From positions 221,556 through 285,555 of the forward strand of contig CAZXYN010000001.1 in assembly GCA_964644965.1 (NCBI GenBank): a stretch of DNA of 64,000 nt. The letters are read 5' to 3'. Shown piece by piece: positions 1 to 64,000 of the stretch (positions are counted from its first letter, which is position 1; each line of letters starts with the position of its first letter). This DNA comes from an uncultured Candidatus Saccharibacteria bacterium (GTDB lineage Bacteria; Patescibacteriota; Saccharimonadia; Saccharimonadales; JACDBH01). Under the pieces are notes generated by a model. That model ran no database searches. It saw only the letters and a list, made by a program, of their open reading frames with translations, and was not told the DNA's origin. A program made the translations under genes and the position numbers.

Positions 1-23
1 CTCAGACTGCACTCCATGACGCA

Positions 24-308
24 ATGTATGTCACCAAGAATCTAAAGCGATACGCCGATGGCAAACGACCGATAGCATACAAGCCCAAACGACCAGTATA
101 CGTCACGCCTGCAGGCAATGGCTGGGCAGTTGTAGTTTGGGGCAAATTGCACCTCTACGGTCGACTTGGCTGGATGTTTCGAAAGGCTGCCGACTGGATT
201 GGTTACCGCGATGTCGAACCTTGGTGGAAGGCAACAGACCGACTTATGGCCGACCGCGAACGTGAAGACAATTGCTTAGTTTGCGCCACAAAAATCCACG
301 CAGATTGA
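24..308 (+). CDS. hypothetical small basic Trp-rich protein
   Basis: 94-aa ORF in track; no motif recognised; followed by ORF-free promoter/terminator unit. Confidence 0.35.
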   Translation: MYVTKNLKRYADGKRPIAYKPKRPVYVTPAGNGWAVVVWGKLHLYGRLGWMFRKAADWIGYRDVEPWWKATDRLMADREREDNCLVCATKIHAD

Positions 309-361
309 CAACTACATGACCGAGCAAGGAATGACAAATCTTTGAATAAAAGAATCGCCTC

Positions 362-390
362 TTGACAAAATCTATATTGTGTGCTACAAT
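362..390 (+). promoter_or_regulatory. consensus sigma-70-type promoter (TTGACA-17 nt-TACAAT)
   Basis: TTGACA 362-367, 17-nt spacer, TACAAT 385-390 preceded by TGC (extended -10); no + strand ORF downstream. Confidence 0.6.
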
Positions 391-396
391 GTAGAT

Positions 397-452
397 AATA
401 AGCCTAGTTTGCCTAATTTAAGAGCCCGCAAAATACCTGCAGGCTCTTTTTA
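397..452 (+). ncRNA. candidate ~55-nt small RNA (promoter-to-terminator unit without ORF)
   Basis: Lies between the consensus promoter at 362-390 and the hairpin+T-run at 421-452; no ATG-initiated ORF. Confidence 0.35.
421..452 (+). terminator. intrinsic terminator hairpin
   Basis: AGAGCC 421-426 pairs with GGCTCT 442-447, followed by TTTTT 448-452. Confidence 0.55.
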
Positions 453-468
453 ATTTGATCTTTTTGGG

Positions 469-984
469 CTATTTCTTTGTCTTATTGTTACTACTAAAGT
501 TTTTGCCGCCGAAGTATTCGCGCACCTGGAACAACAGATAAAAGGCAATTGCCGAGCCAATTAGTGAACCAAGCAAGCTACCCATACCACGACCACTTAT
601 AAACAAACTCATCAGACCATAGGCTAGGTTAAGCAATGCAACAGCAAACAACAAATCCCAACCGGATTTTTTCTTTGCTTGGAGCCTAGGAAAAGCGGCG
701 AACAGAAGTATCGCCTCTGTCACCAGCACAACTATTGCCAACATAACCGGCAAAGTAATACCAGGGGCATCGCGCTGAATGTTGAATTGCTCTAGAACGC
801 CATATGGGTCGGGGTTACTAACATATCTGATAAGGTACCAAGCAGCCATCGCCTGCAAGAATCCGCCGATTATGGCCAACCACGGCCAAATTTTGGCTAG
901 CCCTTCGCGTGCTTCTTTTGGTAAGTCCGGGAAACTCTTGAAAGGTCCTTCGAGTGCTTTTTCTGCTTGTTTTAGATATTCCAC
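469..984 (-). CDS. hypothetical polytopic membrane protein
   Basis: 171 aa with about four hydrophobic segments (WLAIIGGFLQAMAAWYL, VMLAIVVLVTEAILLFAAF, LLFAVALLNLAYGLMSLF, LIGSAIAFYLLF). Confidence 0.6.
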   Translation of the reverse strand: MEYLKQAEKALEGPFKSFPDLPKEAREGLAKIWPWLAIIGGFLQAMAAWYLIRYVSNPDPYGVLEQFNIQRDAPGITLPVMLAIVVLVTEAILLFAAFPRLQAKKKSGWDLLFAVALLNLAYGLMSLFISGRGMGSLLGSLIGSAIAFYLLFQVREYFGGKNFSSNNKTKK

Positions 985-1058
985 AGTAGTTTAATCCTCC
1001 TAAAAGATTGTTGATTACAGCATACATCTTTAAATCTATGCCGTGCAAGCAAATTAGT

Positions 1059-2081
1059 TCATATGATTAGCATGGCATCGCCGAAAGAGTAGAATCGATA
1101 CTTTTGATCTATAGCATGCCGATATATACGCATAAGTTCAGCGGCGGCATCTGGCTCTGAAAGCCCTTGTTTGTCGGCAATAAAGGCTGCAACTAGCATC
1201 AGCAAGCTAGTCTCTGGCAAATGAAAATTAGTAATCATGCTATCTACTGCCTTAAAGGTAAAACCAGGCCTGATAAAGATATCTGTTTCGTTCATTTGCG
1301 GCACAAAATTATCTGTTTGGCGCATTATAGATTCAAGCGTACGGACAGTGGTGGTGCCAACAGCTGTTGTGTGGCGGGATTGATTAAGTAACTCTGCAGT
1401 CTTGCTAGTCAGCTCGAAATGCTCAGCGTGCAGCCGACCAGAACTCAGTTGTTGGTCTGTTAGCTTGGCAAATGTACCTAGGCCAACGTGCAAAGTAATT
1501 TCTGCGACCGCGTGGTTGTTTCTAATTTTTTTAAGCAATTCATCGGTAAAGTGAAGTCCAGCCGTTGGTGCCGCCAGACTACCGAGCGGTTTTGCGTAGA
1601 CTGTCTGATACTCACTAGCGAGATTATCGTTCTGAGCGATGTATGGTGGCAGGGGAACATGTTCGAATTCTCTAAACCGCTCGTCATCATGATTCACCGA
1701 CAAATAAATCGTCCGAATGCCAGAATCGTCGATAGATGTAGTCTTTAGACTCAACCAATCAGTCAGCTGAATCGTTTTGCCAGGTAGAAACTTGCGGCCA
1801 GGACGTACCATTGCTCTTACGGTGTTATTATCGGCTTTTTCTAATACAAATAGCTCTGTTTTGCCGTCGTCAAACAGCCAGCGGCAATGATCAACTTTGC
1901 TGTTGTTGACTGCAAGAGTGGTTGCAGGATCCAGGTACTGCTCTAGTTCATAAAACTTTGCATCGATAATCTCACCGTCGGACAGACGATACACCAATAA
2001 CCGCGCATGGTCGCGAGGACTAGCTGGCGATTGGGCTATCAAACTATCTGGCAGATCAAACTTATATAGGTCTTTGCTCAC
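1059..2081 (-). CDS. queA: S-adenosylmethionine:tRNA ribosyltransferase-isomerase
   Basis: N-terminus YKFDLPDSLIAQSPASPRDHARLLVY and C-terminal FYSFGDAMLI match the QueA pattern; 340 aa is a typical length. Confidence 0.9.
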   Translation of the reverse strand: MSKDLYKFDLPDSLIAQSPASPRDHARLLVYRLSDGEIIDAKFYELEQYLDPATTLAVNNSKVDHCRWLFDDGKTELFVLEKADNNTVRAMVRPGRKFLPGKTIQLTDWLSLKTTSIDDSGIRTIYLSVNHDDERFREFEHVPLPPYIAQNDNLASEYQTVYAKPLGSLAAPTAGLHFTDELLKKIRNNHAVAEITLHVGLGTFAKLTDQQLSSGRLHAEHFELTSKTAELLNQSRHTTAVGTTTVRTLESIMRQTDNFVPQMNETDIFIRPGFTFKAVDSMITNFHLPETSLLMLVAAFIADKQGLSEPDAAAELMRIYRHAIDQKYRFYSFGDAMLII

Positions 2082-2205
2082 TTGTCTAACATACTAACAG
2101 GTTCAGCGCTGATATGCGCGTCATAAAATTGGCAGCTCTCCCCAAAGGGCTTGAAAGTGTTGATTACGGTATACATGACATGCGGTTATTTTCTATACTG
2201 TAGCC

Positions 2206-2616
2206 ATGAACATCTATCTTGATATTGACGGGGTACTGCTGGCGAACGAAAATCGAGCGGCCGATTATGCTGATGAATTTCTAGCGTTCATACTAAAGCA
2301 TTGGCCAAACAATACTTATTGGCTGACAACTCACTGCTGGCACGGTGAAAACAGAACACACGAGGTGCTCGAGCCATATCTACGGAAAAAGACCTTTGTA
2401 TTACTTGATAAAATTCAGCCTACTGATTGGGATGAGCTCAAGACAGATGCAATTAATTTCAAGCAACCGTTCCTGTGGTTTGACGATGACTTATTCCCAG
2501 AAGAACAAGAAATCCTAAAACATTACCGAGCATTAGAGTGCCACCGCAAAATTGACCTGGGCAAAGATTCGCTACAATTGCTGGACGAAATAGTTAATCT
2601 GCGCTCACTTGTCTAA
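2206..2616 (+). CDS. small HAD-like hydrolase-fold protein (hypothetical)
   Basis: N-terminal MNIYLDIDGVLL resembles HAD motif I (DxDG); TATACT 2194-2199 lies 6 nt before the ATG. Confidence 0.45.
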   Translation: MNIYLDIDGVLLANENRAADYADEFLAFILKHWPNNTYWLTTHCWHGENRTHEVLEPYLRKKTFVLLDKIQPTDWDELKTDAINFKQPFLWFDDDLFPEEQEILKHYRALECHRKIDLGKDSLQLLDEIVNLRSLV

Positions 2617-2657
2617 ACTACAATGCTACAAAGTTTGCTAACAGGTATAATAACCGT

Positions 2658-5483
2658 ATGTCATCAGAAAAGTTTGAGCCAAATCCGGGGCAACAGCAGG
2701 TATACGACCACAAGTCTGGACCGCTACTAGTTGTAGCTGGGGCTGGGACGGGTAAGACTAGAGCCATTACCGAAAAAATCAGCAAACTGCTAAGTGAGGG
2801 TGTAAAACCCGAAAACATCCTAGCCGTAACGTTCACAGAAAAAGCCGCTGCCGAAATGTCCGAGCGAGTACAAGAGGGTCAGCGAGGTCTGCTGCTGGAC
2901 TTGCCGATCATGACTTACAACGGCTACGGCGATCGAATTTTGCGCGAGTTTGGCATTCACATTGGATTGCCGCGTACTTTCCGGCTGCTAACATCCCAGG
3001 CAGCAATTGTGTTTATGCGTGAGAGAATTGATCAATTTAGACTAGACTATTTCTTGCCGCTCACAACCGTGCCAGACAGTATTATTGAGGACATTCTGGG
3101 CTACTTTAGCAAGCTCAAGCAACACATCGTAACACCTGAGGCTTATCTGAAGTTTTCCGAGGGATTAACGTCTGAAGACGAGGCACAATCAGCTGACAAA
3201 CGCATGCACCAGGAGCTGGCTGTAGCCTACGACACATACATAAAACTTTGCAGGACTGAAAATGTTATCGATTATGATGATCAAATATTCCTGTCGATTC
3301 AGCTCATAGAAAGTCGTCCGAATGTGCAACAGATTCTGAAGAAACGTTATCACACAGTGTTTGTCGATGAGTTCCAGGATACAAATCCTATGCAGTCACG
3401 TTTTATAGACCTGCTTGTTCCAGAAAGCCGCAACCTAATTGTAGTTGGTGATGATGATCAAGCAATTTATGGATTTCGCGGTGCCACCATCAGTAATATT
3501 CTTAATTTTAAACAGCATTATACCGATGCCGACGATGCAGTTCTAACTATTAACTACCGCAGCCATCAAAGCATCTTAGATGCTGCATATAAGTTGATTC
3601 AGAACAATAATCCAAATAGATTAGAAGCGTCTCTAGGCTTGAACAAGCGACTGACTAGCAATAGACCTGGCAACCAGCCGCAGTTGTTTCATTTTGCAGA
3701 AAATAGTCAGGAGCTAGACTGGCTTGCTAGTGATATTCAGAGAAGACTTGAAAGTCATAATCCAAACGAAAAAATCAGCATAGCAGTACTGGCTCGCAGC
3801 AATAACGGCGTGCAAGCCGTGCACCAAGCGCTCAGCACACACGCAGTTGAACATAGGGTTATTGGGCTAACTCCCGATCTGTACAGTCGTCCGGTGATTC
3901 GGATGATCATAGAGCTAATCAGGACGATTACCGAGCCGGGCAACGACGCTAGCCTTCACCATACACTGATAGGTGAGCTGTTTGGGCTGAGTAACAGCCT
4001 GATTGCTCCTTATGCAAAGAAAGCTCGCTACGAGCACGAGGATCTCGAGGATTTATTGGCGAAGGTACCGGATGCTGCGGTAGCAATTGGTGCCATACGC
4101 AAAGCTCGTGAGAATGCTGCCAGCCAGAGCGTTGGTATGCTGCTTTGGCAATTTTTAAAGGATTCTGGTTTTACCGAGAGGCTGCTAGAGATTGCTCCCA
4201 CAGACGACGCAGCAGGCCATGCGCTTGGCAACCTGAGCCAATTTTTCGACACGCTTAAAGAGTTTGAAAATATCGCAACACAACCAACGACCGCCCAATA
4301 CCAGTTAGCCCTACCAGCATTGATGGCGGCCGGTCAATCTACTGACGACACACTTGGTCTTACCGAAAATGAAATAGTTGTGACTACAGTGCACAAAGCC
4401 AAGGGGCTAGAGTGGGATACTGTTTATTTGCCGCAATTAACCGAACAAAAGTTCCCGATGTGGAAACAAGGTGGTGGCATAGAACTTCCCGAAGATTTGC
4501 GCTCCAGAAGTCTAAGTGATGCCGATGAACACTACAGCGAAGAACGACGTGTCATGTATGTCGCCGTAACCCGTGCCCGCCAAAACTTGTTGCTCAGCTT
4601 TGCCGATGGAGCCCGTAAGCCGTCTAGATTTATAGACGAAATGTTTGGCAAGGGGACTGCCGAGGGAACGCCTTATACAGACGTAGTTAGTTCTCGTGCA
4701 CATCTTGATTCTCCAGTTGATGATATACAGAAAGTTGAAGTGCCGCTTAGTATTTATGATGGCAAGACAGTTACATTAGACGTCACCAAAGCTCAGACAT
4801 TACTAAATTGTCCTCTCAATTTTTATTACAAATACGTATTGCAAGTACCAAAAGAACCAGGTGCAGCCGCAGATTACGGTACTAGAATGCACAGCTTCAT
4901 TCAGGAGATAAATGAGAACCTGTACAAGAAAGAAGATTTGCGTCCGTTAGAGGATATGATAGAAGATCTGGCAAAGGGCTGGCACAAATTTGGCTACGCT
5001 AGTAAATCACAGCAGGAGCGTGCTCTAAACCAGGCAAAAAGCACACTAACAAGCTTCTACAAACAAGCTACTACTAGCCCAGCACCAATCGCCGTAGAAG
5101 ACGAATTCTATGTAGAGATTGCAGACAATCTTGTATTAGATGGTCGAATAGACGCGGTCTACGACAATGACGGAATTGAAATACGTGATTACAAAACCGG
5201 CTATGCTGCTAAGGACGAGACTGAAGCCAAAGCCAAAGCAGGTGAGAGCAGACAGCTTGAGCTTTATGCGCTAGCTTGGCTGACAAAAACAGGTGAACTG
5301 CCAGTCAAGTTAAGCCTACACTACGTCGACACCAACTCTATTGGCTATGCCAACAAAAGGGTCTCGACAATCGAGAGGCGACGCGAGCAGTTGATAGCAG
5401 CTGCCGATAACATCAGGCAGGGTAATTTTCCGCTCGGGTCATCACACCGCTACTGTGTACATCCACCAGTTTCTGAGACTTAG
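2658..5483 (+). CDS. UvrD/PcrA-family SF1 helicase fused to a C-terminal PD-(D/E)XK nuclease domain
   Basis: Walker A AGAGTGKT, VDEFQDTN, VGDDDQAIYGFRGA, VTTVHKAKGLEW; C-terminal GRIDAVY...IEIRDYKTG...QLELYALAW nuclease-like motifs. Confidence 0.85.
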   Translation: MSSEKFEPNPGQQQVYDHKSGPLLVVAGAGTGKTRAITEKISKLLSEGVKPENILAVTFTEKAAAEMSERVQEGQRGLLLDLPIMTYNGYGDRILREFGIHIGLPRTFRLLTSQAAIVFMRERIDQFRLDYFLPLTTVPDSIIEDILGYFSKLKQHIVTPEAYLKFSEGLTSEDEAQSADKRMHQELAVAYDTYIKLCRTENVIDYDDQIFLSIQLIESRPNVQQILKKRYHTVFVDEFQDTNPMQSRFIDLLVPESRNLIVVGDDDQAIYGFRGATISNILNFKQHYTDADDAVLTINYRSHQSILDAAYKLIQNNNPNRLEASLGLNKRLTSNRPGNQPQLFHFAENSQELDWLASDIQRRLESHNPNEKISIAVLARSNNGVQAVHQALSTHAVEHRVIGLTPDLYSRPVIRMIIELIRTITEPGNDASLHHTLIGELFGLSNSLIAPYAKKARYEHEDLEDLLAKVPDAAVAIGAIRKARENAASQSVGMLLWQFLKDSGFTERLLEIAPTDDAAGHALGNLSQFFDTLKEFENIATQPTTAQYQLALPALMAAGQSTDDTLGLTENEIVVTTVHKAKGLEWDTVYLPQLTEQKFPMWKQGGGIELPEDLRSRSLSDADEHYSEERRVMYVAVTRARQNLLLSFADGARKPSRFIDEMFGKGTAEGTPYTDVVSSRAHLDSPVDDIQKVEVPLSIYDGKTVTLDVTKAQTLLNCPLNFYYKYVLQVPKEPGAAADYGTRMHSFIQEINENLYKKEDLRPLEDMIEDLAKGWHKFGYASKSQQERALNQAKSTLTSFYKQATTSPAPIAVEDEFYVEIADNLVLDGRIDAVYDNDGIEIRDYKTGYAAKDETEAKAKAGESRQLELYALAWLTKTGELPVKLSLHYVDTNSIGYANKRVSTIERRREQLIAAADNIRQGNFPLGSSHRYCVHPPVSET

Positions 5484-5551
5484 ACGGTTTGCATGAATCA
5501 AAATAAAAACTCCCTCGGCTCGCCGGGGGAGTTTTTAAAACTAATGCAAAA

Positions 5552-6289
5552 TTATTTTTTCTTGCGAGTAGTTGGCTTTTTAGCAGTGGTCTTTTTGGAC
5601 GGTGCTTTCTTAGCAGGTGTAGATGTAGTCTTGACTGTAGTTGCTTTGGTTCTAGCAGGAATCAGTGAAGATGCCGGGGCGAACAATAGTACGTACAGGT
5701 TGAAACCAATAACACCACCAATGATTGGACCAAAGATATAGGCACGTGACCATGATTGGTTAGCAAGTGCGATAGCTGGGTTCAATACTGCGTTAGACGC
5801 CAGTGAGGCGATAACGATACCCATGAAGAGACCGCCACCGATGAGAGCAGCTTTCTTTCCATCTTCGTATTCTTGGTAAATTGCAGCTGCAAATACGAAT
5901 GTGAATACGAATGTACCGATTGCTTCGGCAACGAGTACTTTCCAATCAAATTCAGCACCAGCGATGCTTTGAAGTTCGCTACCTACAAAGTAGTTAGCAA
6001 GTTGCCAAGCGGCTAAACCACCGAGCATTTGCATTGCGATATACGCAACAGCTTGCACGGACTGAATGCGACGAAGTGTCCATAGACCAATCGTCACCGC
6101 AGGGTTTAGGTGAGCACCAGAAGTCTTGCCAAAAGCAAGAACAAGCAGGGCAAGCGCCAAACCAACGCCGATAGCTACAAAGTAGCCGATTCCAATTTGT
6201 GAACGCGAGATATTAATTGCAACAGTTGCGAGTATTGCTGTACCCAAAAACTCTGCCATCAACATCGCGATCCTTGATCGCACTGTCAT
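5552..6289 (-). CDS. MIP-family channel (aquaporin/glycerol facilitator-like) with Lys/Thr/Pro-rich C-terminal tail
   Basis: Two NPA boxes (HLNPAVT, LNPAIAL); six hydrophobic segments; tail PARTKATTVKTTSTPAKKAPSKKTTAKKPTTRKKK. Confidence 0.85.
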   Translation of the reverse strand: MTVRSRIAMLMAEFLGTAILATVAINISRSQIGIGYFVAIGVGLALALLVLAFGKTSGAHLNPAVTIGLWTLRRIQSVQAVAYIAMQMLGGLAAWQLANYFVGSELQSIAGAEFDWKVLVAEAIGTFVFTFVFAAAIYQEYEDGKKAALIGGGLFMGIVIASLASNAVLNPAIALANQSWSRAYIFGPIIGGVIGFNLYVLLFAPASSLIPARTKATTVKTTSTPAKKAPSKKTTAKKPTTRKKK

Positions 6290-6581
6290 ACAGGGAAACC
6301 CTCCATTTATTTATGCATATACAATATGTGTTTTTGACCCAAAAAGCAATTGCTATTTCAGGATTACAACAGGGAGTGCCTCGCCGTTACCTTCTTCTTC
6401 TGCAGTCAATTCTTTGGGTGCACCAATGTTAAACAGAATAAAGCCAATCTGCAGACCTTAAACTTGCGTTTGATAAATCGCAGAGACTTGCCATTGCTAA
6501 TGTTCAGCTCCACAGTCCATCAACCCCACGAAGACTAAAACATGCTATACGTTTCATGCTTCCTCAATCTATGGTAGAAGG

Positions 6582-7007
6582 CTAGCGACGACGTCGAGAC
6601 TTGAGTCCGGCAACCTGCAGGCGCACCGCTGAGCGGTCAATTAGGCTCTGGGCCTGTTCTAGACTTACCTGATCTTTGGCTTCGGCCTTGAGTTTTTGAG
6701 CACGCTCCATTGCGGCTTTTGCCTCTTCTTCACTGATTTCGTCAGAGGCATCGGCTTCGTCAACCAAGACACGCAAACTGTTGCCCGATACTTCTATTGC
6801 GCCACCAGAAATGGCAAAGTGTTCCATCATGTCGTCTGGCTCATTACTGTTACGGCGCACAGATATTGCACCGGCCTTAGCAACGCTGATTAGCGGCATA
6901 TGGCCAGGCAGCACCCCAATCTCACCATCCATGGTCGGTAGGATAATCTCATAAACTTCCTCAGAGAATTTGACGCCGTCCAAACTAACTAGCTGAAAGT
7001 TAATCAC
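6582..7007 (-). CDS. atpC: F1 ATP synthase epsilon subunit
   Basis: FQLVSLDGVKFSEEVYEIILPTMDGEIGVLPGHMPLIS pattern; last gene of the atp operon; GTG start at 7005-7007. Confidence 0.85.
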   Translation of the reverse strand: MINFQLVSLDGVKFSEEVYEIILPTMDGEIGVLPGHMPLISVAKAGAISVRRNSNEPDDMMEHFAISGGAIEVSGNSLRVLVDEADASDEISEEEAKAAMERAQKLKAEAKDQVSLEQAQSLIDRSAVRLQVAGLKSRRRR

Positions 7008-7370
7008 CTAGATTCTGCTCTCTTTCCAGGCGCAGCCTGACTGCTTCTTCAATACTTAGAACAGAGGTTGGCTGATCAGGGAAAACAAATGTAAGCGCCT
7101 GACCATCGTCAGTAATTTCTGCAACTCCTTCACTGGTTTGCATATAGCGCCGAAAATCCTCTGCCTGTTCTGGGGTCATTTGATCATTTAGGTTCGGGTA
7201 TGCCCCGATATAGTCAGACTCAATGTATGTAGACTTCTCTTCTGAAGCCACCTGACTACGCTGTACGTAAGAAACAACTTCATTTCCCTCAATAAACCGA
7301 CCCACCACCTTCGTCCAGTGCGAAGCTAAATATCGCTCATTTTCGTCAAGGTATCTTTTTGACTCTGACA

Positions 7371-7371
<1 letters not shown>
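7000..7371 (-). CDS. hypothetical acidic protein inserted between atpD and atpC
   Basis: 123-aa ORF fills the gap exactly; its start overlaps the atpD stop (TAATG, 7369-7373) and its stop overlaps the atpC GTG start by 8 nt. Confidence 0.6.
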
Positions 7372-9074
<1,703 letters not shown>

Positions 9075-9078
<4 letters not shown>

Positions 9079-9260
9079 AAATCTTCCTCGTTTGATTCTA
9101 GCTGTTCTGGAAAAATATCACTGCACATAAGTGCAGCCGCATCACTGGTAACCGCTTCACGATACCTAAGTATCGAGTTTTCATTGTCTGGTCTCTGATT
9201 TGCTGCAATTCGTGCATCCACAACACGCTGCACTTTCATTGCTTCTGATGCTGATATCAT
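9075..9260 (-). CDS. hypothetical small acidic protein inserted between atpG and atpD (second of three)
   Basis: 61-aa ORF with ATGA overlaps at both ends (9257-9260 and 9075-9078); GGAGG lies 7 nt upstream of the ATG. Confidence 0.45.
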
Positions 9261-9556
9261 TTTATTGCCTCCGCTGATTTTACAGAATGGACCTGAATGC
9301 TCCGCTCTAGCATAGACCTTGCTATGTAATGTATATCAAAGCCTCGCTGAGTATTGAAATCAAAACCATAGTCGCCTAAGGCTTCCTTGAGATCCTCTTC
9401 GGTCTCACCAATAATCCCCATATCCCAGGCCGCTTCTAATAGCTGGTGAAAATTATCTGCCTCATCCCCGGCATCCACGCCAAGATATTGGCGTGATTCT
9501 GCAAAAGCCTGATGATAGAATTCAACTGTCTGGGCCATGGTATCTCTACTACTCAT
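9257..9556 (-). CDS. hypothetical small acidic protein inserted between atpG and atpD (first of three)
   Basis: 99-aa ORF; ATGA overlap with the atpG stop (9553-9556); GGAGG SD inside the atpG 3' end; C-terminus AEAIK copies the AtpG C-terminus AEAMK. Confidence 0.55.
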   Translation of the reverse strand: MSSRDTMAQTVEFYHQAFAESRQYLGVDAGDEADNFHQLLEAAWDMGIIGETEEDLKEALGDYGFDFNTQRGFDIHYIARSMLERSIQVHSVKSAEAIK

Positions 9557-10422
9557 TTCATTGCCTCCGCTCCACCGGTTATTTCTGCAAGCTCCTGGGT
9601 AATTTTGGCCTGGCGAGCCGTGTTGAATTCCAGCGTGAGATCGTCGATAATTTCGGTCGCGTTATCAGTCGCGTTTTTCATACTTAGCATACGCATGGAC
9701 TGTTCGGATGCGATAGATTCGAGTAGTGCCTGCCAAATCTGAACCTCTAGCAAACGTTCGGTTACATTTTCTAACACTTCGTTAACTGACGGTTCAAAAG
9801 TCACGTCGCTAAGCGGCTGCTCCTCAACATCTTCTTCGTCAAAGATTGCAGGCAGTATTGCTAAGCTTTGGGCGATCTGAGTAATGTTTGACTTGTGCTC
9901 TGTATAAATAAGACGAACCTCGTCTGTTGATTCCGTCCTATATTGCTCAACTACTGTGTCCAAGATTGGACGAATATCATTAGCATCAGGCTTGTCGCCA
10001 AAATCAGTATAGGCGGCTACGATATCAATATTCTCGACCCGGTTTAAAAACTGTGCGCCGCGCTTACCAATAACAATGACCTGACTGTTGATAGATTCTT
10101 TGCGGTCACCAGCAACCGCTCGGGTCAAGAGCTTGATTACATTGGCATTATAAGCACCAGCCAGCCCGCGATCAGAAGTAATTACTATGTACAAACGATT
10201 CTTAATAGGCCTAGTCTTGTACAGTGGATGCTCGTTTATTTCCGTCACTGAGGTTAGCCTAGACAACATAGAGTGTGCCGCCTGGCGGTAAGCACGGCCA
10301 CGATGAGCCGCCTCGGTTGCTTTACGCATTTTTGACGCGGCAACAAGCTCCATAGCTTTGGTAATCTGCTTAGTATTCTTGACGCTGCCAATCCGGCGCT
10401 TGAGCTGCTGGGTACTAGCCAT
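9553..10422 (-). CDS. atpG: F1 ATP synthase gamma subunit
   Basis: MASTQQLKRRIGSVKNTKQITKAMELVAASKMRKA and C-terminal RQAKITQELAEITGGAEA are typical of gamma. Confidence 0.9.
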   Translation of the reverse strand: MASTQQLKRRIGSVKNTKQITKAMELVAASKMRKATEAAHRGRAYRQAAHSMLSRLTSVTEINEHPLYKTRPIKNRLYIVITSDRGLAGAYNANVIKLLTRAVAGDRKESINSQVIVIGKRGAQFLNRVENIDIVAAYTDFGDKPDANDIRPILDTVVEQYRTESTDEVRLIYTEHKSNITQIAQSLAILPAIFDEEDVEEQPLSDVTFEPSVNEVLENVTERLLEVQIWQALLESIASEQSMRMLSMKNATDNATEIIDDLTLEFNTARQAKITQELAEITGGAEAMK

Positions 10423-10439
10423 AGTGACCTCCGGTCAAA

Positions 10440-10471
10440 GTAGAAGGTAGAAAGTAGAAAGTAGAAAGTAG
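10440..10471. repeat. 7-nt tandem repeat (GTAGAAA-like, about 4.5 copies)
   Basis: gtagaag gtagaaa gtagaaa gtagaaa gtag, immediately upstream (minus-strand sense) of the atpG SD GGAGGT. Confidence 0.9.
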
Positions 10472-10472
10472 T

Positions 10473-10883
10473 TTAAACATCAACTTCTCCTTCTAGATAT
10501 TCCCGCACACTAAGTCCGCCGATAGTATGACGACGCTGGACATCCTTAGAATCAAGCCATTCTTCAACAAAATCATATATAAATCCTGGGGGAGTTGATT
10601 CTTCGGGCCATTCGCTAGCCGCGGCATTGCGCTTCATAGTTAATGCATAACTAGCCCCAAGAAAGGCATGCTGCTCAGGTGAGTCTATGTCGGCACGTCG
10701 CAGTACTTCGCGCGCCATGTAGCTAGAAAAAACGGCAAGAAGATAGTCGCTGCCTTCCACGTCTCCTTGTTCACCTACAAGCAACTTCCTTAGCATACCC
10801 AGTTCTTTATCTGTAAGAATGCGTTCACTGTCTGAGCCCATAGCTGGCACTTTAACTTCAACTGTATGAACATTCTCAGCCAT
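10473..10883 (-). CDS. hypothetical acidic protein inserted between atpA and atpG
   Basis: 136-aa co-oriented ORF occupying most of the atpA-atpG spacer; no motif recognised. Confidence 0.55.
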   Translation of the reverse strand: MAENVHTVEVKVPAMGSDSERILTDKELGMLRKLLVGEQGDVEGSDYLLAVFSSYMAREVLRRADIDSPEQHAFLGASYALTMKRNAAASEWPEESTPPGFIYDFVEEWLDSKDVQRRHTIGGLSVREYLEGEVDV

Positions 10884-11005
10884 ATACTATACTTCTCCCA
10901 CTCCGCTGGTTATTGCTCTAGAATCAAGAAAACAGAGATCAGGAAGTAGAGAAGCTGCAGCTGAGCCCATTCCGCCTTCCGTCTTCTGCCTTCTATATTC
11001 CATCC

Positions 11006-12559
11006 CTATTCCTTCTCCGTAGGTTTATAGCTATCAGCAACCTGATTAGCAAGTTTTAGGATTGTCTCGCGGTCTTTGTCATCAGGTTCGTTGCCGGCGT
11101 CAATATGCTCCAGAACTTTTTTGTGTTTGTTCTTGAATTCGCGGAGCAGAGCAGCCTCGGCTGTCTTGATCTTGGATACTTCAACCTTGTCGAATGCACC
11201 ACTGGTAGCTGCAAGCAACATGACGTACATCTGCCAGGTGGCATACGGGCTAAATTGTGGCTGTTTGAGCAGCTCAGTTAGGCGAGTTCCACGCTCAATA
11301 CGCTGCTTAGTGTCAGCATCGAGGTCGGTACTAAACTGGCTAAAGCTCGCTAGCTCGCGGAACTGCGCCAGATCAACACGAAGTGATTTAGCCACTGACT
11401 TGACAGCTTTTGTCTGAGCCGAACCACCCACGCGTGAAACTGATAGACCAACTGACACGGCCGGGCGAATACCTTGGTAGAACAGGTTAGTTTCCATGAA
11501 AATCTGACCGTCGGTGATAGAAATCACGTTGGTCGGAATATAGGCAGAGATGTCTCCAGCCTGAGTTTCGATAATCGGCAGGGCAGTCAATGAGCCAGCA
11601 CCAAGGTCGTCACTGAGCTTTGCAGCACGCTCTAGCAATCTAGAGTGCAAGTAGAAGACATCACCTGGGTAGGCTTCGCGTCCTGGTGGACGGCGGAGAA
11701 GCAAACTCATTTGCCGATAAGCTGCAGCATGCTTAGAAAGATCATCGTAGATAATCAGTGCGTGCTGTTTGTTGTCGCGGAAATATTCACCCATGGCACA
11801 GCCAGCGTAAGGAGCTAGGTACTGCAGCGGGGCAGGGTCGGCAGCAGAAGTTGCGACGACGATAGACTGCTCCATAACACCTTCGCGCTTTAGTCGTTCG
11901 ACAAGACGAGCAATTTTGCTCATCTTTTGACCAACAGCCACGTAGATGTTAATCACACCGGTATTTTGCTGATGCTGGTTGATCATCGTGTCGACAGCCA
12001 CGGCAGTCTTACCGGTCTGACGGTCGCCGATGATCAGCTCACGCTGGCCACGGCCGATTGGCACCATGGAGTCAATGGCAATGATTCCAGTCATTAATGG
12101 TTCATGAACAGACTTACGAGCCAGCACACCTGGGGCGATTCGTTCTGCCGGCGAGACTTGGGTAGACTTAATTGCGCCTTTGCCGTCTAGTGGACGACCA
12201 AGCGGATCAACCACGCGGCCGACTAGTTCAGGTCCAACTGGCACTTCTACGACACGACCAGTTCGGTGAGCCTTGGCACCAGCCTTCACTTGAGTGTCTT
12301 CGCCGAGCAACACAGCGCCAATTTCTTCTTGCCCCAGGTTGAACGCGAACGCAGTCACTGGACTACCATCGGTAGACTCCAGCTCGACCATTTCGTTATA
12401 ACCAACTGATGTTAGTCCATAAATCCAAATAACACCGTCACCAACGCGGGTAACAACGCCTGTTTCTTCGATTTCTGGACGTTTTTTGAGCTCGGCAATC
12501 GCCGTTCGAATATCGGCCGAGAGCTCTGCAATAGATACGTCTTTCATATTTGTTGCCAT
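11006..12559 (-). CDS. atpA: F1 ATP synthase alpha subunit
   Basis: P-loop GDRQTGKTA; alpha-subunit pattern along the full 517 aa. Confidence 0.95.
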
Positions 12560-12562
12560 GAA

Positions 12563-12970
12563 TTAATTCCTTTCCTCTGCGACCAGCCTTTTAAACAAAT
12601 TCAATTTTGACTTTACTGATAAATCCAAGTTTTCCTGAGGTAATTCGATACGCACACCGCCAACAATCGACTCATCAATTCGTTGATCAACCAAAATCGT
12701 TTTTGCGTCAGGGAAATGCTCTTTTAGCAGTTCACGGATGTCGTTCAGAGCTGTGCTGTTCAGCGGGTGAGCGCTAACCGCTACTGCCTCGACAATGCCG
12801 CGGTCCTGACGATACTGCATAACGTCGCGAACCAACGAATTGAGGTCGATGTTTAGGTGTTCGGTCGAAAGATATGCAGCCACACGCGCCACTAGGTCAT
12901 CTGTATTCTGAATATGAAGAGTTTTCTCTCCAATAACTTCAGCCAACTGTTTGCGCGTGATGGTCTGCAT
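12563..12970 (-). CDS. atpH: F1 ATP synthase delta (OSCP) subunit, short form
   Basis: Operon position between atpF and atpA; C-terminal IDESIVGGVRIELPQENLDLSVKSKL resembles OSCP; 135 aa is shorter than the usual ~180. Confidence 0.65.
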   Translation of the reverse strand: MQTITRKQLAEVIGEKTLHIQNTDDLVARVAAYLSTEHLNIDLNSLVRDVMQYRQDRGIVEAVAVSAHPLNSTALNDIRELLKEHFPDAKTILVDQRIDESIVGGVRIELPQENLDLSVKSKLNLFKRLVAEERN

Positions 12971-13503
12971 TATTTCTTGCGGCCTTTCTTGATTGCTTTG
13001 TCGATTAGATCTGCATCCTTTTGGGAATCAACCTTTTCTTCGACTATAGTCTCGGTTACTTCCGAAACGAGCTCCGCAACTTCGCGTTCGAGTCGGCGCT
13101 TGGCCTGCTCGGCTTCTTCGTCAATACGAGCTTCTGCATCTTTGAGCATGATTTCTGATTTGGTGTGAGCAGCTTTTTCGGCGTCACGTACGATTTCGCG
13201 AGCTTCTTTCTGTGCGTCTCCGATGATCGCATCGGCCTGATGGCGAGCTTCGCGGGCAATCTTAGAGGTTTCGTTTTCAAACTTCTCGCGCTCGCGCTGC
13301 ATTTGCTGACCATGTCGCACACCTTCTTCTATCACCTTGTGGCGCTTGTCTAGAAGGGTAACGATCTTGTCAAAAGCAAATTTTTTCAGCAGTAAGAACA
13401 CCAGAATGAAGGTGATTATCTGAATAATCAGCGCTTGCAAACTAAAGCCCAGGATTCCAGACTCTTCTGCTGATTCAGCTGCTGCTAAATAAATTGGTAG
13501 CAT
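12970..13503 (-). CDS. atpF: F0 ATP synthase subunit b
   Basis: Single N-terminal TM segment followed by a long charged coiled-coil-like region; operon position. Confidence 0.8.
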   Translation of the reverse strand: MLPIYLAAAESAEESGILGFSLQALIIQIITFILVFLLLKKFAFDKIVTLLDKRHKVIEEGVRHGQQMQREREKFENETSKIAREARHQADAIIGDAQKEAREIVRDAEKAAHTKSEIMLKDAEARIDEEAEQAKRRLEREVAELVSEVTETIVEEKVDSQKDADLIDKAIKKGRKK

Positions 13504-13524
13504 TCTAACGTGTAGTTCCTTTTA

Positions 13525-13731
13525 TTAAATAATGAAGAGTGATGCAAAAACGAGCAAGGCCATCAATTCGACGATAGCGATGATCACGAAAACCTGACCA
13601 AAATACTTGGCGGCTTCTGGGTTACGTCCAACAGCATTCATGAAAGCTGAGCCGATTAGACCAATACCGATTGCTGGGCCAAGCATACCGAAGCCCATCA
13701 TAATACCTTTGGCTAGTACTTCTGTGTCCAT
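13525..13731 (-). CDS. atpE: F0 ATP synthase subunit c
   Basis: 68-aa hairpin protein; Gly-rich helix 1 (GPAIGIGLIG), loop GRNPE, carboxylate in IAIVELMALLVF. Confidence 0.85.
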   Translation of the reverse strand: MDTEVLAKGIMMGFGMLGPAIGIGLIGSAFMNAVGRNPEAAKYFGQVFVIIAIVELMALLVFASLFII

Positions 13732-13779
13732 TTGTTATTTCTCCTTACGTTCTTGTTACTAACTTAATTTTATCTACCA

Positions 13780-14613
13780 TCAAGCTGCCTCAGCACTGGC
13801 TGCTTTGGCAAGCTCATAACGCTCCATTTCTTCGGCGTCATGATCATGTTTGATAGCAGCGGACAGGTACATAATAGTAAGCATGGTGAAAATATAGGCT
13901 TGCAGCGCGCCGACAAACAGCTCGAGCATAATGAACGGCAAAGCTGTGATTGGAGCCGCAAAGCTTCCTAGGTAGGTAAAAATTGAGATGATAATCTCGC
14001 CAATAGCAACGTTTAAGAATAGTCGAAGCGCAAGGCTACCGATACGAGTCAATTCAGAAAACAGCTCAAATATACCTAGCAGGTACGTAGCTGGATTCTT
14101 GAGGCTACCAGCAAAATAGTGTCGAGTATGCTTCCTGATGCCAGATTCCTTGATTGCAAAGTATTGAACCAAAAACATCATGACGATACTGGCAGCTAGC
14201 GTTCCGTTGAGATCGGCTGTGAACGGACGCAGGACAGGATTGTCGTTGAATGTCAGCGCTTCGCCAACACCAGGTACCAGCCCCAGCCAGTTAGAGAACA
14301 TCACAAAGAAGAACGCCGTAGCAAAATACGGCGCGTATTTGATGGCTTTTTTGCGCGAGCCCATAGAGTTCTGAATAGTGCTGATGATGAACTCTGTGCC
14401 TATCTCTACCAACTGGATTAGCCCGCGGCGAGGGCTGATTGTCATCTTGCGAGCCACGACAACAAGCGTAATGATGATAATTATCGATGAAATCAAACCA
14501 TAAAGCATCGAGTTAGTGATTGATAACCCGCCAATGGTAAATAACTCACTGGGAGTGATATGGATTGCGGGACCACTGTCTTCAGCAGCGAAAAACTTTA
14601 GCGCACTAAGCAT
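13780..14613 (-). CDS. atpB: F0 ATP synthase subunit a
   Basis: Polytopic; conserved Arg helix LALRLFLNVAIGEII; operon position. Confidence 0.9.
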   Translation of the reverse strand: MLSALKFFAAEDSGPAIHITPSELFTIGGLSITNSMLYGLISSIIIIITLVVVARKMTISPRRGLIQLVEIGTEFIISTIQNSMGSRKKAIKYAPYFATAFFFVMFSNWLGLVPGVGEALTFNDNPVLRPFTADLNGTLAASIVMMFLVQYFAIKESGIRKHTRHYFAGSLKNPATYLLGIFELFSELTRIGSLALRLFLNVAIGEIIISIFTYLGSFAAPITALPFIMLELFVGALQAYIFTMLTIMYLSAAIKHDHDAEEMERYELAKAASAEAA

Positions 14614-14950
14614 TATTCATCCTCTTTCGTTTTTTTGTACGTTTTGCCTGACGAGCATCTTCAATTGCTTGTTGAGCGTTTATTTCTGAATAAGTGTTAT
14701 AGATGAGTACCCCGGCTCCGAAAATAGCAACAAAGAAAGCTGCTAGTGTCAATGAGGGTGATGAGTCAAAACGTTTGTCTAGCTGCACACCGATGAAAAT
14801 CGGGACTAGCACCATCAGTGCAAGTCGCCAACCCATACCAACAAGACCACCCATCAACATACTACGGGCATCAATAGCAGTAAGCTGATCCAAAACCGGA
14901 TCACCCTTGTACTTCGTCGTCGTGCGCTTGCGTGCGGCGGCTTTACCCAT
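14606..14950 (-). CDS. AtpZ/AtpI-like small membrane protein at the head of the atp operon
   Basis: Two TM segments (GGLVGMGWRLALMVLVPIFIGV, LAAFFVAIFGAGVLIY); 8-nt overlap with atpB; start moved to the MGKAAARKR ATG (14948-14950). Confidence 0.55.
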   Translation of the reverse strand: MGKAAARKRTTTKYKGDPVLDQLTAIDARSMLMGGLVGMGWRLALMVLVPIFIGVQLDKRFDSSPSLTLAAFFVAIFGAGVLIYNTYSEINAQQAIEDARQAKRTKKRKRMNNA

Positions 14951-14960
14951 ACTTTGCCTC

Positions 14961-14990
14961 ACTATAACAGATTGGGGGTAGGTTACACAA
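14961..14990 (-). promoter_or_regulatory. candidate atp operon promoter
   Basis: Minus strand reads TTGTGT (14985-14990), 18-nt spacer, TATAGT (14961-14966) with TGT extension; 10 nt to the ATG. Confidence 0.45.
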
Positions 14991-15053
14991 TACTCTGAAA
15001 CATAATTCTTTTTACCCTAAAAACATAACCGTAGAAGTGGTATAATACCTAAC

Positions 15054-15242
15054 ATGATGAATTTATTTTCACACCAGGGAGTAAACCACCAAACCAATCT
15101 AGAAGCAGCCGGACACATCTTGACCAGCTCTATTCTAATGTGGGCCGCAATCGGTTTGTTGTTAGGGTCAATGCTTATTATTGGTCGTCGAATTAATGCA
15201 GTTGAACGTATAAAATCATCCATAAAACGAAAGGATTCCTGA
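15054..15242 (+). CDS. hypothetical small single-TM protein
   Basis: 62 aa with TM segment ILTSSILMWAAIGLLLGSMLII; TATAAT 15041-15046 lies 7 nt before the ATG; ends 4 nt before the next gene. Confidence 0.4.
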   Translation: MMNLFSHQGVNHQTNLEAAGHILTSSILMWAAIGLLLGSMLIIGRRINAVERIKSSIKRKDS

Positions 15243-15246
15243 ATTT

Positions 15247-15486
15247 ATGATTACCGTATATAGCGCGACCTGGTGTGCATTTTGCCATGCAGCAATGGAA
15301 TATCTTGATAAACTCAACGTCAAATACGAAGTAAAGGACATTGAGGCCGATCGCGCCAACGCCGAAGAAGCTGTCGAAAAATCAGGTCAAATGGGCATAC
15401 CAGTAATTGATATCAAAGGCGATATTGTTGTAGGTTTTGACCGTCCAAAAATAGACGCTGCACTCAAAACCCACAACTTGGTATAA
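15247..15486 (+). CDS. glutaredoxin/NrdH-like thioredoxin-fold protein
   Basis: 79 aa; CxxC motif in TVYSATWCAFCHAA; C-terminal GIPVIDIKGDIVVGFD is typical of Grx-like proteins. Confidence 0.8.
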   Translation: MITVYSATWCAFCHAAMEYLDKLNVKYEVKDIEADRANAEEAVEKSGQMGIPVIDIKGDIVVGFDRPKIDAALKTHNLV

Positions 15487-15518
15487 CCGACCCCTTGACT
15501 AACGGCGTGCGAAATATC

Positions 15519-15543
15519 ACAGCTTTTTTTGCTGTTTTGTTTT
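15519..15543 (+). terminator. weak intrinsic terminator
   Basis: ACAGC-TTTTTTT-GCTGT followed by TTTGTTTT. Confidence 0.4.
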
Positions 15544-15554
15544 AAATTTTTAGT

Positions 15555-15986
15555 ATGCGTGGCGGAGGACACTCAAACTATATTCATGACGACGTAAAGC
15601 GTGAACGGTGGGCGCGCGAGCTTGCGGAGCGTCAAGATATCCAGCCTGATGAGTTACTGGGGTATTTTCGCAATGAGTGGATTCGCGCCGTCGATCTACA
15701 TCAACGTCGACTTGGAGCTATTTCTTTAGCAAAGCTGATAGAACAGCCGTTTTCTAGACCAAAAGACGAAGAAGACTCACGGCTCATGAAACTTGCCGGT
15801 AATAACTCGGCGATGTATGGGGACGACATTGAAGATGCTATTTACGAAGACCCTTTGATGGACAGACTCATCGAAATGCGACAACAGCACACAGGCGATG
15901 AAGATTACTCTCATCTCATGCGTGCGCGGCGAACAGTTATTGCATACATGCTTCACGCCGCAGCCGAAGATCATTCTGCAGCCTAA
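15555..15986 (+). CDS. hypothetical acidic protein
   Basis: 143-aa ORF; no motif recognised. Confidence 0.5.
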   Translation: MRGGGHSNYIHDDVKRERWARELAERQDIQPDELLGYFRNEWIRAVDLHQRRLGAISLAKLIEQPFSRPKDEEDSRLMKLAGNNSAMYGDDIEDAIYEDPLMDRLIEMRQQHTGDEDYSHLMRARRTVIAYMLHAAAEDHSAA

Positions 15987-16009
15987 ATACTGTTATACTT
16001 TGCTTACCT

Positions 16010-16579
16010 ATGGCGTTTGAGGATTATAAAACCAAAAAATCGGTTGTAGTTGTCTACACCGGAGAGGGCAAGGGCAAGACCTCGGCCTCTGTTGGTCTGC
16101 TGGCACGTAGTCTCGGCGCAGGCTGGCGTGTAGCGTTTGTGCAATTTATCAAATACTGGCAGGTGAGCGAACACGATTTTATAGAAAAGATTCAGCCGCT
16201 CTACGAAGACAAACTACTTTTTTACAAGGGTGGAAAAGGCTTTTATAACGCCGGTGAGATTTCCGAAAAAGACGTCACCGAAACCGAACACAAACAAGCC
16301 GCACTAGAAACCTTCAAGGTAGCCGAGAACGCCGCTAACAGTGGCGATTATGACCTAGTCATCTGTGACGAGATAAACAACGCAGTCCACGACGGCCTGC
16401 TTACAAAGATGCAGCTAGAGAAGCTCATCGCAAATAGGTCAGAAAAAACTAGTCTGTGTCTGACGGGACGCAATTTTCCAGAAGAACTTCTTGAAAAGGC
16501 TGATATCGCAACCCACATGACCAAAATGAAGCATCACTTCGATGATAAGTTTCTGGCTAACAAGGGAATCGATTACTGA
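16010..16579 (+). CDS. cobO: cob(I)yrinic acid a,c-diamide / cob(I)alamin adenosyltransferase (CobO/BtuR type)
   Basis: VVVYTGEGKGKTSASVGLLARSLGAGWRVAFVQFIK P-loop pattern and LVICDEIN are typical of the family. Confidence 0.85.
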   Translation: MAFEDYKTKKSVVVVYTGEGKGKTSASVGLLARSLGAGWRVAFVQFIKYWQVSEHDFIEKIQPLYEDKLLFYKGGKGFYNAGEISEKDVTETEHKQAALETFKVAENAANSGDYDLVICDEINNAVHDGLLTKMQLEKLIANRSEKTSLCLTGRNFPEELLEKADIATHMTKMKHHFDDKFLANKGIDY

Positions 16580-16706
16580 TATGAATGTCCTGCTGCAGCT
16601 AGGGGAGAGCAGCCGGAGCAAGCGGATTTATTCCGCTGCCCCGCGCGATGAGAGGGGATGTTCCCCTCTCATAAGGCATAGCCGTAACAAAGGAATCGAC
16701 TACTGA
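16558..16706 (+). repeat. 22-nt direct duplication of the cobO 3' end flanking a 105-nt hairpin-rich insert
   Basis: taacaagggaatcgattactga (16558-16579) versus taacaaaggaatcgactactga (16685-16706); the 2 mismatches are both synonymous for NKGIDY-stop. Confidence 0.85.
16598..16706 (+). promoter_or_regulatory. candidate structured leader RNA upstream of TerC (possible divergent yybP-ykoY/Mn riboswitch)
   Basis: GGGGAGAGCAGCC (16602-16614) resembles the GGGGAGUAGC core; hairpins at 16621-16637 and 16648-16672 (11 bp); a TerC gene lies downstream. Confidence 0.25.
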
Positions 16707-16710
16707 CCAG

Positions 16711-16827
16711 AATTTTCAAACGTACCAATTTACAATTTTCAATGACTCAATCATTAAAAATGTTGAATTTTTGAGCCATTGGCACATTGAATCTTGATTG
16801 AAAATTGATAATTGCAAATTGAAAATT
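16711..16827. promoter_or_regulatory. array of four exact TTGAAAATT 9-mers (two inverted, two direct) upstream of TerC
   Basis: AATTTTCAA at 16711 and 16734; TTGAAAATT at 16798 and 16819; spacings of 23 and 21 nt; background is AT-rich. Confidence 0.35.
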
Positions 16828-16844
16828 ATATACTTAAACCAATA

Positions 16845-17846
16845 ATGTACTTATTTGCCGACGCGACTCAAGCGCTTGAGCTCAATATCACAGTCTACTG
16901 GTGGCATTGGTTTCTACTCGGTGCTTGGTTTATGACACTGATTTTTTTAGACATTTTCGTACTACATCGTCACGATCACGTCACAAAGCTTAGGGAAGCG
17001 GTTGTCCAGAGTATCGGCTGGGTGTTGCTTGGCGTATTCTTGGGTTGGGTTATTTGGTCAACCTTCGGTTCGGAAGCTGGTGGACAGTATTTTAGTGGCT
17101 ATCTAGTAGAAAAATCACTGTCCATAGATAATGTCTTTGCCTGGTCACTAATTCTGGCGTACTTAAGGATCCCAAAAAAATACCAGCACCGCGTACTTTT
17201 CTGGGGTGTGATTGGGGCAATTATCCTCAGGACAATCTTTGTATTCGCTGGCATCGCAGTCATTGAACGGTTTGAACCAATATTGATTTTCTTTGGGCTA
17301 CTACTAATCTACAGCGCAATCAAACTACTCAAAACCAACAGAGAGCACGAGTACGACCCGCACAACAGCCGCTTTTTCCGCATAGCCAAAATGTTTATTC
17401 CGGTTAGCCACCACCTGGATGGACACAAACTTTTCACCCACGAAAACGGCAAACGGGTCGCAACTATGCTATTTATGGCACTGCTGGTGGTAGAATTCAC
17501 CGATGTTGTTTTTGCGGTGGATTCGGTACCGGCAATCCTGGCAGTATCGCGTGAGCCATTTATTATTATTGCCAGCAATGCGGCGGCAATCCTCGGTATG
17601 CGTGCATTGTATTTCGTGTTCGACAATATCAAAGAAAGCTTCTGGTTGCTCAATTACGCACTGGGACTACTACTGATGTTTGTAGGCATAAAGATGTTTA
17701 TCGCGCCGAGCGAAATCTTTGGGCATAGTTGGTTCAACCTTCACATTTCTACGAGCTGGTCACTGATAATAATTGGCGGGCTACTGACTCTTGGTATCGT
17801 TGGTTCGCTAGTTATCAAAGATCCGCGTAAGCCGAAAGCAGTCTAG
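16845..17846 (+). CDS. TerC/Alx-family integral membrane protein
   Basis: LSIDNVFAW and FAVDSVPAILAVS motifs; polytopic; start placed at ATG 16845 (track ORF begins at an alternative codon at 16812). Confidence 0.85.
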   Translation: MYLFADATQALELNITVYWWHWFLLGAWFMTLIFLDIFVLHRHDHVTKLREAVVQSIGWVLLGVFLGWVIWSTFGSEAGGQYFSGYLVEKSLSIDNVFAWSLILAYLRIPKKYQHRVLFWGVIGAIILRTIFVFAGIAVIERFEPILIFFGLLLIYSAIKLLKTNREHEYDPHNSRFFRIAKMFIPVSHHLDGHKLFTHENGKRVATMLFMALLVVEFTDVVFAVDSVPAILAVSREPFIIIASNAAAILGMRALYFVFDNIKESFWLLNYALGLLLMFVGIKMFIAPSEIFGHSWFNLHISTSWSLIIIGGLLTLGIVGSLVIKDPRKPKAV

Positions 17847-17853
17847 TAAATTT

Positions 17854-18441
17854 ATGGCCAAGTTACTAACCAAGCGTCAGCAGAAAAAACTTATCTCGAT
17901 TGCTATTTCGCTAATAATACTAGGTGTGTTTTTCGTAGGGCAACGTTATGGTTGGGTCGATCAAGTCGCTACCACCGCCAAGCAAAACCAACCTGGGATG
18001 TACAGCATAGCTAGATTTGAAGACGGTGACACTATAACCGTGGACATGAATGGAACAGCCGAGCGCATACGGTTTATTGGCGTTGATACCCCAGAGACTC
18101 ACGACCCCCGCAAGCCAGTGCAGTGCTTCGGCAAGGCCGCCAGCAAGTTCACCCGTGATCTTATTGGCGACAATCCCGTACGGCTAGAGACTGATCCTAC
18201 AAACACCAACCGCGACCGTTACAACCGACTACTGCGTTATGTGTATTTGCCAGATGGCACACTTGTAAACGCCGAAATTATCAAACAGGGCTACGGCTTT
18301 GCCTACACCAGCTTTCCGTTCACAAAATCCGAAGAATTTAGCCGCTATCAATCAGAGGCAAGACAAGCCGGCCTTGGTCTGTGGTCATTATGTGATCCAG
18401 CCCAAAATGAATACGGCGGTTATACGTCAAACCCTGAATAG
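17854..18441 (+). CDS. membrane-anchored thermonuclease (SNase-like)
   Basis: N-terminal TM segment; IRFIGVDTPE, DRYNRLLRYVYL, GYGFAYT motifs of staphylococcal-nuclease homologues. Confidence 0.85.
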   Translation: MAKLLTKRQQKKLISIAISLIILGVFFVGQRYGWVDQVATTAKQNQPGMYSIARFEDGDTITVDMNGTAERIRFIGVDTPETHDPRKPVQCFGKAASKFTRDLIGDNPVRLETDPTNTNRDRYNRLLRYVYLPDGTLVNAEIIKQGYGFAYTSFPFTKSEEFSRYQSEARQAGLGLWSLCDPAQNEYGGYTSNPE

Positions 18442-18445
18442 AATC

Positions 18446-19285
18446 CTAGGAAGCGTTTGGATTGCCGCGAGATTTGCGTGATTTCAGCACATGTCGCAGA
18501 CTATGACGGCCGCTCTCAACATCATAGGTTAGTCTCATAGGTTGCAGGGCAATATAGCCAGTCGTGTAGGCAGTAACCGCAACATAAGGTAATAGCCCTT
18601 GGCGACCGTGCAATTTGTATGTCTCGACAAACATTTTCATATAGCGGCTGAAGTCTTCGAAATTATCGTCGTAACGTCTGGCAGACACACCTCCGCACAA
18701 GCTCGGATCATAGATAATCTCATAGCCAGCTTCCTGCATGTGAATCGCAAGATCTAGGTCTTCGTGAATCCGCTTGTCATCACATACATCGGGTCGCACG
18801 ACATTCCAGACGCTTTTCCTGACGGCGCAGTTCGAGCCATACAGGAACGGAAATTGATCCATCCGCTTGTTCATAATATTGCGGAAAAAATGGTCTAGAT
18901 GACGATTGTACTCGCCTAGTGGCATATCGTAGTAAAATACTGGCCCAGTAACTGCATCAATACTGGCATCGGCAAATAGTTCTTTTACCTGCGTGACCCA
19001 GTTTGGCGGCAACAAAGTATCGGCGTCGATCCGCCCAATGATGTCACTCTTGGCGGCCGAAAAACCGGTGTTACGGGCATGAAGCACACCTTGTTTTGAT
19101 TCGTACACTACAGTAACGAACGAATAGGTCTTTGCAATCTCGACAGTATTGTCGCTAGAATTATTATCAACAACCAGCACCTCATCAGGCATAACAGTCT
19201 GCAAGCTAATCGCATCAAGACACTGTTTCAGGTGGTCTTGCTCGTTATAAACTGGTATAACTATACTAAGCGTGAGCTTTTTCAT
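18446..19285 (-). CDS. family 2 glycosyltransferase
   Basis: LSIVIPVYNEQDHLKQCLDAISLQT and VVDNNSSDNT; DAD motif in GRIDADT. Confidence 0.85.
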   Translation of the reverse strand: MKKLTLSIVIPVYNEQDHLKQCLDAISLQTVMPDEVLVVDNNSSDNTVEIAKTYSFVTVVYESKQGVLHARNTGFSAAKSDIIGRIDADTLLPPNWVTQVKELFADASIDAVTGPVFYYDMPLGEYNRHLDHFFRNIMNKRMDQFPFLYGSNCAVRKSVWNVVRPDVCDDKRIHEDLDLAIHMQEAGYEIIYDPSLCGGVSARRYDDNFEDFSRYMKMFVETYKLHGRQGLLPYVAVTAYTTGYIALQPMRLTYDVESGRHSLRHVLKSRKSRGNPNAS

Positions 19286-19305
19286 TATTATAAGAACATA
19301 CTAGC

Positions 19306-20475
19306 ATGGCAACCAAAGAAACAGCTGAGAAAAAACAACCTATCAAACATACCCCGAGTTTTAAGAAACTACCGGCAAACGCTGGTTTTTGGCAGCAGTT
19401 TTGGTACAAACAGACTGCTTGGGCAGTGCGCACCAGGTTCTGGCAGAAGTTCGGCATTGGTCTAATAGTTCTAGTTCTACTTGCAGTCGGCAGTATGTAT
19501 GGACTGGCGCAGTGGTACATCAACAAATACAAAGACACACCACTGACAGTTGGAGCGACATTTATTCCAAACTACGCTCGGTATTATGATCTAGACCCTC
19601 GAGAAACCCTAGAAGCAGTTATAGACGACCTTGGTGTCAAACAACTTCGTTTGGTTAGCTACTGGAACGACATCGAAAAAGAGCCTGGTATTTATAATTT
19701 TGACGAGCTCGACTGGCAGATGGAAATGGCCGAACAAAAGGGCGCCAAAGTTTCACTAGCCCTAGGGCTTCGTCAACCACGTTGGCCAGAGTGCCACATG
19801 CCAGCCTGGGCACAAGAAATGCCAGGCAATGGCTGGTATGATCCGCTTGAGGATTTCATTCAGGCAGTTGTCGAGCGCTACCGGCACAGCCCAGCTCTAG
19901 AGAGCTATCAACTTGAGAACGAGTTCTTCTTGAAGGCCTTTGGTATTTGCTATGATTTCAACCGCGACAGGCTAGTATCAGAATACAATTTAGTCAAACG
20001 ACTCGACCCAGCAACACCAGTCATCATCAGTATGAGTAATAACGCCATCGGTACGCCAGTCGGCGAGCCACGACCAGATGAATGGGCAATCTCGGTCTAC
20101 AAACGCGTCTGGGACACCACGATTACCCACCGCTACTTTGAGTACCCGATTCCAGCTTGGTACTATGCTTTCCGGGCTGGGTTTACCGAACTAACCAGAG
20201 ACAGGGAAGTATTTATTCACGAACTCCAGACAGAAGCTTGGCTACCGAATGGCTTTGAGATGCCAGATGCGCCAATAGACGAGCTCTACAAATCCATGAA
20301 CCCAGACCGGTTGGTTGATAGGATTGAATACGGCAAAGCCGCTGGTATGCGCTCGTTCTACCTGTGGGGAGTTGAGTGGTGGTATCAGATGAAAACTCAG
20401 CGCGATGCGCCAGAGCTGTGGGATGCCGCCAAGACTAAACTGCAAGAGATAGACGCCGAGAATAGCACGCTATAA
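19306..20475 (+). CDS. membrane-anchored putative glycoside hydrolase (clan GH-A/TIM-barrel-like)
   Basis: N-terminal TM segment; LENEFF (candidate acid/base Asn-Glu) and HELQTEAW (candidate nucleophile Glu); divergent from the GT2 gene. Confidence 0.45.
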   Translation: MATKETAEKKQPIKHTPSFKKLPANAGFWQQFWYKQTAWAVRTRFWQKFGIGLIVLVLLAVGSMYGLAQWYINKYKDTPLTVGATFIPNYARYYDLDPRETLEAVIDDLGVKQLRLVSYWNDIEKEPGIYNFDELDWQMEMAEQKGAKVSLALGLRQPRWPECHMPAWAQEMPGNGWYDPLEDFIQAVVERYRHSPALESYQLENEFFLKAFGICYDFNRDRLVSEYNLVKRLDPATPVIISMSNNAIGTPVGEPRPDEWAISVYKRVWDTTITHRYFEYPIPAWYYAFRAGFTELTRDREVFIHELQTEAWLPNGFEMPDAPIDELYKSMNPDRLVDRIEYGKAAGMRSFYLWGVEWWYQMKTQRDAPELWDAAKTKLQEIDAENSTL

Positions 20476-20521
20476 AAGAGAAATACACCTTATCTTCTCA
20501 TTGTAGCACACTTTATTGCAT

Positions 20522-20550
20522 TTGTCAATAGCCACCTCTTAAGATATACT
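20522..20550 (+). promoter_or_regulatory. smpB promoter, probably leaderless
   Basis: TTGTCA 20522-20527, 17-nt spacer, TATACT 20545-20550, only 6 nt to the ATG at 20557. Confidence 0.55.
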
Positions 20551-20556
20551 GTTCGC

Positions 20557-21021
20557 ATGACCAAAAAACAGTCTCAGACCAGTACTATTCGCAACAAGCG
20601 GGCGAGTTTCGACTACGATCTTAAGGATTCGTATATTGCTGGTATTGTCCTGAGCGGGGCAGAGACACGCAGTCTACGCGAACATCACGGCAGTCTGCAG
20701 GGCGCTTTTGTGCAGATCAAAGACGGGGAGGCATGGCTCGTGAACTCATTGGTCACTCCTCTGAAGACAAACAAAGCCAATCTACCGAGTGATGTTCAGA
20801 ACCGAAACCGCAAACTCCTGCTTAAAAAGCGCGAACTCGACCAGTTGATAGCGGCCAAGCAACAGGGAAATACTATTGTGCCGACCAAACTCCTGACAAA
20901 AGGACGCTATATAAAACTAGAGATAGCCATCGGCCGCGGTAAGAAACGCTATGACAAGCGTCAAACGATAAAAGAGCGTGATACTAAGAGAGATTTGCAG
21001 AGAAAAAATATGATAATTTGA
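20557..21021 (+). CDS. smpB: SsrA-binding protein
   Basis: IRNKRASFDYDLKDSYIAGIVLSGAE and a basic C-terminal tail are typical of SmpB. Confidence 0.92.
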   Translation: MTKKQSQTSTIRNKRASFDYDLKDSYIAGIVLSGAETRSLREHHGSLQGAFVQIKDGEAWLVNSLVTPLKTNKANLPSDVQNRNRKLLLKKRELDQLIAAKQQGNTIVPTKLLTKGRYIKLEIAIGRGKKRYDKRQTIKERDTKRDLQRKNMII

Positions 21022-21163
21022 CCGATTAGGGAAAATTATATGCCGAACCCAAGAAAGCCATTCCTTATTTAAAAATAGGTTTCTTGGCGTGAAGCTATAC
21101 AAGCGCCAAGTAATCAAGCAGCGCGACACTGCCCGCGACGCAGCTCGAAATGTTAACTAGGTA

Positions 21164-22420
21164 TTAATCATCCCACATTGGCGCTGGTCGCTTGCCAAAT
21201 CGTTTAGGGGCAGGCCGTTGTACCCGGCTTTTGTCGCTCACTTTTTCAGAAGTGCCGGCGCATATATCTGGTAGATTATTCTGCAACTTCAGCTTGGCGC
21301 CAGGGTCAGATATTTTTAATACTCCGTCGTTACGCGCATTATCCGTATACTCAACACCCATAGCCTCAACTAACTCACCTTCAAGTAGGTAGTTATCAAT
21401 TACATTCTGCATGCTCTTAAGCGCTTTAGATTCTATCTGGCGAATACGCTCTCTTGTAACACCAAATTCCAGCCCAACCCCATCTAGAGTAAGCGGCTCT
21501 TCGCTCATAATACGCATGCCTAAAACCTGTGCTTGCCTCACATCGATATTAGACATCGAAAGAAGCTTTGATACGGCACGCTCCCTACAGTCTTCATCAA
21601 GCACATACACACTATCGGGTGCGGCAATAGTTTCTTGCCAAGTAGGAGGGGTATCATCATCTAGCTCATAAGGTGCTTCGTACGAATAACTTGCTGACTG
21701 CAAAACTTCGTCTACTGCGGTCAAGGACACGGTGCGGCTCGTAGTAAGTGCCGAGAGTGCAGCTTCTACACGTTCAGGAACCTCAAGCATGAAGTCGGTT
21801 ATTTCCTGCCTCGTTGGAGACGTAACACCCTTATCCTCAAGCTCACTTATAGCCCTCGTGACGAGTCTTGTATTGTTTTGCATGTGTTCTGGGATTCGTA
21901 CTGAGGCAGGTGTGTAATCTTGAGTTTTTTGCGTTACATTACTGTACATTTGCCCATATGCGATTGACTGCCAGGATAGTTCCATCCCTGTAGAGAGTAC
22001 GAGGACAGCATTGGATAAGCCTTCAACGGCCAAGCCAAAGCGGTCATCAAAGCTTATCGGTAAAGTTCTGAGGTTAGATACCGGCAATTTACCATAAGCA
22101 AATATGTCCTTATCTGGGTCGTTATCAACTCCAATGCCACAGCTAACACGACAAAAATGCAGCGCCATACGCACACTGCCTTCTATCAATTCATTTTCAG
22201 CTGCAGTGAGAAGCGGTCTGTTGTTGTGGTCTTCCTGGGTACGATTATAGCCTCGTATTTCTTCAAGTAATTCAGAGAGTCTCTCCTTGGTAGGCAGGGG
22301 TCTTTTGCCCAAATCACGATAAAATTTTGCGCTCTCTTCAGATAACACAAAAAGGTCAGGATGAGATGCAGGCACCTCTGATAAATCAGCTGCGAGGCTG
22401 TTCTCTTGAAGTTCATTCAT
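21164..22420 (-). CDS. divergent sigma-70-family (RpoD-like) factor with C-terminal extension
   Basis: SVRIPEHMQNNTRLV (compare RIPVHM); region 4 LTLDGVGLEFGVTRERIRQIESKALKSMQ; about 85 extra residues after region 4.2. Confidence 0.7.
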   Translation of the reverse strand: MNELQENSLAADLSEVPASHPDLFVLSEESAKFYRDLGKRPLPTKERLSELLEEIRGYNRTQEDHNNRPLLTAAENELIEGSVRMALHFCRVSCGIGVDNDPDKDIFAYGKLPVSNLRTLPISFDDRFGLAVEGLSNAVLVLSTGMELSWQSIAYGQMYSNVTQKTQDYTPASVRIPEHMQNNTRLVTRAISELEDKGVTSPTRQEITDFMLEVPERVEAALSALTTSRTVSLTAVDEVLQSASYSYEAPYELDDDTPPTWQETIAAPDSVYVLDEDCRERAVSKLLSMSNIDVRQAQVLGMRIMSEEPLTLDGVGLEFGVTRERIRQIESKALKSMQNVIDNYLLEGELVEAMGVEYTDNARNDGVLKISDPGAKLKLQNNLPDICAGTSEKVSDKSRVQRPAPKRFGKRPAPMWDD

Positions 22421-22430
22421 AGTCTTATTT

Positions 22431-22459
22431 ATTATACACTATAAGCATAAATTAGTCAA
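22431..22459 (-). promoter_or_regulatory. near-consensus promoter for the sigma-factor gene
   Basis: Minus strand reads TTGACT (22454-22459), 17-nt spacer, TATAAT (22431-22436) with TG extension; 10 nt to the ATG. Confidence 0.6.
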
Positions 22460-22516
22460 TTATATATGCTTTGAGTTAACTTTTTCAGATTGGGAATGGG
22501 TTACTTCTAGCTGGGC

Positions 22517-23128
22517 TTAACCGTGTAAACCAGTCGAGCCGAACCCGCCGCCGCTACGCTTAGTCTGGCCAAGTTTATCTATTGTATCCACCTCTACAAG
22601 CTGAGGTAGGAACACCGGTGCAAACACCGCTTGTGCGATGCGTGAATGCTTTTGCAGAATAAATGCTTCGTCTGACTGGTTAACCAGTAGAGCGCCTGCT
22701 TCGCCACGATAATCTGGATCTACTGTGCCTGGAGCATTTGTGAGAGTGATTCTGCGCATAGACAAACCGCTTCTGGGTGTAAGCCAATACAGCATGTCAT
22801 CCTGAAGTGCAGTTGCGAACCCGACGCCAACCAAACAATGATCGCCCGGTTCTAGTTGGTATGCCCATCTGCTTTTATCGTCTGGGTCGGGCACAATGTG
22901 TTCCTGTAACGAAGCGCCCTCTGGCACAGTTTCAAAATCAAAAAGTGTCTGACGCAGGCGGTTATCATCTGGATCCATTCGTCCATCCTCTGCAACTATT
23001 ACGCGCGCATAGACATCATAGCCAATTGCACCGTCTGTTTTACGCTCGGGCATCCGGCCTCCAGGCAGTACGCAGATTTCGACACCACTCGCTCGTCCAT
23101 TCCAACCAAGCTCACTCATAAAGCGCAT
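22517..23128 (-). CDS. dut: dUTP diphosphatase (trimeric dUTPase with internal insertion)
   Basis: GAIGYDVYA, GTVDPDYRGE, RSGGGFGSTG motifs; start moved to an internal Met (23126-23128) to avoid overlapping the divergent gene. Confidence 0.8.
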   Translation of the reverse strand: MRFMSELGWNGRASGVEICVLPGGRMPERKTDGAIGYDVYARVIVAEDGRMDPDDNRLRQTLFDFETVPEGASLQEHIVPDPDDKSRWAYQLEPGDHCLVGVGFATALQDDMLYWLTPRSGLSMRRITLTNAPGTVDPDYRGEAGALLVNQSDEAFILQKHSRIAQAVFAPVFLPQLVEVDTIDKLGQTKRSGGGFGSTGLHG

Positions 23129-23180
23129 TATGCCATCATTTTGTCTGTCTGGGCAACTTAGCTCGTGTATTATGGTTACT

Positions 23181-23810
23181 ATGAAACTGACAAAATACGG
23201 CCATGCCTGCGTGATTATTGAGGAGCAGGGCAGCAGGCTTATCATTGACCCTGGCGGCTACACCAAGCTACCGGAAGATCTGAGTTCGGTTGTCGCAATT
23301 GTTATCACCCACGAACATACCGATCATTTTTCAAAAACACAGATAGGGAGAATTAGGCAATCGAGCCCCGAAGCAGCTCTTTACTCCACTAGAAGTGTGG
23401 TTTCAGAAGTGGATAACGCTAAACACGTTAAGTCTGGCGAGAAGGTTTCGGCTGGAGCATTTGAACTTGAATTCTATGGCCAGCTACACGAAAAATCCCG
23501 CGACGATATTCCCCAGGTAGAAAATGTTGGAGTTGTCGTGAACGGAAAAGTTGCCTACAGCGGCGATTCGTACGAGCTTCCACCGACAGCCGTAGAGGTT
23601 TTGCTGGCGCCAACCTCTGCGCCGTGGCTACACATCCAGGCGGCATGCAACTTTGTACAAGATACTCCTGCAAAACTTGTTATACCGACACACGACGCGT
23701 TACTTTCCGACGTCGGTAAAGCCGCCTACGACAAACACCTAGAGGACGCCTGTAAGGCGAGCGGCAAGGCATACCAGCGGCTCAGTAGCGGCGAATTTAT
23801 TGAGCGCTGA
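23181..23810 (+). CDS. metallo-beta-lactamase-fold hydrolase
   Basis: MKLTKYGHACVIIEE and ITHEHTDH (HxHxDH); start placed at the MKLTKYG Met. Confidence 0.75.
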   Translation: MKLTKYGHACVIIEEQGSRLIIDPGGYTKLPEDLSSVVAIVITHEHTDHFSKTQIGRIRQSSPEAALYSTRSVVSEVDNAKHVKSGEKVSAGAFELEFYGQLHEKSRDDIPQVENVGVVVNGKVAYSGDSYELPPTAVEVLLAPTSAPWLHIQAACNFVQDTPAKLVIPTHDALLSDVGKAAYDKHLEDACKASGKAYQRLSSGEFIER

Positions 23811-24189
23811 TCGACAGCCGGCTCAGCGAAGATAGCGGTTCGGCAATATAATTATCTATGGCTTCTTCTGTGGCTCTAACCCCGCTCTCAAGAATAGAAT
23901 CTGCGGAGTCGGCCAACAAAGGCGCCGTAGCCAGCAGACAAGCCGTCATGCAGATAGTCCCGATCTGGCGAGCTCGCTTATGGTTGGCAGGGAGATCTCT
24001 GGTTTCCTGGCCGGAACTAATACCAAAACGCAATCCTCGAATCATTCGCTCACCACTAATAATTGCTGCATTACCAATCCGTTCGGCTACAAAGTTAAGC
24101 CGGGGAAATTGTACAGACTGTACACCGGTATCGTCGAGGATTGCGCTATTTTCGACATCGACACTACAGCCGTGACGGTACTCCCACAT
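23797..24189 (-). CDS. hypothetical protein with C-terminal-half hydrophobic segment
   Basis: ORF immediately downstream of 24191-24754 (stop TAG at 24191-24193, next ATG at 24187-24189); hydrophobic segment IGTICMTACLLATAPLLA. Confidence 0.4.
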   Translation of the reverse strand: MWEYRHGCSVDVENSAILDDTGVQSVQFPRLNFVAERIGNAAIISGERMIRGLRFGISSGQETRDLPANHKRARQIGTICMTACLLATAPLLADSADSILESGVRATEEAIDNYIAEPLSSLSRLSISAQ

Positions 24190-24190
24190 G

Positions 24191-24754
24191 CTACCTGACT
24201 TCTGCCACGCTGATTTCACCTTGCATAATCTCAGATATTTTGCGGGCTACAAACTTATCAATATGTTCACAGATCAAGCGGCCATGAACTGCTGGTGTGT
24301 TTCGTTCTGACACATGCCACTCGGCATCAACCGGCTCCACTGTTGCGCGGGCAGCTCCGAGCATAAATCTTCCAAAAGTGACTACAGTGGCGCTACGAAA
24401 AGACTCAACGCGCATGGCATCGCAGGGTTCAACAAAATCGGCTCGGGCGGCGCTAGGGTATTCCTGAGTCATGGACATATCAAGCCCGTAGGTAGGTTCG
24501 TTCCAGGCAAATATAACATCTAGCGAACCGCTATTTTCGGCTCGCCACTCGATCATTCCGTGTGCCGGCAATCGATAATCCTGCGAGTTATAAAGGTCAG
24601 CGAAACGAAGCCGGTTGTTTTTGGCTCGCGCATTTGTCTCGAAGGCTGCGGCACGAAAAGATGGTTCTGGAACTTGCCCTGGCAGATCAGCATGCAGCTG
24701 GCCGCGGCTGAGCGACATTACTTCCGGCGAAGTTATTGTTCGTTGACTTATCAT
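24191..24754 (-). CDS. hypothetical protein
   Basis: 187-aa ORF from the MISQRT Met (24752-24754); no motif recognised. Confidence 0.5.
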   Translation of the reverse strand: MISQRTITSPEVMSLSRGQLHADLPGQVPEPSFRAAAFETNARAKNNRLRFADLYNSQDYRLPAHGMIEWRAENSGSLDVIFAWNEPTYGLDMSMTQEYPSAARADFVEPCDAMRVESFRSATVVTFGRFMLGAARATVEPVDAEWHVSERNTPAVHGRLICEHIDKFVARKISEIMQGEISVAEVR

Positions 24755-24809
24755 AAACACATTATATAACTTTAATGAGTATTTTTTAATGTCTGTTAGA
24801 CTATGGTGT

Positions 24810-25901
24810 ATGAAGGTGTATTCGTGGAATGTGAATGGAATTCGGGCCGTCGTGAAGAAGGGCACTTTCCAGCAATTCATCAAAGATCACGATCCAGATA
24901 TCTTGTGCCTGCAAGAAACCAAGATTGACGCTGTCCAGCTTTCGAAATGGCGAGGGGCCAAGGCAGTGAGTCAGCAGGGATCTTTATCGCGACAAGACGT
25001 AGCCGTAGCTACGTCGCGAAGCGAAAAGTCGCGGCTGGCCGCTGCATTGGAATCGCAGCCCGAAAGTCTGGACAGCGTCAATCTTGCAGCCGAGCAAGGC
25101 CAGGCCGTGGTTGATTTATCTGGCTACGAAGAATACTGGAATTCGTCAAAAAACAAAAAGGGCTACAGCGGCACTGCAATATTTAGCAAAATTAAGCCGA
25201 TTGCAGTCGTCAATGACATCCCGGATGAGTTCGTTAAGTCAGCCGGACTAGTGCTCGATAATTATGGCCATAGCAACGACGAGGGCAGGGTGATTGCAGC
25301 TGAGTTCGATGATTTCTATGTAGTGACTGCTTATACACCAAACGCCAAGGACGACTTGTCACGGATTCCGCTGCGCCAACAGTGGGACAAGGCCATGACC
25401 GCCTACTGCAACTCACTGCAAGAAGGCAAGATTAATCTTAGAGAATTAAAAGTAGGTGCTGGTTTGGATGAAGTGCAAGGCGATTCAGAGCAACGGACCG
25501 AGCCGTATAACCAATACGGTGAGGAAGTAGCGGATGAATCAACGCAGCAATTCGCCAAACCAGTCATCTACTGTGGTGATATGAATGTTGCTCATACAGA
25601 AGATGACCTAGCCCGGCCAAAGGAAAACAGGGGCAAAAAAGGCTTCACCGATGAGGAACGCTCGGGATTCGACAACTGGCTGAAGGCCGGATTCATCGAC
25701 ACACTCCGCGAATTCGTACAAGGCAACGGTCACTACACCTGGTGGACCCATTGGGCAAAAGCTAGGGAACGCAATGTTGGCTGGCGTATAGATTATTTCC
25801 TTATATCAAAAGCCCTCAAACCTCGTCTCAAGACTGCCAAAATCCACGCCGATGTCATGGGTAGCGACCACTGCCCAGTCAGCGTAGAGCTTGTGGTATA
25901 A
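24810..25901 (+). CDS. xth: exodeoxyribonuclease III (AP endonuclease) with two insertions
   Basis: YSWNVNGIR, LCLQETK, GDMNVAH, WRIDYF, SDHCPV motifs; about 363 aa versus the usual ~255-270. Confidence 0.85.
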   Translation: MKVYSWNVNGIRAVVKKGTFQQFIKDHDPDILCLQETKIDAVQLSKWRGAKAVSQQGSLSRQDVAVATSRSEKSRLAAALESQPESLDSVNLAAEQGQAVVDLSGYEEYWNSSKNKKGYSGTAIFSKIKPIAVVNDIPDEFVKSAGLVLDNYGHSNDEGRVIAAEFDDFYVVTAYTPNAKDDLSRIPLRQQWDKAMTAYCNSLQEGKINLRELKVGAGLDEVQGDSEQRTEPYNQYGEEVADESTQQFAKPVIYCGDMNVAHTEDDLARPKENRGKKGFTDEERSGFDNWLKAGFIDTLREFVQGNGHYTWWTHWAKARERNVGWRIDYFLISKALKPRLKTAKIHADVMGSDHCPVSVELVV

Positions 25902-25912
25902 TTCCGCTATAA

Positions 25913-26524
25913 ATGGCAAAAAATAAAAAGAAATCTAAATTTAACTACAAAATAGCTGCACTAGCCGCATCAGGAATACTACTGGTAGCCGGTATGGCGG
26001 CGCAGGCTTGGTACAACTTATACATTTGGGATGTTACCCAGGAGCAGTCAGCTTTCAAGATGGGTACTCTAATAAAAACTGCTATAGACAACCTTGACCA
26101 GTTAAAAACAGATCTCGGAGACGACAGCCGCATAGAAGAGCTTCGTTTACAGCTACCCCAGGATAATCAGGATGTAGAGGGTATTAGGTATATGTTATTC
26201 GATTCTAATAACTCATCTTCGAGGCATAACTCCGATTATGCACAAGTTACAAGCAGATCGCTTGTACTGGGAGAAATGAGCCAGCTTTTGGTCCAGCGAA
26301 ATATGGATGATTTGTTTGAGGTCGTACCTGGTACCCAGGCATGTTCCCGTGGATTCACATTACAATTTTCAGAGCAATTTGGTGACAGCGGTAGCCTGAG
26401 CCTCAGTGGCACAAAAACTTTAGGTGACGGACGTACATTGTATGTATACCGCGAGACAACCTGTGATGCACACTACGGAGTTGACGAGCTTGAAGCTTAT
26501 CTTCTGCGTTCCGAAAGCTACTAG
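25913..26524 (+). CDS. hypothetical N-terminally membrane-anchored protein
   Basis: Basic N-terminus followed by TM segment IAALAASGILLVAGMAAQAW; no motif recognised. Confidence 0.5.
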   Translation: MAKNKKKSKFNYKIAALAASGILLVAGMAAQAWYNLYIWDVTQEQSAFKMGTLIKTAIDNLDQLKTDLGDDSRIEELRLQLPQDNQDVEGIRYMLFDSNNSSSRHNSDYAQVTSRSLVLGEMSQLLVQRNMDDLFEVVPGTQACSRGFTLQFSEQFGDSGSLSLSGTKTLGDGRTLYVYRETTCDAHYGVDELEAYLLRSESY

Positions 26525-26614
26525 TGATACAATAAAGAGGTTAGCGAAGAGGTGCACCAGTTTGATTAAGTTCGGTTGAAATAACCAACAAAAAAATAGT
26601 TATTACAATAAATC

Positions 26615-27085
26615 ATGAAACAACTTACACTATTATTTCTAGTTCAGGAAGGGCAGGTACTGCTAGCCATGAAAAAACGTGGCTTTGGCGCAAATCGCTG
26701 GAACGGTGTTGGCGGTAAATTAGAACCAGGCGAAACTATTGAACAAGCATTGGTTCGCGAATGCCAAGAAGAAATTATGGTCACGCCAGAGGCTTATGAG
26801 AAGGTAGCTAGGATTGTATTCGACGAGCAACACCAAGGTTCGCGTAACACTCTAGAGGTCCATGTTTTCACTTGCAGTAAATGGTCGGGTGAACCCGAAG
26901 AGACCGAAGAAATGGCGCCAAAATGGTTCGATATAGATAAGATTCCGTATGACGACATGTGGCCAGATGATCCGTACTGGCTACCGCAGGTTCTAGAGGG
27001 CTCAAAAATTAAGGCTTCCTTTGAACTTGGCGAGAATGACAAAATTATAAATAAGCAGGTGGAGATTATGGAGCTACTTGACTGA
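26615..27085 (+). CDS. Nudix hydrolase (MutT-like)
   Basis: Nudix box GGKLEPGETIEQALVRECQEEIMV. Confidence 0.85.
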   Translation: MKQLTLLFLVQEGQVLLAMKKRGFGANRWNGVGGKLEPGETIEQALVRECQEEIMVTPEAYEKVARIVFDEQHQGSRNTLEVHVFTCSKWSGEPEETEEMAPKWFDIDKIPYDDMWPDDPYWLPQVLEGSKIKASFELGENDKIINKQVEIMELLD

Positions 27086-27617
27086 TATGTCCGTACTAGT
27101 TGCTTCACAGAACGAGATTAAGCGTCTTGCTGTAGTGGATGCTTACACGGAGATTTATCCTGAAGATGTTCCAGTAGTCGTATCTTCACCGTTGGAAATT
27201 AGAAGTGGCGTAAGGGATCAGCCACTCAGTCTGCAAGAAATTGCTTTGGGTGTACACAACCGGATAGGCAACGCTAGAGCTCAGAAGATCGGCAGATTCT
27301 CGACTTTTGTGGCCATAGAAAGCGGCTGTTACAGAACAAAAAACCGATGGTTCGAGGTGGCTTGTGCAGGAGTAACCGGCAGAAATGGTCGAATATCCAT
27401 TGCCTACGGGCCATCCTATCCTGTACCAGAGTCTTTTGTGCCACTTTTAAAGCAGGGCAAAGATCTAAACGAAATCATGGAAGAAAAAACTAGTATGAAA
27501 GAGGCAGGTAAAGGCATAGGCTTTAACGGCTGGCTAGCCGGACGTTTTGATCGTCGTCATGCATCAGCCATGGCTGTATATTTGGCACTTTGTAGCGAGA
27601 GGACTCAAGATTTATGA
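27078..27617 (+). CDS. putative non-canonical purine NTP phosphatase (YjjX/DUF84-like)
   Basis: N-terminal VASQNEIKRLAV resembles the family's N-terminal pattern; 8-nt overlap with the Nudix gene; weak call. Confidence 0.5.
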   Translation: MTDMSVLVASQNEIKRLAVVDAYTEIYPEDVPVVVSSPLEIRSGVRDQPLSLQEIALGVHNRIGNARAQKIGRFSTFVAIESGCYRTKNRWFEVACAGVTGRNGRISIAYGPSYPVPESFVPLLKQGKDLNEIMEEKTSMKEAGKGIGFNGWLAGRFDRRHASAMAVYLALCSERTQDL

Positions 27618-28327
27618 GTAAAAAATTCGCAGTTTTTGATATCGATGGCACGCTCATCCGCTGGCAGCTGTACCACGGGCTGGTGAACACACTGGCCAAG
27701 GATGGTCATCTTGGTGCAGAGGCCTACGAGCAGCTTCGCGAGGTCCGAAAGACATGGAAGCACCGCCAACATCCAGAGGCGTTCAAAGACTACGAACGTT
27801 ACCTGGTCAAAATGTACTTGGCCGCAATAACAGATCTGCCTGTAAAAGAGTTCGAAAAAGCTGCGGCCGCGACAGTCGACGAATACAAGCAGCAAGCCTA
27901 TGTCTACACACGCGATTTAATCGGCAAGTTAAAGGAAGAGGGCTACTTTCTACTAGCCATTTCAGGCTCGCACCACGAGATGATCGAAGAAATTGCCAAA
28001 CACTATGGTTTTGATGATTTTGTTGGCAGCACGTATGAAGTAGCTGACGGAAAGTACACTGGCAAAGAATCTGTTCCGAGCAAAGACAAAGCCAGCTACC
28101 TGCGCAAATTTGTTGAAAAACACGACCTGGATATGAGTGACAGTGTAGGTGTTGGTGACACCATTAGCGACAAGGCATTTTTAGAACTTGTCAGCCAGCC
28201 GATTGCTTTCAATCCAGAGAGAAAATTATTCGATGAGGCTAGAACGCAAGGCTGGAAAATAGTTGTCGAGCGCAAGAACGTTGTCTACGAATTAGAATCT
28301 TCTGATGACGATTACAAACTCATCTAA
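27614..28327 (+). CDS. HAD-superfamily (subfamily IB-like) phosphatase
   Basis: FAVFDIDGTLI (motif I), AISGS, GVGDTISDKAF (motif IV). Confidence 0.75.
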   Translation: MSKKFAVFDIDGTLIRWQLYHGLVNTLAKDGHLGAEAYEQLREVRKTWKHRQHPEAFKDYERYLVKMYLAAITDLPVKEFEKAAAATVDEYKQQAYVYTRDLIGKLKEEGYFLLAISGSHHEMIEEIAKHYGFDDFVGSTYEVADGKYTGKESVPSKDKASYLRKFVEKHDLDMSDSVGVGDTISDKAFLELVSQPIAFNPERKLFDEARTQGWKIVVERKNVVYELESSDDDYKLI

Positions 28328-28328
28328 A

Positions 28329-29345
28329 TTAGTGCGGCAAAATGACCGTAAAGGTCGATCCCTTGCCGTAGGTGCTCTTGACGGTGATTTCTCCGCCGTG
28401 GACAGCCGCAATCGTTTCTGCCAAGCTCAACCCCAGTCCATAACCCTCGGCAGCAGAACGCGTACGTGATCTGTCAGCTCGGTAAAATCGCTCAAATATA
28501 TGCGGCAAATCTACTTCTGCGATACCAACACCTTTGTCTATAATTTGAATCTGCAAATGCTTGTCACGCTTTGAAGCCGTAACTTTGACTTCGCTGTTGT
28601 CGTGACTGTACTTGATAGCATTGCCAAACAGTGTCACAAATAATTCAATGAGCTGATCGGGGTCTCCCCAGACTGTCAACTGAGATTTGGGCAATTTAAA
28701 ACTAATTCTGCGTTTCTTGGCCTTTGCCTCTAGCCTAGAGTACGAAGCCTGAAAAATATCTGTCAGTTTATAGTCCTGCCAGTGCGACCGATCAACTTTT
28801 TCGTCGCTGCGCGCCAGCCGTAGCAGGGCAGCGGTCAATGTCTCTAACTTGGCAATTTCTTCTAGATTGCTGGCGAGAACTTCTCTTGCCTCAGGTGCTT
28901 TTAGATTTTTGTCACGCAGAGATACTTCTATCTCTGTCTTCATTGCAGTTAGTGGAGTTCGGAGTTCATGGGCAGCATCAGATGTAAATCGGCTCTGAGT
29001 CCGCAGTGCTTCCTCGAGCGGCCGTAGGCTTCGGCGCGCTAGTAAGTAGCTGGCGGCCGTACCAACGGCAAGCATTCCAGCATTAAATAACGCCAGTTTG
29101 GCTAACAAGCTGTCACGAAAGCGATCTAGCTCAGCATCATGGATTCTATCAAGCCCTGTATTGGTCGTGAAATATAGGTTTTCACGCAGTTCGTTGATTT
29201 GTTTGCTCAGTCCAGAATCAGCAGCATAGATAGATTGAAAATAAAACACCGTACTGAAACCTATTGTCAGCACCATGATGATGCTCAGATAGGTCAGTGT
29301 CAGTCGCATTCTGGCTGATTTAAAACTTATATGCGGCAGGGACAT
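28329..29345 (-). CDS. sensor histidine kinase
   Basis: Two N-terminal TM segments, H-box AAHELRTPLTA, G-boxes DKGVGI and GYGLGLSLA. Confidence 0.85.
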   Translation of the reverse strand: MSLPHISFKSARMRLTLTYLSIIMVLTIGFSTVFYFQSIYAADSGLSKQINELRENLYFTTNTGLDRIHDAELDRFRDSLLAKLALFNAGMLAVGTAASYLLARRSLRPLEEALRTQSRFTSDAAHELRTPLTAMKTEIEVSLRDKNLKAPEAREVLASNLEEIAKLETLTAALLRLARSDEKVDRSHWQDYKLTDIFQASYSRLEAKAKKRRISFKLPKSQLTVWGDPDQLIELFVTLFGNAIKYSHDNSEVKVTASKRDKHLQIQIIDKGVGIAEVDLPHIFERFYRADRSRTRSAAEGYGLGLSLAETIAAVHGGEITVKSTYGKGSTFTVILPH

Positions 29346-29364
29346 TCTTAGAAATTACACCTTG

Positions 29365-30036
29365 TTATGGCTGTATTATATAGCCAAAGCCGCGTCGTGT
29401 CTTGATCATGTCAGTTTTAAACTTTTTGTCGATCTTGTTTCTGAGATAGCCAATATAAACTTCGACCGTGTTTGGCAGCACATCGTCTTCATCACTCCAG
29501 ACATGTGTAATAAGCTCGTCTTTGCTGACAACCATGTTTTGGTGGCGCATCAGGTATTCGAGCAGAGCGAATTCTTTGGCTGTTAAATCAACCTCTGTCT
29601 CTTTAAAAAAGACCTGCTTGGTAACAGGATCCAGAGACAGAGAGCCCACCTGAATGATTTTGCCAAGTAAGTTGCGCGGCCGACGTAGGAGGGCGTACAG
29701 CCGCGCAACTAACTCATCAAATGCGAAAGGTTTTGCAAGGTAATCATCAGCACCACTATTGAGTCCGGTGACTTTGGCTTCGGTAGCATCGCGAGCAGTT
29801 AGCATCAATATAGGGGTTTTAACACCTTCTTTTCGTAATGCTTCGCAGGCGGCTTGCCCATCAATCGAGCCAGGCAGCATCCAGTCCAGCACAATAACAT
29901 CATACTCAGAACTACGACCATAGCTGAGAGCGCTGTCACCATCACCTACCACATCAACGCTGAAAGTTTCAGCCTCTAGACCCTTTTTTATGCTGGCTGC
30001 GATTTTTGGTTCATCTTCTACGACAAGTACTCTCAT
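29365..30036 (-). CDS. OmpR-family response regulator
   Basis: Receiver domain MRVLVVEDEP...VIVLDWMLPG; winged-helix C-terminus LTAKEFALLEYL...RGFGYII. Confidence 0.9.
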   Translation of the reverse strand: MRVLVVEDEPKIAASIKKGLEAETFSVDVVGDGDSALSYGRSSEYDVIVLDWMLPGSIDGQAACEALRKEGVKTPILMLTARDATEAKVTGLNSGADDYLAKPFAFDELVARLYALLRRPRNLLGKIIQVGSLSLDPVTKQVFFKETEVDLTAKEFALLEYLMRHQNMVVSKDELITHVWSDEDDVLPNTVEVYIGYLRNKIDKKFKTDMIKTRRGFGYIIQP

Positions 30037-30136
30037 AATGTTTACATTGTAGCCTATCGTAGCTGAGTTATCGCTGAGTATCAGAACATATTATTGCTTG
30101 CTATTTGGTATTGGTTTCTTGATACTAAAAAGTAAT

Positions 30137-30925
30137 ATGGACTATTGGCACAAACAAACTAGCGACAAACCGCTGTACGAAGATATCCTGTGGAGTAGGC
30201 CAGAGTCTAAGTCTCGGGCAGGCAAGCTTCTGATAATTGGCGGCAATGCCCACGCCTTCTCGTCGGTCGGCGAGGCCTACCAGGGTTCTGTCGCTGCAGG
30301 CGCAGGCGTTGTCCGATCATTACTGCCAGAGGCACTAAGGAAAATCGTTGGTAGCCTGCTAGAGGGGACTGACTTTGCGCCGAGCACACCTAGTGGTAGT
30401 TTTGGTCGTGAAGCCTTGCAGGAGTGCTTAGCGCATGCTAGTTGGGCTGACAGCGTACTTGTGGCCGGTGATCTAGGTCGAAACAGCGAGACAGCGATTT
30501 TACTTGAAAGCTTTGTCCAAAAATACTCGGGTTCGCTAACTGTAACCAAAGATGCAGTAGACTATTTTTACGCTCAGCCGGAATTGTTAGCGGACAGACC
30601 GCAGACTATGATTGTGCTCAGCATGGCGCAACTGCAAAAACTTGGCACTTCACTCAAATTCCCAACACCTTTTCTACTGGGCATGGGGCTAATGTTGCTA
30701 GCCCAAGCGCTGCACGAATTCACACTGAAACACGACGTAATTATCGTAACCAAGGAGCTAGACCAAATTGTTGTGGCTTATGAAGGCAAGGTCAGCTCAA
30801 CCAAGCTCAAATCCGACAAAGAAGTCTGGCGCGCCAAGGCGGCTGCACAGGCCAGTGTATTTTGGATGCAAAACCCAAACAAGCCGTTCGAAGCCATCAC
30901 TTCGTCCTTTGCCTTTTCAGACTAA
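30137..30925 (+). CDS. YjeF_C/carbohydrate-kinase-like protein (NAD(P)HX-dehydratase-like fold)
   Basis: GKLLIIGGNAHAFSSVGEAYQGSVAAGAGVVRSLLPE resembles the YjeF C-terminal domain signature; start placed at the MDYWHK Met. Confidence 0.4.
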   Translation: MDYWHKQTSDKPLYEDILWSRPESKSRAGKLLIIGGNAHAFSSVGEAYQGSVAAGAGVVRSLLPEALRKIVGSLLEGTDFAPSTPSGSFGREALQECLAHASWADSVLVAGDLGRNSETAILLESFVQKYSGSLTVTKDAVDYFYAQPELLADRPQTMIVLSMAQLQKLGTSLKFPTPFLLGMGLMLLAQALHEFTLKHDVIIVTKELDQIVVAYEGKVSSTKLKSDKEVWRAKAAAQASVFWMQNPNKPFEAITSSFAFSD

Positions 30926-31014
30926 TATTAGAAAAGACGAGGCTAGAGTCTATTTTGAAAAAATAAATGCGCCAATTGCAGGTTTATACAGATAATACTA
31001 TACTCATATCTGAT

Positions 31015-31809
31015 ATGACAGAGAGGAATCTTGAACACGCATTGCAGATAGCCCGCCAAGCGGTCACCGAAGCTGGGCAAGAATTAAAACAGTACTATGG
31101 CAACATAGAGGCGATTAGCAAAGGGGACGGCAATAGTATTGGCGGCATAGTTACAGAACTAGACCGCAAAACCGAGCAATTTCTAGAAAAAGAGCTTGGT
31201 AAGTTTTCTGCTGACGTTGGTTTTCGTGGCGAGGAATTTGGTGTTCAGAATCACGCTGATACAACATGGCTTGTTGATCCGATTGACGGAACGGCGCACT
31301 TTGTCAGAGGCATACCTTTCTGTACTACAATGGTTGCCTTGATAGAAAACGGCGAAGTAGTGTTGTCTGTAATTCACGACTTTGTTAATGATGATACATA
31401 CTGGGCAATTAGGGGTAGTGGTGCATATTGTAATGACAAAAGAATTTCCGTCAGCCAGCGTTCACTTAAACAGAGTTTGATTTCCTTTGAAACAAAGTTA
31501 GAAAAGCCAGAGAATTATGAAAGATATCTCGCCGTACGGCGAGAAGCAGGAATTATCGCAACTATAAACTGCGGCTTTGAGTTCGCTATGATTGCATCCG
31601 GCAAACTCGATGGGCGTATTGGTTTAGAGCCTTACGGTATGGATTGGGACTTTGCGCCAGGCTCATTGTTAGTCAGCGAGGCAGGCGGTGTGGCTGCGAA
31701 CATTGGCAAAGATACTTATGACTACCAAAACCACGACTTTATTATTGCTAATGCTGCTGTTCACAGAGATTTGACAGAGGGTGACAACGCCATCTTTCCT
31801 AAAGCCTAG
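31015..31809 (+). CDS. inositol monophosphatase-family phosphatase
   Basis: WLVDPIDGTAHFVRG and WDFAPG motifs; start placed at the MTERNLEHAL Met (track ORF starts at 30967). Confidence 0.85.
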   Translation: MTERNLEHALQIARQAVTEAGQELKQYYGNIEAISKGDGNSIGGIVTELDRKTEQFLEKELGKFSADVGFRGEEFGVQNHADTTWLVDPIDGTAHFVRGIPFCTTMVALIENGEVVLSVIHDFVNDDTYWAIRGSGAYCNDKRISVSQRSLKQSLISFETKLEKPENYERYLAVRREAGIIATINCGFEFAMIASGKLDGRIGLEPYGMDWDFAPGSLLVSEAGGVAANIGKDTYDYQNHDFIIANAAVHRDLTEGDNAIFPKA

Positions 31810-31857
31810 CCTTCAAAAATCCACCGCTCAGACACGCCGTTTATGCCCTTGTGGGCA

Positions 31858-31950
31858 GCCGACCCGACAGACCTGGATTTTCTCAACTGAAAAAAGAAAT
31901 TCGGCGGGGAAATCTCAAAAGATATGCAAAAGTCTGAGCGGGCGGTTCGC
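31858..31950 (+). repeat. copy A of a ~90-nt imperfect repeat with internal inverted arms
   Basis: Core aaaaaagaaattcggcggggaaatctcaaaagatatgcaaa (31890-31930); arms gccgacccgacagac and gtctgagcgggcggttcg; near-copy at 33246-33345. Confidence 0.75.
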
Positions 31951-31994
31951 CAGAAAATACGCTAAAAAGCGCATTTTCTGAAAATGGCAACTAT

Positions 31995-32606
31995 CTAGTC
32001 GCGTAAAGCCTGTCCGTATTTGGACATCAATAGTCCTAAATCTGGTTTGCCAAATTTTTCAGTCAGACGAGCAAAACTTTTTTCTGCCTCTACGCCGAAA
32101 CGAGCAACATATCCCGTGTAGAATTTATGGGAATTGAAAACAGGCGGTTCTATCTTTGAGTGGAATTTGTCGGCATACATCACTAATTCTTCCTCTGGTG
32201 TGTCGGCTAGATAGTCGTCATGCGGCAGCGGCAAATTATTTTCTTCAATTTGTTTTTTAGTTATTCCTGCGCCTGTATGGTGCGAGGCAAACCGACAAAG
32301 TTCTTTTGCAAAACCCTCGTTTTGCAAAATTTCCTCTCCACGAACACCGTGCGTGATATATTTGCTTGTGTCTTTCTCAACGCCGTTTTTGTCAAATAAT
32401 GGATAAACGCCGATATCATGCATCAAACAACCTACCTTTACAAGTTCAATGTCTACATTTGCGCCAGATGTTTCAGCAAGTTGCGCCGCAATTTCGCTAA
32501 CTATCTGACAATGGGTAAAAACAAGGTCAAATACGCTATCAGTTGGCGCATACTTTCTATGCAACGCCTCTATCTCATCAAAAGTTGGCAGAACAACGCT
32601 AGGCAT
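31995..32606 (-). CDS. HD-domain phosphohydrolase
   Basis: CLMHDIGV (HD dyad) and ASHHTGAG. Confidence 0.75.
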   Translation of the reverse strand: MPSVVLPTFDEIEALHRKYAPTDSVFDLVFTHCQIVSEIAAQLAETSGANVDIELVKVGCLMHDIGVYPLFDKNGVEKDTSKYITHGVRGEEILQNEGFAKELCRFASHHTGAGITKKQIEENNLPLPHDDYLADTPEEELVMYADKFHSKIEPPVFNSHKFYTGYVARFGVEAEKSFARLTEKFGKPDLGLLMSKYGQALRD

Positions 32607-33216
32607 TATCTACGCTCTTCTTGGCAACAATTTGTAGCCAAGTTGCGTTTGCGGTTGCCTTATCGCCACTTATTTCAACATCGCCAAAACCAGTAGTTTC
32701 CAGCACTTCACGAATCTGCGGCTCTGTCCAGTAACAGAAAAAACGTGGTGCGCCCAGTTTTTCCTCCGACCAGCCTTCGCCCTCACCTTGTTTTAGTGTA
32801 AACGCAAATTTACCGTCTGTGTTTAATGCGTCAAAAACTTTTTTGATAACTTGCGAGGCTTCATCACGAGTAAAATGTAGCAATACGGCGTTTGCTAAAA
32901 CATAATCAAGCCCTTGCGGCAGTTCGTCAGTAATAGCATTTAGTACTTTTGCGTCAAAGCCTTTTTGTTGCAACAAATCAACAAACGCTGGTGTTGCGTC
33001 TGTACACTCAACAGTATAGCCAAGCCCCGCAAGATACTCGGCATCACGACCAAAGGCACTTCCAAATTCCAAAATTCGTGCGTCTTTTGGTACATCTGCC
33101 AGCGAACTATCTAGCCAGTCTTTGACAACTCCCGAAACTTCGTGAGGCGTGCCGTCAATATATTCTTGTATATGCGCATTGTAACTTTCAACAGTTCTGC
33201 TATTGGTTTCACTCAT
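32599..33216 (-). CDS. class I SAM-dependent methyltransferase
   Basis: Motif I ILEFGSAFGRDA; start placed at the MSETNS Met (33214-33216); 8-nt overlap with the HD gene. Confidence 0.8.
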   Translation of the reverse strand: MSETNSRTVESYNAHIQEYIDGTPHEVSGVVKDWLDSSLADVPKDARILEFGSAFGRDAEYLAGLGYTVECTDATPAFVDLLQQKGFDAKVLNAITDELPQGLDYVLANAVLLHFTRDEASQVIKKVFDALNTDGKFAFTLKQGEGEGWSEEKLGAPRFFCYWTEPQIREVLETTGFGDVEISGDKATANATWLQIVAKKSVDNA

Positions 33217-33245
33217 AGGTGTAATTATATCACGCTTACAGCGTG

Positions 33246-33345
33246 AACGAACCGCCCGACCAGACTTTTTCCAAATCAAAAAAGAAATTAGGCGGGGAAA
33301 ATCTCAAAAAATATGCAAAGGCTTTTTCTGGCGGAGCGCAGCGGG
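33246..33345 (+). repeat. copy B of the ~90-nt imperfect repeat
   Basis: Core aaaaaagaaattaggcggggaaaatctcaaaaaatatgcaaa (33278-33319); left arm aaccgcccgaccagac. Confidence 0.75.
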
Positions 33346-33423
33346 CAAGCCTGCCCGCTAGGCGGCGTGGCTTGCCTCGTTCAACAATTTTCCTCAAAAT
33401 AGGTTCTAGCCTTGTCGTAAAAA

Positions 33424-33472
33424 CCCACCAATGTAAAAAACCAGCGAAATGCTGGTTTTTTACATTGGTGGG
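33424..33472 (-). terminator. 22-bp perfect hairpin terminator overlapping the tRNA-Leu 3' end
   Basis: cccaccaatgtaaaaaaccagc / gctggttttttacattggtggg with a 5-nt loop; on the minus strand it is followed by a TTTTT run; the right arm includes the tRNA CCCACCA. Confidence 0.6.
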
Positions 33473-33552
33473 CGAGGTGGGACTTGAACCCACACGAGCT
33501 AATGCTCACAAGATTTTGAGTCTAGCGCGTCTACCAATTCCGCCACTCACCC
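33466..33552 (-). tRNA. tRNA-Leu (anticodon CAA)
   Basis: Minus strand: GGGTGAG acceptor, D-arm GGCGGAATTGGTAGAC, anticodon loop CTCAAAA, long variable arm, T-arm GTGGGTTCAAGTCCCAC, CTCGCCC-A-CCA encoded. Confidence 0.9.
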
Positions 33553-33637
33553 AGATGAATCGACTCCTACTTGCACATGTCAGGTTCGAATAACAGAGGG
33601 AATTATACTATAATGGTTAAGGACTGACCACCTTGTA

Positions 33638-34837
33638 ATGAAAACAATTAACCCGCTAAACCCCTTGCCAGACGATCAAAAGTCTCCTGAAAACAACGAG
33701 GCTGTTGATTTAATTCGTCGCAAACTTGCCGGACTTTATGATAGCGAACCAGATGCCGTCACCGAGGCAATTGAGAGTGTCCAAGAAAAAGAATCCAAGC
33801 GGAGCAAACACCAAAAATTTATGGCTGACTTGGCGGCCTCCGGCAAGCCGTTTGCGCAGATTCAAACCGAGTGGCACAACTACTACCAATCTCTCCCCAA
33901 CAAAGAGAAGCATGATGTCTGGAACGAATTTTATAGTGCCCAGAATCACAAGCCACAGTTCAAATCTCAAGACAAGCTAAATATAGAATCAAGTCCAGCA
34001 GCTCTTGCTGGAGGTATGTTCGAAGCAGCCGAACCAGCTCAGGCAAAATCTAAGCGCTCAGACACAGTCGCCGATCTAAAAAAGCAGCTGACCAGCCGTA
34101 TTCAGACCAAGGGCAAGCTATCAAAAAATCAGCACATGAAGTCACTGTTGTTCGGAGTAGGAGTCGGAACATTTACAGTCATCCTGCTGCTTTTTGGCTT
34201 CTTCAACGAGCGATTTATTGCACCATTTATTACACCAAGCCGAACTGTTAGCTCGACACCACTCATCGCTGATGATTTGAGCGGGGAAGTCGGCGATGAA
34301 TCACGGCTGATTATTCCCAAAATCAATGTTGAGCTACCGGTAGTCTATGACGTCGAATCTGTGGATGAACATGCCGTCCAAGCAGGTCTAGAGGAAGGTG
34401 TCGTGCACTACGCCACAACATCGCACCCAGGCGAGAAGGGCAACGGCGCAATCTTTGGACACTCTAGCAATAACATCCTTAATAAGGGCAAATATAAGTT
34501 CGCATTTGTACTACTAAGCCGACTGGAAAATGGCGATACGTTCTATATTGAAAAGGACGGCGTGCGCTACGTTTACCGCGTATTCCAGAAGGAAGTTGTT
34601 TCGCCGAGCGAAGTCAGCGTGCTCAATGACGTACCGGGCAAAACCAGCACCATAACTCTCATAACCTGTGACCCTCCAGGAACCACCATTAACCGTCTTG
34701 TGGTGTGGGGTGAGCAAGTCAGCCCAGATCCAGCCGAAAACACCGCCAGTACAGCCAAGGACGCCAGTACCAGCCCAGAAACCCTTGCCGGTAACGCCGA
34801 GTCGCTCTGGTCTCGTATTTGGAACTCAATTTTCTAG
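33638..34837 (+). CDS. sortase-family transpeptidase with long N-terminal region and TM anchor
   Basis: TM segment LLFGVGVGTFTVILLLFGFF; GAIFGHSS (His) and TITLITCDP (TLxTC Cys) sortase motifs. Confidence 0.8.
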   Translation: MKTINPLNPLPDDQKSPENNEAVDLIRRKLAGLYDSEPDAVTEAIESVQEKESKRSKHQKFMADLAASGKPFAQIQTEWHNYYQSLPNKEKHDVWNEFYSAQNHKPQFKSQDKLNIESSPAALAGGMFEAAEPAQAKSKRSDTVADLKKQLTSRIQTKGKLSKNQHMKSLLFGVGVGTFTVILLLFGFFNERFIAPFITPSRTVSSTPLIADDLSGEVGDESRLIIPKINVELPVVYDVESVDEHAVQAGLEEGVVHYATTSHPGEKGNGAIFGHSSNNILNKGKYKFAFVLLSRLENGDTFYIEKDGVRYVYRVFQKEVVSPSEVSVLNDVPGKTSTITLITCDPPGTTINRLVVWGEQVSPDPAENTASTAKDASTSPETLAGNAESLWSRIWNSIF

Positions 34838-34972
34838 ATTTATGTTTTTTTGGGTCAAAAGACACGTTCTTTAAATAAAGAACCAACTTATTCCATTTTT
34901 GAGTCAGCAAAAAGATCTGGACAAAAACTGACCGGCAACTCAGCCGCCACGGCTTAGCCGTGGCAATATATA

Positions 34973-35037
34973 TGACTTATATAATTAATTATATAAGTCA
35001 GGTTTCTTCCGGTTTATATAAACATTTATATAAACCG
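34973..35037. repeat. two adjacent AT-rich perfect palindromes sharing a TTATATAA core
   Basis: 28-bp palindrome TGACTTATATAATTAATTATATAAGTCA (34973-35000); 13-bp arms CGGTTTATATAAA/TTTATATAAACCG (35010-35037). Confidence 0.9.
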
Positions 35038-35088
35038 TTGCAGTCCTATGGGCATTCACCACTACTCCTGATTTGAATGCTGTAAACA

Positions 35089-35181
35089 AACACAATAGAT
35101 AGCAGGGCGTCAGGTCATGAACTCTATTATGGAACTTCATGACCCGACCACAGGGAGTCCGCCCTGCGTATTGTGTTTTTT
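35089..35181 (+). ncRNA. candidate ~90-nt structured RNA (three nested helices plus U-run)
   Basis: AACACAATA(35089)/TATTGTGTT(35169), AGGGCG(35104)/CGCCCT(35160), GGTCATGAA(35113)/TTCATGACC(35136), then TTTTTT; in an ORF-free gap. Confidence 0.4.
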
Positions 35182-35225
35182 ATCAGCAATTCAAGTCAAG
35201 GGTAGGGGTGTGCCGAGTTTCTTTG

Positions 35226-35255
35226 CATACTTTCTTGTCGATACAAGAAAGTATG
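35226..35255. repeat. 13-bp perfect inverted repeat
   Basis: CATACTTTCTTGT-cgat-ACAAGAAAGTATG; lies downstream of the minus-strand PEGA operon. Confidence 0.85.
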
Positions 35256-35300
35256 AGGTTGGTTCTTCATTGGAAGAACATTATAGTGTCTGGTTTCTTA

Positions 35301-35543
35301 CTAAAAGTTTTCTTGTATCGATCTAAGGGATTTAGCTAAACCGTGTACTGCAACGTATGCGCCAGCTCCTATGAGTAGCACCCCTATAGATTCGTTCTCG
35401 AGAGTGTCAGCGACTTTAAACACCTCTGCACCGAGCACAACCGACCCTATACCGGCAATACTTTCGATAAGCGGAGAAAATACCTCCTGCACAGTTCGGC
35501 TAGTGGACTCTGGCGATAATTGTTCTTGTTCATACTTGCTCAT
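35301..35543 (-). CDS. hypothetical small membrane protein
   Basis: 80 aa; hydrophobic segments IAGIGSVVLGAEVF and IGVLLIGAGAYVAVHGL; 3 nt downstream of the PEGA gene. Confidence 0.5.
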   Translation of the reverse strand: MSKYEQEQLSPESTSRTVQEVFSPLIESIAGIGSVVLGAEVFKVADTLENESIGVLLIGAGAYVAVHGLAKSLRSIQENF

Positions 35544-35546
35544 AAG

Positions 35547-37025
35547 CTAATCGTCGATAACTGTAATTGTTAGAGCCTTTTTATTCCCATCTGCCTTGGA
35601 CTCCTCAAAAGTCAGCACATTGTCATAATCGCGGTCAAAGAATGGTCCTGAGCGAAGCCTAGAGGTTACAAGCGTCTGCACGTTCGATCCATCGAAATCT
35701 ACAATGTATGACTGATCATCCACCGTGTATATATAGCGATGACCGTCCATCCACTTGATCTGTTGAGCTGTAGGTATCTGCTGGTCTAGTTTGAGTCGAT
35801 ACTGATGATTTTCATACAAATCAAGCGTCACTATCTCGTTGCCGCTCTGTACACCAATAAACTGTGTATTAGCGGAAAACGAAACAAACTGCGGATTATC
35901 TAAACGCATCAGTGCCGTGATGAGCAGTGGAGTCTTTGTTTGGTTCTTGAGAGCTGATAGTGGATTCTCGTAAACCGACGTGATATTTTCCGAAGAGCTG
36001 CCAACAACGTAGTACCACTCACCATCATATTTTGAGACATCCATAAGATAGTTATTGGATTCTTTGATGGTTTTCAGAACATAAGTTTTGTCGCCCTCTA
36101 GGATCCTGAAATCAGTCTTGCCCGGCTCAACATCTTCTTGTGTAGCATAGACAATAATATCGTCGCCGTAGGTACTGTAATCTATAACGTTTTCGAGAAC
36201 TGGTGCAGATATGGTTTTGTTACCAAGATCGGCGATACGCAGCACGCCAGGAACTTCGGTTTGGTAATAAAACTTGTCGTAGTGCTTGTTGCGCAGACTA
36301 ATGACTTCGGGGCTAATCCCAAAAGTCTTATTTATGCTAAAGCTCTCGCTCGGCTGCTCGCGGTCAATCATTAAGAACTCTGTGATTGCCCCATAGGTTC
36401 GCTTAAATAAAACATGACGGTTGTCATTAGACCATTCTACAAGCGACAGGCTAGATTCGGCCGAAGGATCGGTGAGTATATTTGGCGGAACTACGATAGA
36501 TTTAGGGTTGGCTTCTGGATTATTAAGATCATAGACATCGAACTGGTAGGTTGTAGTCGGCCTCTGTACCAGCACCCAACGACGATCCGGACTCTGAGTA
36601 GCAAATCCTGGCAATAAATCGTATTGTTGCACGTCAGACGTTTCTAGATTGTTAGGAAGCAACAATGGGTAGACTAGGCGTTGTATCTGCCCACCAGACA
36701 GATTAAAAGTGCGTTCCCAGTGCCTGTACCCCTCGGCTTCAATTCTGATGGTGTAGGTTCCGGCCGGCAACACCATGCGTGTGTCAGTCCGCGAGCCCTG
36801 TTCTACCTCATTTAAATAGATATTGGCACCTTGCGGCTTAGAATCAACAAACACGATGCCGTTTTGGATCAAATTGCCAGTCTTGCGGTCAATATCAAAA
36901 CCGTATGCCAGATAGAGAACAATCATGGTGCCCAAGGCAACCACAATTGACATCAGCGCATAGCCAAGAAACAGTCGGCGGCGATGCGCTCTTTTACGTC
37001 GAGGGTCGAGAAAATCCATTTGCAT
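35547..37025 (-). CDS. membrane-anchored PEGA-domain protein
   Basis: TM segment LFLGYALMSIVVALGTMIVLYLAY; PEGA-like GANIYLNEVEQGSRTDTRMVLPAGTYTIRIEAEGY; start placed at the MQMDFLD ATG. Confidence 0.7.
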   Translation of the reverse strand: MQMDFLDPRRKRAHRRRLFLGYALMSIVVALGTMIVLYLAYGFDIDRKTGNLIQNGIVFVDSKPQGANIYLNEVEQGSRTDTRMVLPAGTYTIRIEAEGYRHWERTFNLSGGQIQRLVYPLLLPNNLETSDVQQYDLLPGFATQSPDRRWVLVQRPTTTYQFDVYDLNNPEANPKSIVVPPNILTDPSAESSLSLVEWSNDNRHVLFKRTYGAITEFLMIDREQPSESFSINKTFGISPEVISLRNKHYDKFYYQTEVPGVLRIADLGNKTISAPVLENVIDYSTYGDDIIVYATQEDVEPGKTDFRILEGDKTYVLKTIKESNNYLMDVSKYDGEWYYVVGSSSENITSVYENPLSALKNQTKTPLLITALMRLDNPQFVSFSANTQFIGVQSGNEIVTLDLYENHQYRLKLDQQIPTAQQIKWMDGHRYIYTVDDQSYIVDFDGSNVQTLVTSRLRSGPFFDRDYDNVLTFEESKADGNKKALTITVIDD

Positions 37026-37224
37026 AAATACGTGTGTTTGAACCAATACTTGCTTTATTTATACCATACTTACTCTGTGATTTGGCTGTAATCATCTACT
37101 TGCCATAACCCTACCAAACCAAGTAAGATGTTGTGAGAGCATCTAATCTTGATGCGCTTCTGGAAAGTATCTCTTTTCAAAAAACAGGGTAACAACAAGA
37201 GCACGAGCTTTATAGGTTTTATTC

Positions 37225-38298
37225 GTGGGCAAACCAACACAGGCAACAATCGAAATCAATGGCAAGCGCTACGACGCACGTACAGGTCAGCTAATAACCG
37301 CTGGCCATTCGTCGTCTCATCAAACAGCCAAACCTAAACCTAAAATCCCATCGACACATTCCCCGGCTAAGTCTCATCCTGTACAAGATATTGCCCGACT
37401 AGCTGCGGCGCCAGCAAAACGCCGCCAAACAGCTCGCAGCCAGACGCTCATGCGTCACGGTGTCAAAAAACCAGCGGTCGTGCCACAAACCAAGCCAGCC
37501 AAAGCTCGCGCAGCAGCCGATATTGCACCAGTTCGTAGCTCAAATACCGTACCGCGTATTCAACATTTTGATGCCGCCAGACAAACTCGTGCCCAAACTA
37601 TCAAGCAGAGCAGGCTTGTCAGCAAATTCCATAATTCAGAAGTTTTACAGCATCCAATTGCCACAACTCAGGCGGCAGTAACCGAACGAATCGAGCATCT
37701 GCCAGTACGACCAGCTCCAGCCATAAAACACGCTGCCTCGCAGGCTCAATCTGTTCTAGAACGCGGCCTTAAGAATGCCCAAAGTCATACCGAAACATTT
37801 AAGCCAGAACAAAAGCATGCCAAAAAATCCAAAAAGCGCGGCAAATCAAAGGTCGCCAGCTATGCGGCTGGCACACTTGCTGCAGTCTTACTATTTGGTT
37901 TTATCGCTTATCAGAGCGTTCCTAACATGTCTGTTCGCTATGCAGCCGCACGTTCAGGCGTAAATGCATCATTACCCGGCTACCAGCCATCAGGTTTTGC
38001 ACTCAGCAACCGGATTCAATACAACCCAGGTCAAATAACAATTAATTTCTCATCTACAACAGATGACCGCGCCTTTAGCATAACTCAGCGTGAAACCGCC
38101 TGGAACAGCGATGCGCTCAAGACCAACTACGTTGATGACCAATCTGACAAAGTCCAAAAATACGAAGACCGTGGCCGAACTATTTATCTCTATGGCGACA
38201 ATAATGCCACCTGGGTAAATGGCGGCGTCTGGTACGACATCAACGGCAACTCGCAGCTCAATAGCGACCAGCTGATCCGAATCGCAACTTCTATGTAA
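37225..38298 (+). CDS. hypothetical basic, membrane-anchored protein
   Basis: GTG start; Ala/Lys/Pro-rich N-terminal half, TM segment AAGTLAAVLLFGFIAY, beta-rich C-terminal domain. Confidence 0.55.
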   Translation: MGKPTQATIEINGKRYDARTGQLITAGHSSSHQTAKPKPKIPSTHSPAKSHPVQDIARLAAAPAKRRQTARSQTLMRHGVKKPAVVPQTKPAKARAAADIAPVRSSNTVPRIQHFDAARQTRAQTIKQSRLVSKFHNSEVLQHPIATTQAAVTERIEHLPVRPAPAIKHAASQAQSVLERGLKNAQSHTETFKPEQKHAKKSKKRGKSKVASYAAGTLAAVLLFGFIAYQSVPNMSVRYAAARSGVNASLPGYQPSGFALSNRIQYNPGQITINFSSTTDDRAFSITQRETAWNSDALKTNYVDDQSDKVQKYEDRGRTIYLYGDNNATWVNGGVWYDINGNSQLNSDQLIRIATSM

Positions 38299-38575
38299 TA
38301 GAGGTTATTAGATTTATGAAAACAATCAGACCGACAATAGCGCCAAAAAGTCGCCTAAAATAGTTTGCGCCCCCAGTAACTTCTAGATATGCCCAGATAA
38401 ACAAAAACAGGCTGGTTACTATCTGCAGTTCGGCTTTGATATCTGATAAAAAGGGTAGGTGGCTCGTGAGCCAAGCAACCAACGCAATAATTATTGGAAT
38501 GTTCGGAAACTGAAAAACAACAAGTTTGTTTTCCTTGTCATAAAAACATTTCTGTAATAATGTCTGCCTTTGCAC
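38291..38575 (-). CDS. hypothetical small membrane protein
   Basis: 94 aa with three hydrophobic segments; convergent 8-nt overlap with the previous gene. Confidence 0.45.
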   Translation of the reverse strand: MQRQTLLQKCFYDKENKLVVFQFPNIPIIIALVAWLTSHLPFLSDIKAELQIVTSLFLFIWAYLEVTGGANYFRRLFGAIVGLIVFINLITSIT

Positions 38576-38605
38576 TTTTTTATATTAACAGAAGGGTAGA
38601 TGCCC

Positions 38606-40210
38606 TTAGTTGAGCCTCTTGTTGACCCTGTCTTCGCCCATAACTTGCTGGAGTTCATACAGATCTGGGGTACGACTTTTGCTTGTCAATTTCACTCTAA
38701 TAATCTTTGTGTAGTCACGCATATGTAAGCCTAATTCTTCGGCTCCTGCGCGGGTTTTTGCAAGCCAGTCCTCGGCTGTATCGCCGTAAGCATAGTCACT
38801 TAAGTAACGCAGCAGTGCTTTTTGAATTGTTTCATGGTCATAGTCGGCAAGCTCATTACCAATTCGTGCCGAAAAATCACTTCCAAATAACTCATCAAAG
38901 TAATATCCATACTGTTCGTAGGCATCCACCCATTTTGCCAAGTCTTTACGCGGCTTGTCACCGCTACGCTCTATAGACAAGACTTTGTTTGTGTATTGAC
39001 TATCGGTTTGCAGAGCCTGCTGGAAATCAGGCGAGGCGTGATCAAAAACCTGTTGGTCAAACTCGTCTTGTGGTAGGCGAGCAATGTAGTCACGGGCATA
39101 ATCTTCTAACTTGGCCATATCAAGCAGCGGAGCTCGGCTGGCGGCTAGTTTCTCTAGACTAACAGGGAAATCGTTTAGTGGCACGTCTGGGTTTGCACGG
39201 TACCAATCTTCGAAGTTCGAGTTGGCAAGACCTAGTAGGTAGGCCTTGATTGCTTCGACCGGGTAGCCGGCTTCTAGCCAGTAACGAACATCGGCTTCGT
39301 CGTCTTTTCGCTTTGATAATTTGCGCTTGCCACCTTCCTTGCCGATGATTGATATTGGTGCAAAATGCCCATAGACAAATGGTTCGTGACCGAGCGCCTG
39401 AGATAGTTCAATATGCAAGGCAGTTGACGGCAACCATTCATCACTACGGAATACTTTTGTGACCCGCATCAGATAGTCATCGACAACATGAGCTAGGTGG
39501 TAGGTCGGCAGGCGAGTCTCGTCAGACTTGATTAACGGCACGTCTAGGTCGTTTTCTGGGACGTCCATACCGCCTTTGAAAACATCGGTAAATTGAATCC
39601 GCTTATCATGTGAGCCTTCTGATCTGAATCGCAAGACGAACGGTTTGCCAGCATCGAGTGCGATACTAATTTCGCCCTCTGATTTTTGTCGCCACAGCGC
39701 CCAATCACCGTAGTAGCCAGGTCGAAGCTTCTTGGATTGTTGGTCTTTGACAGCTGCCTGGAGTTCTTCGGGTGTTGCGAAACATGGGTAGGCACGACCT
39801 TTCTTTAATAAGTCTATGGCGTAGCCCAAATAAATCGCTTGGCGTTGACTCTGAAAATAGGGTCCATAGGCAGCATCGCGGTCTGGACCTTCGTCGTAAC
39901 TAAGCCCAAAAGCCTGGAAGGCTTCAATGATTTGCTGAGTAGAGCCCTCTACCTCACGCTTTTTGTCGGTGTCTTCGATGCGCAGAATAAACACGCCTCC
40001 AGATTGATGGGCAATTCGTTCATTAACTAGCCCGGCATAAATAGTTCCGATGTGTACAAAGCCAGTCGGGCTTGGCGGTACACGCATGACTTCGGCGCCG
40101 CCTGCTAGGTCAACACGCTCAGCGTACTTTTGCTCGGCTTCACTACGATCCATGTAGCCGCTCGGCGCGATTAGCCCAATAAGTCGTTCTATGAGTTGTT
40201 CTGAATACAT
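38606..40210 (-). CDS. gltX: glutamate--tRNA ligase
   Basis: Class I motifs PSPTGFVHIGTIYAGL (HIGH) and KLSKRK (KMSKS). Confidence 0.85.
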   Translation of the reverse strand: MYSEQLIERLIGLIAPSGYMDRSEAEQKYAERVDLAGGAEVMRVPPSPTGFVHIGTIYAGLVNERIAHQSGGVFILRIEDTDKKREVEGSTQQIIEAFQAFGLSYDEGPDRDAAYGPYFQSQRQAIYLGYAIDLLKKGRAYPCFATPEELQAAVKDQQSKKLRPGYYGDWALWRQKSEGEISIALDAGKPFVLRFRSEGSHDKRIQFTDVFKGGMDVPENDLDVPLIKSDETRLPTYHLAHVVDDYLMRVTKVFRSDEWLPSTALHIELSQALGHEPFVYGHFAPISIIGKEGGKRKLSKRKDDEADVRYWLEAGYPVEAIKAYLLGLANSNFEDWYRANPDVPLNDFPVSLEKLAASRAPLLDMAKLEDYARDYIARLPQDEFDQQVFDHASPDFQQALQTDSQYTNKVLSIERSGDKPRKDLAKWVDAYEQYGYYFDELFGSDFSARIGNELADYDHETIQKALLRYLSDYAYGDTAEDWLAKTRAGAEELGLHMRDYTKIIRVKLTSKSRTPDLYELQQVMGEDRVNKRLN

Positions 40211-40294
40211 TTCCTACTGATTGTAACAGATAACGATATGGTTTGGCAGAAGGTAGCACTGAGCATAAGCATTGTGTTAAAATACGTCTCAAGT

Positions 40295-41557
40295 ATGGAT
40301 GAATTTGTTCGTCGGCCAAAAGGGCCCAAAATTAATCTTGATTCAAATCCAACACCTCCAGAAGAAGTGGTGCCTTCCGAAGCACCTCTACAAGTAGTAC
40401 CTGAGCCAGTAGAAGCAAATGAAAAGCTGGAGGCAGCCGCTCCAACGCCAAGTGTTTCAAAAGCACCCAAACCAAAGAAATCAAAGTTTTCGTTCAATCC
40501 GAAGAATTTCAAAGTTCCAACCCCAAAGACCAAAAAACAGTGGATTATTGCTGGGGTTGTTATGGCACTACTATTAGGATTGGCTTCGTACGCGGTTTAT
40601 TACTTTATTATTCGTGATGATTCACCTCCAGTTGTACAGATGGAACCGGAGCCGGAGCCAGAAGCCGAGCCAGAGCCGATTCTAAGCACCGTCACTGGTA
40701 GAGAGGTTACGGCAGAGATTAACGAGCGTCCTGTTTACGCAGTCCAGATAGAGAACAGCCCGGAAGCTCGCCCGCAATCAGGTCTTATGGAAGCCGATAT
40801 TGTATCCGAAGCCATCGCCGAAGGTGGCATTACGCGCTTCAACGCTATATTCCATGACAACATACCAGCCAACATCGGTCCAATTAGGAGCCTACGACCG
40901 TATTATATTGACTGGTTCTTGCCGTATGACGCCGCGATTGTTCATGCTGGTGGTTCTGGCGAAGCTCTTAGCGACGTGCGGACACTCAATATCAAGGACG
41001 TAGACAACGGCGCTGGCGGTATATTTAGACGCGTTAGCCAGCGTTACTCGCCGCACAACTTGTATTCTACCGGCTCTCAGGCACTTGATTTGATGAGACA
41101 GCGAGGCTACAGCTCAAAATTCACAGGTCTACCACGGAAAGAAGCTGCGCCAGCCACAACCCCAACAGCCGGTAATATCTCGCTACGAATTTCTAGCGGT
41201 CTATACAATGTTGGTTTTGTATACGACCCAACCACCAACAAATACCTGCGTTCGCAGGGTGGAGGGGCACACGTCGATGCCGAATCCGGCAAGCAATTGT
41301 CACCAGATGTTGTTGTCGTACCAATCATGTCCAGGTCAACTCACCCAGACCGTGTCCACACCCAATACGGCAGTGTTGGATCAGGCAAGGTCTACGTATT
41401 CCAAGACGGTGTCGTTACAGAAGGCACTTGGACCAAAGCCGCTCGCAACGCTCAGTGGAAACTGACCGACGCTGCTGGCAAACCGATAGAACTCAATCCC
41501 GGCCAAACCTGGTTCAGCATGGTGGAATCAGCTGACAGGGTAAGCTACACACCATGA
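40295..41557 (+). CDS. DUF3048-family protein with TM anchor and Pro/Glu-rich linker
   Basis: ENSPEARPQSGLMEADIVSEAIAEGGITRFNAIFH is typical of DUF3048; start placed at the MDEFVRR Met. Confidence 0.7.
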   Translation: MDEFVRRPKGPKINLDSNPTPPEEVVPSEAPLQVVPEPVEANEKLEAAAPTPSVSKAPKPKKSKFSFNPKNFKVPTPKTKKQWIIAGVVMALLLGLASYAVYYFIIRDDSPPVVQMEPEPEPEAEPEPILSTVTGREVTAEINERPVYAVQIENSPEARPQSGLMEADIVSEAIAEGGITRFNAIFHDNIPANIGPIRSLRPYYIDWFLPYDAAIVHAGGSGEALSDVRTLNIKDVDNGAGGIFRRVSQRYSPHNLYSTGSQALDLMRQRGYSSKFTGLPRKEAAPATTPTAGNISLRISSGLYNVGFVYDPTTNKYLRSQGGGAHVDAESGKQLSPDVVVVPIMSRSTHPDRVHTQYGSVGSGKVYVFQDGVVTEGTWTKAARNAQWKLTDAAGKPIELNPGQTWFSMVESADRVSYTP

Positions 41558-41663
41558 ATCTCGTTACACTCCTGAGTATTGTTAATGTGTTTTCTACGGT
41601 TGAAGACCCGAATATTTCACTTTGTACATCTAGTTATTCGAACAATATGTGGAGTGTAACGGG

Positions 41664-43205
41664 ATGAACCACTTTAATAAGTTCAAACAACGCTTAGCAA
41701 TACAGATGTTCTTGGCTATATCGCTCCCTGGTATTGTTGGTATTGTTTCCTACGCTTTGCTGCGTGAGATGGCTGAGTTTGATGTTTTACTGGCATCACT
41801 GAGCGCTGCCACGATATACCTTGTTGCTGTGTGTTTGGCTTATTTTGGACTGTTTAAGACCAGCATCCAGCCACTAGAGATGGTTTGGCAGGCAATCTGG
41901 CATGTCAGCCCGGGCAAATCAGACGTACCACCGCCAAATCTACAGGCCATCAGAATTGGCCACGACCTAGTAAATGCTATGGTGGCACAAGTCTACGAGC
42001 TGGCGAGCACAACTCCATCACTAGTAAACTCTGCTAGCCCAAAGAGTGAACAGCCATTGCCAGACGAGAATCAGCTGCTCGAATCAATCCCTTTGGCGCT
42101 GTTTGTGCTTGATAAAGATTGGAAGATTAAGCACGCCAATACTTCGGCCTGTGCGTACGTAGAACTAGAGCGAGAAAAGGTTGTTGGCAAGGGCGTTTAT
42201 GATGTACTGCATCTAGCTTTCGACAGCGAAGACACGCTAGATAGCTGGCTCAAAGAATCTAGTGAAAACCGCGCCACAGACAGCCATACCTGGCAACACG
42301 TGAAGCTCAATATCGGCGGCAAAGACTCAAAATTATTCGATCTTGCAGCGTCATACAGCAAAGACAGCAGCAACGGAAACGAAGTTGTTCTGGCACTATT
42401 CGGCAGGGGTGATACTTACTCAGTACAGGAACAAGCCACCAGCTACGTGGCGATGGCCGTTCATGAGCTACGCACACCACTAACAATGCTGCGTGGTTAT
42501 ATTGAATTATTCGAGGACGAGCTAGGCGACCAGCTCAGCCCAGAGCATCAGGAATTTATGCGCAAGATGAGCGTTGCAGCCCAGAACCTTGCAGCGTTTG
42601 TTAGTAACATTCTCAACGTCGCTCGTATCGACGAGGATCAATTTGTGCTGACTCTGCACGAAGATAATTGGGACAAAGTCCTCCACGAAATCATTGATAG
42701 CCTAAATATTCGAGCTCAGGTAAAGGGCAAGATTTTGCATCTAGACATTGCACCAGACCTACCAAAGGTCGGCATCGACAAGATCAGCATGTACGAAGTC
42801 GTTAACAACCTCGTAGATAATGCCATCAAATACGGTGGACAGAATCCCGACATCGTAATTAGCGCCAAAGTTGGCAAAGAAGGCATGGTAGAGACAACTG
42901 TAGAGGATCACGGAGCCGGTATGCCAGATAATGTCATCAGTGGGCTATTCACCAAATACTACCGCTCACACCGCTCCAAAAATGCTGTCAGTGGTAGTGG
43001 ACTAGGCTTGTACCTGGTTAAGACCATTGTCACCGCTCATGGCGGAAATGTTTGGGTACAGAGCAAGGAAGGCCAGGGCACTACCTTTGGCTTTAGCATC
43101 CAGCCTTACGACCAGATTAACGATGAGGACAAGACAGGTACACAGGATGGAATCGAAAGACAGGCTAGCGGCTGGATCAAAAATCATTCACTATATAGAA
43201 GGTAA
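41664..43205 (+). CDS. sensor histidine kinase (TM, PAS-like, HisKA, HATPase)
   Basis: H-box AVHELRTPLTMLRGY; N-box VVNNLVDNAIKYG; G-boxes DHGAGM and GSGLGLYLV; ATG 41664 is preceded by GGAG. Confidence 0.85.
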   Translation: MNHFNKFKQRLAIQMFLAISLPGIVGIVSYALLREMAEFDVLLASLSAATIYLVAVCLAYFGLFKTSIQPLEMVWQAIWHVSPGKSDVPPPNLQAIRIGHDLVNAMVAQVYELASTTPSLVNSASPKSEQPLPDENQLLESIPLALFVLDKDWKIKHANTSACAYVELEREKVVGKGVYDVLHLAFDSEDTLDSWLKESSENRATDSHTWQHVKLNIGGKDSKLFDLAASYSKDSSNGNEVVLALFGRGDTYSVQEQATSYVAMAVHELRTPLTMLRGYIELFEDELGDQLSPEHQEFMRKMSVAAQNLAAFVSNILNVARIDEDQFVLTLHEDNWDKVLHEIIDSLNIRAQVKGKILHLDIAPDLPKVGIDKISMYEVVNNLVDNAIKYGGQNPDIVISAKVGKEGMVETTVEDHGAGMPDNVISGLFTKYYRSHRSKNAVSGSGLGLYLVKTIVTAHGGNVWVQSKEGQGTTFGFSIQPYDQINDEDKTGTQDGIERQASGWIKNHSLYRR

Positions 43206-43208
43206 ATC

Positions 43209-43616
43209 ATGGTAGATGTAGTAACAGAATTAGAACCAACCAAAGCAAAAAAGATTCTCTGTATAGAGGATGAATACTTTATTAGCGAATTATACGAACG
43301 TGCTCTCAAAAAAGCTGGTTATGACGTCACAACTGCATTAAACGGCACAGATGGTTTACAGATAGCTCAGACAAACAGCTACGACCTGGTGCTGCTAGAT
43401 TTGATGGTACCGGGCATGACTGGTATGGAAATCCTACGTATCCTGCGCGATCAGCAAAAATCACCAGGTTTTCATGGCAAGATTATTATCACCACCAATC
43501 TAGATCAAGACGACGAAACTAGAGCCGAGGTAGAAAGCCAAGCTGACGGCTATCTAATCAAAGCCGCGATTACACCAAAAGAGCTGGTAAATTTCGTAAA
43601 TAAACTTGCTGCCTAG
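43209..43616 (+). CDS. single-domain (CheY-like) response regulator
   Basis: KILCIEDEYF...DLVLLDLMVPGMTG...LIKAAITPKELV; no output domain. Confidence 0.85.
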   Translation: MVDVVTELEPTKAKKILCIEDEYFISELYERALKKAGYDVTTALNGTDGLQIAQTNSYDLVLLDLMVPGMTGMEILRILRDQQKSPGFHGKIIITTNLDQDDETRAEVESQADGYLIKAAITPKELVNFVNKLAA

Positions 43617-43657
43617 ACAATCCACCTCTGTTATGGTAGTATTTAGCAGTTCATCAC

Positions 43658-43690
43658 GGCCTCATACTTTGTATGAGCCACAAATTTTTC
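43658..43690 (+). terminator. intrinsic terminator candidate
   Basis: GGCCTCATAC-ttt-GTATGAGCC (1-nt bulge) followed by ACAAATTTTT. Confidence 0.5.
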
Positions 43691-43738
43691 GGCTATGGGC
43701 AAAAATGTAAACACTTTTGCTGGTACCACTCAAAATTT

Positions 43739-43813
43739 GGCCTCATCGTCTAACGGTTAGGACATCAGGTTCTCATCCTGGCAATCGGGGTTCGATTCCC
43801 CGTGAGGTCACCA
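43739..43813 (+). tRNA. tRNA-Glu (anticodon CUC)
   Basis: GGCCTCA acceptor, D-arm GTCTAACGGTTAGGAC, anticodon loop TTCTCAT, T-arm CGGGGTTCGATTCCCCG, TGAGGTC-A-CCA encoded. Confidence 0.9.
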
Positions 43814-43821
43814 AATTAAGC

Positions 43822-43845
43822 ACGTCAGCCTAGCTGGCGTTTTTA
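43822..43845 (+). terminator. intrinsic terminator after tRNA-Glu
   Basis: ACGTCAGC-cta-GCTGGCGT (one G-U pair) followed by TTTT. Confidence 0.6.
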
Positions 43846-43881
43846 ATTTGGTAAATTCTTGAGAGTCGAAGTACGATTGCC

Positions 43882-43998
43882 ACAATCGGGTGAGGTCTGC
43901 CAGTGGCAGGCCGCAAGGAAACCTTCCGATGGCAACTGGTTGCCAATAGAGAAGTTTCGGGCTCGCCGAAGGTGAGTCGATTCCCCGTGAGGTTACCA
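43882..43998 (+). repeat. two degenerate partial copies of the tRNA-Glu 3' end
   Basis: 43977-43998 TCGATTCCCCGTGAGGTTACCA matches tRNA 43792-43813 at 21/22; 43882-43897 CAATCGGGTGAGGTC equals the tRNA 3' part with the T-loop deleted. Confidence 0.85.
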
Positions 43999-44028
43999 CG
44001 CAAAAGCTCTTCTACTGGAGGGCTTCTT

Positions 44029-44052
44029 GCTTTTTTGCTTTTTTGCTTTTTT
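44029..44052. repeat. tandem repeat (GCTTTTTT)x3
   Basis: gcttttttgcttttttgctttttt, preceded by a degenerate gcttctt. Confidence 0.9.
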
Positions 44053-44118
44053 ATGTAATAATTAATATACTTTTAGGAAATTCTTAGGGGTGTACCTTCA
44101 ACCATCGGGAGAGAACTA

Positions 44119-44535
44119 ATGAATAACTTTACGCTTAGCAGGACGATCGACGAACAAGGATCTATTTTTGCAGGAATTGCTGCTTTTGGGTTTGCGGCAA
44201 TTGGGTTTATTGCGGCCTCTTATCCATCAGCACTACTGGTCATGCATGGGGCGGATGAGAAGATGGGCTTTATGATAGCAGTATTTCTGGTGCTGGGATG
44301 TATTTTCACCTACTCAGTGGTCCACGTAACTTTCTGTACTTTCTATAACTGGCTTGCAGCCAGTGAATCAAAAGGTGCTTTGATTCTTGGGGTACCCTTG
44401 GGCGCAATCGTCGGAGTGGGGATGGGAGTAATGACGATAGCAGTAATACTCTTCGTCGTTGCTGTATATCTCGCAGTCATCGCGTTCTGCGCGCTTCTTG
44501 CGGGTATTGTCGTCATGGGTTTCTTCTCCGACTAG
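44119..44535 (+). CDS. hypothetical polytopic membrane protein
   Basis: 138 aa, four hydrophobic segments; GGGAGAG lies upstream of the ATG. Confidence 0.55.
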   Translation: MNNFTLSRTIDEQGSIFAGIAAFGFAAIGFIAASYPSALLVMHGADEKMGFMIAVFLVLGCIFTYSVVHVTFCTFYNWLAASESKGALILGVPLGAIVGVGMGVMTIAVILFVVAVYLAVIAFCALLAGIVVMGFFSD

Positions 44536-44667
44536 GAGGCATGATTTTGAGAAAGCTACCTTTCTCTTTCATCGCCTCCGCAACTTCTATGAATGTGTTT
44601 CATACTGATGAGCCCGGAAGGACGAAAAGTTGCAGGTTTTGTAAACTATTTTTAGATAAAAGTTAAG

Positions 44668-44725
44668 GGCCGCGATGCTGACAGGAGTTTCCGGGTAGGA
44701 AACAACATCTGTCAGCATCGCGGCC
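44668..44725. terminator. bidirectional terminator / 17-bp perfect inverted repeat
   Basis: GGCCGCGATGCTGACAG (44668-44684) / CTGTCAGCATCGCGGCC (44709-44725), between convergent genes. Confidence 0.6.
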
Positions 44726-44732
44726 AGGTTCT

Positions 44733-45356
44733 TCAGGGTGTTGCTGGTTCGAGTTGATGACGTTGCCGGTATCGGCGATATTGCATTTCCAATGCACCCA
44801 CGCTGACCCCAATCACGTTGAACGCGAAATGAAGCTGTACGGCTTGAGCGAGTCCCTCGTAAAGGAACACCAATCCGTAGATGAATCCAGTCAGAAACAA
44901 TGCAACCACTGTCTTGAGTTTCACCATCATAAGTAGGTGCGCTACTGCGAATATTAGACTCCACAGAATCACGCTAACCATGTCAGTGACTACCCACTCA
45001 CGGAATATCAACTCCTCATAGGCCGCGAACGCTGGTAGCGTGAACAGCAAGACCGATGCATACAAGACACACCACAAAGGGTGCAGCATCATCGGTTCCT
45101 CGACTAGGCTTTCACGAGGTGCTTCTTTCTTGAAGAGGGTGCCCAGCCACCACTCTGACCACTCGAACCGCAGCTGTACGAAATACCTTACAGCCATGAT
45201 TGTCGCCATGACCAACAGTGCTCCCGCGAACAACTTGTAGTCGAGACTTTCTCGCCAGACAAGCAGGTTGAATTCGCGATAGTGGTAGGCCGGGTGCGTC
45301 ACAAGCGCCAACATGACGACGGCAAGAACCCACTTCCAGTTCATTCTCTGTGCCAT
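44733..45356 (-). CDS. CPBP-family (CAAX/Abi-like) intramembrane metalloprotease
   Basis: Motifs EELIFRE, FAVAH, HFAFN in a polytopic protein; start placed at the MAQRMNW ATG (45354-45356), 6 nt after GGAGGT. Confidence 0.75.
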   Translation of the reverse strand: MAQRMNWKWVLAVVMLALVTHPAYHYREFNLLVWRESLDYKLFAGALLVMATIMAVRYFVQLRFEWSEWWLGTLFKKEAPRESLVEEPMMLHPLWCVLYASVLLFTLPAFAAYEELIFREWVVTDMVSVILWSLIFAVAHLLMMVKLKTVVALFLTGFIYGLVFLYEGLAQAVQLHFAFNVIGVSVGALEMQYRRYRQRHQLEPATP

Positions 45357-45516
45357 GTCAGCACCTCCATGTGTTTGAATGAGCATTTCTTGAAGAACTA
45401 CGACAATCTTCTCAGACAATTGCAAGTTAAACAAAAGCGCTTTAACCATGGTTCATCTTACGTAAACATACCGCTTACGCTATAATGTTCTCTATAAATC
45501 ATAAGCAGAAAGCTCA

Positions 45517-46836
45517 GTGGCACCATATCTAGTAATCAGTTTGGCGGGCGTTGTTGTCGTAGTGGTCATTGCTATGCTGCTTCTGAGATCCCAAAAATCT
45601 GGTAGTCAAAACAAAGGTGGTAAAGCCAGCGCATTGGCTAGCAATCTCAGCAACGAAAAGATGAAGTCAGAAATTATCCTGAACTCCATCGGTGACGGTG
45701 TAATCCTACTAGACAGTGAGCAAAACATCCAGCTGTTCAACCCAGCAGCCGGTCGAATCACCGGCTGGGATCCAAAAGAAGCAGTTGGCATCAGCGTTAA
45801 AAGTGTACTGCTATTACACAATGACAAAGCCGAACCATATCTAGAGAACGAAACACCATTCTACCGTGCTTTCAACGAAAAAACCGCCATACAGGACCGT
45901 ACGTCTAACCTAATGACCAAAGGCAAAGCTGTTATTTCACTAGATATATCAGCTACGCCGCTACTAGATCAAGACGGCGATGTTTTTGGCGCCGCTGTGG
46001 TGTTCCGCGACGTTAGTGAGCAGCGCAAGGAAGAAGCTCAGCGAGCAGACTTCATCAGTACCGCTAGCCATGAAATGCGCACACCCGTAGCCGCAATCGA
46101 AGGCTATCTGTCATTAGCACTCAACGACAAAGTCAGCAAAATTGACGACAAAGCCCGAGGTTTCCTAGACAAAGCTCACGACAGCACCAAGCACCTTGGC
46201 AAGCTGTTCCAGGATCTACTAACCAGTGCCAAGGCTGAGGACGGCCGCTTAACCAACCATCCCGTCGTAGTCGAAATGGGTCAATTCCTAACAAGTCTAA
46301 CAGACGCGCTAAAATTCAGTGCCGAGTCGCGCGGGCTTGGTATTGAGTTTGTGCTCGGTGCTCAGGGCAGTGTGATTGACGCTAGCGATACCAGCACTAT
46401 CAAACCATTGTATTACGTACTGGTAGACGCCGATCGTCTGCGTGAAGTCATCACAAATATCTTCGACAACGCCGTCAAATACACCGAGAGCGGCAAGGTT
46501 AGCCTAGGACTAACTGGCGATGACTCGGTGGTCCAAATCCGTGTACAGGACACTGGTCCAGGTATTCCGGCCGAAGACATTCCTCACTTGTTCCAGAAAT
46601 TCTACCGTGTAGATAATTCAGCCACCCGTACCATCGGTGGCACTGGGCTAGGGCTATTCATCTGCCGCAAAATTGTCGAGCTATACCACGGCCGAATTTG
46701 GGTAGAAAGCCAAGTCGGCAGTGGTAGTACTTTCTATATCAACCTACCTAGACTCAGCAGCGCCCAGGCCGCCGAACACCAAAAACAAGAATCATCCAGA
46801 CTCCCTGAACTTTCCGCTTCAGACACCAAACTTTGA
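45517..46836 (+). CDS. sensor histidine kinase (TM, PAS, HisKA, HATPase)
   Basis: GTG start; PAS-like ILNSIGDGVILLD; H-box SHEMRTPVAAIEGY; NAVKYT; DTGPGI; GTGLGLFICRKIV. Confidence 0.85.
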   Translation: MAPYLVISLAGVVVVVVIAMLLLRSQKSGSQNKGGKASALASNLSNEKMKSEIILNSIGDGVILLDSEQNIQLFNPAAGRITGWDPKEAVGISVKSVLLLHNDKAEPYLENETPFYRAFNEKTAIQDRTSNLMTKGKAVISLDISATPLLDQDGDVFGAAVVFRDVSEQRKEEAQRADFISTASHEMRTPVAAIEGYLSLALNDKVSKIDDKARGFLDKAHDSTKHLGKLFQDLLTSAKAEDGRLTNHPVVVEMGQFLTSLTDALKFSAESRGLGIEFVLGAQGSVIDASDTSTIKPLYYVLVDADRLREVITNIFDNAVKYTESGKVSLGLTGDDSVVQIRVQDTGPGIPAEDIPHLFQKFYRVDNSATRTIGGTGLGLFICRKIVELYHGRIWVESQVGSGSTFYINLPRLSSAQAAEHQKQESSRLPELSASDTKL

Positions 46837-46930
46837 ACAGATACAGTACCCTAGACTGTTAATCATAAATAACCGTGATACAATACAAGCCATAAGCACA
46901 TTATGAACATAAAACGAGGGAAATAGTTAC

Positions 46931-48184
46931 ATGGCAAAAATAATGCTCGTCGAAGACGACAACAACCTGCGCGAAATATACGAAGCGCGTTTGCTGGCAG
47001 AGGGTCATGAGATTATTTCGGCACATGATGGTGAAGAAGCATTGGCACTTGCTGTCAAAGAAAAGCCTGAACTAATTATCTCCGATGTCATGATGCCAAA
47101 AATCAGCGGCTTTGACATGCTCGACATCCTACGTAGCTCACCAGAGACCAAACACACCAAAGTCATCATGATGACAGCGCTGTCACAGCTAGAGGATAAA
47201 GAACGTGCTGACAGACTTGGTGCCGATAGATATCTTGTTAAATCACAAGTAACGCTAGAGGATGTCATTCGCGTCGCCCGCGAAGTCCTAGAAGGACCTG
47301 GTGCCACAGAAACAAATAATAGTGCAACCGAACCAATTGCGCCGATAGGAGGAATAACCACCGATATGCCACCAACAGCACCTAATCCAGAACCAGAACA
47401 AACTCCACTGCAGCCAGCTGCTGACATGCCAGTCGCACAACCTCCAGCGGACGATGCTTCACAAGCTCCTGTCGAGCCAGCCGCTCCGGCAGCTGATCCT
47501 AGTGCTCAGCCTCTAGTAGATACTCCTGAGCCAGCAGCTGCAGAACCAGTTGTCGAGCCAGCTCCAACCGAGCCGGTTTTAGAAACACCAGCTGAGCCTG
47601 TTGCTCCTGAGACGCCAGTAGAGACTCCAGCTCCAGAGGCACCTGTAGAAACTCCAACCGAGCCACAAATCGAAAACGCTCAGACTAGCAGTGACGAGCT
47701 TAGCACCGTTGAGTCTCAGATTAATGATTTTGTTGCTAATAGTTCTGGAGAGCCAGCCGCTCCGGTTGCTCCGGTTATTACAGAAGCGCCCGTCGAACCA
47801 TCAACTTCAGATGGCTTCGTAACAGAACCTACACCAGTAGAGGTTCCTGCCGAACCAGTCGTAGATACACCGGTAGATGTACCTGAGACGCCAGTAGAGG
47901 CTCCAGTCGAAACACAGTCAGAACCCGCTGCACCCGAGACAGAATCTCCAGTCCTTGATGCCCCTAGTGCAAACAAGCGAACCATTCAGCCGCTTGGTGA
48001 CCCAACAGCAACCCCAGACCTAGAAGCGCTGGCTGCCAAAGAAGCCGAAAAAGAAGCTGCTCAACAGATTATGACTGACGCCGCTAACGCAGCAAGTCCA
48101 GCGCCGCAGCCAGCCCCAGAAGCTCCAGCTGAACCTACCAGCTCGGACAACAAGCCAAACGATCCAAACGCCATTGCGCTCTAA
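46931..48184 (+). CDS. response-regulator receiver domain fused to a ~290-aa Pro/Ala/Glu/Thr/Val-rich low-complexity tail
   Basis: KIMLVEDDNNLREIYE...LIISDVMMPKISGFD...YLVKS receiver domain; then PEPEQTPLQPAADMPVAQPPADD...PVETPAPEAPVETP repeats. Confidence 0.8.
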   Translation: MAKIMLVEDDNNLREIYEARLLAEGHEIISAHDGEEALALAVKEKPELIISDVMMPKISGFDMLDILRSSPETKHTKVIMMTALSQLEDKERADRLGADRYLVKSQVTLEDVIRVAREVLEGPGATETNNSATEPIAPIGGITTDMPPTAPNPEPEQTPLQPAADMPVAQPPADDASQAPVEPAAPAADPSAQPLVDTPEPAAAEPVVEPAPTEPVLETPAEPVAPETPVETPAPEAPVETPTEPQIENAQTSSDELSTVESQINDFVANSSGEPAAPVAPVITEAPVEPSTSDGFVTEPTPVEVPAEPVVDTPVDVPETPVEAPVETQSEPAAPETESPVLDAPSANKRTIQPLGDPTATPDLEALAAKEAEKEAAQQIMTDAANAASPAPQPAPEAPAEPTSSDNKPNDPNAIAL

Positions 48185-48192
48185 AGCCCATC

Positions 48193-48876
48193 ATGAGACT
48201 CAATCAGTTCCTCGCTCGACACACCGAGCTCAGTCGGCGCAGCGCTGACAAGGCCGTAACTGATGGACGAGTTGAAATTAACGGTGTCCAAGCACGCCTG
48301 GGCGATACCGTCATAGACAGCGACCGAGTAACTCTCGATGGCGCCAGCGTCAAGCCGCAAGAAGACTCGCTGACAGTGCTTTTTCATAAACCAGCAGGAG
48401 TTGTCGTGTCCAGAGATGGACAGGGCAGCAAGACCATCTATGACGTGTTACCAAGCGAATACCAAGGACTCAACCCGGTAGGCAGGCTAGACAAAGACTC
48501 GTCCGGGCTACTAGTGCTAACAAACGACGGCCAGCTTGCCAACCAGCTTACTCATCCACGCTATGAAAAACAGAAGGTATACAAACTAACTCTAGACAAA
48601 CCACTGCACAAGAACGATGAATCACAGATAAAAGAAGGTGTAGTGATAGACGACTTATACCTAAGCAGGCTTGAGATTACAGACCTATCGGTAGACAAGA
48701 AGAAACTAACTGTAACCATGAGCGAAGGCAAGAACCGCCAGATTCGCCGTACGTTCTCTGCACTCGGGTACAAGGTCGTAAAGCTCCACCGCACGCAGTT
48801 TGGGTCGTACCAGCTAGGCGCACTCGGAACTGGCGAATGTACAATTTCTGAGCCTACAAAAGAATTACGTAATTAA
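48193..48876 (+). CDS. RsuA/RluB-family pseudouridine synthase
   Basis: S4 domain MRLNQFLARHTELSRRSADKAV; catalytic GRLDKDSSGLLVLTNDG; EGKNRQIRR. Confidence 0.85.
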   Translation: MRLNQFLARHTELSRRSADKAVTDGRVEINGVQARLGDTVIDSDRVTLDGASVKPQEDSLTVLFHKPAGVVVSRDGQGSKTIYDVLPSEYQGLNPVGRLDKDSSGLLVLTNDGQLANQLTHPRYEKQKVYKLTLDKPLHKNDESQIKEGVVIDDLYLSRLEITDLSVDKKKLTVTMSEGKNRQIRRTFSALGYKVVKLHRTQFGSYQLGALGTGECTISEPTKELRN

Positions 48877-48923
48877 TTACGTAATTCTTTCTATCTAACT
48901 ACATTTATTGTATAATACTGTAA

Positions 48924-49664
48924 ATGTCCGAGCTAGTTACGCCCTTTGTTCCTCGTGAGCGTTCCGAGGAAATACACAGATACCAGAAAAGCATCGCTGG
49001 TAAATTTATTGTTTCGTCCCTAAGACAGCCTGACAGAGCAGATTTTGAAGATCAGCCGACAGATCGTGGCGACAATTACGTCCGATTATCTATGGCTCGT
49101 TACGAAGATTTTATGAGCTCAATGAGAGATCGACCTCATACAGCTTATGACGAAACACAAAGCCATAGCCAGAGAGACAAACAAGCCGTAGCCAACAAAC
49201 TTGAACAGTCTAGTGGAGTCCGTCATGGCTTCTTGGTCTGTGGTTACACACTTAGCCTTGGTGTAATGGCCTACAAGAATACTGTTCAGGAACAATCTGT
49301 AGGAGATTTGACTTCTGCGCTAATGCACGAGGAAACGATCAACAAAACCATCGTACTTCTTGCAAACATGGACAATGACCGAAATCGTGTATGGGAAGAG
49401 TGGGCTGGACTTCGTGATGGTGGTTATTATCTACACCAACAATTTGGTTCTTTCCCATTTCGCTTCGAACGCGACAAAGAAGACAAACCATACATGATGT
49501 TCAATATTGATGTTATGACAAGTGCAATACGCGAAACCCTAGATATTCCGCGTGGTGAAGCATACGAAGTCTGTCCAGCCGCCCACTTCTTGCCAATGAT
49601 CTGGCAGAACATGGTAGAACAATCAGCCTACGATCCTAGACTATTCGCCGCCGACTTAGCATAA
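48924..49664 (+). CDS. hypothetical protein
   Basis: 246-aa ORF; TATAAT 48911-48916 lies 7 nt before the ATG; no motif recognised. Confidence 0.5.
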   Translation: MSELVTPFVPRERSEEIHRYQKSIAGKFIVSSLRQPDRADFEDQPTDRGDNYVRLSMARYEDFMSSMRDRPHTAYDETQSHSQRDKQAVANKLEQSSGVRHGFLVCGYTLSLGVMAYKNTVQEQSVGDLTSALMHEETINKTIVLLANMDNDRNRVWEEWAGLRDGGYYLHQQFGSFPFRFERDKEDKPYMMFNIDVMTSAIRETLDIPRGEAYEVCPAAHFLPMIWQNMVEQSAYDPRLFAADLA

Positions 49665-49704
49665 TGATTGATACTGTTAGAAATTTATGGTATAGATATT
49701 ATTT

Positions 49705-50433
49705 ATGAGTTTAGCAGAGGAAACCATTCCGTTGTCTTTGTTTTTGCCAAGTAACATACCTGACATTAATAAGGACGACCTTGACGGACAACTAACAGAG
49801 AATTGCGCCGAAGATGTGAGTCTTAGCTTGCGCGCGGCAAGAGTTGTCCTCGATTTCATGGATGAACATACCATAAACGGCTATGATGACAGTTTTCTAA
49901 GCCTTGATGCTGCTATCGAAAGAGGCAGTTTCAACTGTGTTTCTTCTACGGCTATCGCATCGCTTGTGGGTAGGGTTCTCGACGGAATCGTAGCCTGCGT
50001 ACCTGTCATAGAGACATCTAGAAGCAACCGCGATGAACTACTTAGGGAGAAATACCTTCATGCTAAGTCAGCAATCCAAGATGAAGACGGCACTGTAACT
50101 GGTTTTGACCAGTGGCTAAGCTTTGAATATTACGGCACTGCAGAATATCCGATACTAAGCCATTCGTCGACAGAATTAAGACAATTAATGCCCGACTTAC
50201 TAACTAGCAATGGCATTACTCAGTTGCGTTACAATTTTGAAGACAATCTAGAAATACTTACAGATTATGAAACTAGAAAACTTCACGACCCAGACACGAC
50301 CAAAGATGTCTATACATTCTTTTGCGGCGAAGAGGGTATGAAGAGCTATCTAAACACCATAGAAGTAATGTCAGCGCGCAATGCTGGTACTAATCCTGAG
50401 TACTGGCCAAACCAACTTATTCCACGTTTGTAA
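49705..50433 (+). CDS. hypothetical protein (possible papain/transglutaminase-like Cys-His-Asp fold; speculative)
   Basis: 242-aa ORF; GSFNCVSSTAIASLVGRVL followed by YLHAKSAIQDEDG...GFD loosely resembles a transglutaminase-core arrangement. Confidence 0.45.
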   Translation: MSLAEETIPLSLFLPSNIPDINKDDLDGQLTENCAEDVSLSLRAARVVLDFMDEHTINGYDDSFLSLDAAIERGSFNCVSSTAIASLVGRVLDGIVACVPVIETSRSNRDELLREKYLHAKSAIQDEDGTVTGFDQWLSFEYYGTAEYPILSHSSTELRQLMPDLLTSNGITQLRYNFEDNLEILTDYETRKLHDPDTTKDVYTFFCGEEGMKSYLNTIEVMSARNAGTNPEYWPNQLIPRL

Positions 50434-50460
50434 ATAAAGTATCGAAATAATATTTGCCCA

Positions 50461-50489
50461 TTGTCAATACTCCTGACATCTGTTAGAAT
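50461..50489 (+). promoter_or_regulatory. der promoter candidate
   Basis: TTGTCA 50461-50466, 17-nt spacer, TAGAAT 50484-50489, 9 nt to the ATG. Confidence 0.5.
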
Positions 50490-50498
50490 AGTTCGGTA

Positions 50499-51851
50499 AT
50501 GAGCAAAACCAAAGTACCAATTATTGCCATCGTCGGCCGTGCAAATGTAGGCAAATCCAGCCTATTTAACTTTGTCGTCGGCGCCCGTGAAGCAATTATC
50601 GCTGACGAACCTGGCACAACTCGTGACAGTATCTATGGTAAGGGCACCTACGACGGCAAAGATTTCTGGCTAGTCGACACTGCCGGGCTAAAAGTAGCCG
50701 AGGACGAGTTCGAATTTACCATCCAAGAACAAATCATGCAGGCTGCCGATAGCGCCGATAGCATCATCGTGACTATCGAAGCCGACGCTATTATCACCGA
50801 AGAAGATCGCCGTGTCGCCAAGATGGCACTTAAGACTCGCAAACACGTTGTATTAGCCGTCAACAAAGCCGACAAGGTCAAAAAAGCCACCATTGATGAC
50901 TACCGCAAGCTTGGCATCAAAGACATTTTCCTAACTTCAGTAACCCAAGGGCAGGGCATCGAACAATTATTTGAGCACCTGGTCGAAACACTGCCGACAA
51001 CTACTATCAACGAAGCCGAGGATCGAATCCATCTAGCCATCCTAGGCCGACCAAATGTTGGTAAATCACATCTGTTCAACAGCCTAGCCAAGAAACAGCA
51101 GGCCGTAGTCGCTGATGTTGCTGGCACAACCCGCGATATCAACCGAACTGCCGTCAAATACATGCAACGCGAGATCGAGCTAATGGACACCGCTGGTATT
51201 CGCCGAAGCGGCCGAATCGAGCGTGGTGTCGAAAAATTCAGCGTTATCCGAAGCCTTAGCGCTATCGAACAAGCCGACATCTGCCTATTACTCATCGATG
51301 TCAACGAACCAAGTGTCGCCCTAGACCAAAAAATCGCTGGCATGATAAAAGAAGGCCACAAAGGCCTGATACTCGTCGTCAGCAAATGGGACAGCCTAGA
51401 AGACAAAGACGCCTTCACGCACGACAAGCTGACGCCGACCATCAAGCGAGATTTCGATTTCATACCTTGGGCACCGATGATTGTCACCAGCAGCGTAACT
51501 GGCCATAATGTCACTAAGATTTTTGATCTAGTGCTAGAAATCGACGCCGAGCGAAAACGCCGCGTCAAAACGACAGAGCTCAACAACTGGTTACAAAAAA
51601 CTACCGATCGCCATCCACCAGCTGGCCTCAAGAACCGCCAGCCAAAGCTGCGCTATATTGTCCAGGAAGAAGGCATGCCGTATCCAAGCTTCAAAGTGTT
51701 TGGCTCGCAGCTAAAATACCTACACTGGTCATACCGCCGCCACATGGAACGCACCTTCCGTGAGACCTTCGGCTACGAAGGGACTGGTATCAAATTCTGG
51801 TTTATCGACCAACACACGCCACGAAAACACGGCACCAAGCGCGAAGAATAG
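50499..51851 (+). CDS. der: ribosome-associated GTPase Der/EngA
   Basis: Two G domains (GRANVGKSSLFN...DTAG...NKAD and GRPNVGKSHLFN...DTAG...SKWD) plus a KH-like C-terminus. Confidence 0.92.
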   Translation: MSKTKVPIIAIVGRANVGKSSLFNFVVGAREAIIADEPGTTRDSIYGKGTYDGKDFWLVDTAGLKVAEDEFEFTIQEQIMQAADSADSIIVTIEADAIITEEDRRVAKMALKTRKHVVLAVNKADKVKKATIDDYRKLGIKDIFLTSVTQGQGIEQLFEHLVETLPTTTINEAEDRIHLAILGRPNVGKSHLFNSLAKKQQAVVADVAGTTRDINRTAVKYMQREIELMDTAGIRRSGRIERGVEKFSVIRSLSAIEQADICLLLIDVNEPSVALDQKIAGMIKEGHKGLILVVSKWDSLEDKDAFTHDKLTPTIKRDFDFIPWAPMIVTSSVTGHNVTKIFDLVLEIDAERKRRVKTTELNNWLQKTTDRHPPAGLKNRQPKLRYIVQEEGMPYPSFKVFGSQLKYLHWSYRRHMERTFRETFGYEGTGIKFWFIDQHTPRKHGTKREE

Positions 51852-51916
51852 TTACTGTATTTGATATTTTAGCTACATTAGTTAATAATAGAATTACAAT
51901 GTAAGGAGGTTCAGAG

Positions 51917-52138
51917 ATGTCAATGCAAGAAGCTATTAGTCAGACTAGGGAAGAATTAGTAAAAAATGTTTACCCAGCTATTACGGTTCTCGAGCTCAGT
52001 GGCACAAAAGTTGAACCTATAGTTGCAGATGGTGGCCCACAGTCCACCCCACCAGTACCATTCCAAACACACACACGTTCAGGCGAGGGCTATGCACAAA
52101 TTAATGACGATCAAGATCAGGAGCATCTCTACGAGTAG
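51917..52138 (+). CDS. small acidic peptide, candidate RiPP precursor
   Basis: 73 aa; strong SD AAGGAGG 7 nt before the ATG; C-terminus THTRSGEGYAQINDDQDQEHLYE is rich in Thr/Ser and Asp/Glu; first gene of the low-GC island. Confidence 0.45.
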   Translation: MSMQEAISQTREELVKNVYPAITVLELSGTKVEPIVADGGPQSTPPVPFQTHTRSGEGYAQINDDQDQEHLYE

Positions 52139-52142
52139 TCAA

Positions 52143-52730
52143 ATGACTTTTTGTTGTACGGTAGACGTCGTAACCAAACCATTACCTAAAAATGAAAAAG
52201 TTAGGTTTCCAGAAAATCGTAAAAAACTATTAAAAATCGCCGAGGAAGATCAACTAGAAAGATCTTCCTCTAATTTTTTTACCTCAGATAAGAATACAGC
52301 TGTTGCTATAAAATTAAGGGAAGATAAGAGAGCAGATGAAGTACTGAGGATCATGGATCAAATCAAAACCCCAACAGCCCGCAATATAGGAATTGATGGT
52401 TCAAGAGCCGTTTGGTTGATCGCACTTCATAACATGGAGTATCGGGGTTTAGGTAGAAGGGTACTAAAAAAAATGCGACAAATTTATTATAGAAACCCAA
52501 ATGAAGTTTTTTATCCTGGAATTCCCTATCTGGCAGACAGATTAGCAATAGTTTCAGGTAAATACAGTCACGATACTAAGCAATTATATGGTACACAGAA
52601 CTGGTTTGTTAGAGATGACAAAGGGAAAAGCAAATCAGGAAGATACCCAATAAAAGACAAAGTCAATCTACCAAAAAGGTTGAGAAAGTTTGGAATTTCC
52701 GATTCTAAAAAATGCGAGCATAGTGTATGA
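52143..52730 (+). CDS. DUF6624-like hypothetical protein
   Basis: GIDGSRAVWLIALHN and YLADRLAIVSG...KQLYGTQ resemble my recollection of DUF6624; start placed at ATG 52143; ATGA overlap with the ATP-grasp gene. Confidence 0.5.
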   Translation: MTFCCTVDVVTKPLPKNEKVRFPENRKKLLKIAEEDQLERSSSNFFTSDKNTAVAIKLREDKRADEVLRIMDQIKTPTARNIGIDGSRAVWLIALHNMEYRGLGRRVLKKMRQIYYRNPNEVFYPGIPYLADRLAIVSGKYSHDTKQLYGTQNWFVRDDKGKSKSGRYPIKDKVNLPKRLRKFGISDSKKCEHSV

Positions 52731-53704
52731 GAACACCTGAAACAAGTGACATATTCATAGCTTCAAGTTCTTTTGATAAGCCAACCTGGCAACCAGTCGC
52801 TTCTGAACTAACTGAAGCTGGTTATGAGGTGTGCGTGTTCGAAGCAGATCGAGTGGCTTTAGGTAGCACCTCGCTTGATGTTAAAGTCAACAATGAAGAA
52901 GGTTTGATAGTCTCATATGACGATGTTGAACTTTGCGTAGATTCCATTAAGGCTGCTTGGTATAGAAGAACGAGTTTTATTGCGGATAGCGCTCAAGATG
53001 CCACGCGGCAACTTGGTATAGACACCGAAAGAAAGGCGGCGCTGGGCGCCATTTGGAGTGAAGTGCCTGATAAAAAGTGGATAAATTCACCTGATCTGAT
53101 GCTTAAAGCAGGAAGAAAAATAACTCAGCTCACTTCTGCGCATAGGGTTGGTTTCAATATACCTACAACTGTAGTAACCAACGGCTGGGATACCATTCAG
53201 CGAGATCTACCGTCATCCATCATATACAAATCATCTTACCCCTTGCTTTACTCTGCAGATGAAGTATTATCTGTTTTTACTACTCCTTACGATAACTTAA
53301 TAGAATCACTACCTACAGAAAGTAATCCCTACCCGGGTATATGGCAGGAACGGATTGCAAAAAAGCGTGAATGGCGCATAACAGTAGTGGGTGATGATTT
53401 TTTTGACGCAGCGATATACACAAGCGAAGATGCTAAAGATGATTGGAGAAAACATCAAAACACAAAAGGTAGAGTCTCTTTTAAACATGAACGTTTTCCA
53501 GATGACGAGAAAGAACGGTGTTTAGAATATTTAACACATTTTGGATTAAATTTTGGTGCCTTTGATTTTATAGAAAACCAAGATGGCGAGATAAAGTTTC
53601 TCGAATGCAATCCAAACGGGCAATATATGTGGATACAAGAGCTACTTAAACTACCTATCTCATCTGCAATTGTCAGTAAACTGATAAAAATAGCCAACAC
53701 CTAG
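52727..53704 (+). CDS. MvdC/MvdD-like ATP-grasp enzyme (ribosomal-peptide-maturase type)
   Basis: IFIASSSFDKPTWQPVASELTEAGYEVCVFEAD, AAWYRR, KITQL, REWRITVVGDDFFDAAIYT, DDWRKH, FGAFDFIENQDGEIKFLECNPNGQYMWIQ. Confidence 0.65.
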   Translation: MRTPETSDIFIASSSFDKPTWQPVASELTEAGYEVCVFEADRVALGSTSLDVKVNNEEGLIVSYDDVELCVDSIKAAWYRRTSFIADSAQDATRQLGIDTERKAALGAIWSEVPDKKWINSPDLMLKAGRKITQLTSAHRVGFNIPTTVVTNGWDTIQRDLPSSIIYKSSYPLLYSADEVLSVFTTPYDNLIESLPTESNPYPGIWQERIAKKREWRITVVGDDFFDAAIYTSEDAKDDWRKHQNTKGRVSFKHERFPDDEKERCLEYLTHFGLNFGAFDFIENQDGEIKFLECNPNGQYMWIQELLKLPISSAIVSKLIKIANT

Positions 53705-53729
53705 TATGGATTTCCATTTGAAGGGGTAA

Positions 53730-54290
53730 ATGCATTATGCTTATGGTATGTATGCCAAACCATACCCCAAGACCAACATATCTCGGGCGTATTACAAACA
53801 TCTTGTCGACACCATAGAGCACGACCCACTGGTCAAACACTCGACCATGGCCGTCTGTTGTTTGCTAGCGGCAATTTCAATTCTACTCGGTGGACTAGTT
53901 TGGTTTGCCAATGCTAATCCAGGTAATTTGATTCAGACTCAAGGCACAGTTGCATCTATAAGTAACGGCAAGACAGATTCTATTGGCACCGTATCAACAT
54001 TTATTACCTTTGATTTCACAACCAGGGAGGGCGAGCAAAAAAGTGTCCGCCAGATTACTGATGACCATCTGACTTATAGCAGCGGTCAGATTATCAAAAT
54101 TGGCTACCACCCCAACAACCCAAACTACGCCCGGAACCTTCACGACAATCGGCCGCCTTTGGTATCACAGGCACTTTGGACAGTTCCGTTCATCATCATG
54201 ATTGGCCTGATATTTGTAGCCCTGTTCCGCTACGCTAAGCGTCAGCAGATTATATGGGAAGCCGCCGAGGCAGCTAACAGTGATGAGTAG
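53730..54290 (+). CDS. DUF3592-like membrane protein
   Basis: TM, beta-rich domain (GTVASISNGKTDSIG...IIKIGYHPNNP), TM: the typical DUF3592 layout. Confidence 0.55.
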   Translation: MHYAYGMYAKPYPKTNISRAYYKHLVDTIEHDPLVKHSTMAVCCLLAAISILLGGLVWFANANPGNLIQTQGTVASISNGKTDSIGTVSTFITFDFTTREGEQKSVRQITDDHLTYSSGQIIKIGYHPNNPNYARNLHDNRPPLVSQALWTVPFIIMIGLIFVALFRYAKRQQIIWEAAEAANSDE

Positions 54291-54309
54291 GGTATAATAG
54301 AGGTCAAAT

Positions 54310-55215
54310 ATGGGTACGATTATTGACATACAAAGCCTAACTAAACGCTACGGCAACAGCCGTGGTGTCGACAATATTACTCTAGCCGTCCCAGAGGGCA
54401 CAATCTTTGGCTTCTTAGGCCCAAACGGTGCTGGTAAATCAACTACCATCAACATGTTAATCAATCTGACGAGACCAACTAGTGGCGAAGTCAGAATATT
54501 CGGCAAGGACATACAGAAACAGGGTCTAGAAATCCGCCGCAACATTGGATTCCTCGCCAGCGATATGTCGCTCGACGGTCACCTGACAGGCTGGCAGCAA
54601 TTACAGTTTTTCGGGAATCTACGTGGTGATTACGACGCTAGCTACATCCGCGAGTTAGCCAAGCGGCTGGATTGCAATCTAAACAAGAAAATCCGTACAC
54701 TTTCTAGGGGGAACCGACAAAAAGTCGGACTAATCCAGGCTCTGATGCACAAACCAAAACTGCTAATACTAGATGAGCCTACGAGTGGTCTTGATCCGCT
54801 GATTCAGGCCGAGTTTAACCAGATTATTGCGGAGCACAAGAAAGCTGGCAACACGACCTTTATTTCGTCACACGTACTAAGTGAAATCCAGGAGCTCTGC
54901 GACCATGTGGCGTTCATCAGACAAGGCAAGCTCATCACCAGTGTCACCATGGACGAGCTGACCAAATCAGCACCAAAAGTCGCCCTAGTTATCTCCACAG
55001 ACAAAAAATTACCGGCCGAAATCAAAAAACTGGCTGGCGTAGACCAACTCCAGGTTAAGAACAGTAAGATTGCGTTCACTTTTAACGGTAAAACCAGTGA
55101 ATTATTATCACTCCTAGCTAGTCACAAGATAGACGACCTGACGATAAATAACACCGATCTGGAAAGCACCTTTATGGCGTTTTACGAGGACGATAATCAA
55201 GAGGCAGAGGACTAA
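54310..55215 (+). CDS. ABC transporter ATP-binding protein
   Basis: Walker A GPNGAGKST, signature LSRGNRQKV, Walker B LLILDEPTSGLD. Confidence 0.9.
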   Translation: MGTIIDIQSLTKRYGNSRGVDNITLAVPEGTIFGFLGPNGAGKSTTINMLINLTRPTSGEVRIFGKDIQKQGLEIRRNIGFLASDMSLDGHLTGWQQLQFFGNLRGDYDASYIRELAKRLDCNLNKKIRTLSRGNRQKVGLIQALMHKPKLLILDEPTSGLDPLIQAEFNQIIAEHKKAGNTTFISSHVLSEIQELCDHVAFIRQGKLITSVTMDELTKSAPKVALVISTDKKLPAEIKKLAGVDQLQVKNSKIAFTFNGKTSELLSLLASHKIDDLTINNTDLESTFMAFYEDDNQEAED

Positions 55216-56015
55216 TGATGCTCAAGGACGTATTCCAGAAAACCATCTTTGACAAGCGCTGGTCTACCATTATTTGGGCGATTGCTATCGCTTTGTCATG
55301 TCTACTTGTTGTGGTTCTGTTCCCAACCTTCCGTGATTCATTCGGCGAGGCACTCAAGGACACGCCAGAAAGCCTCAAATCACTACTGGGCGAAGCCTCT
55401 GACTATCAGAACATCAACGGCTTCATAGACATTCAAGTAATTAATCAGATGGTGTTTTTGACACTCATCATGAGTATCATCATGGGCACAGGGCTAATAT
55501 CTGGCGAAGAGAGCAGTGGAAGCTTGCAGACATTACTAGCCCAGCCGGTTAGCAGGACCCGGATTTACTTGTCAAAACTAGCCGCCATGAGCGTGCTTTT
55601 GCTAGTTGCTACCGCCGGTGTATTCATTGGCACTTACGTTGGTGCTTTGATGATTGGTGAAACGACCAATCTCAACGAAACCAGACTACTGCAAGCCAGC
55701 TTTATGACTTGGCTTATCACGCTGCTTTTTGGCGTCATGGCTTTTGTAGTCGGCGCTGTTACTGGCAAAAAGGGTATGGCTGGCATTGTAGCTGGCTTCT
55801 TTGCCTTCGTAACATTTATGATTACGACCTTAGCTGGAACCGCAGAGGTACTCAAGACAATCAACTACATATCACCTTTCAGATACTTTAATACACCTAG
55901 TGTCATGAAAACTGGCCTCGATACCGGCAACATCATCGTGCTAGCGGGCGTAACGCTATTGATGGCAGCTATCGGTTGGTACGTATTTACCCGTCGTGAT
56001 GTCTACCAGAAATAA
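55215..56015 (+). CDS. ABC-2-type transporter permease
   Basis: Six hydrophobic segments; TAATG overlap with the ATPase gene. Confidence 0.75.
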   Translation: MMLKDVFQKTIFDKRWSTIIWAIAIALSCLLVVVLFPTFRDSFGEALKDTPESLKSLLGEASDYQNINGFIDIQVINQMVFLTLIMSIIMGTGLISGEESSGSLQTLLAQPVSRTRIYLSKLAAMSVLLLVATAGVFIGTYVGALMIGETTNLNETRLLQASFMTWLITLLFGVMAFVVGAVTGKKGMAGIVAGFFAFVTFMITTLAGTAEVLKTINYISPFRYFNTPSVMKTGLDTGNIIVLAGVTLLMAAIGWYVFTRRDVYQK

Positions 56016-56033
56016 TCGGCTATACTACTAGCA

Positions 56034-56669
56034 ATGGGATTATTTTACCGAAGAGAAGAAGAGAATACCGAGATCTTATATCAGGTTGGTACCTCACAGG
56101 AGAAAACCAAGCTGGTCGTAGGACTAGGCAACCCTGGCGCCAAATACGACAAGACCCGGCACAACGTCGGTTTTGCATGCCTGGATTCACTAGCCGAAGC
56201 CGAGAACGGCAACTGGAGCGAGAAGAAATCACTCAAGAGCCTCGTAGCCGACCTAAGAGTTGGTCAGACGCGGATTATACTCTGTAAGCCTTCAACCTAT
56301 ATGAACCTCAGTGGAGAGGCCGTACAGGCCGTACAGAGCTATTTCAAGCTGACCAACGCTGACACTCTGGTGGTTCACGACGAATTAGACATAAATTTTG
56401 GCCAAATCCGCAGTCGGATCGGCGGAAGTGCAGGCGGCCACAACGGTATAAAATCACTAATCCAGCACTGTGGTGAAGATTTTGGCCGGGTACGTATAGG
56501 TATTAAGAACGAGTTTAGCGACAATGTCGATTCGGCCGATTTTGTCCTGCAAAAATTCTCAAAACCCGAGCAAGAACAGATGAAAACACTAATTACAGAA
56601 GTAAACTCGATTATAAACGATTTTGCCTTTGGCGGGCAGCTACCAGCCGACACCCGAACTTTTCTCTAG
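56034..56669 (+). CDS. pth: peptidyl-tRNA hydrolase
   Basis: LVVGLGNPGAKYDKTRHNVGF and VVHDELD motifs; TATACT 56021-56026 lies 7 nt before the ATG. Confidence 0.9.
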   Translation: MGLFYRREEENTEILYQVGTSQEKTKLVVGLGNPGAKYDKTRHNVGFACLDSLAEAENGNWSEKKSLKSLVADLRVGQTRIILCKPSTYMNLSGEAVQAVQSYFKLTNADTLVVHDELDINFGQIRSRIGGSAGGHNGIKSLIQHCGEDFGRVRIGIKNEFSDNVDSADFVLQKFSKPEQEQMKTLITEVNSIINDFAFGGQLPADTRTFL

Positions 56670-56956
56670 TTTTTTAGTCTGTCGAGCTCTGCCAAAATTA
56701 CTGGCTTTGAATAAAACCTAAACTGTTCGGTTCTATTGTTCTTTTTATAAAGTCGAGCAGCTATTACAAGTCCCGTATTCGCAGCCGTAATACATTCTCC
56801 TAAAGAAATGTTTAGAGCTCCTTTGTTTTCGGCATACCAATCTTTCGCAATCGTTGCCGCAAACTGCGCATAGCTATCAAAAGTTGGATCGTTATTACCA
56901 ACTCCTTCGTATTTCTCGAGGTAATTGATATATTCTAGCGCTTCTTTATCAGTCAT
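56666..56956 (-). CDS. hypothetical small protein
   Basis: 96-aa ORF, convergent 4-nt overlap with pth; no motif recognised. Confidence 0.5.
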   Translation of the reverse strand: MTDKEALEYINYLEKYEGVGNNDPTFDSYAQFAATIAKDWYAENKGALNISLGECITAANTGLVIAARLYKKNNRTEQFRFYSKPVILAELDRLKN

Positions 56957-57000
56957 CTGTAAATCATACTACTAGGAGAAAAATAAATACAAAACAAATA

Positions 57001-57035
57001 GAGCTTCCAGAGGGGGTGGGCACCGCTGGAAGCTC
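57001..57035 (-). terminator. 10-bp-stem hairpin followed by a T-rich tract on the minus strand
   Basis: GAGCTTCCAG / CTGGAAGCTC with a 15-nt loop; the minus strand continues TATTTGTTTTGTATTTATTTTT. Confidence 0.5.
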
Positions 57036-57545
57036 TATTTGGGCTCGAACAAGTCGAGCCTAAGTTACACCCTTCAACCCACCTTGAAGGCCTCCGTTTT
57101 AGGTATTCTCGTAAAGATATCCAAAACGGCCCACTCTAGGTTGTCCGTCACTTCGCCAAAATAGCCGCAAATAAAACGCGGTGGGAGTGCGGGGTTAAAG
57201 GGGTTAGTTTGTTTTAGAGCGCTGTACGGTTCAAAGAACCAACGCGCAATAGAGATAAGTGGAGGGTAACAACTTAAAATCAAGCACGCTCTAAAACAAT
57301 CTAACATCCTGAACATTGCACCTGCGGCACCAGCCAAGCAAAGCTTGTCTGCTGGCCGCCTTTTGGCGCATCTTCACATTTTTTCTTCTCGATGCTCCTT
57401 CAACGTATTAGAATACGTCTCAGTCCGCTCGGAAGAAAGAAATGTGAACCTGCATACAAATGCAAAGTTCAGTGTCCGCCAACTGACGGACGTTAGCATA
57501 GGGGTATAAGGTACGTAATCACCACCTCGGGTAACTACAGATTGC
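57001..57545 (-). ncRNA. candidate large structured ncRNA of unknown class (strand uncertain)
   Basis: 650-bp gap with no credible ORF; 13-bp long-range helix 57209-57221/57287-57299 plus at least 7 local helices; terminator-like end at 57001-57035. Confidence 0.3.
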
Positions 57546-57607
57546 TATTTTAGCAAATATATGTGATTATGTCAATACTTATTTAACCATAATGCAAAAA
57601 AGTCAAC

Positions 57608-58459
57608 ATGATTAAGCTTACTGCCAAAAACATCCCCCCAGAACTCCACCGACTGCACGCTCCACCAAAACAACTATATTTGAGTGATGATTCTCTAGCT
57701 CAGTTACTCAAAAGACCTCGGATCGGAATCGTTGGTAGCCGCAAGGTTAGCGCCTACGGCAGGGCGGTGACAACGAAACTGTCCAGCGATCTCGCAAGTA
57801 AAGGCGTAGTGGTGGTCAGTGGGCTCGCACTCGGTGTCGATTCGATCGCACATTCGAGCTGTTTGCAAGCCGGAGGTTCCACAATTGCCGTACTACCCGC
57901 TGGACTCGATCAGATTTATCCATCCTCACATTTTCAATTGGCGCACGATATCGTTACAAAGGGCGGATTATTAGTGTCCGAATACCCTGAGCGTACCGAG
58001 CCGCTGCGGCATAATTTCATTGCCCGCAACCGTATTATTGCAGCCTTATCTGAGGGATTGCTGATAACCGAAGCCGCTCTGGCCAGTGGTAGCTTGCACA
58101 CCGCACGCTTTGCCATGGAGCTAGGGATTCCGGTGTTTGCAGTACCAGGGCCAATTACCAGTTCTACCTCTGAAGGAACCAACAATCTCATCAAGGTCGG
58201 AGCTATTCCAGTCACAAGCGTAGAAGACATTTTGAACGAGCTAAAATGGCAAGATACTGCCAAGCAATCCAGCGACACCGCCGCTTACAGCGACCAAGAA
58301 CGCTTGGTGATAGACCTGCTCAAGCAGGGAATTAGCGATGGTCACGAATTACTTATTCTCTCCAAACTAGAAGCCTCAAAATTCAACCAAGCCCTAACTA
58401 TGCTAGAGATCATGGGCAAAATCCGTCCGTTGGGCGCCAACAACTGGTCACTGACTTAG
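57608..58459 (+). CDS. dprA: DNA-processing protein DprA
   Basis: GIVGSRKVSAYG, VSGLALGVDSIAH and GSLHTARFAMELGIPVFAVPG are typical of DprA. Confidence 0.88.
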   Translation: MIKLTAKNIPPELHRLHAPPKQLYLSDDSLAQLLKRPRIGIVGSRKVSAYGRAVTTKLSSDLASKGVVVVSGLALGVDSIAHSSCLQAGGSTIAVLPAGLDQIYPSSHFQLAHDIVTKGGLLVSEYPERTEPLRHNFIARNRIIAALSEGLLITEAALASGSLHTARFAMELGIPVFAVPGPITSSTSEGTNNLIKVGAIPVTSVEDILNELKWQDTAKQSSDTAAYSDQERLVIDLLKQGISDGHELLILSKLEASKFNQALTMLEIMGKIRPLGANNWSLT

Positions 58460-58543
58460 AGACCAGAAACTACACCCTAGAGATTGCTAGAAAAAAAGGG
58501 TCTGACCCTTTACAGAGGCGGAATTGTGCATTTTGTAAGTTTA

Positions 58544-58576
58544 GATATACATCTTTTACTAAAAAAGATGTATATC
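58544..58576. repeat. 14-bp perfect inverted repeat upstream of topA
   Basis: GATATACATCTTTT-actaa-AAAAGATGTATATC. Confidence 0.9.
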
Positions 58577-58679
58577 AACTTTTTGGAAGTTTTTGAGGCA
58601 ATGGACAGCCAGTAGAGGGTCCTTGGCAGGGTAAAGTTTGCATATATATAGTAGGCCGTGATATTGTTCTGCGGTATTT

Positions 58680-60971
58680 ATGAGCAAGAACCTTGTAATA
58701 GTAGAGAGCCCGGCAAAAGCCAAAACAATCGAGAAGTATCTCGGCAAAGACTTCACGGTCAAAAGCAGTTTTGGTCATATTCGTGATCTACCAAAAAAGG
58801 GCTTATCTATAGATAAGGCTAATGATTTCGAACCTACCTACGAAATTAGCCCCGACAAGAAAAAAACCATCAATGAGCTCAAAAAACTGGCAAAAAACCA
58901 CGAGGTCTGGTTAGCATCTGATGAAGACCGCGAAGGAGAGGCGATCGCCTGGCACCTCTGCAAGGCGCTAGGGCTTGACCCCAAGAAAACCAAACGAATT
59001 GTCTTCCACGAAATCACCAAACCAGCAATCTTGAGCGCCATCGAGACACCGCGTACCGTCGATCTTCGCCTTGTAGATGCCCAGCAGGCTCGCCGTGTGC
59101 TGGACCGACTTGTTGGCTACGAATTATCACCGGTCCTCTGGAAAAAGGTCCGAGCCGGATTAAGCGCCGGCCGTGTCCAGTCCGTTGCAGTGCGGATTAT
59201 CGTAGAACGCGAACGCGATATCAGAGATTTTGAAGCCACTAGTACTTATAAGATTACCGGCGACTTCATGGCCGGTAAGGATGTAATCCCAGCCGAACTA
59301 GAAAACAAGCTAGATGATAGAAAGGCCGCCGAAGCCTTCCTAAAGAAGTGTATCGGCGCCAAATACAACGTAGATTCTATAGAGAAGAAGCCCGGTACTC
59401 GTAATCCTGGTGCACCGTTCACTACTAGTACTCTCCAGCAGGAAGCCTCGCGCCGCCTGGGCTACTCGGTTCGCCAGACAATGAGTCTTGCCCAAAGGCT
59501 TTACGAATCAGGTCACATCACCTACATGCGTACCGACAGCACAATTTTATCTGGCCAGGCTATCAAAAACGCTGAAGAATACATTATCAAAAACCACGGT
59601 GCCCAGTATCATCAGGTTCGCCAGTTCAAGACCAAGAATAGCTCTGCCCAGGAAGCTCACGAAGCCATCCGCCCAACTGATTTTAAGAAAGAAGCGGCCG
59701 GTAATGACGAGCAACAAAAGAAGCTTTACAAACTGATTTGGCAGCGAGCACTCAGCAGCCAAATGTCTCCAGCTAAAGTTGACAAAACAGAGGTAAGAAT
59801 AGCTATTTCGTCGCACAAAGAGCATTTTGTTGCTAAGGGCGAAGTGTTGCTGTTCGATGGCTTCTTACGCGTCTACGGCGGCGGTAAGGATGATGTCATC
59901 CTGCCAGACCTCAAGCAAGGCCAAAGCCTAACCGCTGGCATCTTGCAGGCCACAGAGACCTACAACCGACCACCAGCTCGTTTTTCTGAAGCCAGCCTGG
60001 TTAAGGCACTCGAGGAAATGGGCATCGGCCGACCAAGTACTTACGCGCCAACCATCAGCACAATCCAAGACCGCGGCTACATCGAAAAGAGTGACCTAGA
60101 AGGCAGCGAACGGATTATCAATACACTAATACTCGATAGAGACCAGCTGGGTGGCAAGGAAGAAAAAGTCATCACCGGAGCCGACAAGAACAAGCTAATA
60201 CCAACCCCTGTGGCCGAAGTTACTACCGACTTTCTGACCAAGTACTTCGCGCCAATTGTCGACTACGACTTTACGGTAGACGCAGAAAAAGAATTCGATG
60301 ACATAGCCGAAGGCAAGACCACCTGGAACAAAATGATCGCCGAATTTTATAACAATGATTTCAAACCGCTCATCAAGGCCTCAGCTGATGTTTCTAGGGA
60401 AGAAACTAGCCAACAACGCAAGCTTGGCGACGATCCAAAATCAGGCAAGCCTATTGTTGTGCGCTTTGGCCGCTATGGCCCAATGTTGCAGCGCGGCGAA
60501 ACTTCCGACGAAGAAAAACCAGAGTTTGCCCCTATGCCAGACGACACAACCATGGACAATGTCACCCTAGAACAAGCGCTGCCTATGTTTGAGCTACCAA
60601 GACTAGTAGGCAAGACAGAAGATGGGCAAGACATCCTGGCTGACATCGGACGCTTTGGCCCATATATCAAGGTAGATAAGACTTTTGTATCTATCAAAGA
60701 CCACAGTCCATTTACGATTACCGAAGCAGAATCTAGAGAAGTCTACGCCGAAAAACTCAAGCAAATTGCCGAGCGCAACGTAGCTGACTTTGGCACCATT
60801 AAGGTGCTGCGCGGCCCATATGGCCCGTATGTTACAGATGGCAAAAAGAACGCCCGTATACCTAAAGAAACTGATCCAACCACCGTTACAGAAGCTCAGG
60901 CCAAGAAGATGCTGAAGGATGCGCCAGCTAAAAAGAAGTTCCCACGGCGTAAAAAGACTGCCAACAAATAG
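58680..60971 (+). CDS. topA: DNA topoisomerase I
   Basis: Toprim LVIVESPAKAKTIEKYLG, DEDREGE, active-site region GHITYMRTDS; basic C-terminal tail. Confidence 0.95.
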   Translation: MSKNLVIVESPAKAKTIEKYLGKDFTVKSSFGHIRDLPKKGLSIDKANDFEPTYEISPDKKKTINELKKLAKNHEVWLASDEDREGEAIAWHLCKALGLDPKKTKRIVFHEITKPAILSAIETPRTVDLRLVDAQQARRVLDRLVGYELSPVLWKKVRAGLSAGRVQSVAVRIIVERERDIRDFEATSTYKITGDFMAGKDVIPAELENKLDDRKAAEAFLKKCIGAKYNVDSIEKKPGTRNPGAPFTTSTLQQEASRRLGYSVRQTMSLAQRLYESGHITYMRTDSTILSGQAIKNAEEYIIKNHGAQYHQVRQFKTKNSSAQEAHEAIRPTDFKKEAAGNDEQQKKLYKLIWQRALSSQMSPAKVDKTEVRIAISSHKEHFVAKGEVLLFDGFLRVYGGGKDDVILPDLKQGQSLTAGILQATETYNRPPARFSEASLVKALEEMGIGRPSTYAPTISTIQDRGYIEKSDLEGSERIINTLILDRDQLGGKEEKVITGADKNKLIPTPVAEVTTDFLTKYFAPIVDYDFTVDAEKEFDDIAEGKTTWNKMIAEFYNNDFKPLIKASADVSREETSQQRKLGDDPKSGKPIVVRFGRYGPMLQRGETSDEEKPEFAPMPDDTTMDNVTLEQALPMFELPRLVGKTEDGQDILADIGRFGPYIKVDKTFVSIKDHSPFTITEAESREVYAEKLKQIAERNVADFGTIKVLRGPYGPYVTDGKKNARIPKETDPTTVTEAQAKKMLKDAPAKKKFPRRKKTANK

Positions 60972-60979
60972 TTTTGGAC

Positions 60980-61051
60980 TTCTTTGCCAAAGAAGCGGGC
61001 CACTGATGTTCTTCAGATGAATATCATGAAGTTTGTTTCTTTGCCAAAGAA
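60980..61051. repeat. two exact copies of the palindromic 15-mer TTCTTTGCCAAAGAA
   Basis: Copies at 60980-60994 and 61037-61051 (57 nt apart), in the topA-to-sigma-like-gene spacer. Confidence 0.85.
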
Positions 61052-61189
61052 CAGCAAAATTTACTACAATTATCCACTGGTTTAACAGTGATATCAAAAA
61101 GCTGGTCTAGTAAATTACCATAAACAATTTGTGCAAATCATGCGATTTGGTGCTACAATAAGTCTAAATATACCTGTGAGGGAATTTGT

Positions 61190-61218
61190 TTGACAATTAA
61201 AAATTAAACTGTTACAAT
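61190..61218 (+). promoter_or_regulatory. consensus sigma-70-type promoter (TTGACA-17 nt-TACAAT)
   Basis: TTGACA 61190-61195, 17-nt spacer, TGT-TACAAT 61213-61218; about 50 nt upstream of the ATG at 61272. Confidence 0.6.
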
Positions 61219-61271
61219 AGCACTAACCAAAGAGTTATTCTATTGAAAAAAGAAAGCGAGTTTTTAACCCT

Positions 61272-62321
61272 ATGGCCGAATCTACTGCCCAGAAAGCAAC
61301 TCCTAGCATCAGCACAGCCGTGACTGAGGTTCTTAAGAGTATCGAAAGAGAGCGTGAGCGCGAAATTGTCTCACGTCGTTTTGGGTTGTACGACCGCCGC
61401 GAAACACTAGAGCAAATCGGCGAACTACTGGGTATTACTCGCGAACGTGTCAGGCAGCTAGAAAAAGCTGTTGTCACTAAGCTAAAGACAAGTGCAGGCA
61501 AGGGCGAGTTCACAGAACTCATGAAGCTACAAGAGACTTATGTCCAGGAGCTACATAGCATGGGCATGGCTGCTCGTATCAGCGACCTTAGCGCCAAACT
61601 TACCAAAGAGAACACCAAGATCGATCAAGCTCAGGTATCCTTCCTAGCTATGCTTTGCCCTAAGCTAGTTGTCCTAGACGAAAACGATTTTTATTACCAC
61701 GCCGTTGCAATCAGCGAAGGCCACGAGAATCAGACTTTCAAAGAGCAGGTTAACAAGGTTGTAGACGCTATCAAGAAAATCGGCGAACCATCTGGTATTG
61801 ACGTAATTGCTGAATCTGTCAAAGAACAGAGCGTTGCACACACCCGTGCACTAGCTAGCATCAGCAAGCAAGTTGCTACCCTGAACGGTCGTTGGGGACT
61901 TATCAAATGGCCAATGGTCAACCCAAAGAACATCCGCGACAAAATCTACGTAATCTTGTTCGAAAACGGCAAACCAATGCACTTCAATGAAATCGCTAGC
62001 GCTATCAAAGGTTCGAGCTTCAAACGCAAAGACGTTACAACCCAAGCTATTCACAACGAACTCATCAAGGACGATCGCTTTGTACTAATCGGCCGTGGTA
62101 TCTACGCGCTCAAGGAGTGGGGCTACAAGAAGGGAACCGTTGCTGATATTATCATCGAAGTTCTCAAGAAGTCTGACGAACCTCTCCACCGTGACGAAAT
62201 CGTCAAGCGCGTACTCAAGAAACGACAGGTCAAAGAGACTACGATTCTGCTGAATCTACAGGGCAAAGCACAGTTCAAGCGCGTTGCTAAGGCTACTTAC
62301 GCTCTCGCCGATAAGAAATAA
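61272..62321 (+). CDS. sigma-70 region-4 HTH protein with tandem HARE-HTH-like C-terminal domains
   Basis: REIVSRRFGLYDRRETLEQIGELLGITRERVRQLEKAV; two repeats of the IYVILFENGKPMHFNEIA / IIIEVLKKSDEPLHRDEIV type. Confidence 0.65.
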   Translation: MAESTAQKATPSISTAVTEVLKSIEREREREIVSRRFGLYDRRETLEQIGELLGITRERVRQLEKAVVTKLKTSAGKGEFTELMKLQETYVQELHSMGMAARISDLSAKLTKENTKIDQAQVSFLAMLCPKLVVLDENDFYYHAVAISEGHENQTFKEQVNKVVDAIKKIGEPSGIDVIAESVKEQSVAHTRALASISKQVATLNGRWGLIKWPMVNPKNIRDKIYVILFENGKPMHFNEIASAIKGSSFKRKDVTTQAIHNELIKDDRFVLIGRGIYALKEWGYKKGTVADIIIEVLKKSDEPLHRDEIVKRVLKKRQVKETTILLNLQGKAQFKRVAKATYALADKK

Positions 62322-62588
62322 TAGCGCAGTTTTTAAGAGTGGTAATTCCCGACACATCAGGGACATTATTTCACCGTATATAGTCATACGCTTCAATAAT
62401 GGAAGCCTCGATATGTCAAAAATTACCCTTGGCTTAAAAAACTGCTTCGGCACTGGTTTGTCACCCTAAATTTATAGAAATGAAAATAACCAAGAACTAC
62501 TACTTGTTCGCCTCTGAGCGCCCAAGTATGTATAATTAGTCAGTAAAGCTTATGTTAAGTGCTAGAGTACATTTCTTGAGGGAGTCCA

Positions 62589-64000
62589 ATGATGTTTAAC
62601 CGCAAACGTCCCAAGATACATGACGAAGATGTCCTGCTGCTATTAGAGGTACCTAGAACCAACGACAAAAAAGAACTGGCCGCCGAGCAAATGCTTGCCG
62701 CATTACACGGTATTCTACGGTCAAAAAAAGAAGTTCGCTACGATGGTGGCATAGAAGATCATATATCACTTGAGGTTGTGGCAATTGCCCAGCGGATTAG
62801 GTTTTATATCTGGGCGCCCAAACATTTGCAAGCATTCGTAGAGGGTCAGATTTATGCCCAATACCCAACTGTGCAGATTCATGTCCAAACAGAGGATTAT
62901 TCCAAGCGCAAGCTCACTCAGGACGTCGTCTACTCTAGCGAACTCACACTAACAGATAACGAAACAATTCCTATCAAAACTTTTCCAAGTTTTGAGGTTG
63001 ATCCGTTAGCCGCCATCACCGCGACTCTAGCCAAGCTTGATGAACCAGGCGAAGAAGCCTGGATTCAAATCATGGCCCGACCAATATCAGACGACTGGCA
63101 CAAACGCGGATCCAAGATGATTAAGCGCATTCAGGGTGGAGGAGGTCTCTTCGGTGGCAACACTGGTTCGTATATTGGCCAGGCCTTTGGCGCACTCAAT
63201 GCACCACCGGAACCAACTGAGAAGGCCGCACCAGAGTTATCAGAGCGTGACAAAACTCGCATCCGAGCCATAGAAGAGAAGGGTACCAAGCTTGGCTATC
63301 AGGTGAAGATACGAATCATGTACGCAGGCCCGCACGAAACCCTAGCCAAACTCCGCATGCAGGCAATTCAGGGTGCGTTTAAGCAGTTCAATACCACTAA
63401 CCTTAATGGTTTCCAGGGTTCTGCCAGTAGCTTTAGTAATGAACGGATGCTAGCCTACCAAACAAGGTTCTTTGTCGACAGTGGTTATATCTTGAATATT
63501 GAAGAACTTGCCAGTCTGTTTCACCTGCCGCACACCTCTGTGGAGACACCGAATATCGTCTGGGCCACCACCAAGACAGCCGAACCACCATCGAACATCC
63601 CTATTTTGCAACCAGGCGAAGAAGAAACTATCAGCTTATTTGGCGCTACTAATTTTCGGGGTACTAATACCGTGTTTGGTGCATATCGCGCAGACCGCGG
63701 CCGACACATTTATATTATCGGACAAACAGGGGTAGGGAAGAGCGGCCTACTAGAGTTAATGACTCTGTCAGACATTTATTACGACCAGGGCTTTTGTGTA
63801 ATCGATCCACATGGCGATTATGCTCAGAATATACTGGAATTCATCCCAGAAAGGCGAGTCAAGGATGTCATGTACTTCAACCCTGCCGATACAGCCTTTC
63901 CAATTGGTTTTAACCCTCTTGAAGTCACCGACCCGGCCTTCAAGAATCACATCAGCTCAGAGCTAGTCGGCGTACTAAAGCGCATGTTTGAGTCATGGGG
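62589..64000 (+). CDS. VirD4/TraG/HerA-like P-loop ATPase, 5' partial (continues past the window)
   Basis: Hand translation from ATG 62589 (GAGGGAG SD upstream) is stop-free to 64000; Walker A GQTGVGKS; LFHLPHT motif; not in the ORF track because it has no stop. Confidence 0.7.
   Translation, partial: MMFNRKRPKIHDEDVLLLLEVPRTNDKKELAAEQMLAALHGILRSKKEVRYDGGIEDHISLEVVAIAQRIRFYIWAPKHLQAFVEGQIYAQYPTVQIHVQTEDYSKRKLTQDVVYSSELTLTDNETIPIKTFPSFEVDPLAAITATLAKLDEPGEEAWIQIMARPISDDWHKRGSKMIKRIQGGGGLFGGNTGSYIGQAFGALNAPPEPTEKAAPELSERDKTRIRAIEEKGTKLGYQVKIRIMYAGPHETLAKLRMQAIQGAFKQFNTTNLNGFQGSASSFSNERMLAYQTRFFVDSGYILNIEELASLFHLPHTSVETPNIVWATTKTAEPPSNIPILQPGEEETISLFGATNFRGTNTVFGAYRADRGRHIYIIGQTGVGKSGLLELMTLSDIYYDQGFCVIDPHGDYAQNILEFIPERRVKDVMYFNPADTAFPIGFNPLEVTDPAFKNHISSELVGVLKRMFESW

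Follow-up and report, generated by a model that had tools for sequence, protein, structure and literature searches.

The question raised by this locus was why the 3' end of atpG is found a second time, at the end of the small ORF that follows it. The window (the whole 64-kb stretch of DNA that was analysed) holds a Saccharibacteria F-type ATP synthase operon with the order atpB-E-F-H-A-G-D-C on one strand, and five extra small acidic ORFs (X136, X99a, X61, X99b and X123) are placed between its F1 genes (Table 1). X99a is one of these five and one of three coupled ORFs in the atpG-atpD spacer, where 4-nt ATGA overlaps join the ORFs from atpG to X99b and intergenic DNA is absent. The five extra ORFs gave no significant Pfam, PHROG or PADLOC match, no Rfam families were found in the region, and full-text literature searches turned up no account of small ORFs in the atp operons of Saccharibacteria. 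No excess of promoters was found within the operon. Terminator-like sites numbered 16 (8.6 +/- 2.7 in shuffled sequences).

Table 1. Features of the F1 part of the operon and of the duplicated atpG end (window coordinates).
Feature	Position	Strand	Description	Evidence or motif
atpA	11006..12559	-	F1 alpha subunit; flanks first hot-spot junction	
X136	10473..10883	-	136 aa, acidic; atpA-atpG junction	
atpG	9553..10422	-	F1 gamma subunit, 289 aa	Pfam PF00231, E = 1.5e-91
Repeat copy 1	9553..9571	-	atpG terminal coupling module	(G)AEAMK codons, GGAGG SD, TGA, overlapping X99a ATG
X99a	9257..9556	-	99 aa, acidic (pI 4.5), predicted helical; accessory cassette gene of six-member family	
Repeat copy 2	9257..9275	-	atpG-type tail	last 5-6 codons of X99a (SAEAIK), GGAGG, TGA, overlapping X61 ATG
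X61	9075..9260	-	61 aa, acidic; ATGA-coupled at both ends	(L/A)(V/M)(G/C)SD(I/F)FPE
X99b	8779..9078	-	99 aa, acidic; last spacer ORF ahead of atpD	homologue L004 o98
atpD	7371..8765	-	F1 beta subunit; ATG at 8765	tblastn, 95% identity to L001
X123	7000..7371	-	123 aa, acidic; atpD-atpC junction	homologues in same slot in relatives
atpC	6582..7007	-	F1 epsilon subunit; flanks third hot-spot junction	

The pattern AGCGGAGGCAAT(G/A)AAATG occurs exactly twice in the window, at the stop codons of atpG and X99a, 296 nt apart. On the minus strand, copy 1 reads AGCGGAGGCAATGAAATG (9571..9554) and copy 2 reads AGCGGAGGCAATAAAATG (9275..9258). The two are identical at 17 of 18 positions, as the first-pass annotation had claimed, or at 18 of 19 if the final A of TGA is counted. 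AtpG ends in ...TGGAEAMK-TGA and the 99-residue X99a in ...VKSAEAIK-TGA. In both copies GGAGG is followed, after 7 nt, by an ATG overlapping the TGA (ATGA). The earlier description of each copy as AEA(M/I)K plus stop, a GGAGG Shine-Dalgarno sequence (SD) and the next start codon was thus confirmed, the ends being AEAMK in AtpG and AEAIK in X99a, and both copies fit a translationally coupled ATGA junction, where the SD lies 5-10 nt before the overlap, within the preceding ORF. No inverted repeat was found at the insert boundaries (9257-9275 and 9553-9571).

A generic, high-frequency SD/stop motif, the objection raised with the first-pass annotation, was rejected. The AGCGGAGGCAAT-type pattern still had only two matches in 64 kb when up to 3 mismatches were allowed (mean of 0.12 matches in shuffled sequences, two matches being reached in 1 of 100 shuffles), and among the 35 SD-plus-ATGA sites of the window none apart from the repeat copies resembles the 18-mer. 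Direct repeats of at least 17/18 at a spacing of 25-1500 nt numbered five in the whole window and 0-1 in shuffles. The repeat is a genuine second copy of the terminal translational-coupling module of atpG.

Related loci were compared across the junctions of the operon. In 73 related genomes the atpA|G, G|D and D|C junctions carried 0-4 hypervariable small ORFs, and such hot spots were confined to these three junctions. Between the window and its nearest relative L001, AtpG is 90% identical (as it is between the window and L083) and AtpD 95%, whereas the three atpG-atpD spacer ORFs reach 31-34% and X123 44%; synonymous sites are saturated in this pair (atpG dS ~1.8). Set against the AtpA/G/D tree, the spacer ORF families show a mosaic distribution. 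Homologues of X123 lie in the same slot in L004, L013, L001, L090 and L092, and a homologue of X136 was found in none of the related loci fetched. The sequence of copy 1, GCGGAGGCNAT..A-TGA, is kept at the atpG end across Saccharibacteria whichever gene comes next, including L001-L005 and most of the 73 genome-collection relatives, and this tail is, judged by its distribution, ancestral. The atpG tails of L001, L003 and L083 have exactly the sequence of copy 2 (GCGGAGGCAATAAAATGA).

Empty sites, which had been proposed as a check, were found in the atpG-atpD spacers of L083 (AtpG 90%), L003 and L005, where atpG runs directly into an ORF of the X61 family. Homologues of X61 were detected in L003 (o70, E = 4e-7), L001 (o68, E = 1.6e-4) and L005 (o56, E = 4e-4), and L083 o99 joins the family via L001 o68 (E = 7e-6). 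The X99b homologue L004 o98 (38% identity, E = 6e-17) lies directly after atpG in L004. The same-strain contigs L081 and L082 are identical, so population variation is absent from this pair. X99a is supported as an accessory, intercalated ORF. The notion of a single cassette that entered at the atpG stop/start site held for the accessory ORF and the empty sites, but X99a is not a lone insert, being accompanied by two further spacer ORFs.

X99a belongs to a family of six members, seen only in atpG-atpD spacers, with 13 invariant residues in the six-sequence alignment. It gave no significant Pfam or PHROG match; matches to the large proteins P0004, P0005, P0007 and P0008 were rejected as spurious (TPR or other repeat proteins). 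Its AF2 model shows four predicted helices (mean pLDDT 72, tail residues 93-99 below 50), and a comparison with the PDB gave no fold match (best E = 2.1). The family lies directly after atpG in the window, L001 and L164, and after another ORF in L163, L165 and L168; in L163 it stands directly ahead of atpD. X99a of the window shares 47-48% with P0009 and P0010 but 30-33% with the homologue of the nearest relative, L001. The family is under purifying selection (dN/dS ~0.15, L165 vs L168).

The cassette has moved between lineages. The X99a cores of L165 and L168 share 85% nucleotide identity (dN 0.087, dS 0.57), while in their flanks an adjoining ORF has a dS of 1.8 and the 5' end of atpD is 77% identical, which shows a more recent exchange of the cassette than of its flanks. 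Homology stops exactly past the X99a core: L168 continues with a 24-nt atpG-type tail (GGAEAIS-TGA) and a different downstream ORF, L165 with NKGEQ-TAA.

These data bear on the possibility that the last 296 nt of atpG were duplicated in tandem and that X99a is a diverged copy of the C-terminal 97 residues of AtpG, of which only the selected end is still recognisable. Geometry and frame agree exactly with such an origin, a unit length of 2 mod 3 keeping the copy in frame from the overlapping ATG, and weak collinear similarities were noted (FNTxR in the window; a local alignment over 48 residues in L001, p = 0.03 against shuffles; LAFNxAR in ORF1 of L086, p = 0.03). Overall, local alignments reached p = 0.03-0.07 against shuffles in 3 of 7 cases, and BLASTP of X99a against AtpG gave E = 0.94, so that descent of X99a from the AtpG C-terminus was unsupported. 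An hhalign comparison of the six-member family with 148 AtpG sequences gave P = 0.15 with a non-collinear region, and family members are found away from atpG and are exchanged between lineages. X99a is predicted to have four helices, whereas the C-terminus of the gamma subunit is one long helix. A tandem duplication was therefore considered quite improbable.

Copies of the atpG tail were then sought in related loci, as had been suggested. At a threshold of at least 15/18 they recur in the spacers of 7 of 105 loci, window included, and in each of the seven the copy closes an unrelated first spacer ORF. In a same-strand coding control the best match was 13/18, with none at threshold, and the distribution of matches across loci is bimodal. 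Remnants of the atpG tail also occur in L168, L164 and L001, in addition to the 7/105 loci, and the copies vary in length: 19 nt in the window, ~18 in L006, 24 in L168, ~27 in L041 and 15, with a 6-nt deletion, in L001. The tail of the L001 homologue of X99a, GGAGCGG-TAAAATGA, equals the atpG tail of the same genome minus AGGCAA. A relative carrying the ORF at an unduplicated junction had been named as evidence against the insertion; L001 comes halfway, its homologue having an atpG-like tail that is degenerate. Two other signatures were rejected. A mirror duplication, with the 5' end of the downstream gene repeated at the start of a spacer ORF, had one candidate (L002, 15/18) in a distribution that did not differ from that of the reverse-complement control, and in 7 of 7 cases there was no signal that the first and second spacer ORFs are paralogues, as a tandem duplication spanning the junction would make them.

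The likeness of the two ends might also be functional and not historical, if a strong SD 7 nt before ATGA drives ORF ends towards x-E-A-I-K-stop. The spacing forces the frame NNG-GAG-GNN, and several other junctions do end in E-V-I-K, E-V-I-S or E-I-V-Q. Against this, about 9 of the 10 positions that are fixed neither by the SD nor by ATGA also match, the copies of L168 and L041 include the Gly-Gly codons further upstream, which play no part in the SD, and the match distribution has two modes where the control does not exceed 13/18. The 18-mer is not dictated by function alone, because at ~20 other spacer junctions with ATGA coupling the SD positions and spacers are quite different, and these junctions match at 13-14 of 24 positions at most. 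Convergence was accordingly rated as improbable as a tandem duplication.

The first-pass annotation had likened the repeat to a target duplication and to a second case at cobO. Three gene 3' ends in the window are duplicated a short distance downstream, namely those of atpG, cobO and a tRNA, and integrase att sites typically show direct repeats that match the target's 3' end. A target-site duplication or attL/attR pair, left by a mobile element or a site-specific recombinase acting at gene 3' ends, would account for this. At cobO, taacaagggaatcgattacTGA lies at 16558-16579 and again at 16685-16706 (20/22), around an insert of 105 nt that is non-coding, hairpin-rich, not present in relatives and unrelated to the atpG insert. 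Of the proposed recurrent insertion mechanism, the common geometry thus stands, while the kinship of the inserts does not: the three are mutually unrelated and each is single-copy within the 64-kb window. A transposon-type origin was likewise unsupported, with no terminal inverted repeats, transposase, integrase or second copy in the window, and no transposase, integrase, PHROG or PADLOC match among the operon's five extra small ORFs. A target site of a transposon is expected to give a duplication of fixed length; across lineages it ranges here from ~15 to 27 nt. The X99a insert is moreover one in-frame, translationally coupled ORF that lacks non-coding ends. This origin was judged the least probable of those considered, and very improbable in itself.

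Short-patch gene conversion or template switching is a serious rival, although on balance rather unlikely. X99a would have arrived with its own 3' end, which was later overwritten by the atpG tail, which has the same orientation and lies at a distance of 296 nt; conversion would make, and repeatedly refresh, an optimal coupling junction (concerted evolution). Copy 2 equals the inferred ancestral atpG tail even though the synonymous sites of the window and L001 are saturated, the L001 tail matches its own atpG tail save for the 6-nt deletion, and identity drops sharply just upstream of the repeat. Copies also tend to share synonymous variants with the resident tail. At a GCN site the resident atpG variant is carried in 7 of 8 cases (p = 0.002), a count biased by the choice of cases by similarity; when cases were chosen on constant positions only, each copy ranked in the top 10-30% (hand-combined p ~0.07). 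A closer resemblance of the copies to the resident tail than to the tails of other genomes is therefore suggestive only. Conversely, the homology able to prime such an event consists only of GGAGG and ATGA, most ATGA junctions in the spacers are unconverted, and between L165 and L168 the whole downstream ORF is replaced along with the tail, which argues for a breakpoint and not for a patch.

The explanation that we prefer, with about even confidence, is that the repeat copy is the scar of an illegitimate, probably homology-anchored, recombination that intercalates ORF modules. Spacer modules of different haplotypes would have been joined by illegitimate recombination, most plausibly during natural transformation and facilitated by homology, with the highly conserved atpG or atpD as anchor. 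Cultivated Saccharibacteria are naturally competent (PMC10633639). One breakpoint would have lain ~20 nt upstream of an atpG stop codon, and the downstream module, formerly right behind atpG, would therefore have retained an atpG tail in front. The present layout, with a promoterless X99a (a small acidic protein, predicted helical) between atpG and an X61-X99b-atpD module, would be the product. That recombination was the mechanism, which direction the event took and that the scar functions in coupling are inferred: the scar would supply the SD and the ATGA overlap for the next gene and would be kept by selection, because only in-frame SD-ATGA joints keep ribosomes flowing to X61, X99b and atpD. 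As a side effect, direct repeats bracket X99a and could excise it precisely.

Several points weigh against such a scar. A donor haplotype or recombination intermediate was not observed among the loci compared, and microhomology could not be demonstrated at the joints. The window and L001 both have an X99a homologue with an atpG-like tail despite saturated synonymous sites. After a single old insertion the unconstrained tail positions should have decayed, so that retention in both calls for separate or more recent acquisitions, subsequent gene conversion or an unexplained constraint. All scars are short, and random breakpoints should sometimes leave longer atpG fragments. Finally, copies were found in just 7 of the 105 spacers. 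The same scar in relatives suggests that small genes without promoters of their own are repeatedly shuffled within a housekeeping operon.

A broader reading is speculative, and we regard it as doubtful. The alpha|gamma, gamma|beta and beta|epsilon junctions of Saccharibacteria might serve specifically to capture cassettes of promoterless small ORFs without a recombinase, with the atpG tail as a portable "plug" that accepts and couples newcomers. The captured acidic mini-proteins (e.g. the X99a family) might modulate ATP synthase, or the interface between epibiont and host, in a lineage-specific way, with expression matched to that of F1. If this were true, an operon for core energy metabolism in an ultra-reduced phylum of epibionts would double as a hypervariable platform for tiny accessory genes, and new ORFs would enter a coupled operon enzyme-free and without breaking it, by duplicating the upstream SD and stop/start tail. 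The F1 complex is dispensable in one cultivated Saccharibacterium growing on its host, and PMC10633639 leaves open what it does there. A recombination scar offers a concrete, testable account of the origin or spread of orphan small genes in Patescibacteria, and the analysis flags a set of uncharacterised proteins predicted to be co-expressed with F1. The finding does not amount to an entirely new class of biology: its components, namely translational coupling, scars of illegitimate recombination and arrays of orphan modules, are each known already.

The closest parallels are T6SS immunity arrays of V. cholerae and the displacement of Rhs/CDI C-termini, where arrays of orphan modules arise by sequential displacement, possibly via homology-facilitated illegitimate recombination (HFIR) (PMC5361080 and references therein). 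The atp array shares with these the conserved anchor genes around a hypervariable array, the mosaic of horizontally exchanged modules and the lack of an integrase. Rhs/CDI orphan arrays retain a fragment of the 3' end of the upstream gene at the joint, as the atp array does with its atpG remnant (7/105 loci plus L168, L164 and L001). Of the features of an HFIR array, a variable array with conserved anchors, module histories discordant with the flanks and an upstream 3' remnant are found here. Unlike orphan-module arrays, it sits inside the housekeeping F1 ATP synthase operon, and its modules are tiny acidic proteins and not toxin-immunity genes. Its remnant of 15-27 nt also doubles as SD and stop/start overlap, so the modules stay translationally coupled.

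Integrative elements duplicate gene 3' ends as attL and attR at tRNA, tmRNA and some protein genes. The X99a insert is similar in that both its sides carry a direct repeat of the target's 3' end and atpG is regenerated intact, but it measures 296 nt, is wholly one ORF and has a repeat length that varies between lineages. No tyrosine or serine recombinase was found within or beside it, its neighbours being atp genes or small ORFs that gave no significant matches. Integron cassettes are promoterless small ORFs in variable arrays, read from an upstream promoter and marked by a short conserved boundary sequence. The atp array likewise consists of promoterless small ORFs, with a short conserved sequence at both X99a boundaries; in contrast to integrons, IntI, attI and attC are missing within the operon, and 4-nt ORF overlaps take the place of intergenic recombination sites. 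T4-type phages carry mobile ORF cassettes flanked by PeSL elements between conserved genes. The common features are small hypervariable ORFs between core genes, bracketed by a repeated expression signal able to mediate shuffling. However, the atpG repeat is a translational element (SD, ATGA) in coding sequence, whereas PeSL is a promoter with a stem-loop, and the atp array resides in a cellular genome. Coupling by an ATGA stop/start overlap is ordinary in bacterial operons, those for ATP synthase included, and the junctions described here follow it in the 4-nt overlap and in the SD within the upstream coding sequence. What sets them apart from ordinary coupling is the copying of the module, which now acts at a second junction as well.

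At 6.5-14.6 kb, the minus strand of the window encodes all genes of an F-type ATP synthase operon, in the order atpB-E-F-H-A-G-D-C. The source organism belongs to the Saccharibacteria (TM7), and metagenome bins of Saccharibacteria supplied the AtpG sequences closest to its own (90% identity). Five extra ORFs, all acidic (pI 4.3-4.8) and without significant Pfam, PHROG or PADLOC match, lie at three junctions. X99a is one of three ORFs of the atpG-atpD spacer, not a lone insert, and atpG, X99a, X61 and X99b are linked in a chain by ATGA overlaps. For X136, no homologue was detected in any fetched locus; homologues of X123 occupy the same slot in L004, L013, L001, L090 and L092. The 3' ends of X136 and X123 do not repeat the tail of the gene upstream. 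About five tandem CTACTTT heptamers (one variant, CTACCTT) were seen in the 50-nt non-coding gap from X136 to the atpG SD.

Features of the window and of related loci (L-numbers)
Feature	Position	Strand	Remark
atpG	9553-10422	minus	end reads ...GGT GGA GCG GAG GCA ATG AAA TGA
X99a	9257-9556	minus	99 codons; start ATG overlaps atpG TGA
X61	9075-9260	minus	between X99a and X99b in atpG-atpD spacer
X99b	8779-9078	minus	last spacer ORF; TAG stop 11 nt ahead of atpD start
X136	10473-10883	minus	small acidic ORF, 136 aa; atpA-atpG junction
X123	7000-7371	minus	small acidic ORF, 123 aa; atpD-atpC junction
CTACTTT heptamers	~10440-10475	minus	
Putative cobO	16010-16579	plus	ends ...NKGIDY-TGA
Putative cobO 3' repeat	16558-16706		last 22 nt recur 127 nt downstream
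Direct repeat	31890-31930		pair of 21-23-nt segments; second copies ~1.39 kb downstream (+1388/1389)
tRNA gene	43739-43810	plus	
tRNA 3'-end repeat	43791-43813 and 43976-43998	plus	only ~160 nt between copies
Direct repeat	47605-47630		25/26; second copy at +276
ORF containing this repeat	46931-48184		
Mini-ORF	L126:2135-2248		37 codons
Last spacer ORF before atpD	L002:7262-7560		
Fused ORF	L164:316-1239		307 aa

X99a ends in ...TCA GCG GAG GCA ATA AAA TGA, a stop with which the start ATG of X61 overlaps. As the first-pass annotation had described, the 18-mers at the atpG and X99a ends are identical at 17 of 18 positions and 296 nt apart; counting the last A, identity is 18 of 19. The 18-mer is not a generic motif: no third site was found within the window with up to 3 mismatches (mean of 0.12 expected by shuffling), and the remaining 33 SD-plus-ATGA sites differ from it. 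Close direct repeats of comparable quality number only five across the 64 kb.

The atpG end encodes the canonical gamma C-terminus GGAEA-I/M-K, with GGAGG spelled by the Ala-Glu-Ala codons, and its form GCGGAGGC-N-AT-N-(A/C)AA-TGA is kept phylum-wide, independent of the following gene. The atpG-atpD spacers of 105 loci were scanned using each genome's own atpG tail (last codons, SD and TGA/ATG overlap) as query. Matches of at least 15/18 were obtained in seven loci (17/18 in the window, L089 and L006; 16/18 in L086; 15/18 in L127, L126 and L041); the best match in length-matched coding controls from the same strand was 13/18. Each of the seven copies closes an ORF starting at the atpG junction, and these ORFs (37-186 aa) are mutually unrelated. 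Since about 20 other ATGA-coupled spacer junctions have different SD positions and spacers, the tail sequence is not forced by function alone. Copy length ranges from ~15 to 27 nt. No "cassette" with a duplicated tail was smaller than the L126 mini-ORF, which lies between the atpG tail GCGGAGGCAATATCGTGA and the copy ACAGAGGTAATATCGTGA with a GTGA overlap at both.

Three X99a homologues, in L168, L001 and L164, add to these instances of a copied atpG tail. In L168, the end is HGGAEAIS-TGA, a 24-nt atpG-type tail. The L165 homologue (86% identical to that of L168) ends in NKGEQ-TAA and is followed by a different ORF; homology between the two loci stops exactly past the family core. In L001, the end GGAGCGG-TAAAATGA equals the resident atpG tail minus AGGCAA. 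L164 provides an example of gene fusion at a coupling junction: an X99a-like domain is fused in frame with a ~200-aa downstream ORF through a degenerate, frameshifted atpG-type tail (GGAGCGGGAGGCTAAAATGA), its TGA being out of frame. At the opposite end of the spacer, the L002 ORF starts with MATAES (TAATGGCTACAGCAGA), and atpD with MAIAEK (TAATGGCAATAGCAGA; 15/18). This start may be a scar of the mirror-image type, in which the 5' head of the gene downstream was duplicated, at a match level statistically indistinguishable from control.

X99a is a genuine gene. When 1.84 billion representative proteins were scanned exhaustively with HMMER, only three true relatives emerged, matches to large TPR or repeat proteins being spurious; profile search extended the family to six members. 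Their alignment has 13 invariant residues, and the conserved core terminates at x-V/L-H-S/G with a variable tail beyond. Comparison of the L165 and L168 cores (dN 0.087, dS 0.57) indicates purifying selection. The AlphaFold2 model has four helices (mean pLDDT 72), with pLDDT below 50 for the last seven, repeat-encoded residues; no fold match was found in the PDB.

X99a is also a movable gene. All family members with genomic context lie in the atpG-atpD spacer in differing slots, either directly after atpG (the window, L001, L164) or after another ORF (L165, L168 and L163, in the last of which it directly precedes atpD). Empty sites, suggested as a check by the first-pass annotation, were found: atpG is followed directly by an X61-family ORF in L083 (AtpG 90%), L003 and L005, and by an X99b-family ORF in L004. 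On the AtpA+G+D tree, X99a is limited to the window/L001 tip clade; L083, the window and L001 form an unresolved trichotomy. The L165 and L168 cores (85% nt identity) are more alike than their flanks (upstream ORF dS 1.8; atpD 5' end 77% nt), so the cassette is a more recent exchange than the sequence around it.

The small spacer ORFs are hypervariable. Across 73 Saccharibacteria genomes, the alpha|gamma, gamma|beta and beta|epsilon junctions hold 0-4 small ORFs, all three being empty in some genomes, and the atpB-E-F-H-A junctions are mostly compact. Firmicutes controls had no small ORFs at the three F1 junctions. By BLASTP, 129 of 167 spacer ORFs were singletons. The window's AtpG and AtpD share 90% and 95% identity with those of L001, its nearest relative; the corresponding figures are 31-34% for the three ORFs of the atpG-atpD spacer and 44% for X123. 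In a full-text literature search, arrays of small ORFs in the atp operons of Saccharibacteria were nowhere described.

The geometry of an inserted cassette with a regenerated junction is supported. Support is lacking for an origin through a transposon or integrase: the X99a insert has no terminal inverted repeats, no recombinase was found at it, it is single-copy within the window, and duplication length varies. Simple local tandem duplication is likewise unsupported because X99a has no detectable derivation from the AtpG C-terminus and the first and second spacer ORFs are not paralogues. The best fit is illegitimate joining of spacer modules, with a breakpoint ~20 nt ahead of an atpG stop. 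The module that formerly followed atpG (here X61-X99b-atpD) would retain an atpG tail in front, and in-frame joints with SD plus ATGA alone would survive selection. A plausible route is homology-facilitated illegitimate recombination, for which strongly conserved atpG or atpD could serve as anchor. Natural competence is documented in Saccharibacteria (PMC10633639), and for comparable orphan-module arrays this type of recombination has already been put forward (PMC5361080).

The chief competing explanation is short-patch gene conversion, with the atpG tail as donor. It is favored by the identity of the X99a-end copy to the atpG tails of L001, L003 and L083 despite synonymous saturation between the window and L001 (dS ~1.8), which calls for a young event, conversion or additional constraint. 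Copies tracked the resident atpG's synonymous variants in 7 of 8 cases (p = 0.002) under biased case selection; with unbiased selection, each copy ranked in the top 10-30% (hand-combined p ~0.07). Illegitimate joining remains the preferred reading.

The duplication at the 3' end of putative cobO is real (20/22), but the recurrent insertion mechanism proposed to have produced both this and a target duplication at atpG is unsupported. The 105 nt between the putative cobO copies are non-coding with strong hairpins (-49 kcal/mol, z = -2.5) and unrelated to the atpG insert (X99a) and to the tRNA insert. This insert is missing in 14 of 14 relatives checked, the next gene following immediately in L010. 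At the tRNA gene, the 3' end (T-arm, acceptor stem, CCA) recurs 185 nt downstream (21/23), a hallmark of integration sites or of remnants of integrated elements.

Among known systems, the closest analogues are integron cassettes, T4 PeSL cassettes, att-site duplications of gene 3' ends and Rhs/T6SS/CDI orphan arrays. The atpG-tail system is partly similar in working to all four and lacks the defining features of the enzyme-driven analogues.

Follow-up and report, generated by a model that had tools for sequence, protein, structure and literature searches.

A probable small structured insertion element between duplicated cobO ends in a Saccharibacteria genome

The 64,000-nt stretch of DNA analysed here (the window) carries a 105-nt hairpin-rich insert at the 3' end of cobO, followed by a second copy of the gene end. 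We found dozens of homologous copies of this insert, with the same architecture, at other genes. It is likely, with a probability of about 0.72, that the insert is one copy of a family of small structured Saccharibacteria insertion elements, which would be tolerated where the gene end, the ribosome-binding region and the translational coupling survive. This reading is carried by the membership of the insert in the family, the patchy distribution of copies with empty sites in relatives, the covarying helices, the flanking duplications and a recurrent open reading frame (ORF) pattern.

Results

The cobO end and its second copy

The close CobO relatives were all from Saccharibacteria or Saccharimonadales MAGs, which places the window in the Saccharibacteria (TM7). 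The features around the insert are listed below with the evidence for each.

16010-16579, + strand: cobO (cob(I)alamin adenosyltransferase, 189 aa, intact); ORF list and Pfam PF02572 on the identical product
16558-16579, + strand: left direct-repeat copy TAACAAGGGAATCGATTACTGA, the last 22 nt of cobO including the stop; repeat search and BLAST
16580-16598, + strand: locus-specific leader that separates the left repeat from the core of the element; family conservation is at background upstream of position -3, and length and sequence differ from the leader at the related locus L270
16581-16706, + strand: spanning ORF, 41 aa, MNVLLQLGESSRSKRIYSAAPRDERGCSPLIRHSRNKGIDY followed by the stop; ORF search, with the same arrangement at other family loci
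16599-16611, + strand: conserved single-stranded 5' tract CTA-GGGGAGAG-CA; invariant or near-invariant across the family
16612-16646, + strand: helix P2, in which 16612-16626 pairs with 16632-16646 around the loop TTTAT, with a conserved A-C mismatch and a C bulge; folding and family covariation
16648-16672, + strand: helix P3, ATGAGAGGGGA / TGT / TCCCCTCTCAT, 11 bp and perfect, arms 16648-16658 and 16662-16672; inverted-repeat search and covariation
16673-16684, + strand: tail with the mini-hairpin AAGGCATAGCCG (GGC/GCC), a subfamily-specific 3' extension; shared tail at other loci
16685-16706, + strand: right direct-repeat copy TAACAAAGGAATCGACTACTGA, an orphan cobO end with the stop TGA; repeat search and BLAST, missing in empty-site relatives
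16707-16844, + strand: native AT-rich cobO-terC spacer with promoter-like sites at 16805-16834 and AATTTTCAAT-type repeats, context outside the element; sequence scans, and a similar spacer directly after cobO at the empty site L007
16845-17846, + strand: terC, the downstream gene, 333 aa as called; ORF list

The 3' end of cobO reads ...AAC AAG GGA ATC GAT TAC TGA, and the protein ends ...ANKGIDY-TGA, with a C-terminal motif (ANKGID[FY]) that is kept in about 90 relatives. As the original prediction held, the last 22 nt of the gene recur beyond the insert with two synonymous substitutions (AAG/AAA and GAT/GAC), and N-K-G-I-D-Y-stop is read from both copies. The two copies are identical at 20/22 positions and are spaced by 127 nt, with 105 nt in between; weak similarity extends the left copy on to 16586. 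The repeat pair gave a BLAST E-value of 0.034 when searched against the whole window, and by chance one would expect about 0.003 repeats with an identity of 20/22 or better and a distance of up to 200 nt in the whole 64 kb. By themselves, the two synonymous differences are statistically uncompelling, with an estimated chance of about 0.07; it is the family-wide pattern that carries weight.

The insert has a G+C content of 59%, compared with 26% in the intergenic DNA downstream. It is single-copy in the 64-kb window, as judged by BLAST and by a covariance model with filters off; near-matches at 2131, 5240 and 63734 were discarded because the remainder of the element was missing there. We found no transposase, integrase, recombinase or reverse transcriptase within +/-6 kb of the window copy, in agreement with the prediction.

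Fold of the insert

Two strong hairpins had been predicted between the copies. The 11-bp hairpin at 16648-16672 was recovered with perfect arms as P3. The pairing at 16621-16637 is also present, and it forms only the tip of the longer helix P2. From 5' to 3', the family architecture consists of a single-stranded purine tract YYA-GGGGAGAGCAGCC, the P2 helix, which is variable in sequence, GCGCG-W, the P3 helix TGAGAGGGGA-NNN-TCCCCTCTCA and often the tail AAGGCGAAGCCG. The core is about 75-90 nt long with about 60% G+C, and the conserved stretch runs from 3 nt before the G-run to about 7 nt past P3. The invariance of the 5' tract is to be read with the search pattern in mind, which itself imposed GGGGAGAGCAGCC. 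The tail and its variants were found at the unrelated loci L216, L225, L232, L249, L257 and L262, in addition to L270.

Both helices covary. In P2, changes on both sides were found in 10 of the 12 pairs (one pair is CG:23 GC:23 AU:4 UA:1), and this helix was supported independently by un-fitted MAFFT/RNAalifold; the closing pairs of P3 covary as well (AU:28 UA:19 CG:3). A model-fitted alignment of 53 copies had 96% of cells paired and both-side changes in 18 of 23 pairs, values that were matched by 0 of 500 shuffles and that slid registers likewise fell far below. G-U pairs outnumbered A-C pairs by 24 to 9, which identifies the strand shown as the folding strand. A closing helix between leader and tail (P1) was rejected, as its conservation was absent across copies.

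The insert contained no terminal inverted repeats, the internal helices being its only inverted repeats. No intrinsic terminator was called in 16580-16706, and no U-run follows either hairpin, P3 being followed by AAGGCATAGCCG. The cmscan that had been proposed for the insert was run and revealed no known RNA family: no Rfam family, the yybP-ykoY Mn2+ riboswitch that often precedes terC included, matched the insert at E<=10, and the other copies and variants searched were likewise without a match at E<=1. ARAGORN reported nothing on the insert.

Additionally, the 5' purine tract AGGGGAGAG is the mirror image, not the complement, of the purine 5' arm of P3, GAGAGGGGA. The tract and the arm leave the same junction in opposite polarity, which is the geometry of an antiparallel purine-motif triple helix. 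Among eight variant types, tract and arm change together, with a mirror-match length of 7.0 for matched and 5.5 for mismatched combinations (permutation p = 0.005), and one variant has a perfect 11-nt mirror. Considering the small sample and the low complexity of these sequences, we regard this covariation as a lead and not as a finding.

Filled and empty sites among relatives

To follow the suggestion that empty sites should be sought in the cobO-terC regions of relatives, 80 cobO loci from GTDB species genomes were surveyed. A second NKGID-type gene end within 700 nt downstream was found only at L017 and L049, both of which carry a homologous insert with the same motif set after cobO; more than 70 further cobO loci have neither the insert nor a second copy. 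The closest syntenic relative found was L270, whose CobO is 86% identical and which shares the gene order atpB-grx-cobO-terC-SNase. This locus has the element at the same cobO-terC junction, with the same tail. Between the window and L270, identity is about 92% in the element and 76% in the cobO DNA, and one of the differences is a compensatory change from G-C to A-T in P2.

Empty sites were present in the same CobO clade (L008, L271 and L007), and L005 and others are empty as well. The site at L008 reads ...TTCTAG-CC-ATG(terC); at L271 the cobO stop is the start position of the next gene, and at L007 a 150-nt AT-rich spacer resembling that of the window lies right after the cobO stop. Filled loci are scattered over the CobO tree. 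At the strain level no empty site was found, as contigs with an identical CobO or TerC were all filled. The best explanation of these results is that the window copy entered the cobO-terC junction in an ancestor common to at least one other lineage.

A dispersed family

Metagenome contigs were scanned with the motif pattern GGGGAGAGCAGCC...GAGAGGGGA, which revealed 58 loci, of which about 48 have the full architecture. These strict copies lie at more than 15 kinds of locus. Covariance-model scores were 75-95 bits, and covariance-model searches added more divergent copies, including a variant with GGGAAAAGAGCAGCC and TGAGAAAAACC/GGTTTGTCTCA. The additional copies for which a search had been suggested were not in the 64-kb window, where the insert is single, but occur by the dozen at other genes in metagenomes and Saccharibacteria genomes; this family of homologous copies contradicts a single-copy, unconserved insert as left by a chance duplication. 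The combined pattern had 0 matches in viral contigs, and nothing similar to the element was found in phage and plasmid collections. As markers by themselves, the P3 hairpin was dismissed for matching unrelated terminator-like hairpins in viral contigs, and a 14-mer for being non-specific.

The distribution of copies is patchy. In 525 kb of cobO-centred Saccharibacteria DNA there were only 5 copies, carried by 4 of 81 sources, and sister lineages differ; the rpsF-ssb-rpsR region, in turn, has 4 copies inside 3.6 kb at one locus. Types of P2 are common to different loci, and one locus can carry different types. From two observations, the patchy distribution and the copies at many loci, we infer that the elements are mobile. 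No autonomous partner with the same ends was present among the loci examined. Literature on repeats, MITEs or RNA motifs of Saccharibacteria or CPR yielded nothing relevant, and the family is apparently undescribed in Rfam and in the searchable literature.

Duplicated gene boundaries

Direct repeats of 11-57 nt flank the element in about 22 of 45 distinct loci, with lengths that vary by locus, and roughly every second copy lacks a recognisable flanking repeat. What is repeated is either the end or the start of a gene. Elements recur at the cobO end (in many lineages), at the alaS end, between atpA and atpG and at the end of a small zinc-ribbon gene that overlaps nadD; further recurrent sites are pgk-tpiA, where the start of tpiA is concerned and the element is antisense, the start of a winged-helix gene, and groEL. 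These duplications elsewhere, together with the empty sites and the dispersed family, support the claim that an element inserted at the gene end and duplicated its target.

The two copies are near-identical at some loci (47/48 at L215 and 25/25 at L225). Over all repeats, the differences between copies fall 8/9/36 on the three codon positions, with 32 synonymous and 14 non-synonymous changes; this excess at third positions exceeds what is expected for a freely drifting orphan copy. Mosaics were also present: in the L049 repeat, 26 identical nt are followed by a stretch in which 7/7 codons differ synonymously, and L232 is similar. The copies at L256 end in two different natural C-terminal types, CCEGLPQNV-stop and CCEGMVLEN-stop. 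Different natural allele types in the two copies, as at L256, L049 and L232, require recombination between lineages, and the second idea of the original prediction, an ancestral gene end displaced by incoming DNA, may hold for the family.

In the window and at L270, the right copy is closest to the left copy of its own locus (20/22 and 16/22), and the two right copies match each other at far fewer positions (12/22). This pattern would require either gene conversion or a duplication that was made anew more than once. Together, the mosaic and own-copy patterns demand gene conversion or inter-lineage recombination on top of any initial duplication. At L226, the cobO end carries, ahead of the family copy, an unrelated 82-nt insert with a perfect 50-nt duplication, which brings the cobO ends at this locus to three; no second copy of this insert was found in the data examined. 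Pairing of an antisense RNA of the right copy with the left copy was considered, as it fits the two wobble-compatible differences in the window, and was ruled out by the many transversions at L049.

An open reading frame across the element

The second copy had been said to keep its coding sense, and the 41-codon ORF, which the prediction lacks, is a concrete counterpart of this. Its ATG lies 1 nt past the cobO TGA; the frame crosses the leader and the whole element, reads the right copy in the cobO frame and stops at TGA 16704-16706. The orthologous spanning ORF at L270 differs in length by an in-frame 9 nt. P3 and the tail offer a single stop-free frame, ...CGC GAT GAG AGG GGA TNT TCC CCT CTC..., which encodes R-D-E-R-G-Y-S-P-L, whereas the frame in which the 5' half is read varies with the locus, and all three are used.

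We examined 19 loci with 3'-end repeats for a right copy in an open frame with a start codon before the element. This arrangement was found in 14 of the 19, against one third expected (p = 4e-4), and in 11/16 when counted by independent groups (p = 4e-3); the rule is broken at 5/19 loci, and AT-richer variant copies do not clearly follow it. It also holds at L267, where a gene start is duplicated (a 5'-end duplication). In the antisense pgk-tpiA copies (L252 and L254), the ORF opens at the orphan tpiA start, crosses the element and closes with a TAA on the real ATGCGTAA.

The start of the spanning ORF typically overlaps the upstream stop (TAATG, TGATG or ATGA), and its stop overlaps or adjoins the downstream start (TAATG at L017, TAG-ATG at L270, TAA-ATG at L215 and TAAT-ATG at L242). 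In the atpA-atpG copies L217, L233 and L260, the ORF ends ..TGA, overlapping ATGA. At four atpA-atpG loci, the ORF begins on the atpA stop, 28-29 nt ahead of the core, and its stop lies on or beside the atpG ATG; the four leaders have the same position and different sequences. The nadD start lies inside the right copy at L216 and L257, and an 85-nt nested insert at L273 leaves the ORF open. As judged from these sequences, the variety of frames, the unshared atpA-atpG leaders, the nested insert and the in-frame 9 nt suggest that what is preserved is the passage of ribosomes, not a peptide, and we infer that ribosome transit is under selection.

A profile of twelve spanning ORFs matched 20 hypothetical proteins, which are 33-76 aa long and lack a Pfam domain, and seven more of the hypothetical proteins that it matched end in ...HFDDKFLANKGIDF. 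Gene callers occasionally annotate spanning ORFs.

Discussion

How insertions may be tolerated at coupled genes

In compact operons, the last ~20 nt of an upstream gene would also hold the ribosome-binding region of the downstream gene and often its start codon. The AAR-GGN codons of cobO, about 11 nt ahead of the terC ATG, would be the ribosome-binding region in compact operons, and with the nadD ATG inside the last codons of the zinc-ribbon gene, the shared segment there would hold the downstream start. To be tolerated, an insertion would have to leave both roles intact, and duplicating a long target could do so, such that retention of the ribosome-binding site would go along with a complete upstream gene. 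At cobO, the left copy finishes the gene and the right copy is an orphan.

The ORF from the upstream stop through the sole open frame to the right-copy stop beside the downstream start may act as a termination-reinitiation relay, and coupling would be kept only where the length of the insertion lets the reinitiating ribosome finish at the original stop. Such a relay would account for repeats that end at the stop and measure at least about 19 nt at cobO, for the kept coding sense and for a rule that is independent of orientation. In the window itself there is nothing to relay to, which speaks against a relay at this locus. The right copy and the intact relay ORF are probably neutral relics here, because terC lies 138 nt further on behind its own promoter-like sites. 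As candidates for the origin of the duplications, we consider widely staggered cuts, as in IS1634/IS1549, or replicative template switching; gene conversion and recombination between lineages would have followed.

Several observations stand against this explanation: no enzyme gene is nearby, terminal inverted repeats are lacking, about half of the copies have no recognisable flanking repeat, some loci break the ORF rule, and the right copies in the window and at L270 resemble their own left copies far more than each other.

Alternative explanations

The core is strongly conserved where the adjoining spacer has diverged, both at the atpA-atpG loci and between the window and L270, and this would also fit a cis-acting RNA useful to the host. 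Such an RNA, a REP-like mRNA stabiliser or processing site or a tuner of downstream translation, would have been copied to operon junctions, with the duplicated ends as by-products. The covarying helices with near-invariant single-stranded stretches, the diverging leader beside the conserved core and the positions of copies within ribosomal-protein and ATP-synthase operons agree with this explanation, and so does orientation: the excess of G-U over A-C pairs favours the strand that is sense to most neighbours, with about 24 loci sense to both neighbours and about 7 antisense. We nevertheless consider it unlikely. The carriers are few and differ between sister lineages, antisense copies obey the same ORF rule, types of P2 cross loci and mix at one locus, and Rfam has no match; moreover, translating ribosomes would unfold the structure if the ORF is translated.

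We give somewhat less credit still to a cassette that carries a conserved gene end as a second homology arm and spreads by natural transformation and RecA, or by loop-out and Campbell-type re-entry, such that the two copies derive from donor and recipient genes. This would explain the mostly third-position differences, the repeats at L049 and L232 in which an identical stretch joins a saturated one, and the two C-terminal types at L256. The same gene ends are also used across lineages, the cobO end in more than 15 and the tail ATRGTTCG in at least 6, and L272 retains the order cobO end, element, cobO end despite a different downstream gene. However, a cassette leaves the colonisation of new loci unexplained. 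The many near-identical repeats are what in-situ duplication would produce, a perfect 50-nt duplication surrounds the unrelated insert of L226, and in the window as at L270 the right copy follows the left copy of its own locus.

Ribosomes might also skip the insert by leaving the first copy at one codon and landing on its counterpart in the second, as in phage T4 gene 60 or the mitochondrial byp elements; the gaps of the byp elements are 27-55 nt. TAC-TGA in both copies and the hairpin-rich gap between them would suit such bypass, which we regard as very improbable: cobO reaches a stop of its own, as a whole gene, ahead of the insert, no gene is interrupted, and bypass is unneeded. Furthermore, bypass does not require the open frame, which is open far above chance, and start codons overlapping the upstream stop fit reinitiation. 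Gene-60-type bypass elements are themselves mobile, which speaks for such a reading, but the gene 60 gap is 50 nt, in contrast to 105-127 nt here (bioRxiv 10.1101/2022.08.31.505936).

Finally, a local duplication that arose by chance next to a common hairpin or terminator, or a scar left when an integrative element was excised, would fit the single copy in the window with no recombinase nearby and is refuted by the family data, given the chance expectation of 0.003, the missing U-run and terminator call, the dozens of homologous copies with the same architecture at other genes, and a covarying 75-nt core that integrative scars would not share at unrelated targets.

Comparison with known systems

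The insertion element that we favour resembles small non-autonomous repeats of the REP and MITE type most; what is unusual is the long, variable duplication of gene boundaries and the spanning relay ORF. Like the REP, BIME and REPIN sequences of Proteobacteria, it is short, G+C-rich, hairpin-forming and dispersed, and lies within operons or just past stops in either orientation. REPs are palindromes of 20-40 nt without target duplication that are tied to RAYT transposases, whereas the element has two different helices with conserved single-stranded tracts, long flanking duplications and usually a position inside a short ORF. Membership among REPs or REPINs was rejected, as these insert without duplication, whereas roughly one locus in two has a duplication here.

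Bacterial MITEs (Correia/NEMIS, RUP, BOX and Nezha) are likewise small, non-coding, multi-copy and patchy, are co-transcribed with their neighbours and have no transposase of their own. Their termini are inverted repeats, and their target duplications are short and constant in length. The MITE-like character given in the original prediction therefore stands for the dispersed family with dozens of patchy copies, and fails for a classical MITE, since the ends are mirror images instead of inverted repeats and the duplications, at 11-57 nt, are long and variable.

Integrative islands at tRNA and tmRNA genes, as well as the mobile ORF of Allomyces atp6 with its duplicated C-terminus, displace and replace the 3' end of a gene. 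The likeness is that the gene is intact, a slightly different second end lies beyond the insert and the differences look allelic; those elements, however, span kilobases and encode an integrase or endonuclease, whereas the insert has about 100 nt and no enzyme. An integrative element with an att duplication was rejected because no recombinase lies within +/-6 kb and the same 75-nt core occurs at many genes. A diversity-generating retroelement, in which mismatches are confined to template adenines, was also rejected: the window pair differs by G/A and T/C, other loci show every kind of difference, no RT is found among the neighbours, and the targets are housekeeping genes.

Bacterial precedent for target duplications of highly variable length is provided by the IS4-related IS1634 and IS1549, with very variable direct target repeats of 8-514 bp for which there is no mechanistic model (PMC2266710). 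These are elements of 1.5-2 kb with a DDE transposase and inverted ends, and no such gene or ends were found near any copy here. Toleration of small palindromic repeats in translated sequence of a reduced-genome bacterium is seen in the Rickettsia palindromic elements, of which 85 of 728 copies in R. felis lie within ORFs (PMC1166351). Those repeats lie inside host genes and lengthen the host protein, whereas the element occupies the space between genes, has a short ORF to itself and is accompanied by a duplicated gene end; a frame that stays open through the element in its host context is common to both, though here it belongs to a separate short ORF.

Implications

A more specific reading is tentative, and we would rate it well below the insertion element as such: an enzyme-less, translation-transparent mobile element of coupled-gene junctions, which would duplicate the segment that holds gene end and ribosome-binding region and evolve one open frame. 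Its purine tract might fold back on P3 as a triplex, in ssDNA or RNA, and could be an insertion signal that gives the long variable duplications. If true, this would be a new kind of bacterial mobile element, without an enzyme and with ribosomes relayed across it, and the mirror symmetry of the purine tract, if it is real, would make a purine-motif triplex of a kind that is rare in nature.

In Saccharibacteria and other candidate-phyla bacteria, genomes are tiny and tightly packed, and their repeats and mobile DNA are almost uncharted. For annotation, the family is searchable and accounts for odd duplicated gene ends and for spurious hypothetical proteins of 30-75 aa. Besides IS1634/IS1549, it may offer a second, independent system for the origin of long variable target duplications. 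It also suggests a rule by which insertions between overlapping, coupled genes may be tolerated, namely that the shared segment is duplicated and the frame is kept open.

Mirror symmetry within the element

The element, a small structured GC-rich insertion element of Saccharibacteria, carries a 5' purine tract (16599-16611) that mirrors the purine arm of its helix P3 (16650-16658) in the window. The tract and the P3 arm vary jointly in variant copies (permutation p = 0.005, n = 8), and their geometry would be compatible with an antiparallel purine-motif triple helix.

Additional inserts within and beside element copies

Small hairpin inserts were found nested inside the element copies of three compared loci, where they occupied the P3 loop, the region between helices P2 and P3, and P2, respectively:

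L273 297-384, nested small hairpin insert
L017 about 2425-2462, nested small hairpin insert
L241 within 2030-2132, nested small hairpin insert

The 85-nt nested insert of L273 left open the spanning ORF, the short frame that crosses the element and ends at the stop of the right repeat. We also found an unrelated insert at the cobO end of L226:

L226 6156-6237 (locus as oriented in the analysis), hairpin-rich insert of 82 nt between two cobO-end copies

This insert (GAATGAATTC...GGGGTCCCCAGCGGACCTGTCCGCAGGGGTGTCCT) was flanked on both sides by a perfect 50-nt cobO-end duplication and lay a short way upstream of the family copy, which gave three successive cobO ends; no second copy of it was found among the loci examined.

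Family copies at other sites

L265 contained four family copies within 3.6 kb (1484-5031; one strict and three AT-richer variants), a density far above that of the window's genome, and these lay in the intergenic spaces of rpsF-ssb-rpsR and in the space after a tlyA-like gene. A divergent copy was present in L076:

L076 2886-2981, minus strand, antisense and immediately 5' of the cobO start (3001)

An open frame ran across this copy in phase with cobO, and an N-terminally extended CobO could therefore be predicted by a gene caller.

Regions flanking cobO in the window

15555-15986, conserved 143-aa ORF directly 5' of cobO
16726-16830, repeated AATTTTCAAT / ATTGAAAAT motifs in the AT-rich spacer before terC

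The ORF, for which no Pfam match is on record, was syntenic in L001 and in L270, the closest syntenic relative. Within the spacer, the motifs built two pairs of 13-18-nt inverted repeats and were accompanied by a 14-nt tandem pair; the spacer repeats overlapped promoter-like hexamers at 16798-16846. A comparable AT-rich spacer followed cobO in L007, one of the relatives with an empty site. The 16726-16830 region may represent an operator or promoter region of terC.

Follow-up and report, generated by a model that had tools for sequence, protein, structure and literature searches.

Directly downstream of the tRNA-Glu(CUC) gene of an uncultured Candidatus Saccharibacteria bacterium, in the 64,000-nucleotide stretch of DNA that we analysed (the window), we identified a unit of about 150 bases, here called element E, which our best reading describes as patchily distributed, structured and matching no catalogued RNA family. 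E begins with an inverted copy of part of tRNA-Glu, continues with three hairpins (H2, H3 and H4) that covary among homologues from other metagenomes, and ends with a direct copy of the tRNA 3' end followed by a terminator-like hairpin (Table 1). We consider it rather probable, by a modest degree, that E is an undescribed small RNA with H2–H4 as its selected core and with ends derived from tRNA-Glu, the 3' end and terminator having been borrowed through duplication or recombination at the T-loop; its expression, RNA ends and function are predicted here from sequence. A literature search found no published description of E.

A structured unit between two terminator-like hairpins

Table 1. Features of the tRNA-Glu locus, in window coordinates
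Feature	Position	Strand	Basis and remarks
Promoter-like site 5' of tRNA-Glu	43614-43642	+	consensus scan; TAGACA, 17 bases, TAGTAT, with TG preceding the second hexamer
Mini-hairpin GGCCTCATACTTTGTATGAGCC	43658-43679	+	sequence; 22 bases, 59 bases 5' of the tRNA
tRNA-Glu(CUC), intact, CCA encoded	43739-43813	+	ARAGORN; Rfam RF00005, 58.4 bits
Terminator-like hairpin T1	43814-43848	+	stem extension pairs tRNA ACCA with TGGT 43849-43852
Element E (5' arm, H1-H4, 3' arm)	43849-43998	+	homologues, covariation; ~150-base conserved structured unit
E 5' arm, inverted (antisense) copy of the tRNA-Glu 3' half	43849-43893	+	local alignment to the reverse-complemented tRNA
P1a	43849-43853	+	within the 5' arm
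P1b	43864-43869	+	within the 5' arm
Hairpin H1	43874-43888	+	within the 5' arm
Promoter-like match with extended -10-like TGC-CACAAT	43859-43886	+	consensus match only; the -10-like sequence overlaps H1
Hairpin H2, GGTCTGCC-AGT-GGCAGGCC	43894-43912	+	8 pairs, 100% paired (6 sequences), 4 changed on both sides
Hairpin H3, long, with internal bulges	43918-43958	+	18 pairs, 96% paired, 11 changed on both sides
Hairpin H4, GGCTCGCC-GAA-GGTGAGTC	43960-43978	+	G-U pairs at fixed positions
E 3' arm, direct tRNA-Glu copy (T-loop, T-stem 3' strand, acceptor 3' strand, ACCA)	43977-43998	+	21/22
Terminator-like hairpin T2 and T-rich run	43999-44045 (stem 44004-44025)	+	
ORF138	44119-44535		138 residues
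Perfect long inverted repeat, GGCCGCGATGCTGACAG ... CTGTCAGCATCGCGGCC	44664-44727		probably a bidirectional terminator
ORF238	44733-45449	-	Rce1/CPBP-like

An earlier, sequence-only reading of this DNA had reported an intact tRNA-Glu(CUC) gene followed by two decayed copies of its own 3' end. The gene was confirmed by ARAGORN and Rfam, and so was the longer copy, the 22-mer TCGATTCCCCGTGAGGTTACCA, which matches the tRNA-Glu end at 21 of 22 positions and has no further match besides the tRNA in the 64 kb (chance expectation, none). The second fragment, the 15-mer CAATCGGGTGAGGTC, is also present, but it starts at 43883 (43883–43897) and not at 43882. It equals two collinear tRNA blocks minus the T-loop and the T-stem 3' strand, and composites of this kind of at least 15 bases occurred in 0 of 2000 shuffles of the 163-base spacer. 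While the description of this piece as tRNA with the T-loop deleted is thus correct as a match, it fails as an independent copy, since the second half of the 15-mer is the 5' strand of H2. This half reads TGAGGTC in the window and TGAGAAC or TGAGAAT in five homologues, and the window GGTC is matched by GGCC on the opposite strand of H2; because the relatives differ and the change is compensated, we take the acceptor likeness to be a window-specific compensatory change. The CAATCG of the 15-mer is the 3' strand of H1, where it is paired with the antisense CGATTG, and in the homologue at locus L075 the 15-mer stretch can be aligned with the reverse-complemented anticodon stem-loop. A change in the 5' arm compensates for the one C-to-T difference of the 22-mer (UGGUA/UACCA in the window versus UGGUC/GGCCA in L080). 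The pieces are therefore of tRNA origin, as had been proposed, but they are not two nested decayed att remnants: they belong to one unit of about 150 bases that is 67–80% identical in other metagenomes and carries 21 compensated pairs. The list of fragments was also incomplete, having missed the mini-hairpin at 43658–43679, the inverted copy within 43849–43998 and the terminator-like hairpins that follow the tRNA and the 22-mer.

The inverted copy comprises the first 35–50 bases of E (~35 in the window), which follow the reverse-complemented 3' half of tRNA-Glu in collinear order, as in L080 with ATCGAACCTCGATTGCC versus ATCGAACCCCGATTGCC; in L075 it reaches into the reverse-complemented anticodon loop. 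The shuffle p value of this alignment was ~0.02 in the window and <0.01 in nine of 15 elements, and the alignment was always collinear, from which we infer that E is composed of an inverted tRNA half, H2–H4 and a direct copy of the tRNA end (its last 16–22 bases). Within the 3' arm TCGATT pairs with P1b and TACCA with P1a. At three further places (L135, L078 and L077:1700-1725) we observed only the start of an inverted arm after the terminator, e.g., TGGTGACC, and the inverted arms are graded in length, the shortest adding 4 bases to the terminator palindrome and the longest reaching the 35–50 bases noted above; this series may reflect extension of the terminator palindrome by template switching.

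The hairpin T1 that separates E from the tRNA has the appearance of an efficient terminator, and its ACCA-hairpin-TGG design recurs at many related loci. On the other side of the gene, the motif CCTCTGTTATGNTA was also found 5' of tRNA-Glu in relatives, and the promoter-like site there is a putative promoter of tRNA-Glu. The mini-hairpin GGCCTCATACTTTGTATGAGCC joins the 5' acceptor strand of tRNA-Glu to a near complement of that strand; it is shared by L012, at the exact point where tRNA-Glu (of type B) starts in the relative L009, which suggests that rearrangement has occurred 5' of the tRNA gene too. We also noted that the tRNA-Glu(CUC) genes of relatives come in two sequence types, of 75 and 76–77 bases, that swap for each other.

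Covariation and strand

Our main alignment was a sequence-only MAFFT alignment of five sequences, to which the L077 homologue was later added as a sixth. On the five sequences RNAalifold predicted 45 pairs, 17 of them with compensatory changes, and a model consisting of P1a, P1b and H1–H4 had 96% of its cells paired and 19 pairs changed on both sides, as compared with 0–3 double-changed pairs when the partners were slid; none of 500 shuffles reached the observed value. With L077 included, 96.4% of cells were paired and 21 pairs were double-changed (1–3 with slid partners, again 0/500 shuffles), counts that, the alignment being shallow at six sequences, are not to be read as formal probabilities. 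Compensatory changes thus exceed the controls, as is generally expected of a structured non-coding RNA. Almost all of the covariation lies in H2, H3 and H4, with H1, P1a and P1b contributing little. The inner six pairs of H4 were 100% paired, four of them with double changes, a G-U pair was invariant in all six sequences, and the outer G-U was invariant in the five-sequence RNAalifold run.

The spacer between tRNA and 22-mer folds better than its shuffles (z = -4.1 with the terminators included). The closing helix P1 was rejected as a family-wide feature, since across the wider family its duplex energies were not consistently better than those of shuffles. RNAalifold also proposed a long-range, minihelix-like pairing of GCCACAAUCGGG with CCCCGUGAGGU, which competes with H1 and whose columns are invariant or show one-sided changes. 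As to the strand, 17 G-U cells make the fold 96.4% paired on the plus strand versus 91.3% on the minus strand, and the terminators were found to be specific to the plus strand, which is that of the tRNA.

Homologs and distribution

A metagenome scan with the 22-mer returned 120 loci, most of which were tRNA-Glu(CUC or UUC) genes; several matches were not tRNAs, and these were preceded by a homolog of window positions 43849–43976. Homologs collinear over the whole of E, 148–155 bases in length and with pairwise identities of 67–80%, were identified in L080, L075 (identical to L088), L094, L127 (truncated at its 5' end) and L077, the last being found by the covariance model alone (140 bits). A related unit is present at approximately 16 of 112 tRNA-Glu loci (~15% of those sampled), directly after the post-tRNA terminator and beside both CUC and UUC genes. 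The CUC loci have the same neighborhood as the window, with two-component-system and DUF3048 genes, and three of four UUC loci examined (L045, L072 and L080) have a common downstream gene, which in L080 encodes a pyruvate kinase. The relatives of this pyruvate kinase are named Saccharimonadales or Saccharibacteria, and all relatives of the histidine kinase encoded upstream of tRNA-Glu in the window are from metagenome-assembled Candidatus Saccharibacteria genomes. A more distant subgroup (L072, L056, L045, L038 and L055) has a covarying hairpin of its own, with compensation in six of 10 pairs, with a conserved CGCAG...CGAG motif on its flanks.

E is absent from the orthologous locus in L001, L009, L155, L157 and L158, whose response regulators are 76–85% identical to that of the window, and is also missing from L160, which has a pyruvate kinase with 94% identity to the one in L080; across strains from one sample series the entire region is identical. 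Among the relatives that lack E, L155, L158 and L160 are none of them near-isogenic, and the DNA between the repeats is itself conserved with covariation. The 64-kb window contains no further copies of E. We observed in addition that Logan contigs L006, L008, L012–L014 and L023–L030 end inside tRNA-Glu at GGTTAGGACA(C/T)CA, likely because these tRNA k-mers are common to co-occurring Saccharibacteria, so that the downstream sequence of the closest relatives is not recoverable there.

A putative small RNA

In the small-RNA reading that we favor, E would most likely yield a small non-coding RNA transcribed co-directionally with the tRNA. Its synthesis would start either at the tRNA promoter, with transcription continuing through T1, or at the extended -10-like sequence TGC-CACAAT in the 5' arm. 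Together, the tRNA 3' end and the terminator, both borrowed, could provide a module for 3'-end formation and stability, giving an RNA that ends in CCA; H2–H4, with their fixed G-U pairs, would be the selected part and probably bind protein, and the sense and antisense tRNA arms could zip into a closing helix. As for its origin, duplication or site-specific recombination at the T-loop may have displaced the native tRNA 3' end and terminator, which would explain the direct repeat. Several observations count against the small-RNA reading: the internal promoter is a consensus match only, T1 looks efficient, the distribution of E is patchy where a core RNA gene would be expected to persist, and the E copies that bracket accessory genes in L043, L080 and L077 fit a role in recombination at the DNA level.

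More tentatively, and as a possibility that we would not call probable, E may represent a new class of tRNA-Glu-linked small RNA of Saccharibacteria, encoded by a portable cassette in which sense and antisense tRNA 3' halves surround three selected hairpins, put beside either tRNA-Glu gene and shuffled there by T-loop-specific recombination, the RNA mimicking or pairing with the tRNA-Glu 3' end. Such an RNA could be a decoy for a factor or nuclease that recognizes the tRNA-Glu 3' end, or could carry a masked anti-tRNA arm.

Among known RNAs, E resembles tmRNA, the bacterial YrlA Y RNAs and mascRNA in being partly tRNA sequence, with a T-arm/acceptor-type end and CCA, and like these tRNA-like RNAs it would plausibly use tRNA 3'-end maturation. 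Unlike them, it forms no cloverleaf or acceptor helix and matches no covariance model, and its tRNA-like 3' strand is unpaired or paired with the antisense copy. The position of E directly 3' of a tRNA on the same strand is that of the E. coli glyW-cysT-leuZ 3' external transcribed spacer small RNA, and makes co-transcription and processing conceivable; in contrast to that spacer, E is preceded by a strong terminator-like hairpin, and it is much larger and multi-branched. Saccharibacteria are ultra-small epibionts for which few regulatory RNAs are known. If the small-RNA reading is correct, E would be a new RNA family for this group, combining sense and antisense tRNA halves and found beside both tRNA-Glu genes, as well as a clear case of a product of tRNA-gene recombination retained by selection on its fold. 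E provides a concrete covariance model and a locus that is testable in cultivable strains.

Possible recombination at the T-loop

Tyrosine integrases that target tRNA genes and cross over in the T-loop leave a repeat-plus-terminator geometry such as that seen here. Homologs of the hairpin T2 are the terminator that immediately follows tRNA-Glu in L104 and the T2 of L094, which in turn matches the post-tRNA terminator of L080; on the basis of these homologies the native tRNA 3' end and terminator appear to have been displaced or duplicated, as in T-loop-type integration. To this extent the integration geometry proposed in the sequence-only reading stands, with a direct repeat of 22 bases that starts within a stem-loop, at the TCGATT of the T-loop, runs to CCA and is followed by a tRNA-type terminator. 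We found that L137 and the second E copy of L043 have a common right flank, and that the divergence between them sets in immediately left of TCGATT. In L043 two nearly identical E copies flank a 1.5-kb insert with two genes, for a peptidase S51 protein and a small protein, and in L077 the tRNA end, the terminator and the first 24 bases of E are repeated around a 1.9-kb insert with genes for a ParE toxin and a dehydrogenase. In L080 one ORF separates E from a second, weaker copy (E'), and at L045:2722-3004, after tRNA-Glu(UUC), there are two tandem E-like units with a terminator between them, the second of which has lost its GTGAGG 3' end. The start of the repeat in the T-loop, the homologous terminators and the E copies that bracket accessory cassettes together make a recombinational origin plausible. 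The element also sits at a probable hot spot for accessory-gene cassettes.

These same observations are the strength of the main rival of the small-RNA reading, which we regard as a real if rather unlikely possibility: that E is mainly a DNA module, either a non-autonomous, integrase-less (cis-mobilizable) integrative element or the attachment site and boundary of small gene cassettes, acted on at the T-loop by a recombinase supplied in trans, with hairpins that serve recombination or ride along. It would account for a direct repeat that starts exactly at the T-loop, for the displaced terminator, for the doubled, repeated and tandem arrangements in L043, L077, L080 and L045, for the L043/L137 divergence point, and for the presence of E after both tRNA-Glu isoacceptors and its patchiness among close relatives. 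The searches for the corresponding enzyme speak against it. The repeats enclose no open reading frame, however small, and have no integrase or recombinase gene between or beside them; Pfam found no integrase domain in the neighboring genes. Tyrosine integrases of ~300 residues do occur directly 5' of a partial tRNA-Glu 3' copy (~32–36 bases) in L071, L103 and L136, contigs with a GC content of 0.34–0.46 that are classical integrative elements using the same tRNA end in another lineage, but a tblastn search with the L136 integrase identified no homolog in the window or near any E copy. Moreover, E occurs as one copy in 64 kb with no target-site duplication, was not found in IMG/VR or in phage and plasmid collections, and has compensatory changes and fixed G-U pairs that point to selection on an RNA fold and not on protein-binding DNA arms.

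The comparison with att duplications made by tyrosine integrases, including cis-mobilizable remnants, has the same two sides. The likenesses are the tRNA 3' repeat from T-loop to CCA, the displacement of the terminator to the far side, the accessory-gene hot spot, and the genuine copies of this tRNA end that accompany an integrase in other bacteria (L071, L103 and L136). The differences are that the repeat-bounded segment at the E locus is ~165 bases, lacks an integrase and is conserved with compensatory changes, and that E includes an inverted tRNA half, a component that att sites lack.

Neighboring genes

The interval from the first response regulator to the second histidine kinase (window 43616–45517) is highly plastic in L001, L009, L015, L155, L157 and L158, all of which have tRNA-Glu without E and differing accessory genes on either side; tRNA-Glu lies before, after or between these genes (EamA, cohesin-domain, DUF218 and LPG synthase). 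In the window the two genes that follow E are ORF138, which encodes a hydrophobic, membrane-like protein and has a good ribosome-binding site, and ORF238. ORF138 was rejected as a family with informative context, as it occurs only as itself: a search of 5.8 billion clustered proteins identified no homologs beyond identical copies. ORF238 has a 38%-identical Rce1/CPBP-like homolog in L009/L010, on the same strand and 3' of tRNA-Glu with other neighbors. The long inverted repeat listed in Table 1 is situated between these two convergent genes.

These genes bear on the earlier proposal that the repeats are neutral, decaying att scars at tRNA-Glu and that the adjacent two-gene module (44.1–45.4 kb) is what is left of an island. 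We consider this improbable. The repeated tRNA 3' end is of the classic extent, relatives differ in the genes that they have from the response regulator to the second histidine kinase, and ORF138 is an orphan, all of which would suit a former island; but the homolog of ORF238 in a relative, and the location of both genes outside the repeat-bounded segment, leave the module poorly suited as its remnant. As for the repeats themselves, six contigs have the segment between them in conserved, collinear form, with 21 compensated pairs, and the 15-mer belongs to H1 and H2. The sequence-only reading had itself named the occurrence of the fragments in relatives as part of a conserved functional RNA, for example one with covariation, as the outcome that would speak against scars, and the conservation with covariation that we observed in relatives corresponds to this in part. 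It had also proposed looking for the 22-mer as an attP on circular or phage contigs; the 22-mer is absent from the viral contigs of IMG/VR. Repeated tRNA ends that lack an integrase should accordingly not be annotated automatically as island scars.

Very improbable, in our judgment, is that E is a cis-acting leader, or a terminator or insulator, governing how much transcription runs on from the tRNA into the gene that follows (in the window, ORF138). Its location between a terminator and the next gene is what such a role would predict, and its arms permit alternative pairings, in that TGGT can pair with either ACCA; against this, the downstream genes are wholly different between loci, some having promoter-like sites of their own, and in the window, L094 and L045 a terminator of its own follows E.

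Known RNA and mobile-element classes

Hardly credible is the remaining alternative, that E belongs, in degenerate or atypical form, to a known class (tRNA pseudogene, tmRNA, YrlA-like mimic, class C group II intron remnant or IS110 bridge RNA), for although its 3' end derives from tRNA and includes CCA, its 5' arm has a T-loop-like GAAUCGAA and it is situated right after an intrinsic terminator, it has no 5' strand complementary to the acceptor, no tag frame and no adjacent gene for a reverse transcriptase or DEDD recombinase, and it was recognized by neither ARAGORN nor Rfam. Specifically, Rfam 15 gave no match over E in the window and at 14 other loci, either at the gathering threshold or at E-values up to 5–10, and ARAGORN identified no tRNA in 43814–44100 with thresholds down to ps60 or with introns up to 150 bases, and no extra tRNAs at related loci. 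A tRNA gene or pseudogene (RF00005) was rejected as the only cloverleaf called is the tRNA-Glu gene itself; the best candidate in 43849–43976 for a 7-mer complementary to the acceptor 3' strand UGAGGUU was AAUUCUU, with 5/7 paired, three of them as G-U, and none was fully complementary. For tmRNA, ARAGORN (-m, ps60) and Rfam (E-values up to 10) gave no match, and 150 bases are too short for a tag frame. A class C group II intron remnant would fit the position after T1, but Intron_gpII was not matched and the neighboring DNA has no reverse transcriptase gene. Also rejected, for missing partner genes, end motifs, dispersal or inverted variants, were an invertible segment, an integron attC site, an IS110 bridge RNA, a TnpB guide RNA and a retron.

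A phage attP or phage-borne copy was rejected because IMG/VR contains neither the 22-mer nor either of two E-specific patterns, the 17-mer matches there being to unrelated tRNAs or a chance coding match, and a BlastN search of E against phage and plasmid collections also gave no match. E resembles Correia elements and other MITEs in its size of ~150 bases, in having ends that are mutually inverted and in folding as RNA; it differs from them in being present as one copy in 64 kb, always beside tRNA-Glu, and in having tRNA-derived ends. A MITE was rejected since, inverted arms notwithstanding, the flanks show no target-site duplication and the window holds a single copy. Directly after the E copy of L077 (L077:3793-3882) ARAGORN called a 90-base tRNA-Ser(GGA) with an odd anticodon position, a call that may be false or may mark an unusual tRNA.

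Follow-up and report, generated by a model that had tools for sequence, protein, structure and literature searches.

New classes of large structured RNA are seldom found, and every one has prompted questions about what roles remain for RNA in modern cells. ROOL and GOLLD are large noncoding RNAs (ncRNAs) that are often found in prophages and beside tRNA genes, and RNAIII is similar in size to the RNA described here. To our knowledge, constraint of the kind reported below is normally seen only in RNAs with central functions, such as RNase P RNA, tmRNA, SRP RNA, and 6S RNA. The genomes of Saccharibacteria are about 1 Mb in size and carry very little noncoding DNA, and members of the group can now be cultured and genetically manipulated. 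OLE and the raiA motif are described as large, highly conserved bacterial ncRNAs whose biochemical function is unresolved (PMC9723947, PMC10861870).

Here, we describe a locus upstream of dprA in a Saccharibacteria genome; "the window" refers to the whole 64-kb stretch of DNA that was analyzed. The minus-strand region 56985-57575 very probably constitutes an independent, self-contained gene for a structured ncRNA, and we are highly confident that this gene is real, conserved, and outside the known RNA families. A sequence-only reading of the same DNA had treated the 650-bp gap upstream of dprA as exceptional in the window; it is unusual but not unique, as the region at approximately 34875-35300 is also ORF poor. 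That reading had also proposed a minus-strand RNA of about 450 to 550 nt belonging to an unknown class. A conserved promoter (57575-57547) and a conserved terminator were found to bracket approximately 550 nt, and a search of Rfam 15 returned no known family.

The gene between pth and dprA

The RNA is predicted to start at approximately 57542 (+/-3), as placed from the -10 box, and to end in the U-tract at 56985-56999. The features of the locus, with the promoter and transcript first and the parts of the RNA following from 5' to 3', are as follows.

57547-57575, minus strand: promoter, with 11 of 12 matches plus the TG in a consensus scan
57575-57570, minus strand: -35 box TTGACA, followed by a 17-nt spacer
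57555-57547, minus strand: extended -10 box TGcTAAAAT, giving the near-consensus sigma-70 promoter TTGACA-17-TGcTAAAAT
56985-57542, minus strand: predicted transcript of about 550 nt, from the promoter and terminator positions
57515-57538, minus strand: H1, the 5' hairpin (GUAGUUACC...GGUGAUUAC), in which 4 of 5 basal pairs change on both sides (95 sequences)
57498-57514, minus strand: block A1, GUACCUUAUACCCCUAU, with near-invariant columns (family consensus G[C/U]ACCUUAUACCCCC)
57300-57497, minus strand: H2, stem GCUAAC (57497-57492) with GUUAGA (57305-57300), carrying an expansion segment in its loop
57306-57491, minus strand: expansion of the H2 loop, 186 nt, lineage specific, folding alone at -89 kcal/mol
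57209-57299, minus strand: H3, a 13-bp long-range helix of UUGUUUUAGAGCG (57299-57287) with CGCUCUAAAACAA (57221-57209), enclosing H4 and H5
57257-57275, minus strand: H4, short hairpin AAGUUG-UUACCCU-CCACUU, the C-rich loop of which hardly varies
57219-57247, minus strand: H5, variable hairpin inside H3, including GGUUC-uuu-GAACC at 57240-57228
57194-57208, minus strand: block A5, ACUAACCCCUUUAAC, of which CCCUUUAAC is invariant
57084-57193, minus strand: subtype-B middle domain, derived by aligning 19 subtype-B sequences and folding them with RNAalifold
57193-57186 with 57152-57145, minus strand: middle-domain helix CCCGCACU with AGUGACGG, enclosing the hairpin at 57181-57165
57136-57128 with 57093-57084, minus strand: middle-domain helix GAGUGGGCC with AGGCCUUCAA, enclosing the hairpin at 57129-57094
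57068-57083, minus strand: G-rich block A6, GGUGGGUUGAAGGGUG, invariant among the 12 DprA-derived loci
57042-57060, minus strand: optional hairpin GGCUCGA-cuugu-UCGAGCC, present with covarying stems in some members and absent from the shortest forms
57000-57036, minus strand: 3' terminal hairpin, an intrinsic terminator, followed by a U-tract at 56999-56985
57026-57010, minus strand: 17-nt apex GCGGUGCCCACCCCCUC, capping the 3' terminal hairpin

The element was present in every related Saccharibacteria locus examined, a check that the earlier reading had called for. In each of the 11 Saccharibacteria genome loci that span the region upstream of dprA, its place is between pth and dprA/topA, and full-length copies occupy the same position on at least 120 metagenome contigs. 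The gene order is pth, RNA, dprA, and topA, except in about 15 loci without dprA, where the upstream neighbor is topA. The 106 distinct sequences of the element range from 316 to 579 nt and fall into 101 clusters below 92% identity. Relatives match across the full predicted length in nhmmer searches. The promoter string GTATTGACA...TTTGCTAAAAT is kept in 12 of 12 aligned loci, and a pattern search recovered a matching promoter in 111 of 114 extracted copies. Nucleotide conservation of the gap extends across 11 loci even though the DprA proteins are only 49 to 55% identical, and it exceeds that of the neighboring genes. Position and sequence have been inherited vertically in more than 100 genomes, and the family appears to be confined to Saccharibacteria (TM7). 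Beside the 3' end of the RNA is a variable gene slot, and in many loci pth directly abuts the terminator; no Pfam domains were found in the variable ORFs downstream of the RNA.

At gathering score, none of the 4227 models of Rfam 15 matched the region in the window or in 36 host loci. When the threshold was relaxed to an E value of <=10 for positions 56600-57750 and for a 341-nt homologue, only miRNA-type hairpin noise was obtained, and 14 short loci searched at E<=1 gave no known-family match beyond tRNAs and miRNA-like noise. The covariance models for OLE, GOLLD, ROOL, HEARO, and raiA likewise produced no match, and no description of this RNA was found in the literature searched.

Covarying helices and invariant blocks

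The RNA has a core of at least eight helices that is kept by compensatory mutations. Covariation was evaluated at 46 base pairs in 95 sequences against 500 shuffles; compensatory changes occurred at 35 of the 46 pairs, and 88% of cells were paired, versus 33 to 50% with slid partners. Changes on both sides of a pair were seen in 352 cells versus 104 +/- 12 in the shuffles, none of which (0/500) reached the observed values. The check for covariation that the sequence-only reading had called for gave a strong signal, and the helices that it had listed were recovered. These comprise the 13-bp helix of TTGTTTTAGAGCG (57209-57221) and CGCTCTAAAACAA (57287-57299) enclosing GGTTC-aaa-GAACC (57228-57240), the hairpins at 57071-57090, 57094-57129, 57324-57359, 57403-57418, and 57474-57491, and the hairpin at 57001-57035, which a T-rich tract follows on the minus strand. 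The minimum free energy of the minus strand is -227 kcal/mol (z = -9.7 versus dinucleotide shuffles, compared with z = -7.4 for the plus strand). Helix cells contained 291 G-U and U-G combinations versus 128 A-C and C-A combinations, an excess that favors the minus strand as the RNA strand.

The individual helices differ in how freely their sequences vary. H2 is paired in 97% of cells, with changes on both sides at 4 of 6 pairs, and its stems in three loci (L027, L088, and L050) are wholly different in sequence yet complementary. H3 is paired in 94% of cells and shows compensatory changes at 8 of 13 pairs. The string UACCCUC in H4 is invariant in 95 sequences, and the H4 stem covaries, with AGU/ACU replaced by CGU/ACG, GGU/ACC, or GAGC/GCUC. 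A hairpin occupies the H5 position in all sequences, unrelated in sequence and length from one to another, and the same site carries an expansion of 60 to 130 nt in another sublineage. Among 19 sequences, C-G is exchanged for U-A and G-C for U-A in the subtype-B middle helices, and the apical loop of the hairpin at 57129-57094 is CUUUACGAGA; in another 76 family members, the middle domain is of a different type, subtype A. In the 3' terminal hairpin, all nine stem pairs change on both sides, and 94 of 100 sequences share an identical apex, which had been part of the metagenome search pattern.

Helix tips expand freely across the family, and the 186-nt insert in the window is one example. The sequence-only reading had not foreseen that 57306-57491, which holds three of its hairpins (57324-57359, 57403-57418, and 57474-57491), is a lineage-specific expansion. 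A near-identical relative (L023) has a 19-nt loop at this point, and another locus (L067) has a shorter related version; the expansion seen in the window is absent from all relatives. No second copy of it was found in the window or in any locus, and a mobile element as its source was rejected.

Six near-invariant sequence blocks are embedded among the helices, and every member examined has approximately 100 invariant or nearly invariant nucleotides per RNA. Four of the blocks are C rich (ACCUUAUACCCCC, the loop UUACCCU, AACCCCUUUAAC, and the apex GCGGUGCCCACCCCCUC), and A6 is the only invariant block that is G rich. The search pattern used to collect the metagenome set fixed A6 and the apex in advance, and the unbiased sample for block conservation is the 12 DprA-derived loci. 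Block A1 is predicted to be either unpaired or engaged in long-range pairing; RNAalifold pairs it with A6, in columns that do not vary. A5 is complementary over 9 bp to GUUGAAGGG in A6, and neither side varies. A6 is likely to be the hub of long-range pairings with the C-rich blocks. The C/U position of A1 showed no correlation with the base after GGG in A6, at which natural variants are few.

Apex hairpins in phages and competing explanations

The 17-mer apex GCGGUGCCCACCCCCUC occurs only once in the 64-kb window, and it caps hairpins in 53 viral contigs, whereas about 4 would be expected. Of the 54 viral occurrences, 47 sit on a stem of 6 or more uninterrupted pairs (null rate, 0.3%), and the stems of these hairpins are unrelated to one another. 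The viral hairpins occupy intergenic positions, some between tRNAs and others next to portal, major head, terminase, and endolysin genes; a -10 box precedes and a T-run follows several of them. Host assignments for the hairpin-bearing phages are presumptive. In one viral contig (L180), the entire RNA is present beside RecT-like, FtsK-like, and methylase genes. Matches to A6 and A4 in viruses were at chance level and without further homology, and the cultured-phage records in GenBank contained no meaningful match to the hairpin. The quasi-palindrome GGUG..CACC in the apex could in principle support loop-loop contacts. That the apex of the terminator hairpin is a module common to phages was an observation that the earlier reading had not anticipated.

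A protein-coding or decayed gene is almost certainly the wrong explanation for the region. The 87-codon TTG ORF (57074-57337, minus strand) is the only notable frame in the gap and the longest sense ORF in the family, in which the median is 35 aa, and the short tblastn matches obtained in some relatives merely track the invariant nucleotide blocks. Spacings between invariant blocks are even over the three frames (40/35/27 and 40/31/35), and no reading frame is conserved in the family. It is also improbable, although less so, that the RNA is a highly diverged RNase P RNA, tmRNA, SRP RNA, or 6S RNA that escapes the covariance models in this CPR lineage. Its size, single copy, strong promoter, and clade-wide conservation would fit such a role, DNA insertions accumulate at its 3' end as they do at tmRNA and tRNA genes, and PGAP annotated only 2 ncRNAs in one cultured Saccharibacterium, Nanosynbacter KC1 (PMC8830319). 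RNase P RNAs of CPR bacteria are diverged and often fall below default thresholds, but they are still detected by RF00010 at a low score (PMC8172020). In contrast, the RNase P models gave no match here at E<=10 (56600-57750 and the 341-nt homologue) or at gathering score (the window and 36 host loci), and no conserved block resembles the CR-I (GGAAAGUCC) or CR-V (ACAGAA..GGCUUA) strand of P4. Among the 106 sequences, GGAAAGTCC was found at <=1 mismatch in 2, the 12-mer at <=2 mismatches in none, and the CR-V pattern in 3. ARAGORN identified two tRNAs and no tmRNA in the window, and the only match to a tmRNA model was a 17.7-bit mt-tmRNA match (E = 7.4) outside the conserved core; the T-loop word (7/106) and CCACCA (4/106) are read as sporadic chance occurrences. 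Neither a tag reading frame nor a tRNA-like domain was found, and the 5' end forms a local hairpin, with neither a P1 nor an acceptor stem linking it to the 3' end. P4 motifs and a tmRNA tRNA-like end had also been sought by eye in the sequence-only reading, with the same outcome. The SRP RNA models (RF00169/RF01854) gave no match at E<=10, and the domain IV pattern with its GGAA tetraloop was present in 0 of 106 sequences. The 6S RNA model (RF00013) gave none at E<=10 either, and a multibranched RNA of 316 to 579 nt contrasts with a rod of about 180 to 200 nt whose large central bubble resembles an open promoter. At gathering score, rnpB, ssrA, and ffs were not found on the same contigs within the host-locus flanks examined.

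A trans-acting antisense regulator comparable to RNAIII or RsaE, whose C-rich loops would pair with G-rich ribosome-binding regions and repress translation, is unlikely. Four conserved C-rich segments, among them words resembling CCUCC near H4 and the CCCCCUC of the apex, and the possession of its own promoter and terminator are in line with such a regulator, but the CCUCC word is partly buried in the H4 stem, and class-level conservation with an eight-helix core is atypical of base-pairing sRNAs. Many genes of this genome look leaderless, with an SD-like motif in only 19 of 59 long ORFs, and the rest of the 64-kb window contains no other match to the apex on either strand and thus no near-perfect complementary site. 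We regard as very unlikely a cis-acting element, whether a leader or riboswitch for a downstream minus-strand gene or a control of dprA through overlapping divergent promoters. ORFs on the strand of the RNA often follow it (here a 96-codon ORF at 56666-56956), and the -35 box lies only 33 nt from the dprA ATG. However, the ORFs downstream are orphans that vary from genome to genome and bear no relation to one another, many loci have none, a leaderless promoter of its own appears to serve the 96-codon ORF, and no conserved downstream gene or gene class of the kind expected for a riboswitch was found on the RNA strand. The loci that keep the RNA without dprA speak against a role in dprA control, and about 300 nt of covarying structure would be superfluous for promoter interference. 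There is very little likelihood, finally, that the region is a DNA-level feature, such as a recombination or attachment site or a mobile-element remnant, with the phage hairpins as attP. Direct repeats of the 3' end of the RNA flank approximately 0.6 to 0.7 kb of inserted DNA in two host loci, L006 (70-nt repeats that end within the apex) and L117 (40-nt repeats), and the hairpin may therefore also act at the DNA level; the variable gene slot at the 3' end and the gene neighborhood in L180 point in the same direction. Against this stand the vertical inheritance of the locus, covariation that tolerates G-U pairs, which is a signature of RNA, the lack of an integrase adjoining the host gene, and the placement of the phage hairpins in structural or lysis modules or between tRNAs. 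The attP interpretation itself was rejected on two grounds, the unrelated stems and the lack of an integrase among the viral neighbors tested.

A proposed role and its relation to described RNAs

Taken as a whole, including both the parts that are observed and those that are inferred, the data are best explained by an uncatalogued family of Saccharibacteria RNAs, and we consider this explanation probable. The RNA would be abundant and stable and would work in trans at the core of a ribonucleoprotein, which would place it closer to OLE, raiA, 6S, or RNase P RNAs than to leaders or base-pairing sRNAs. Pairing of the G-rich strand with the C-rich blocks would lock a compact, pseudoknotted core. 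The 3' hairpin would function as the terminator and, by way of its invariant apex, as a docking or stabilizing site for a host factor, and phages may have added copies of this hairpin to small RNAs and late mRNAs of their own so as to exploit or titrate that factor. This mechanism, combining a trans-acting ribonucleoprotein with a docking hairpin, is put forward tentatively. It is conceivable, although less likely than not, that the family represents an unrecognized clade-wide ribonucleoprotein (or ribozyme) RNA whose apex is a host-factor tag copied by diverse phages of these ultrasmall epibionts. If that were true, it would amount to phage-host molecular mimicry at the RNA level, built around a new large RNA. 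The phage-borne copies of the hairpin provide an independent handle on function, as whatever binds the apex would matter to both host and virus, and the family offers a ready marker and a covariance-model seed for the annotation of CPR genomes.

Like OLE and raiA, the Saccharibacteria RNA is a lineage-restricted stand-alone gene of several hundred nucleotides in which covarying helices alternate with invariant single-stranded blocks, and it too is likely to work within a ribonucleoprotein. It differs from both in showing no sequence or structure match in Rfam, in its CPR/Saccharibacteria host, in lacking adjacent partner genes such as oapA/B, and in having a terminal hairpin module common to phages. 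A link to phages and tRNA arrays is shared with ROOL and GOLLD, as the apex hairpin occurs in phages, including between tRNA genes; however, the phages have only the hairpin of about 40 nt, whereas the gene for the large RNA lies at a syntenic position on the host chromosome, and the RNA has no match to either family in Rfam. Several exposed C-rich loop motifs recall RNAIII and RsaE/RoxS, but the Saccharibacteria RNA is far more deeply conserved and has a complex covarying core, and its host genome makes little use of SD sequences, with no targets found in the window. With tmRNA it has in common its size, the direct-repeat DNA insertions at the 3' end, and a neighbor, pth, that belongs to the physiology of ribosome rescue, whereas it lacks the tRNA-like domain, CCA end, and tag frame and ends in an intrinsic terminator. 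RNase P RNA of type A, the diverged CPR forms included, is similar in size, single copy, strong promoter, conserved core, and lineage-specific expansions of helix tips but differs in the P4 strands (CR-I/CR-V) and P1 end pairing, which the Saccharibacteria RNA does not have, and its models gave no match even at E<=10. The G-rich word GGGUUGAAGGGUG of the Saccharibacteria RNA loosely recalls the GGGUGAAAGGGUG of E. coli M1 RNA.

A conserved RNA gene upstream of dprA

The region at 56957-57607 contains all of the helices that the sequence-only reading had listed, each where it had placed it, and no sizeable open reading frame besides one minus-strand TTG frame of 87 codons. It folds far better than shuffled controls on both strands (-227 kcal/mol and z = -9.7 on the minus strand; z = -7.4 on the plus strand). 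A consensus scan identified a single promoter-like site in the region, with a score of 11/12, and the predicted promoter and terminator bracket a transcript of about 550 nt, in line with the earlier guess of about 450-550 nt.

Features of the RNA gene and its surroundings
57575-57547, minus strand: promoter, TTGACA, 17 nt, and TAAAAT with TG ahead
57306-57491: insert of 186 nt taking the place of the short loop of helix H2
57036-57000, minus strand: terminator hairpin with a U-rich tract 3' of it
within 56666-56999, minus strand: 96-codon ORF directly downstream of the RNA

Among helix cells of the family alignment, G-U and U-G combinations (291) exceed A-C and C-A combinations (128), and this excess, together with the promoter and terminator, identifies the window's minus strand as the RNA strand. 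Just 33 nt separate the -35 box from the start codon of dprA (57547-57610), so that two divergent promoters must overlap; if the RNA promoter is very strong, it could hold back transcription of dprA.

A search for homologues, named beforehand as a check, used the window's DprA as query and found 15 genome loci. DprA of the Saccharibacteria loci is only 49-55% identical in protein to that of the window; in all 11 of the loci that include the region, the DNA upstream of dprA matches several blocks of the window's gap at 70-83% identity, and a twelfth, broken off at a contig end, keeps the promoter block. The alignment consists of six invariant blocks and the promoter, with hairpins of variable sequence and length between them. 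A two-block pattern drawn from it matched at least 120 contigs of a metagenome collection, and a profile HMM recovered the whole element, including the promoter, in each metagenome contig listed, where the contig reaches far enough. Among the matches listed there were 106 distinct sequences of 316-579 nt in 101 clusters (<92% identity). Synteny is kept throughout the loci, in the order pth, a variable slot, the RNA, dprA, and topA. The profile HMM did not find the element in the DprA-found Patescibacteria, Clostridia, and Synergistaceae loci (L012, L014, and L015). One related locus, L099, carries two full, non-identical RNA copies in inverted orientation, at 981-1439 (minus) and 2845-3306 (plus), with pth and dprA fragments on either side; the pair could reflect a true duplication or else a palindromic artefact of assembly.

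Structure, conserved blocks, and known RNA classes

Covariation, another check named in advance, was tested on a 95-sequence alignment for seven helix sets: H1 (the 5' hairpin), H2, H3 (the 13-bp helix of the sequence-only reading), H4 (a small hairpin), a pair of helices from the middle domain in its commoner form, and the terminator stem. Standard pairs occupy 88% of cells, a share that falls to 33-50% if the 3' partners are shifted by 1-3 columns. Both sides change in 35 of 46 pairs (352 cells, versus 104 +/- 12 in shuffles), and none of 500 shuffles reached the observed value of any measure. The middle domain divides the family in two, subtype A (76 sequences) and subtype B (20 sequences); the window's copy is of subtype B, whose helices covary too. 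The segment GUUAG has two possible partners, upstream UCUAAC (H2) and downstream ACUAAC (extending H3). The H2 pairing is fully compensated in three related sequences (L027, L088, and L050), and some variants, judged by eye, compensate both pairings; such dual pairing may permit alternative conformations.

The 186-nt insert folds independently (-89 kcal/mol) and behaves like an expansion segment. The H2 loop is 19 nt long in a near-identical relative (L023) and 4-40 nt in most relatives, a related but shorter version of the insert occurs in L067, and no further copy was found anywhere in the window and loci. Three of the local hairpins noted earlier fall within the insert and outside the conserved core. 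A second, independent expansion site of about 60-130 nt is a hairpin before the H3 3' strand in one sublineage (L011, L016, L032, L086, L092, L114, L116, L126, and L133), which keeps words such as GTATA and GGCAA..GGTTA..GCT.

Invariant blocks of the RNA
A1, C-rich: ACCUUAUACCCCC
H4 loop, C-rich: UUACCCU
A5, C-rich: AACCCCUUUAAC
terminator apex, C-rich: GCGGUGCCCACCCCCUC
A6, the sole G-rich block: GGUGGGUUGAAGGGUG

Each of the four C-rich blocks has a complement in A6, through GGUGGG with CCCACC, GUUGAAGGG with CCCUUUAAC, and AGGGUG with CACCUU or UACCCU. RNAalifold picks A1:A6 among these pairings; the choice is undecidable because the columns hardly vary. The invariance of A6 and the apex in the metagenome set is imposed by the search pattern; both are just as invariant in the 12 DprA-found loci. 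The subtype-B apical loop (57108-57117 in the window) reads CUUUACGAGA, or UUGCGAGAGGA in other members, and is similar to the sarcin-ricin loop word, ACGAGAGGA; likewise, the H3 3' strand GCUCUAAAACAA and CCCCUUUAAC of A5 are similar to boxA (GCUCUUUAACAA). Either likeness may be chance.

With Rfam 15 at the gathering score, two tRNAs were the only matches in the window. At E ≤ 10 the region matched nothing but miRNA-precursor models, which fit any long hairpin, on both strands, and ARAGORN found no tmRNA. No known family other than such hairpin noise matched the element in 36 related host loci at the gathering score, in 14 short loci at E ≤ 1, or in a 341-nt homologue alone with the most permissive filters. 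RNase P RNAs of the Candidate Phyla Radiation (CPR) have diverged, yet RF00010 detects them with low scores (PMC8172020), and the annotation of one cultured Saccharibacterium lists just two ncRNAs (PMC8830319); for both reasons the search for housekeeping identities matters. RNase P and tmRNA motifs had already been looked for by eye and not found; of the 106 members of the family, 0-7 contain words for RNase P (CR-I and CR-V), tmRNA (T-loop and CCA end), or SRP domain IV, which is the chance level. The architecture, with a local hairpin at the 5' end, no helix joining the 5' and 3' ends, and a multi-branched fold, also argues against these three identities.

The spacings that separate invariant blocks fall evenly into all three reading frames, and no family member has a longer sense ORF than the 87 codons of the window's (median, 35 aa), so the RNA is non-coding and a coding reading is contradicted. 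About 15 loci without dprA, where topA is the upstream neighbour, keep the RNA, which is therefore not tied to dprA; a cis-regulatory reading is contradicted, as is one at the level of DNA. That the RNA regulates ribosome-binding sites by base pairing is less likely because the genome appears largely leaderless, with a -10 box some 7 nt ahead of many ATGs and SD-like motifs at no more than 19 of the window's 59 long ORFs. A TATAAT-like box stands 6-10 nt before the start codon of many window genes (leaderless-looking examples lie upstream of 2658, 22420 on the minus strand, 25913, 48924, 49705, 50499, 54310, and 56034).

The element is an independent, conserved, structured, non-coding gene of high interest, and the original observation, a large ncRNA of unknown class, is real and supported. 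We infer that the RNA is stable, abundant, and trans-acting and forms a ribonucleoprotein. The G-rich strand would arrange the C-rich blocks as a compact core, and the 3' hairpin would serve as transcription terminator and, via its apex, in docking or stabilisation.

The apex hairpin in phages

The exact 17-nt apex is present in 53 IMG/VR viral contigs, where about 4 would be expected by chance, as calibrated with a 15-mer from another block (57 matches without further homology). At 47 of 54 viral occurrences, at least 6 uninterrupted complementary bases directly flank the 17-mer (null rate, 0.3%), and these stems are unrelated to one another and to the host stems of the alignments. Except in L180, a contig classed as viral, the hairpin occurs alone, without the RNA. 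These contigs come from genuine phages, as their portal, terminase, major head, and endolysin genes show.

Sites of the hairpin in phage contigs
in the gap that separates a portal gene and small ORF from the late gene after them
3' of the major head gene
3' of the endolysin cassette
between tRNA genes
mini-genes: -10 box, short leader, hairpin, and T-run

The absence of an integrase among the neighbours tested speaks against attP sites. The 64-kb window has a single copy of the 17-mer, as does each host locus but two; the 17-mer is therefore not a general terminator, and it was not found in cultured-phage records. The apex may be recognised by a host factor, a recognition that phages would also use. 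In one phage group (L141, L145, L152, L154, L160, L163, L168, L169, and L171), a second conserved hairpin, CCAGC-nnn-GCTGG, comes after the apex hairpin in every case, and next come an AAGGAG ribosome-binding site and an ORF of about 270 aa; this arrangement suggests a composite 5'-UTR element of a late gene. Within Rfam 15, the accessible literature, and annotated collections, the RNA family and the phage-borne hairpin module are undescribed.

Neighbours and the 3' end of the gene

The 96-codon ORF lacks Pfam domains, and none of the related loci has a homologue of it. Its putative leaderless promoter (TTGTAT-18-TATGAT-7-ATG) overlaps the RNA's U-tract, and its stop overlaps that of pth, tail-to-tail. 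Elsewhere in the window, a second ORF-poor stretch (about 34875-35300) contains AT-rich near-perfect palindromes (about 34973-35000 and 35010-35039) and other hairpins, with no credible Rfam match.

Two related loci contain partial second copies as direct repeats. L006 (4843-4937) repeats 70 nt of the 3' part of the RNA, up to a point inside the apex, about 600 nt downstream; L117 (872-919) repeats 40 nt of the hairpin about 700 nt downstream. An orphan ORF is flanked in both cases, and the pattern resembles the footprint of an insertion at the terminator hairpin. From genome to genome, the slot between pth and the RNA is occupied by different ORFs, none with a Pfam domain. L180 (5738-8375) carries a complete subtype-B RNA with its promoter, adjoining RecT-like, FtsK/SpoIIIE-like, and DNA methyltransferase genes, and a separate lone apex hairpin on the opposite strand (6863-6879). 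Because of the repeats, the variable slot, and the L180 context, the 3' end of the RNA gene looks like an insertion hot spot, such insertion being secondary to vertical inheritance of the RNA. In this it looks like tRNA and tmRNA genes, which are insertion hot spots.
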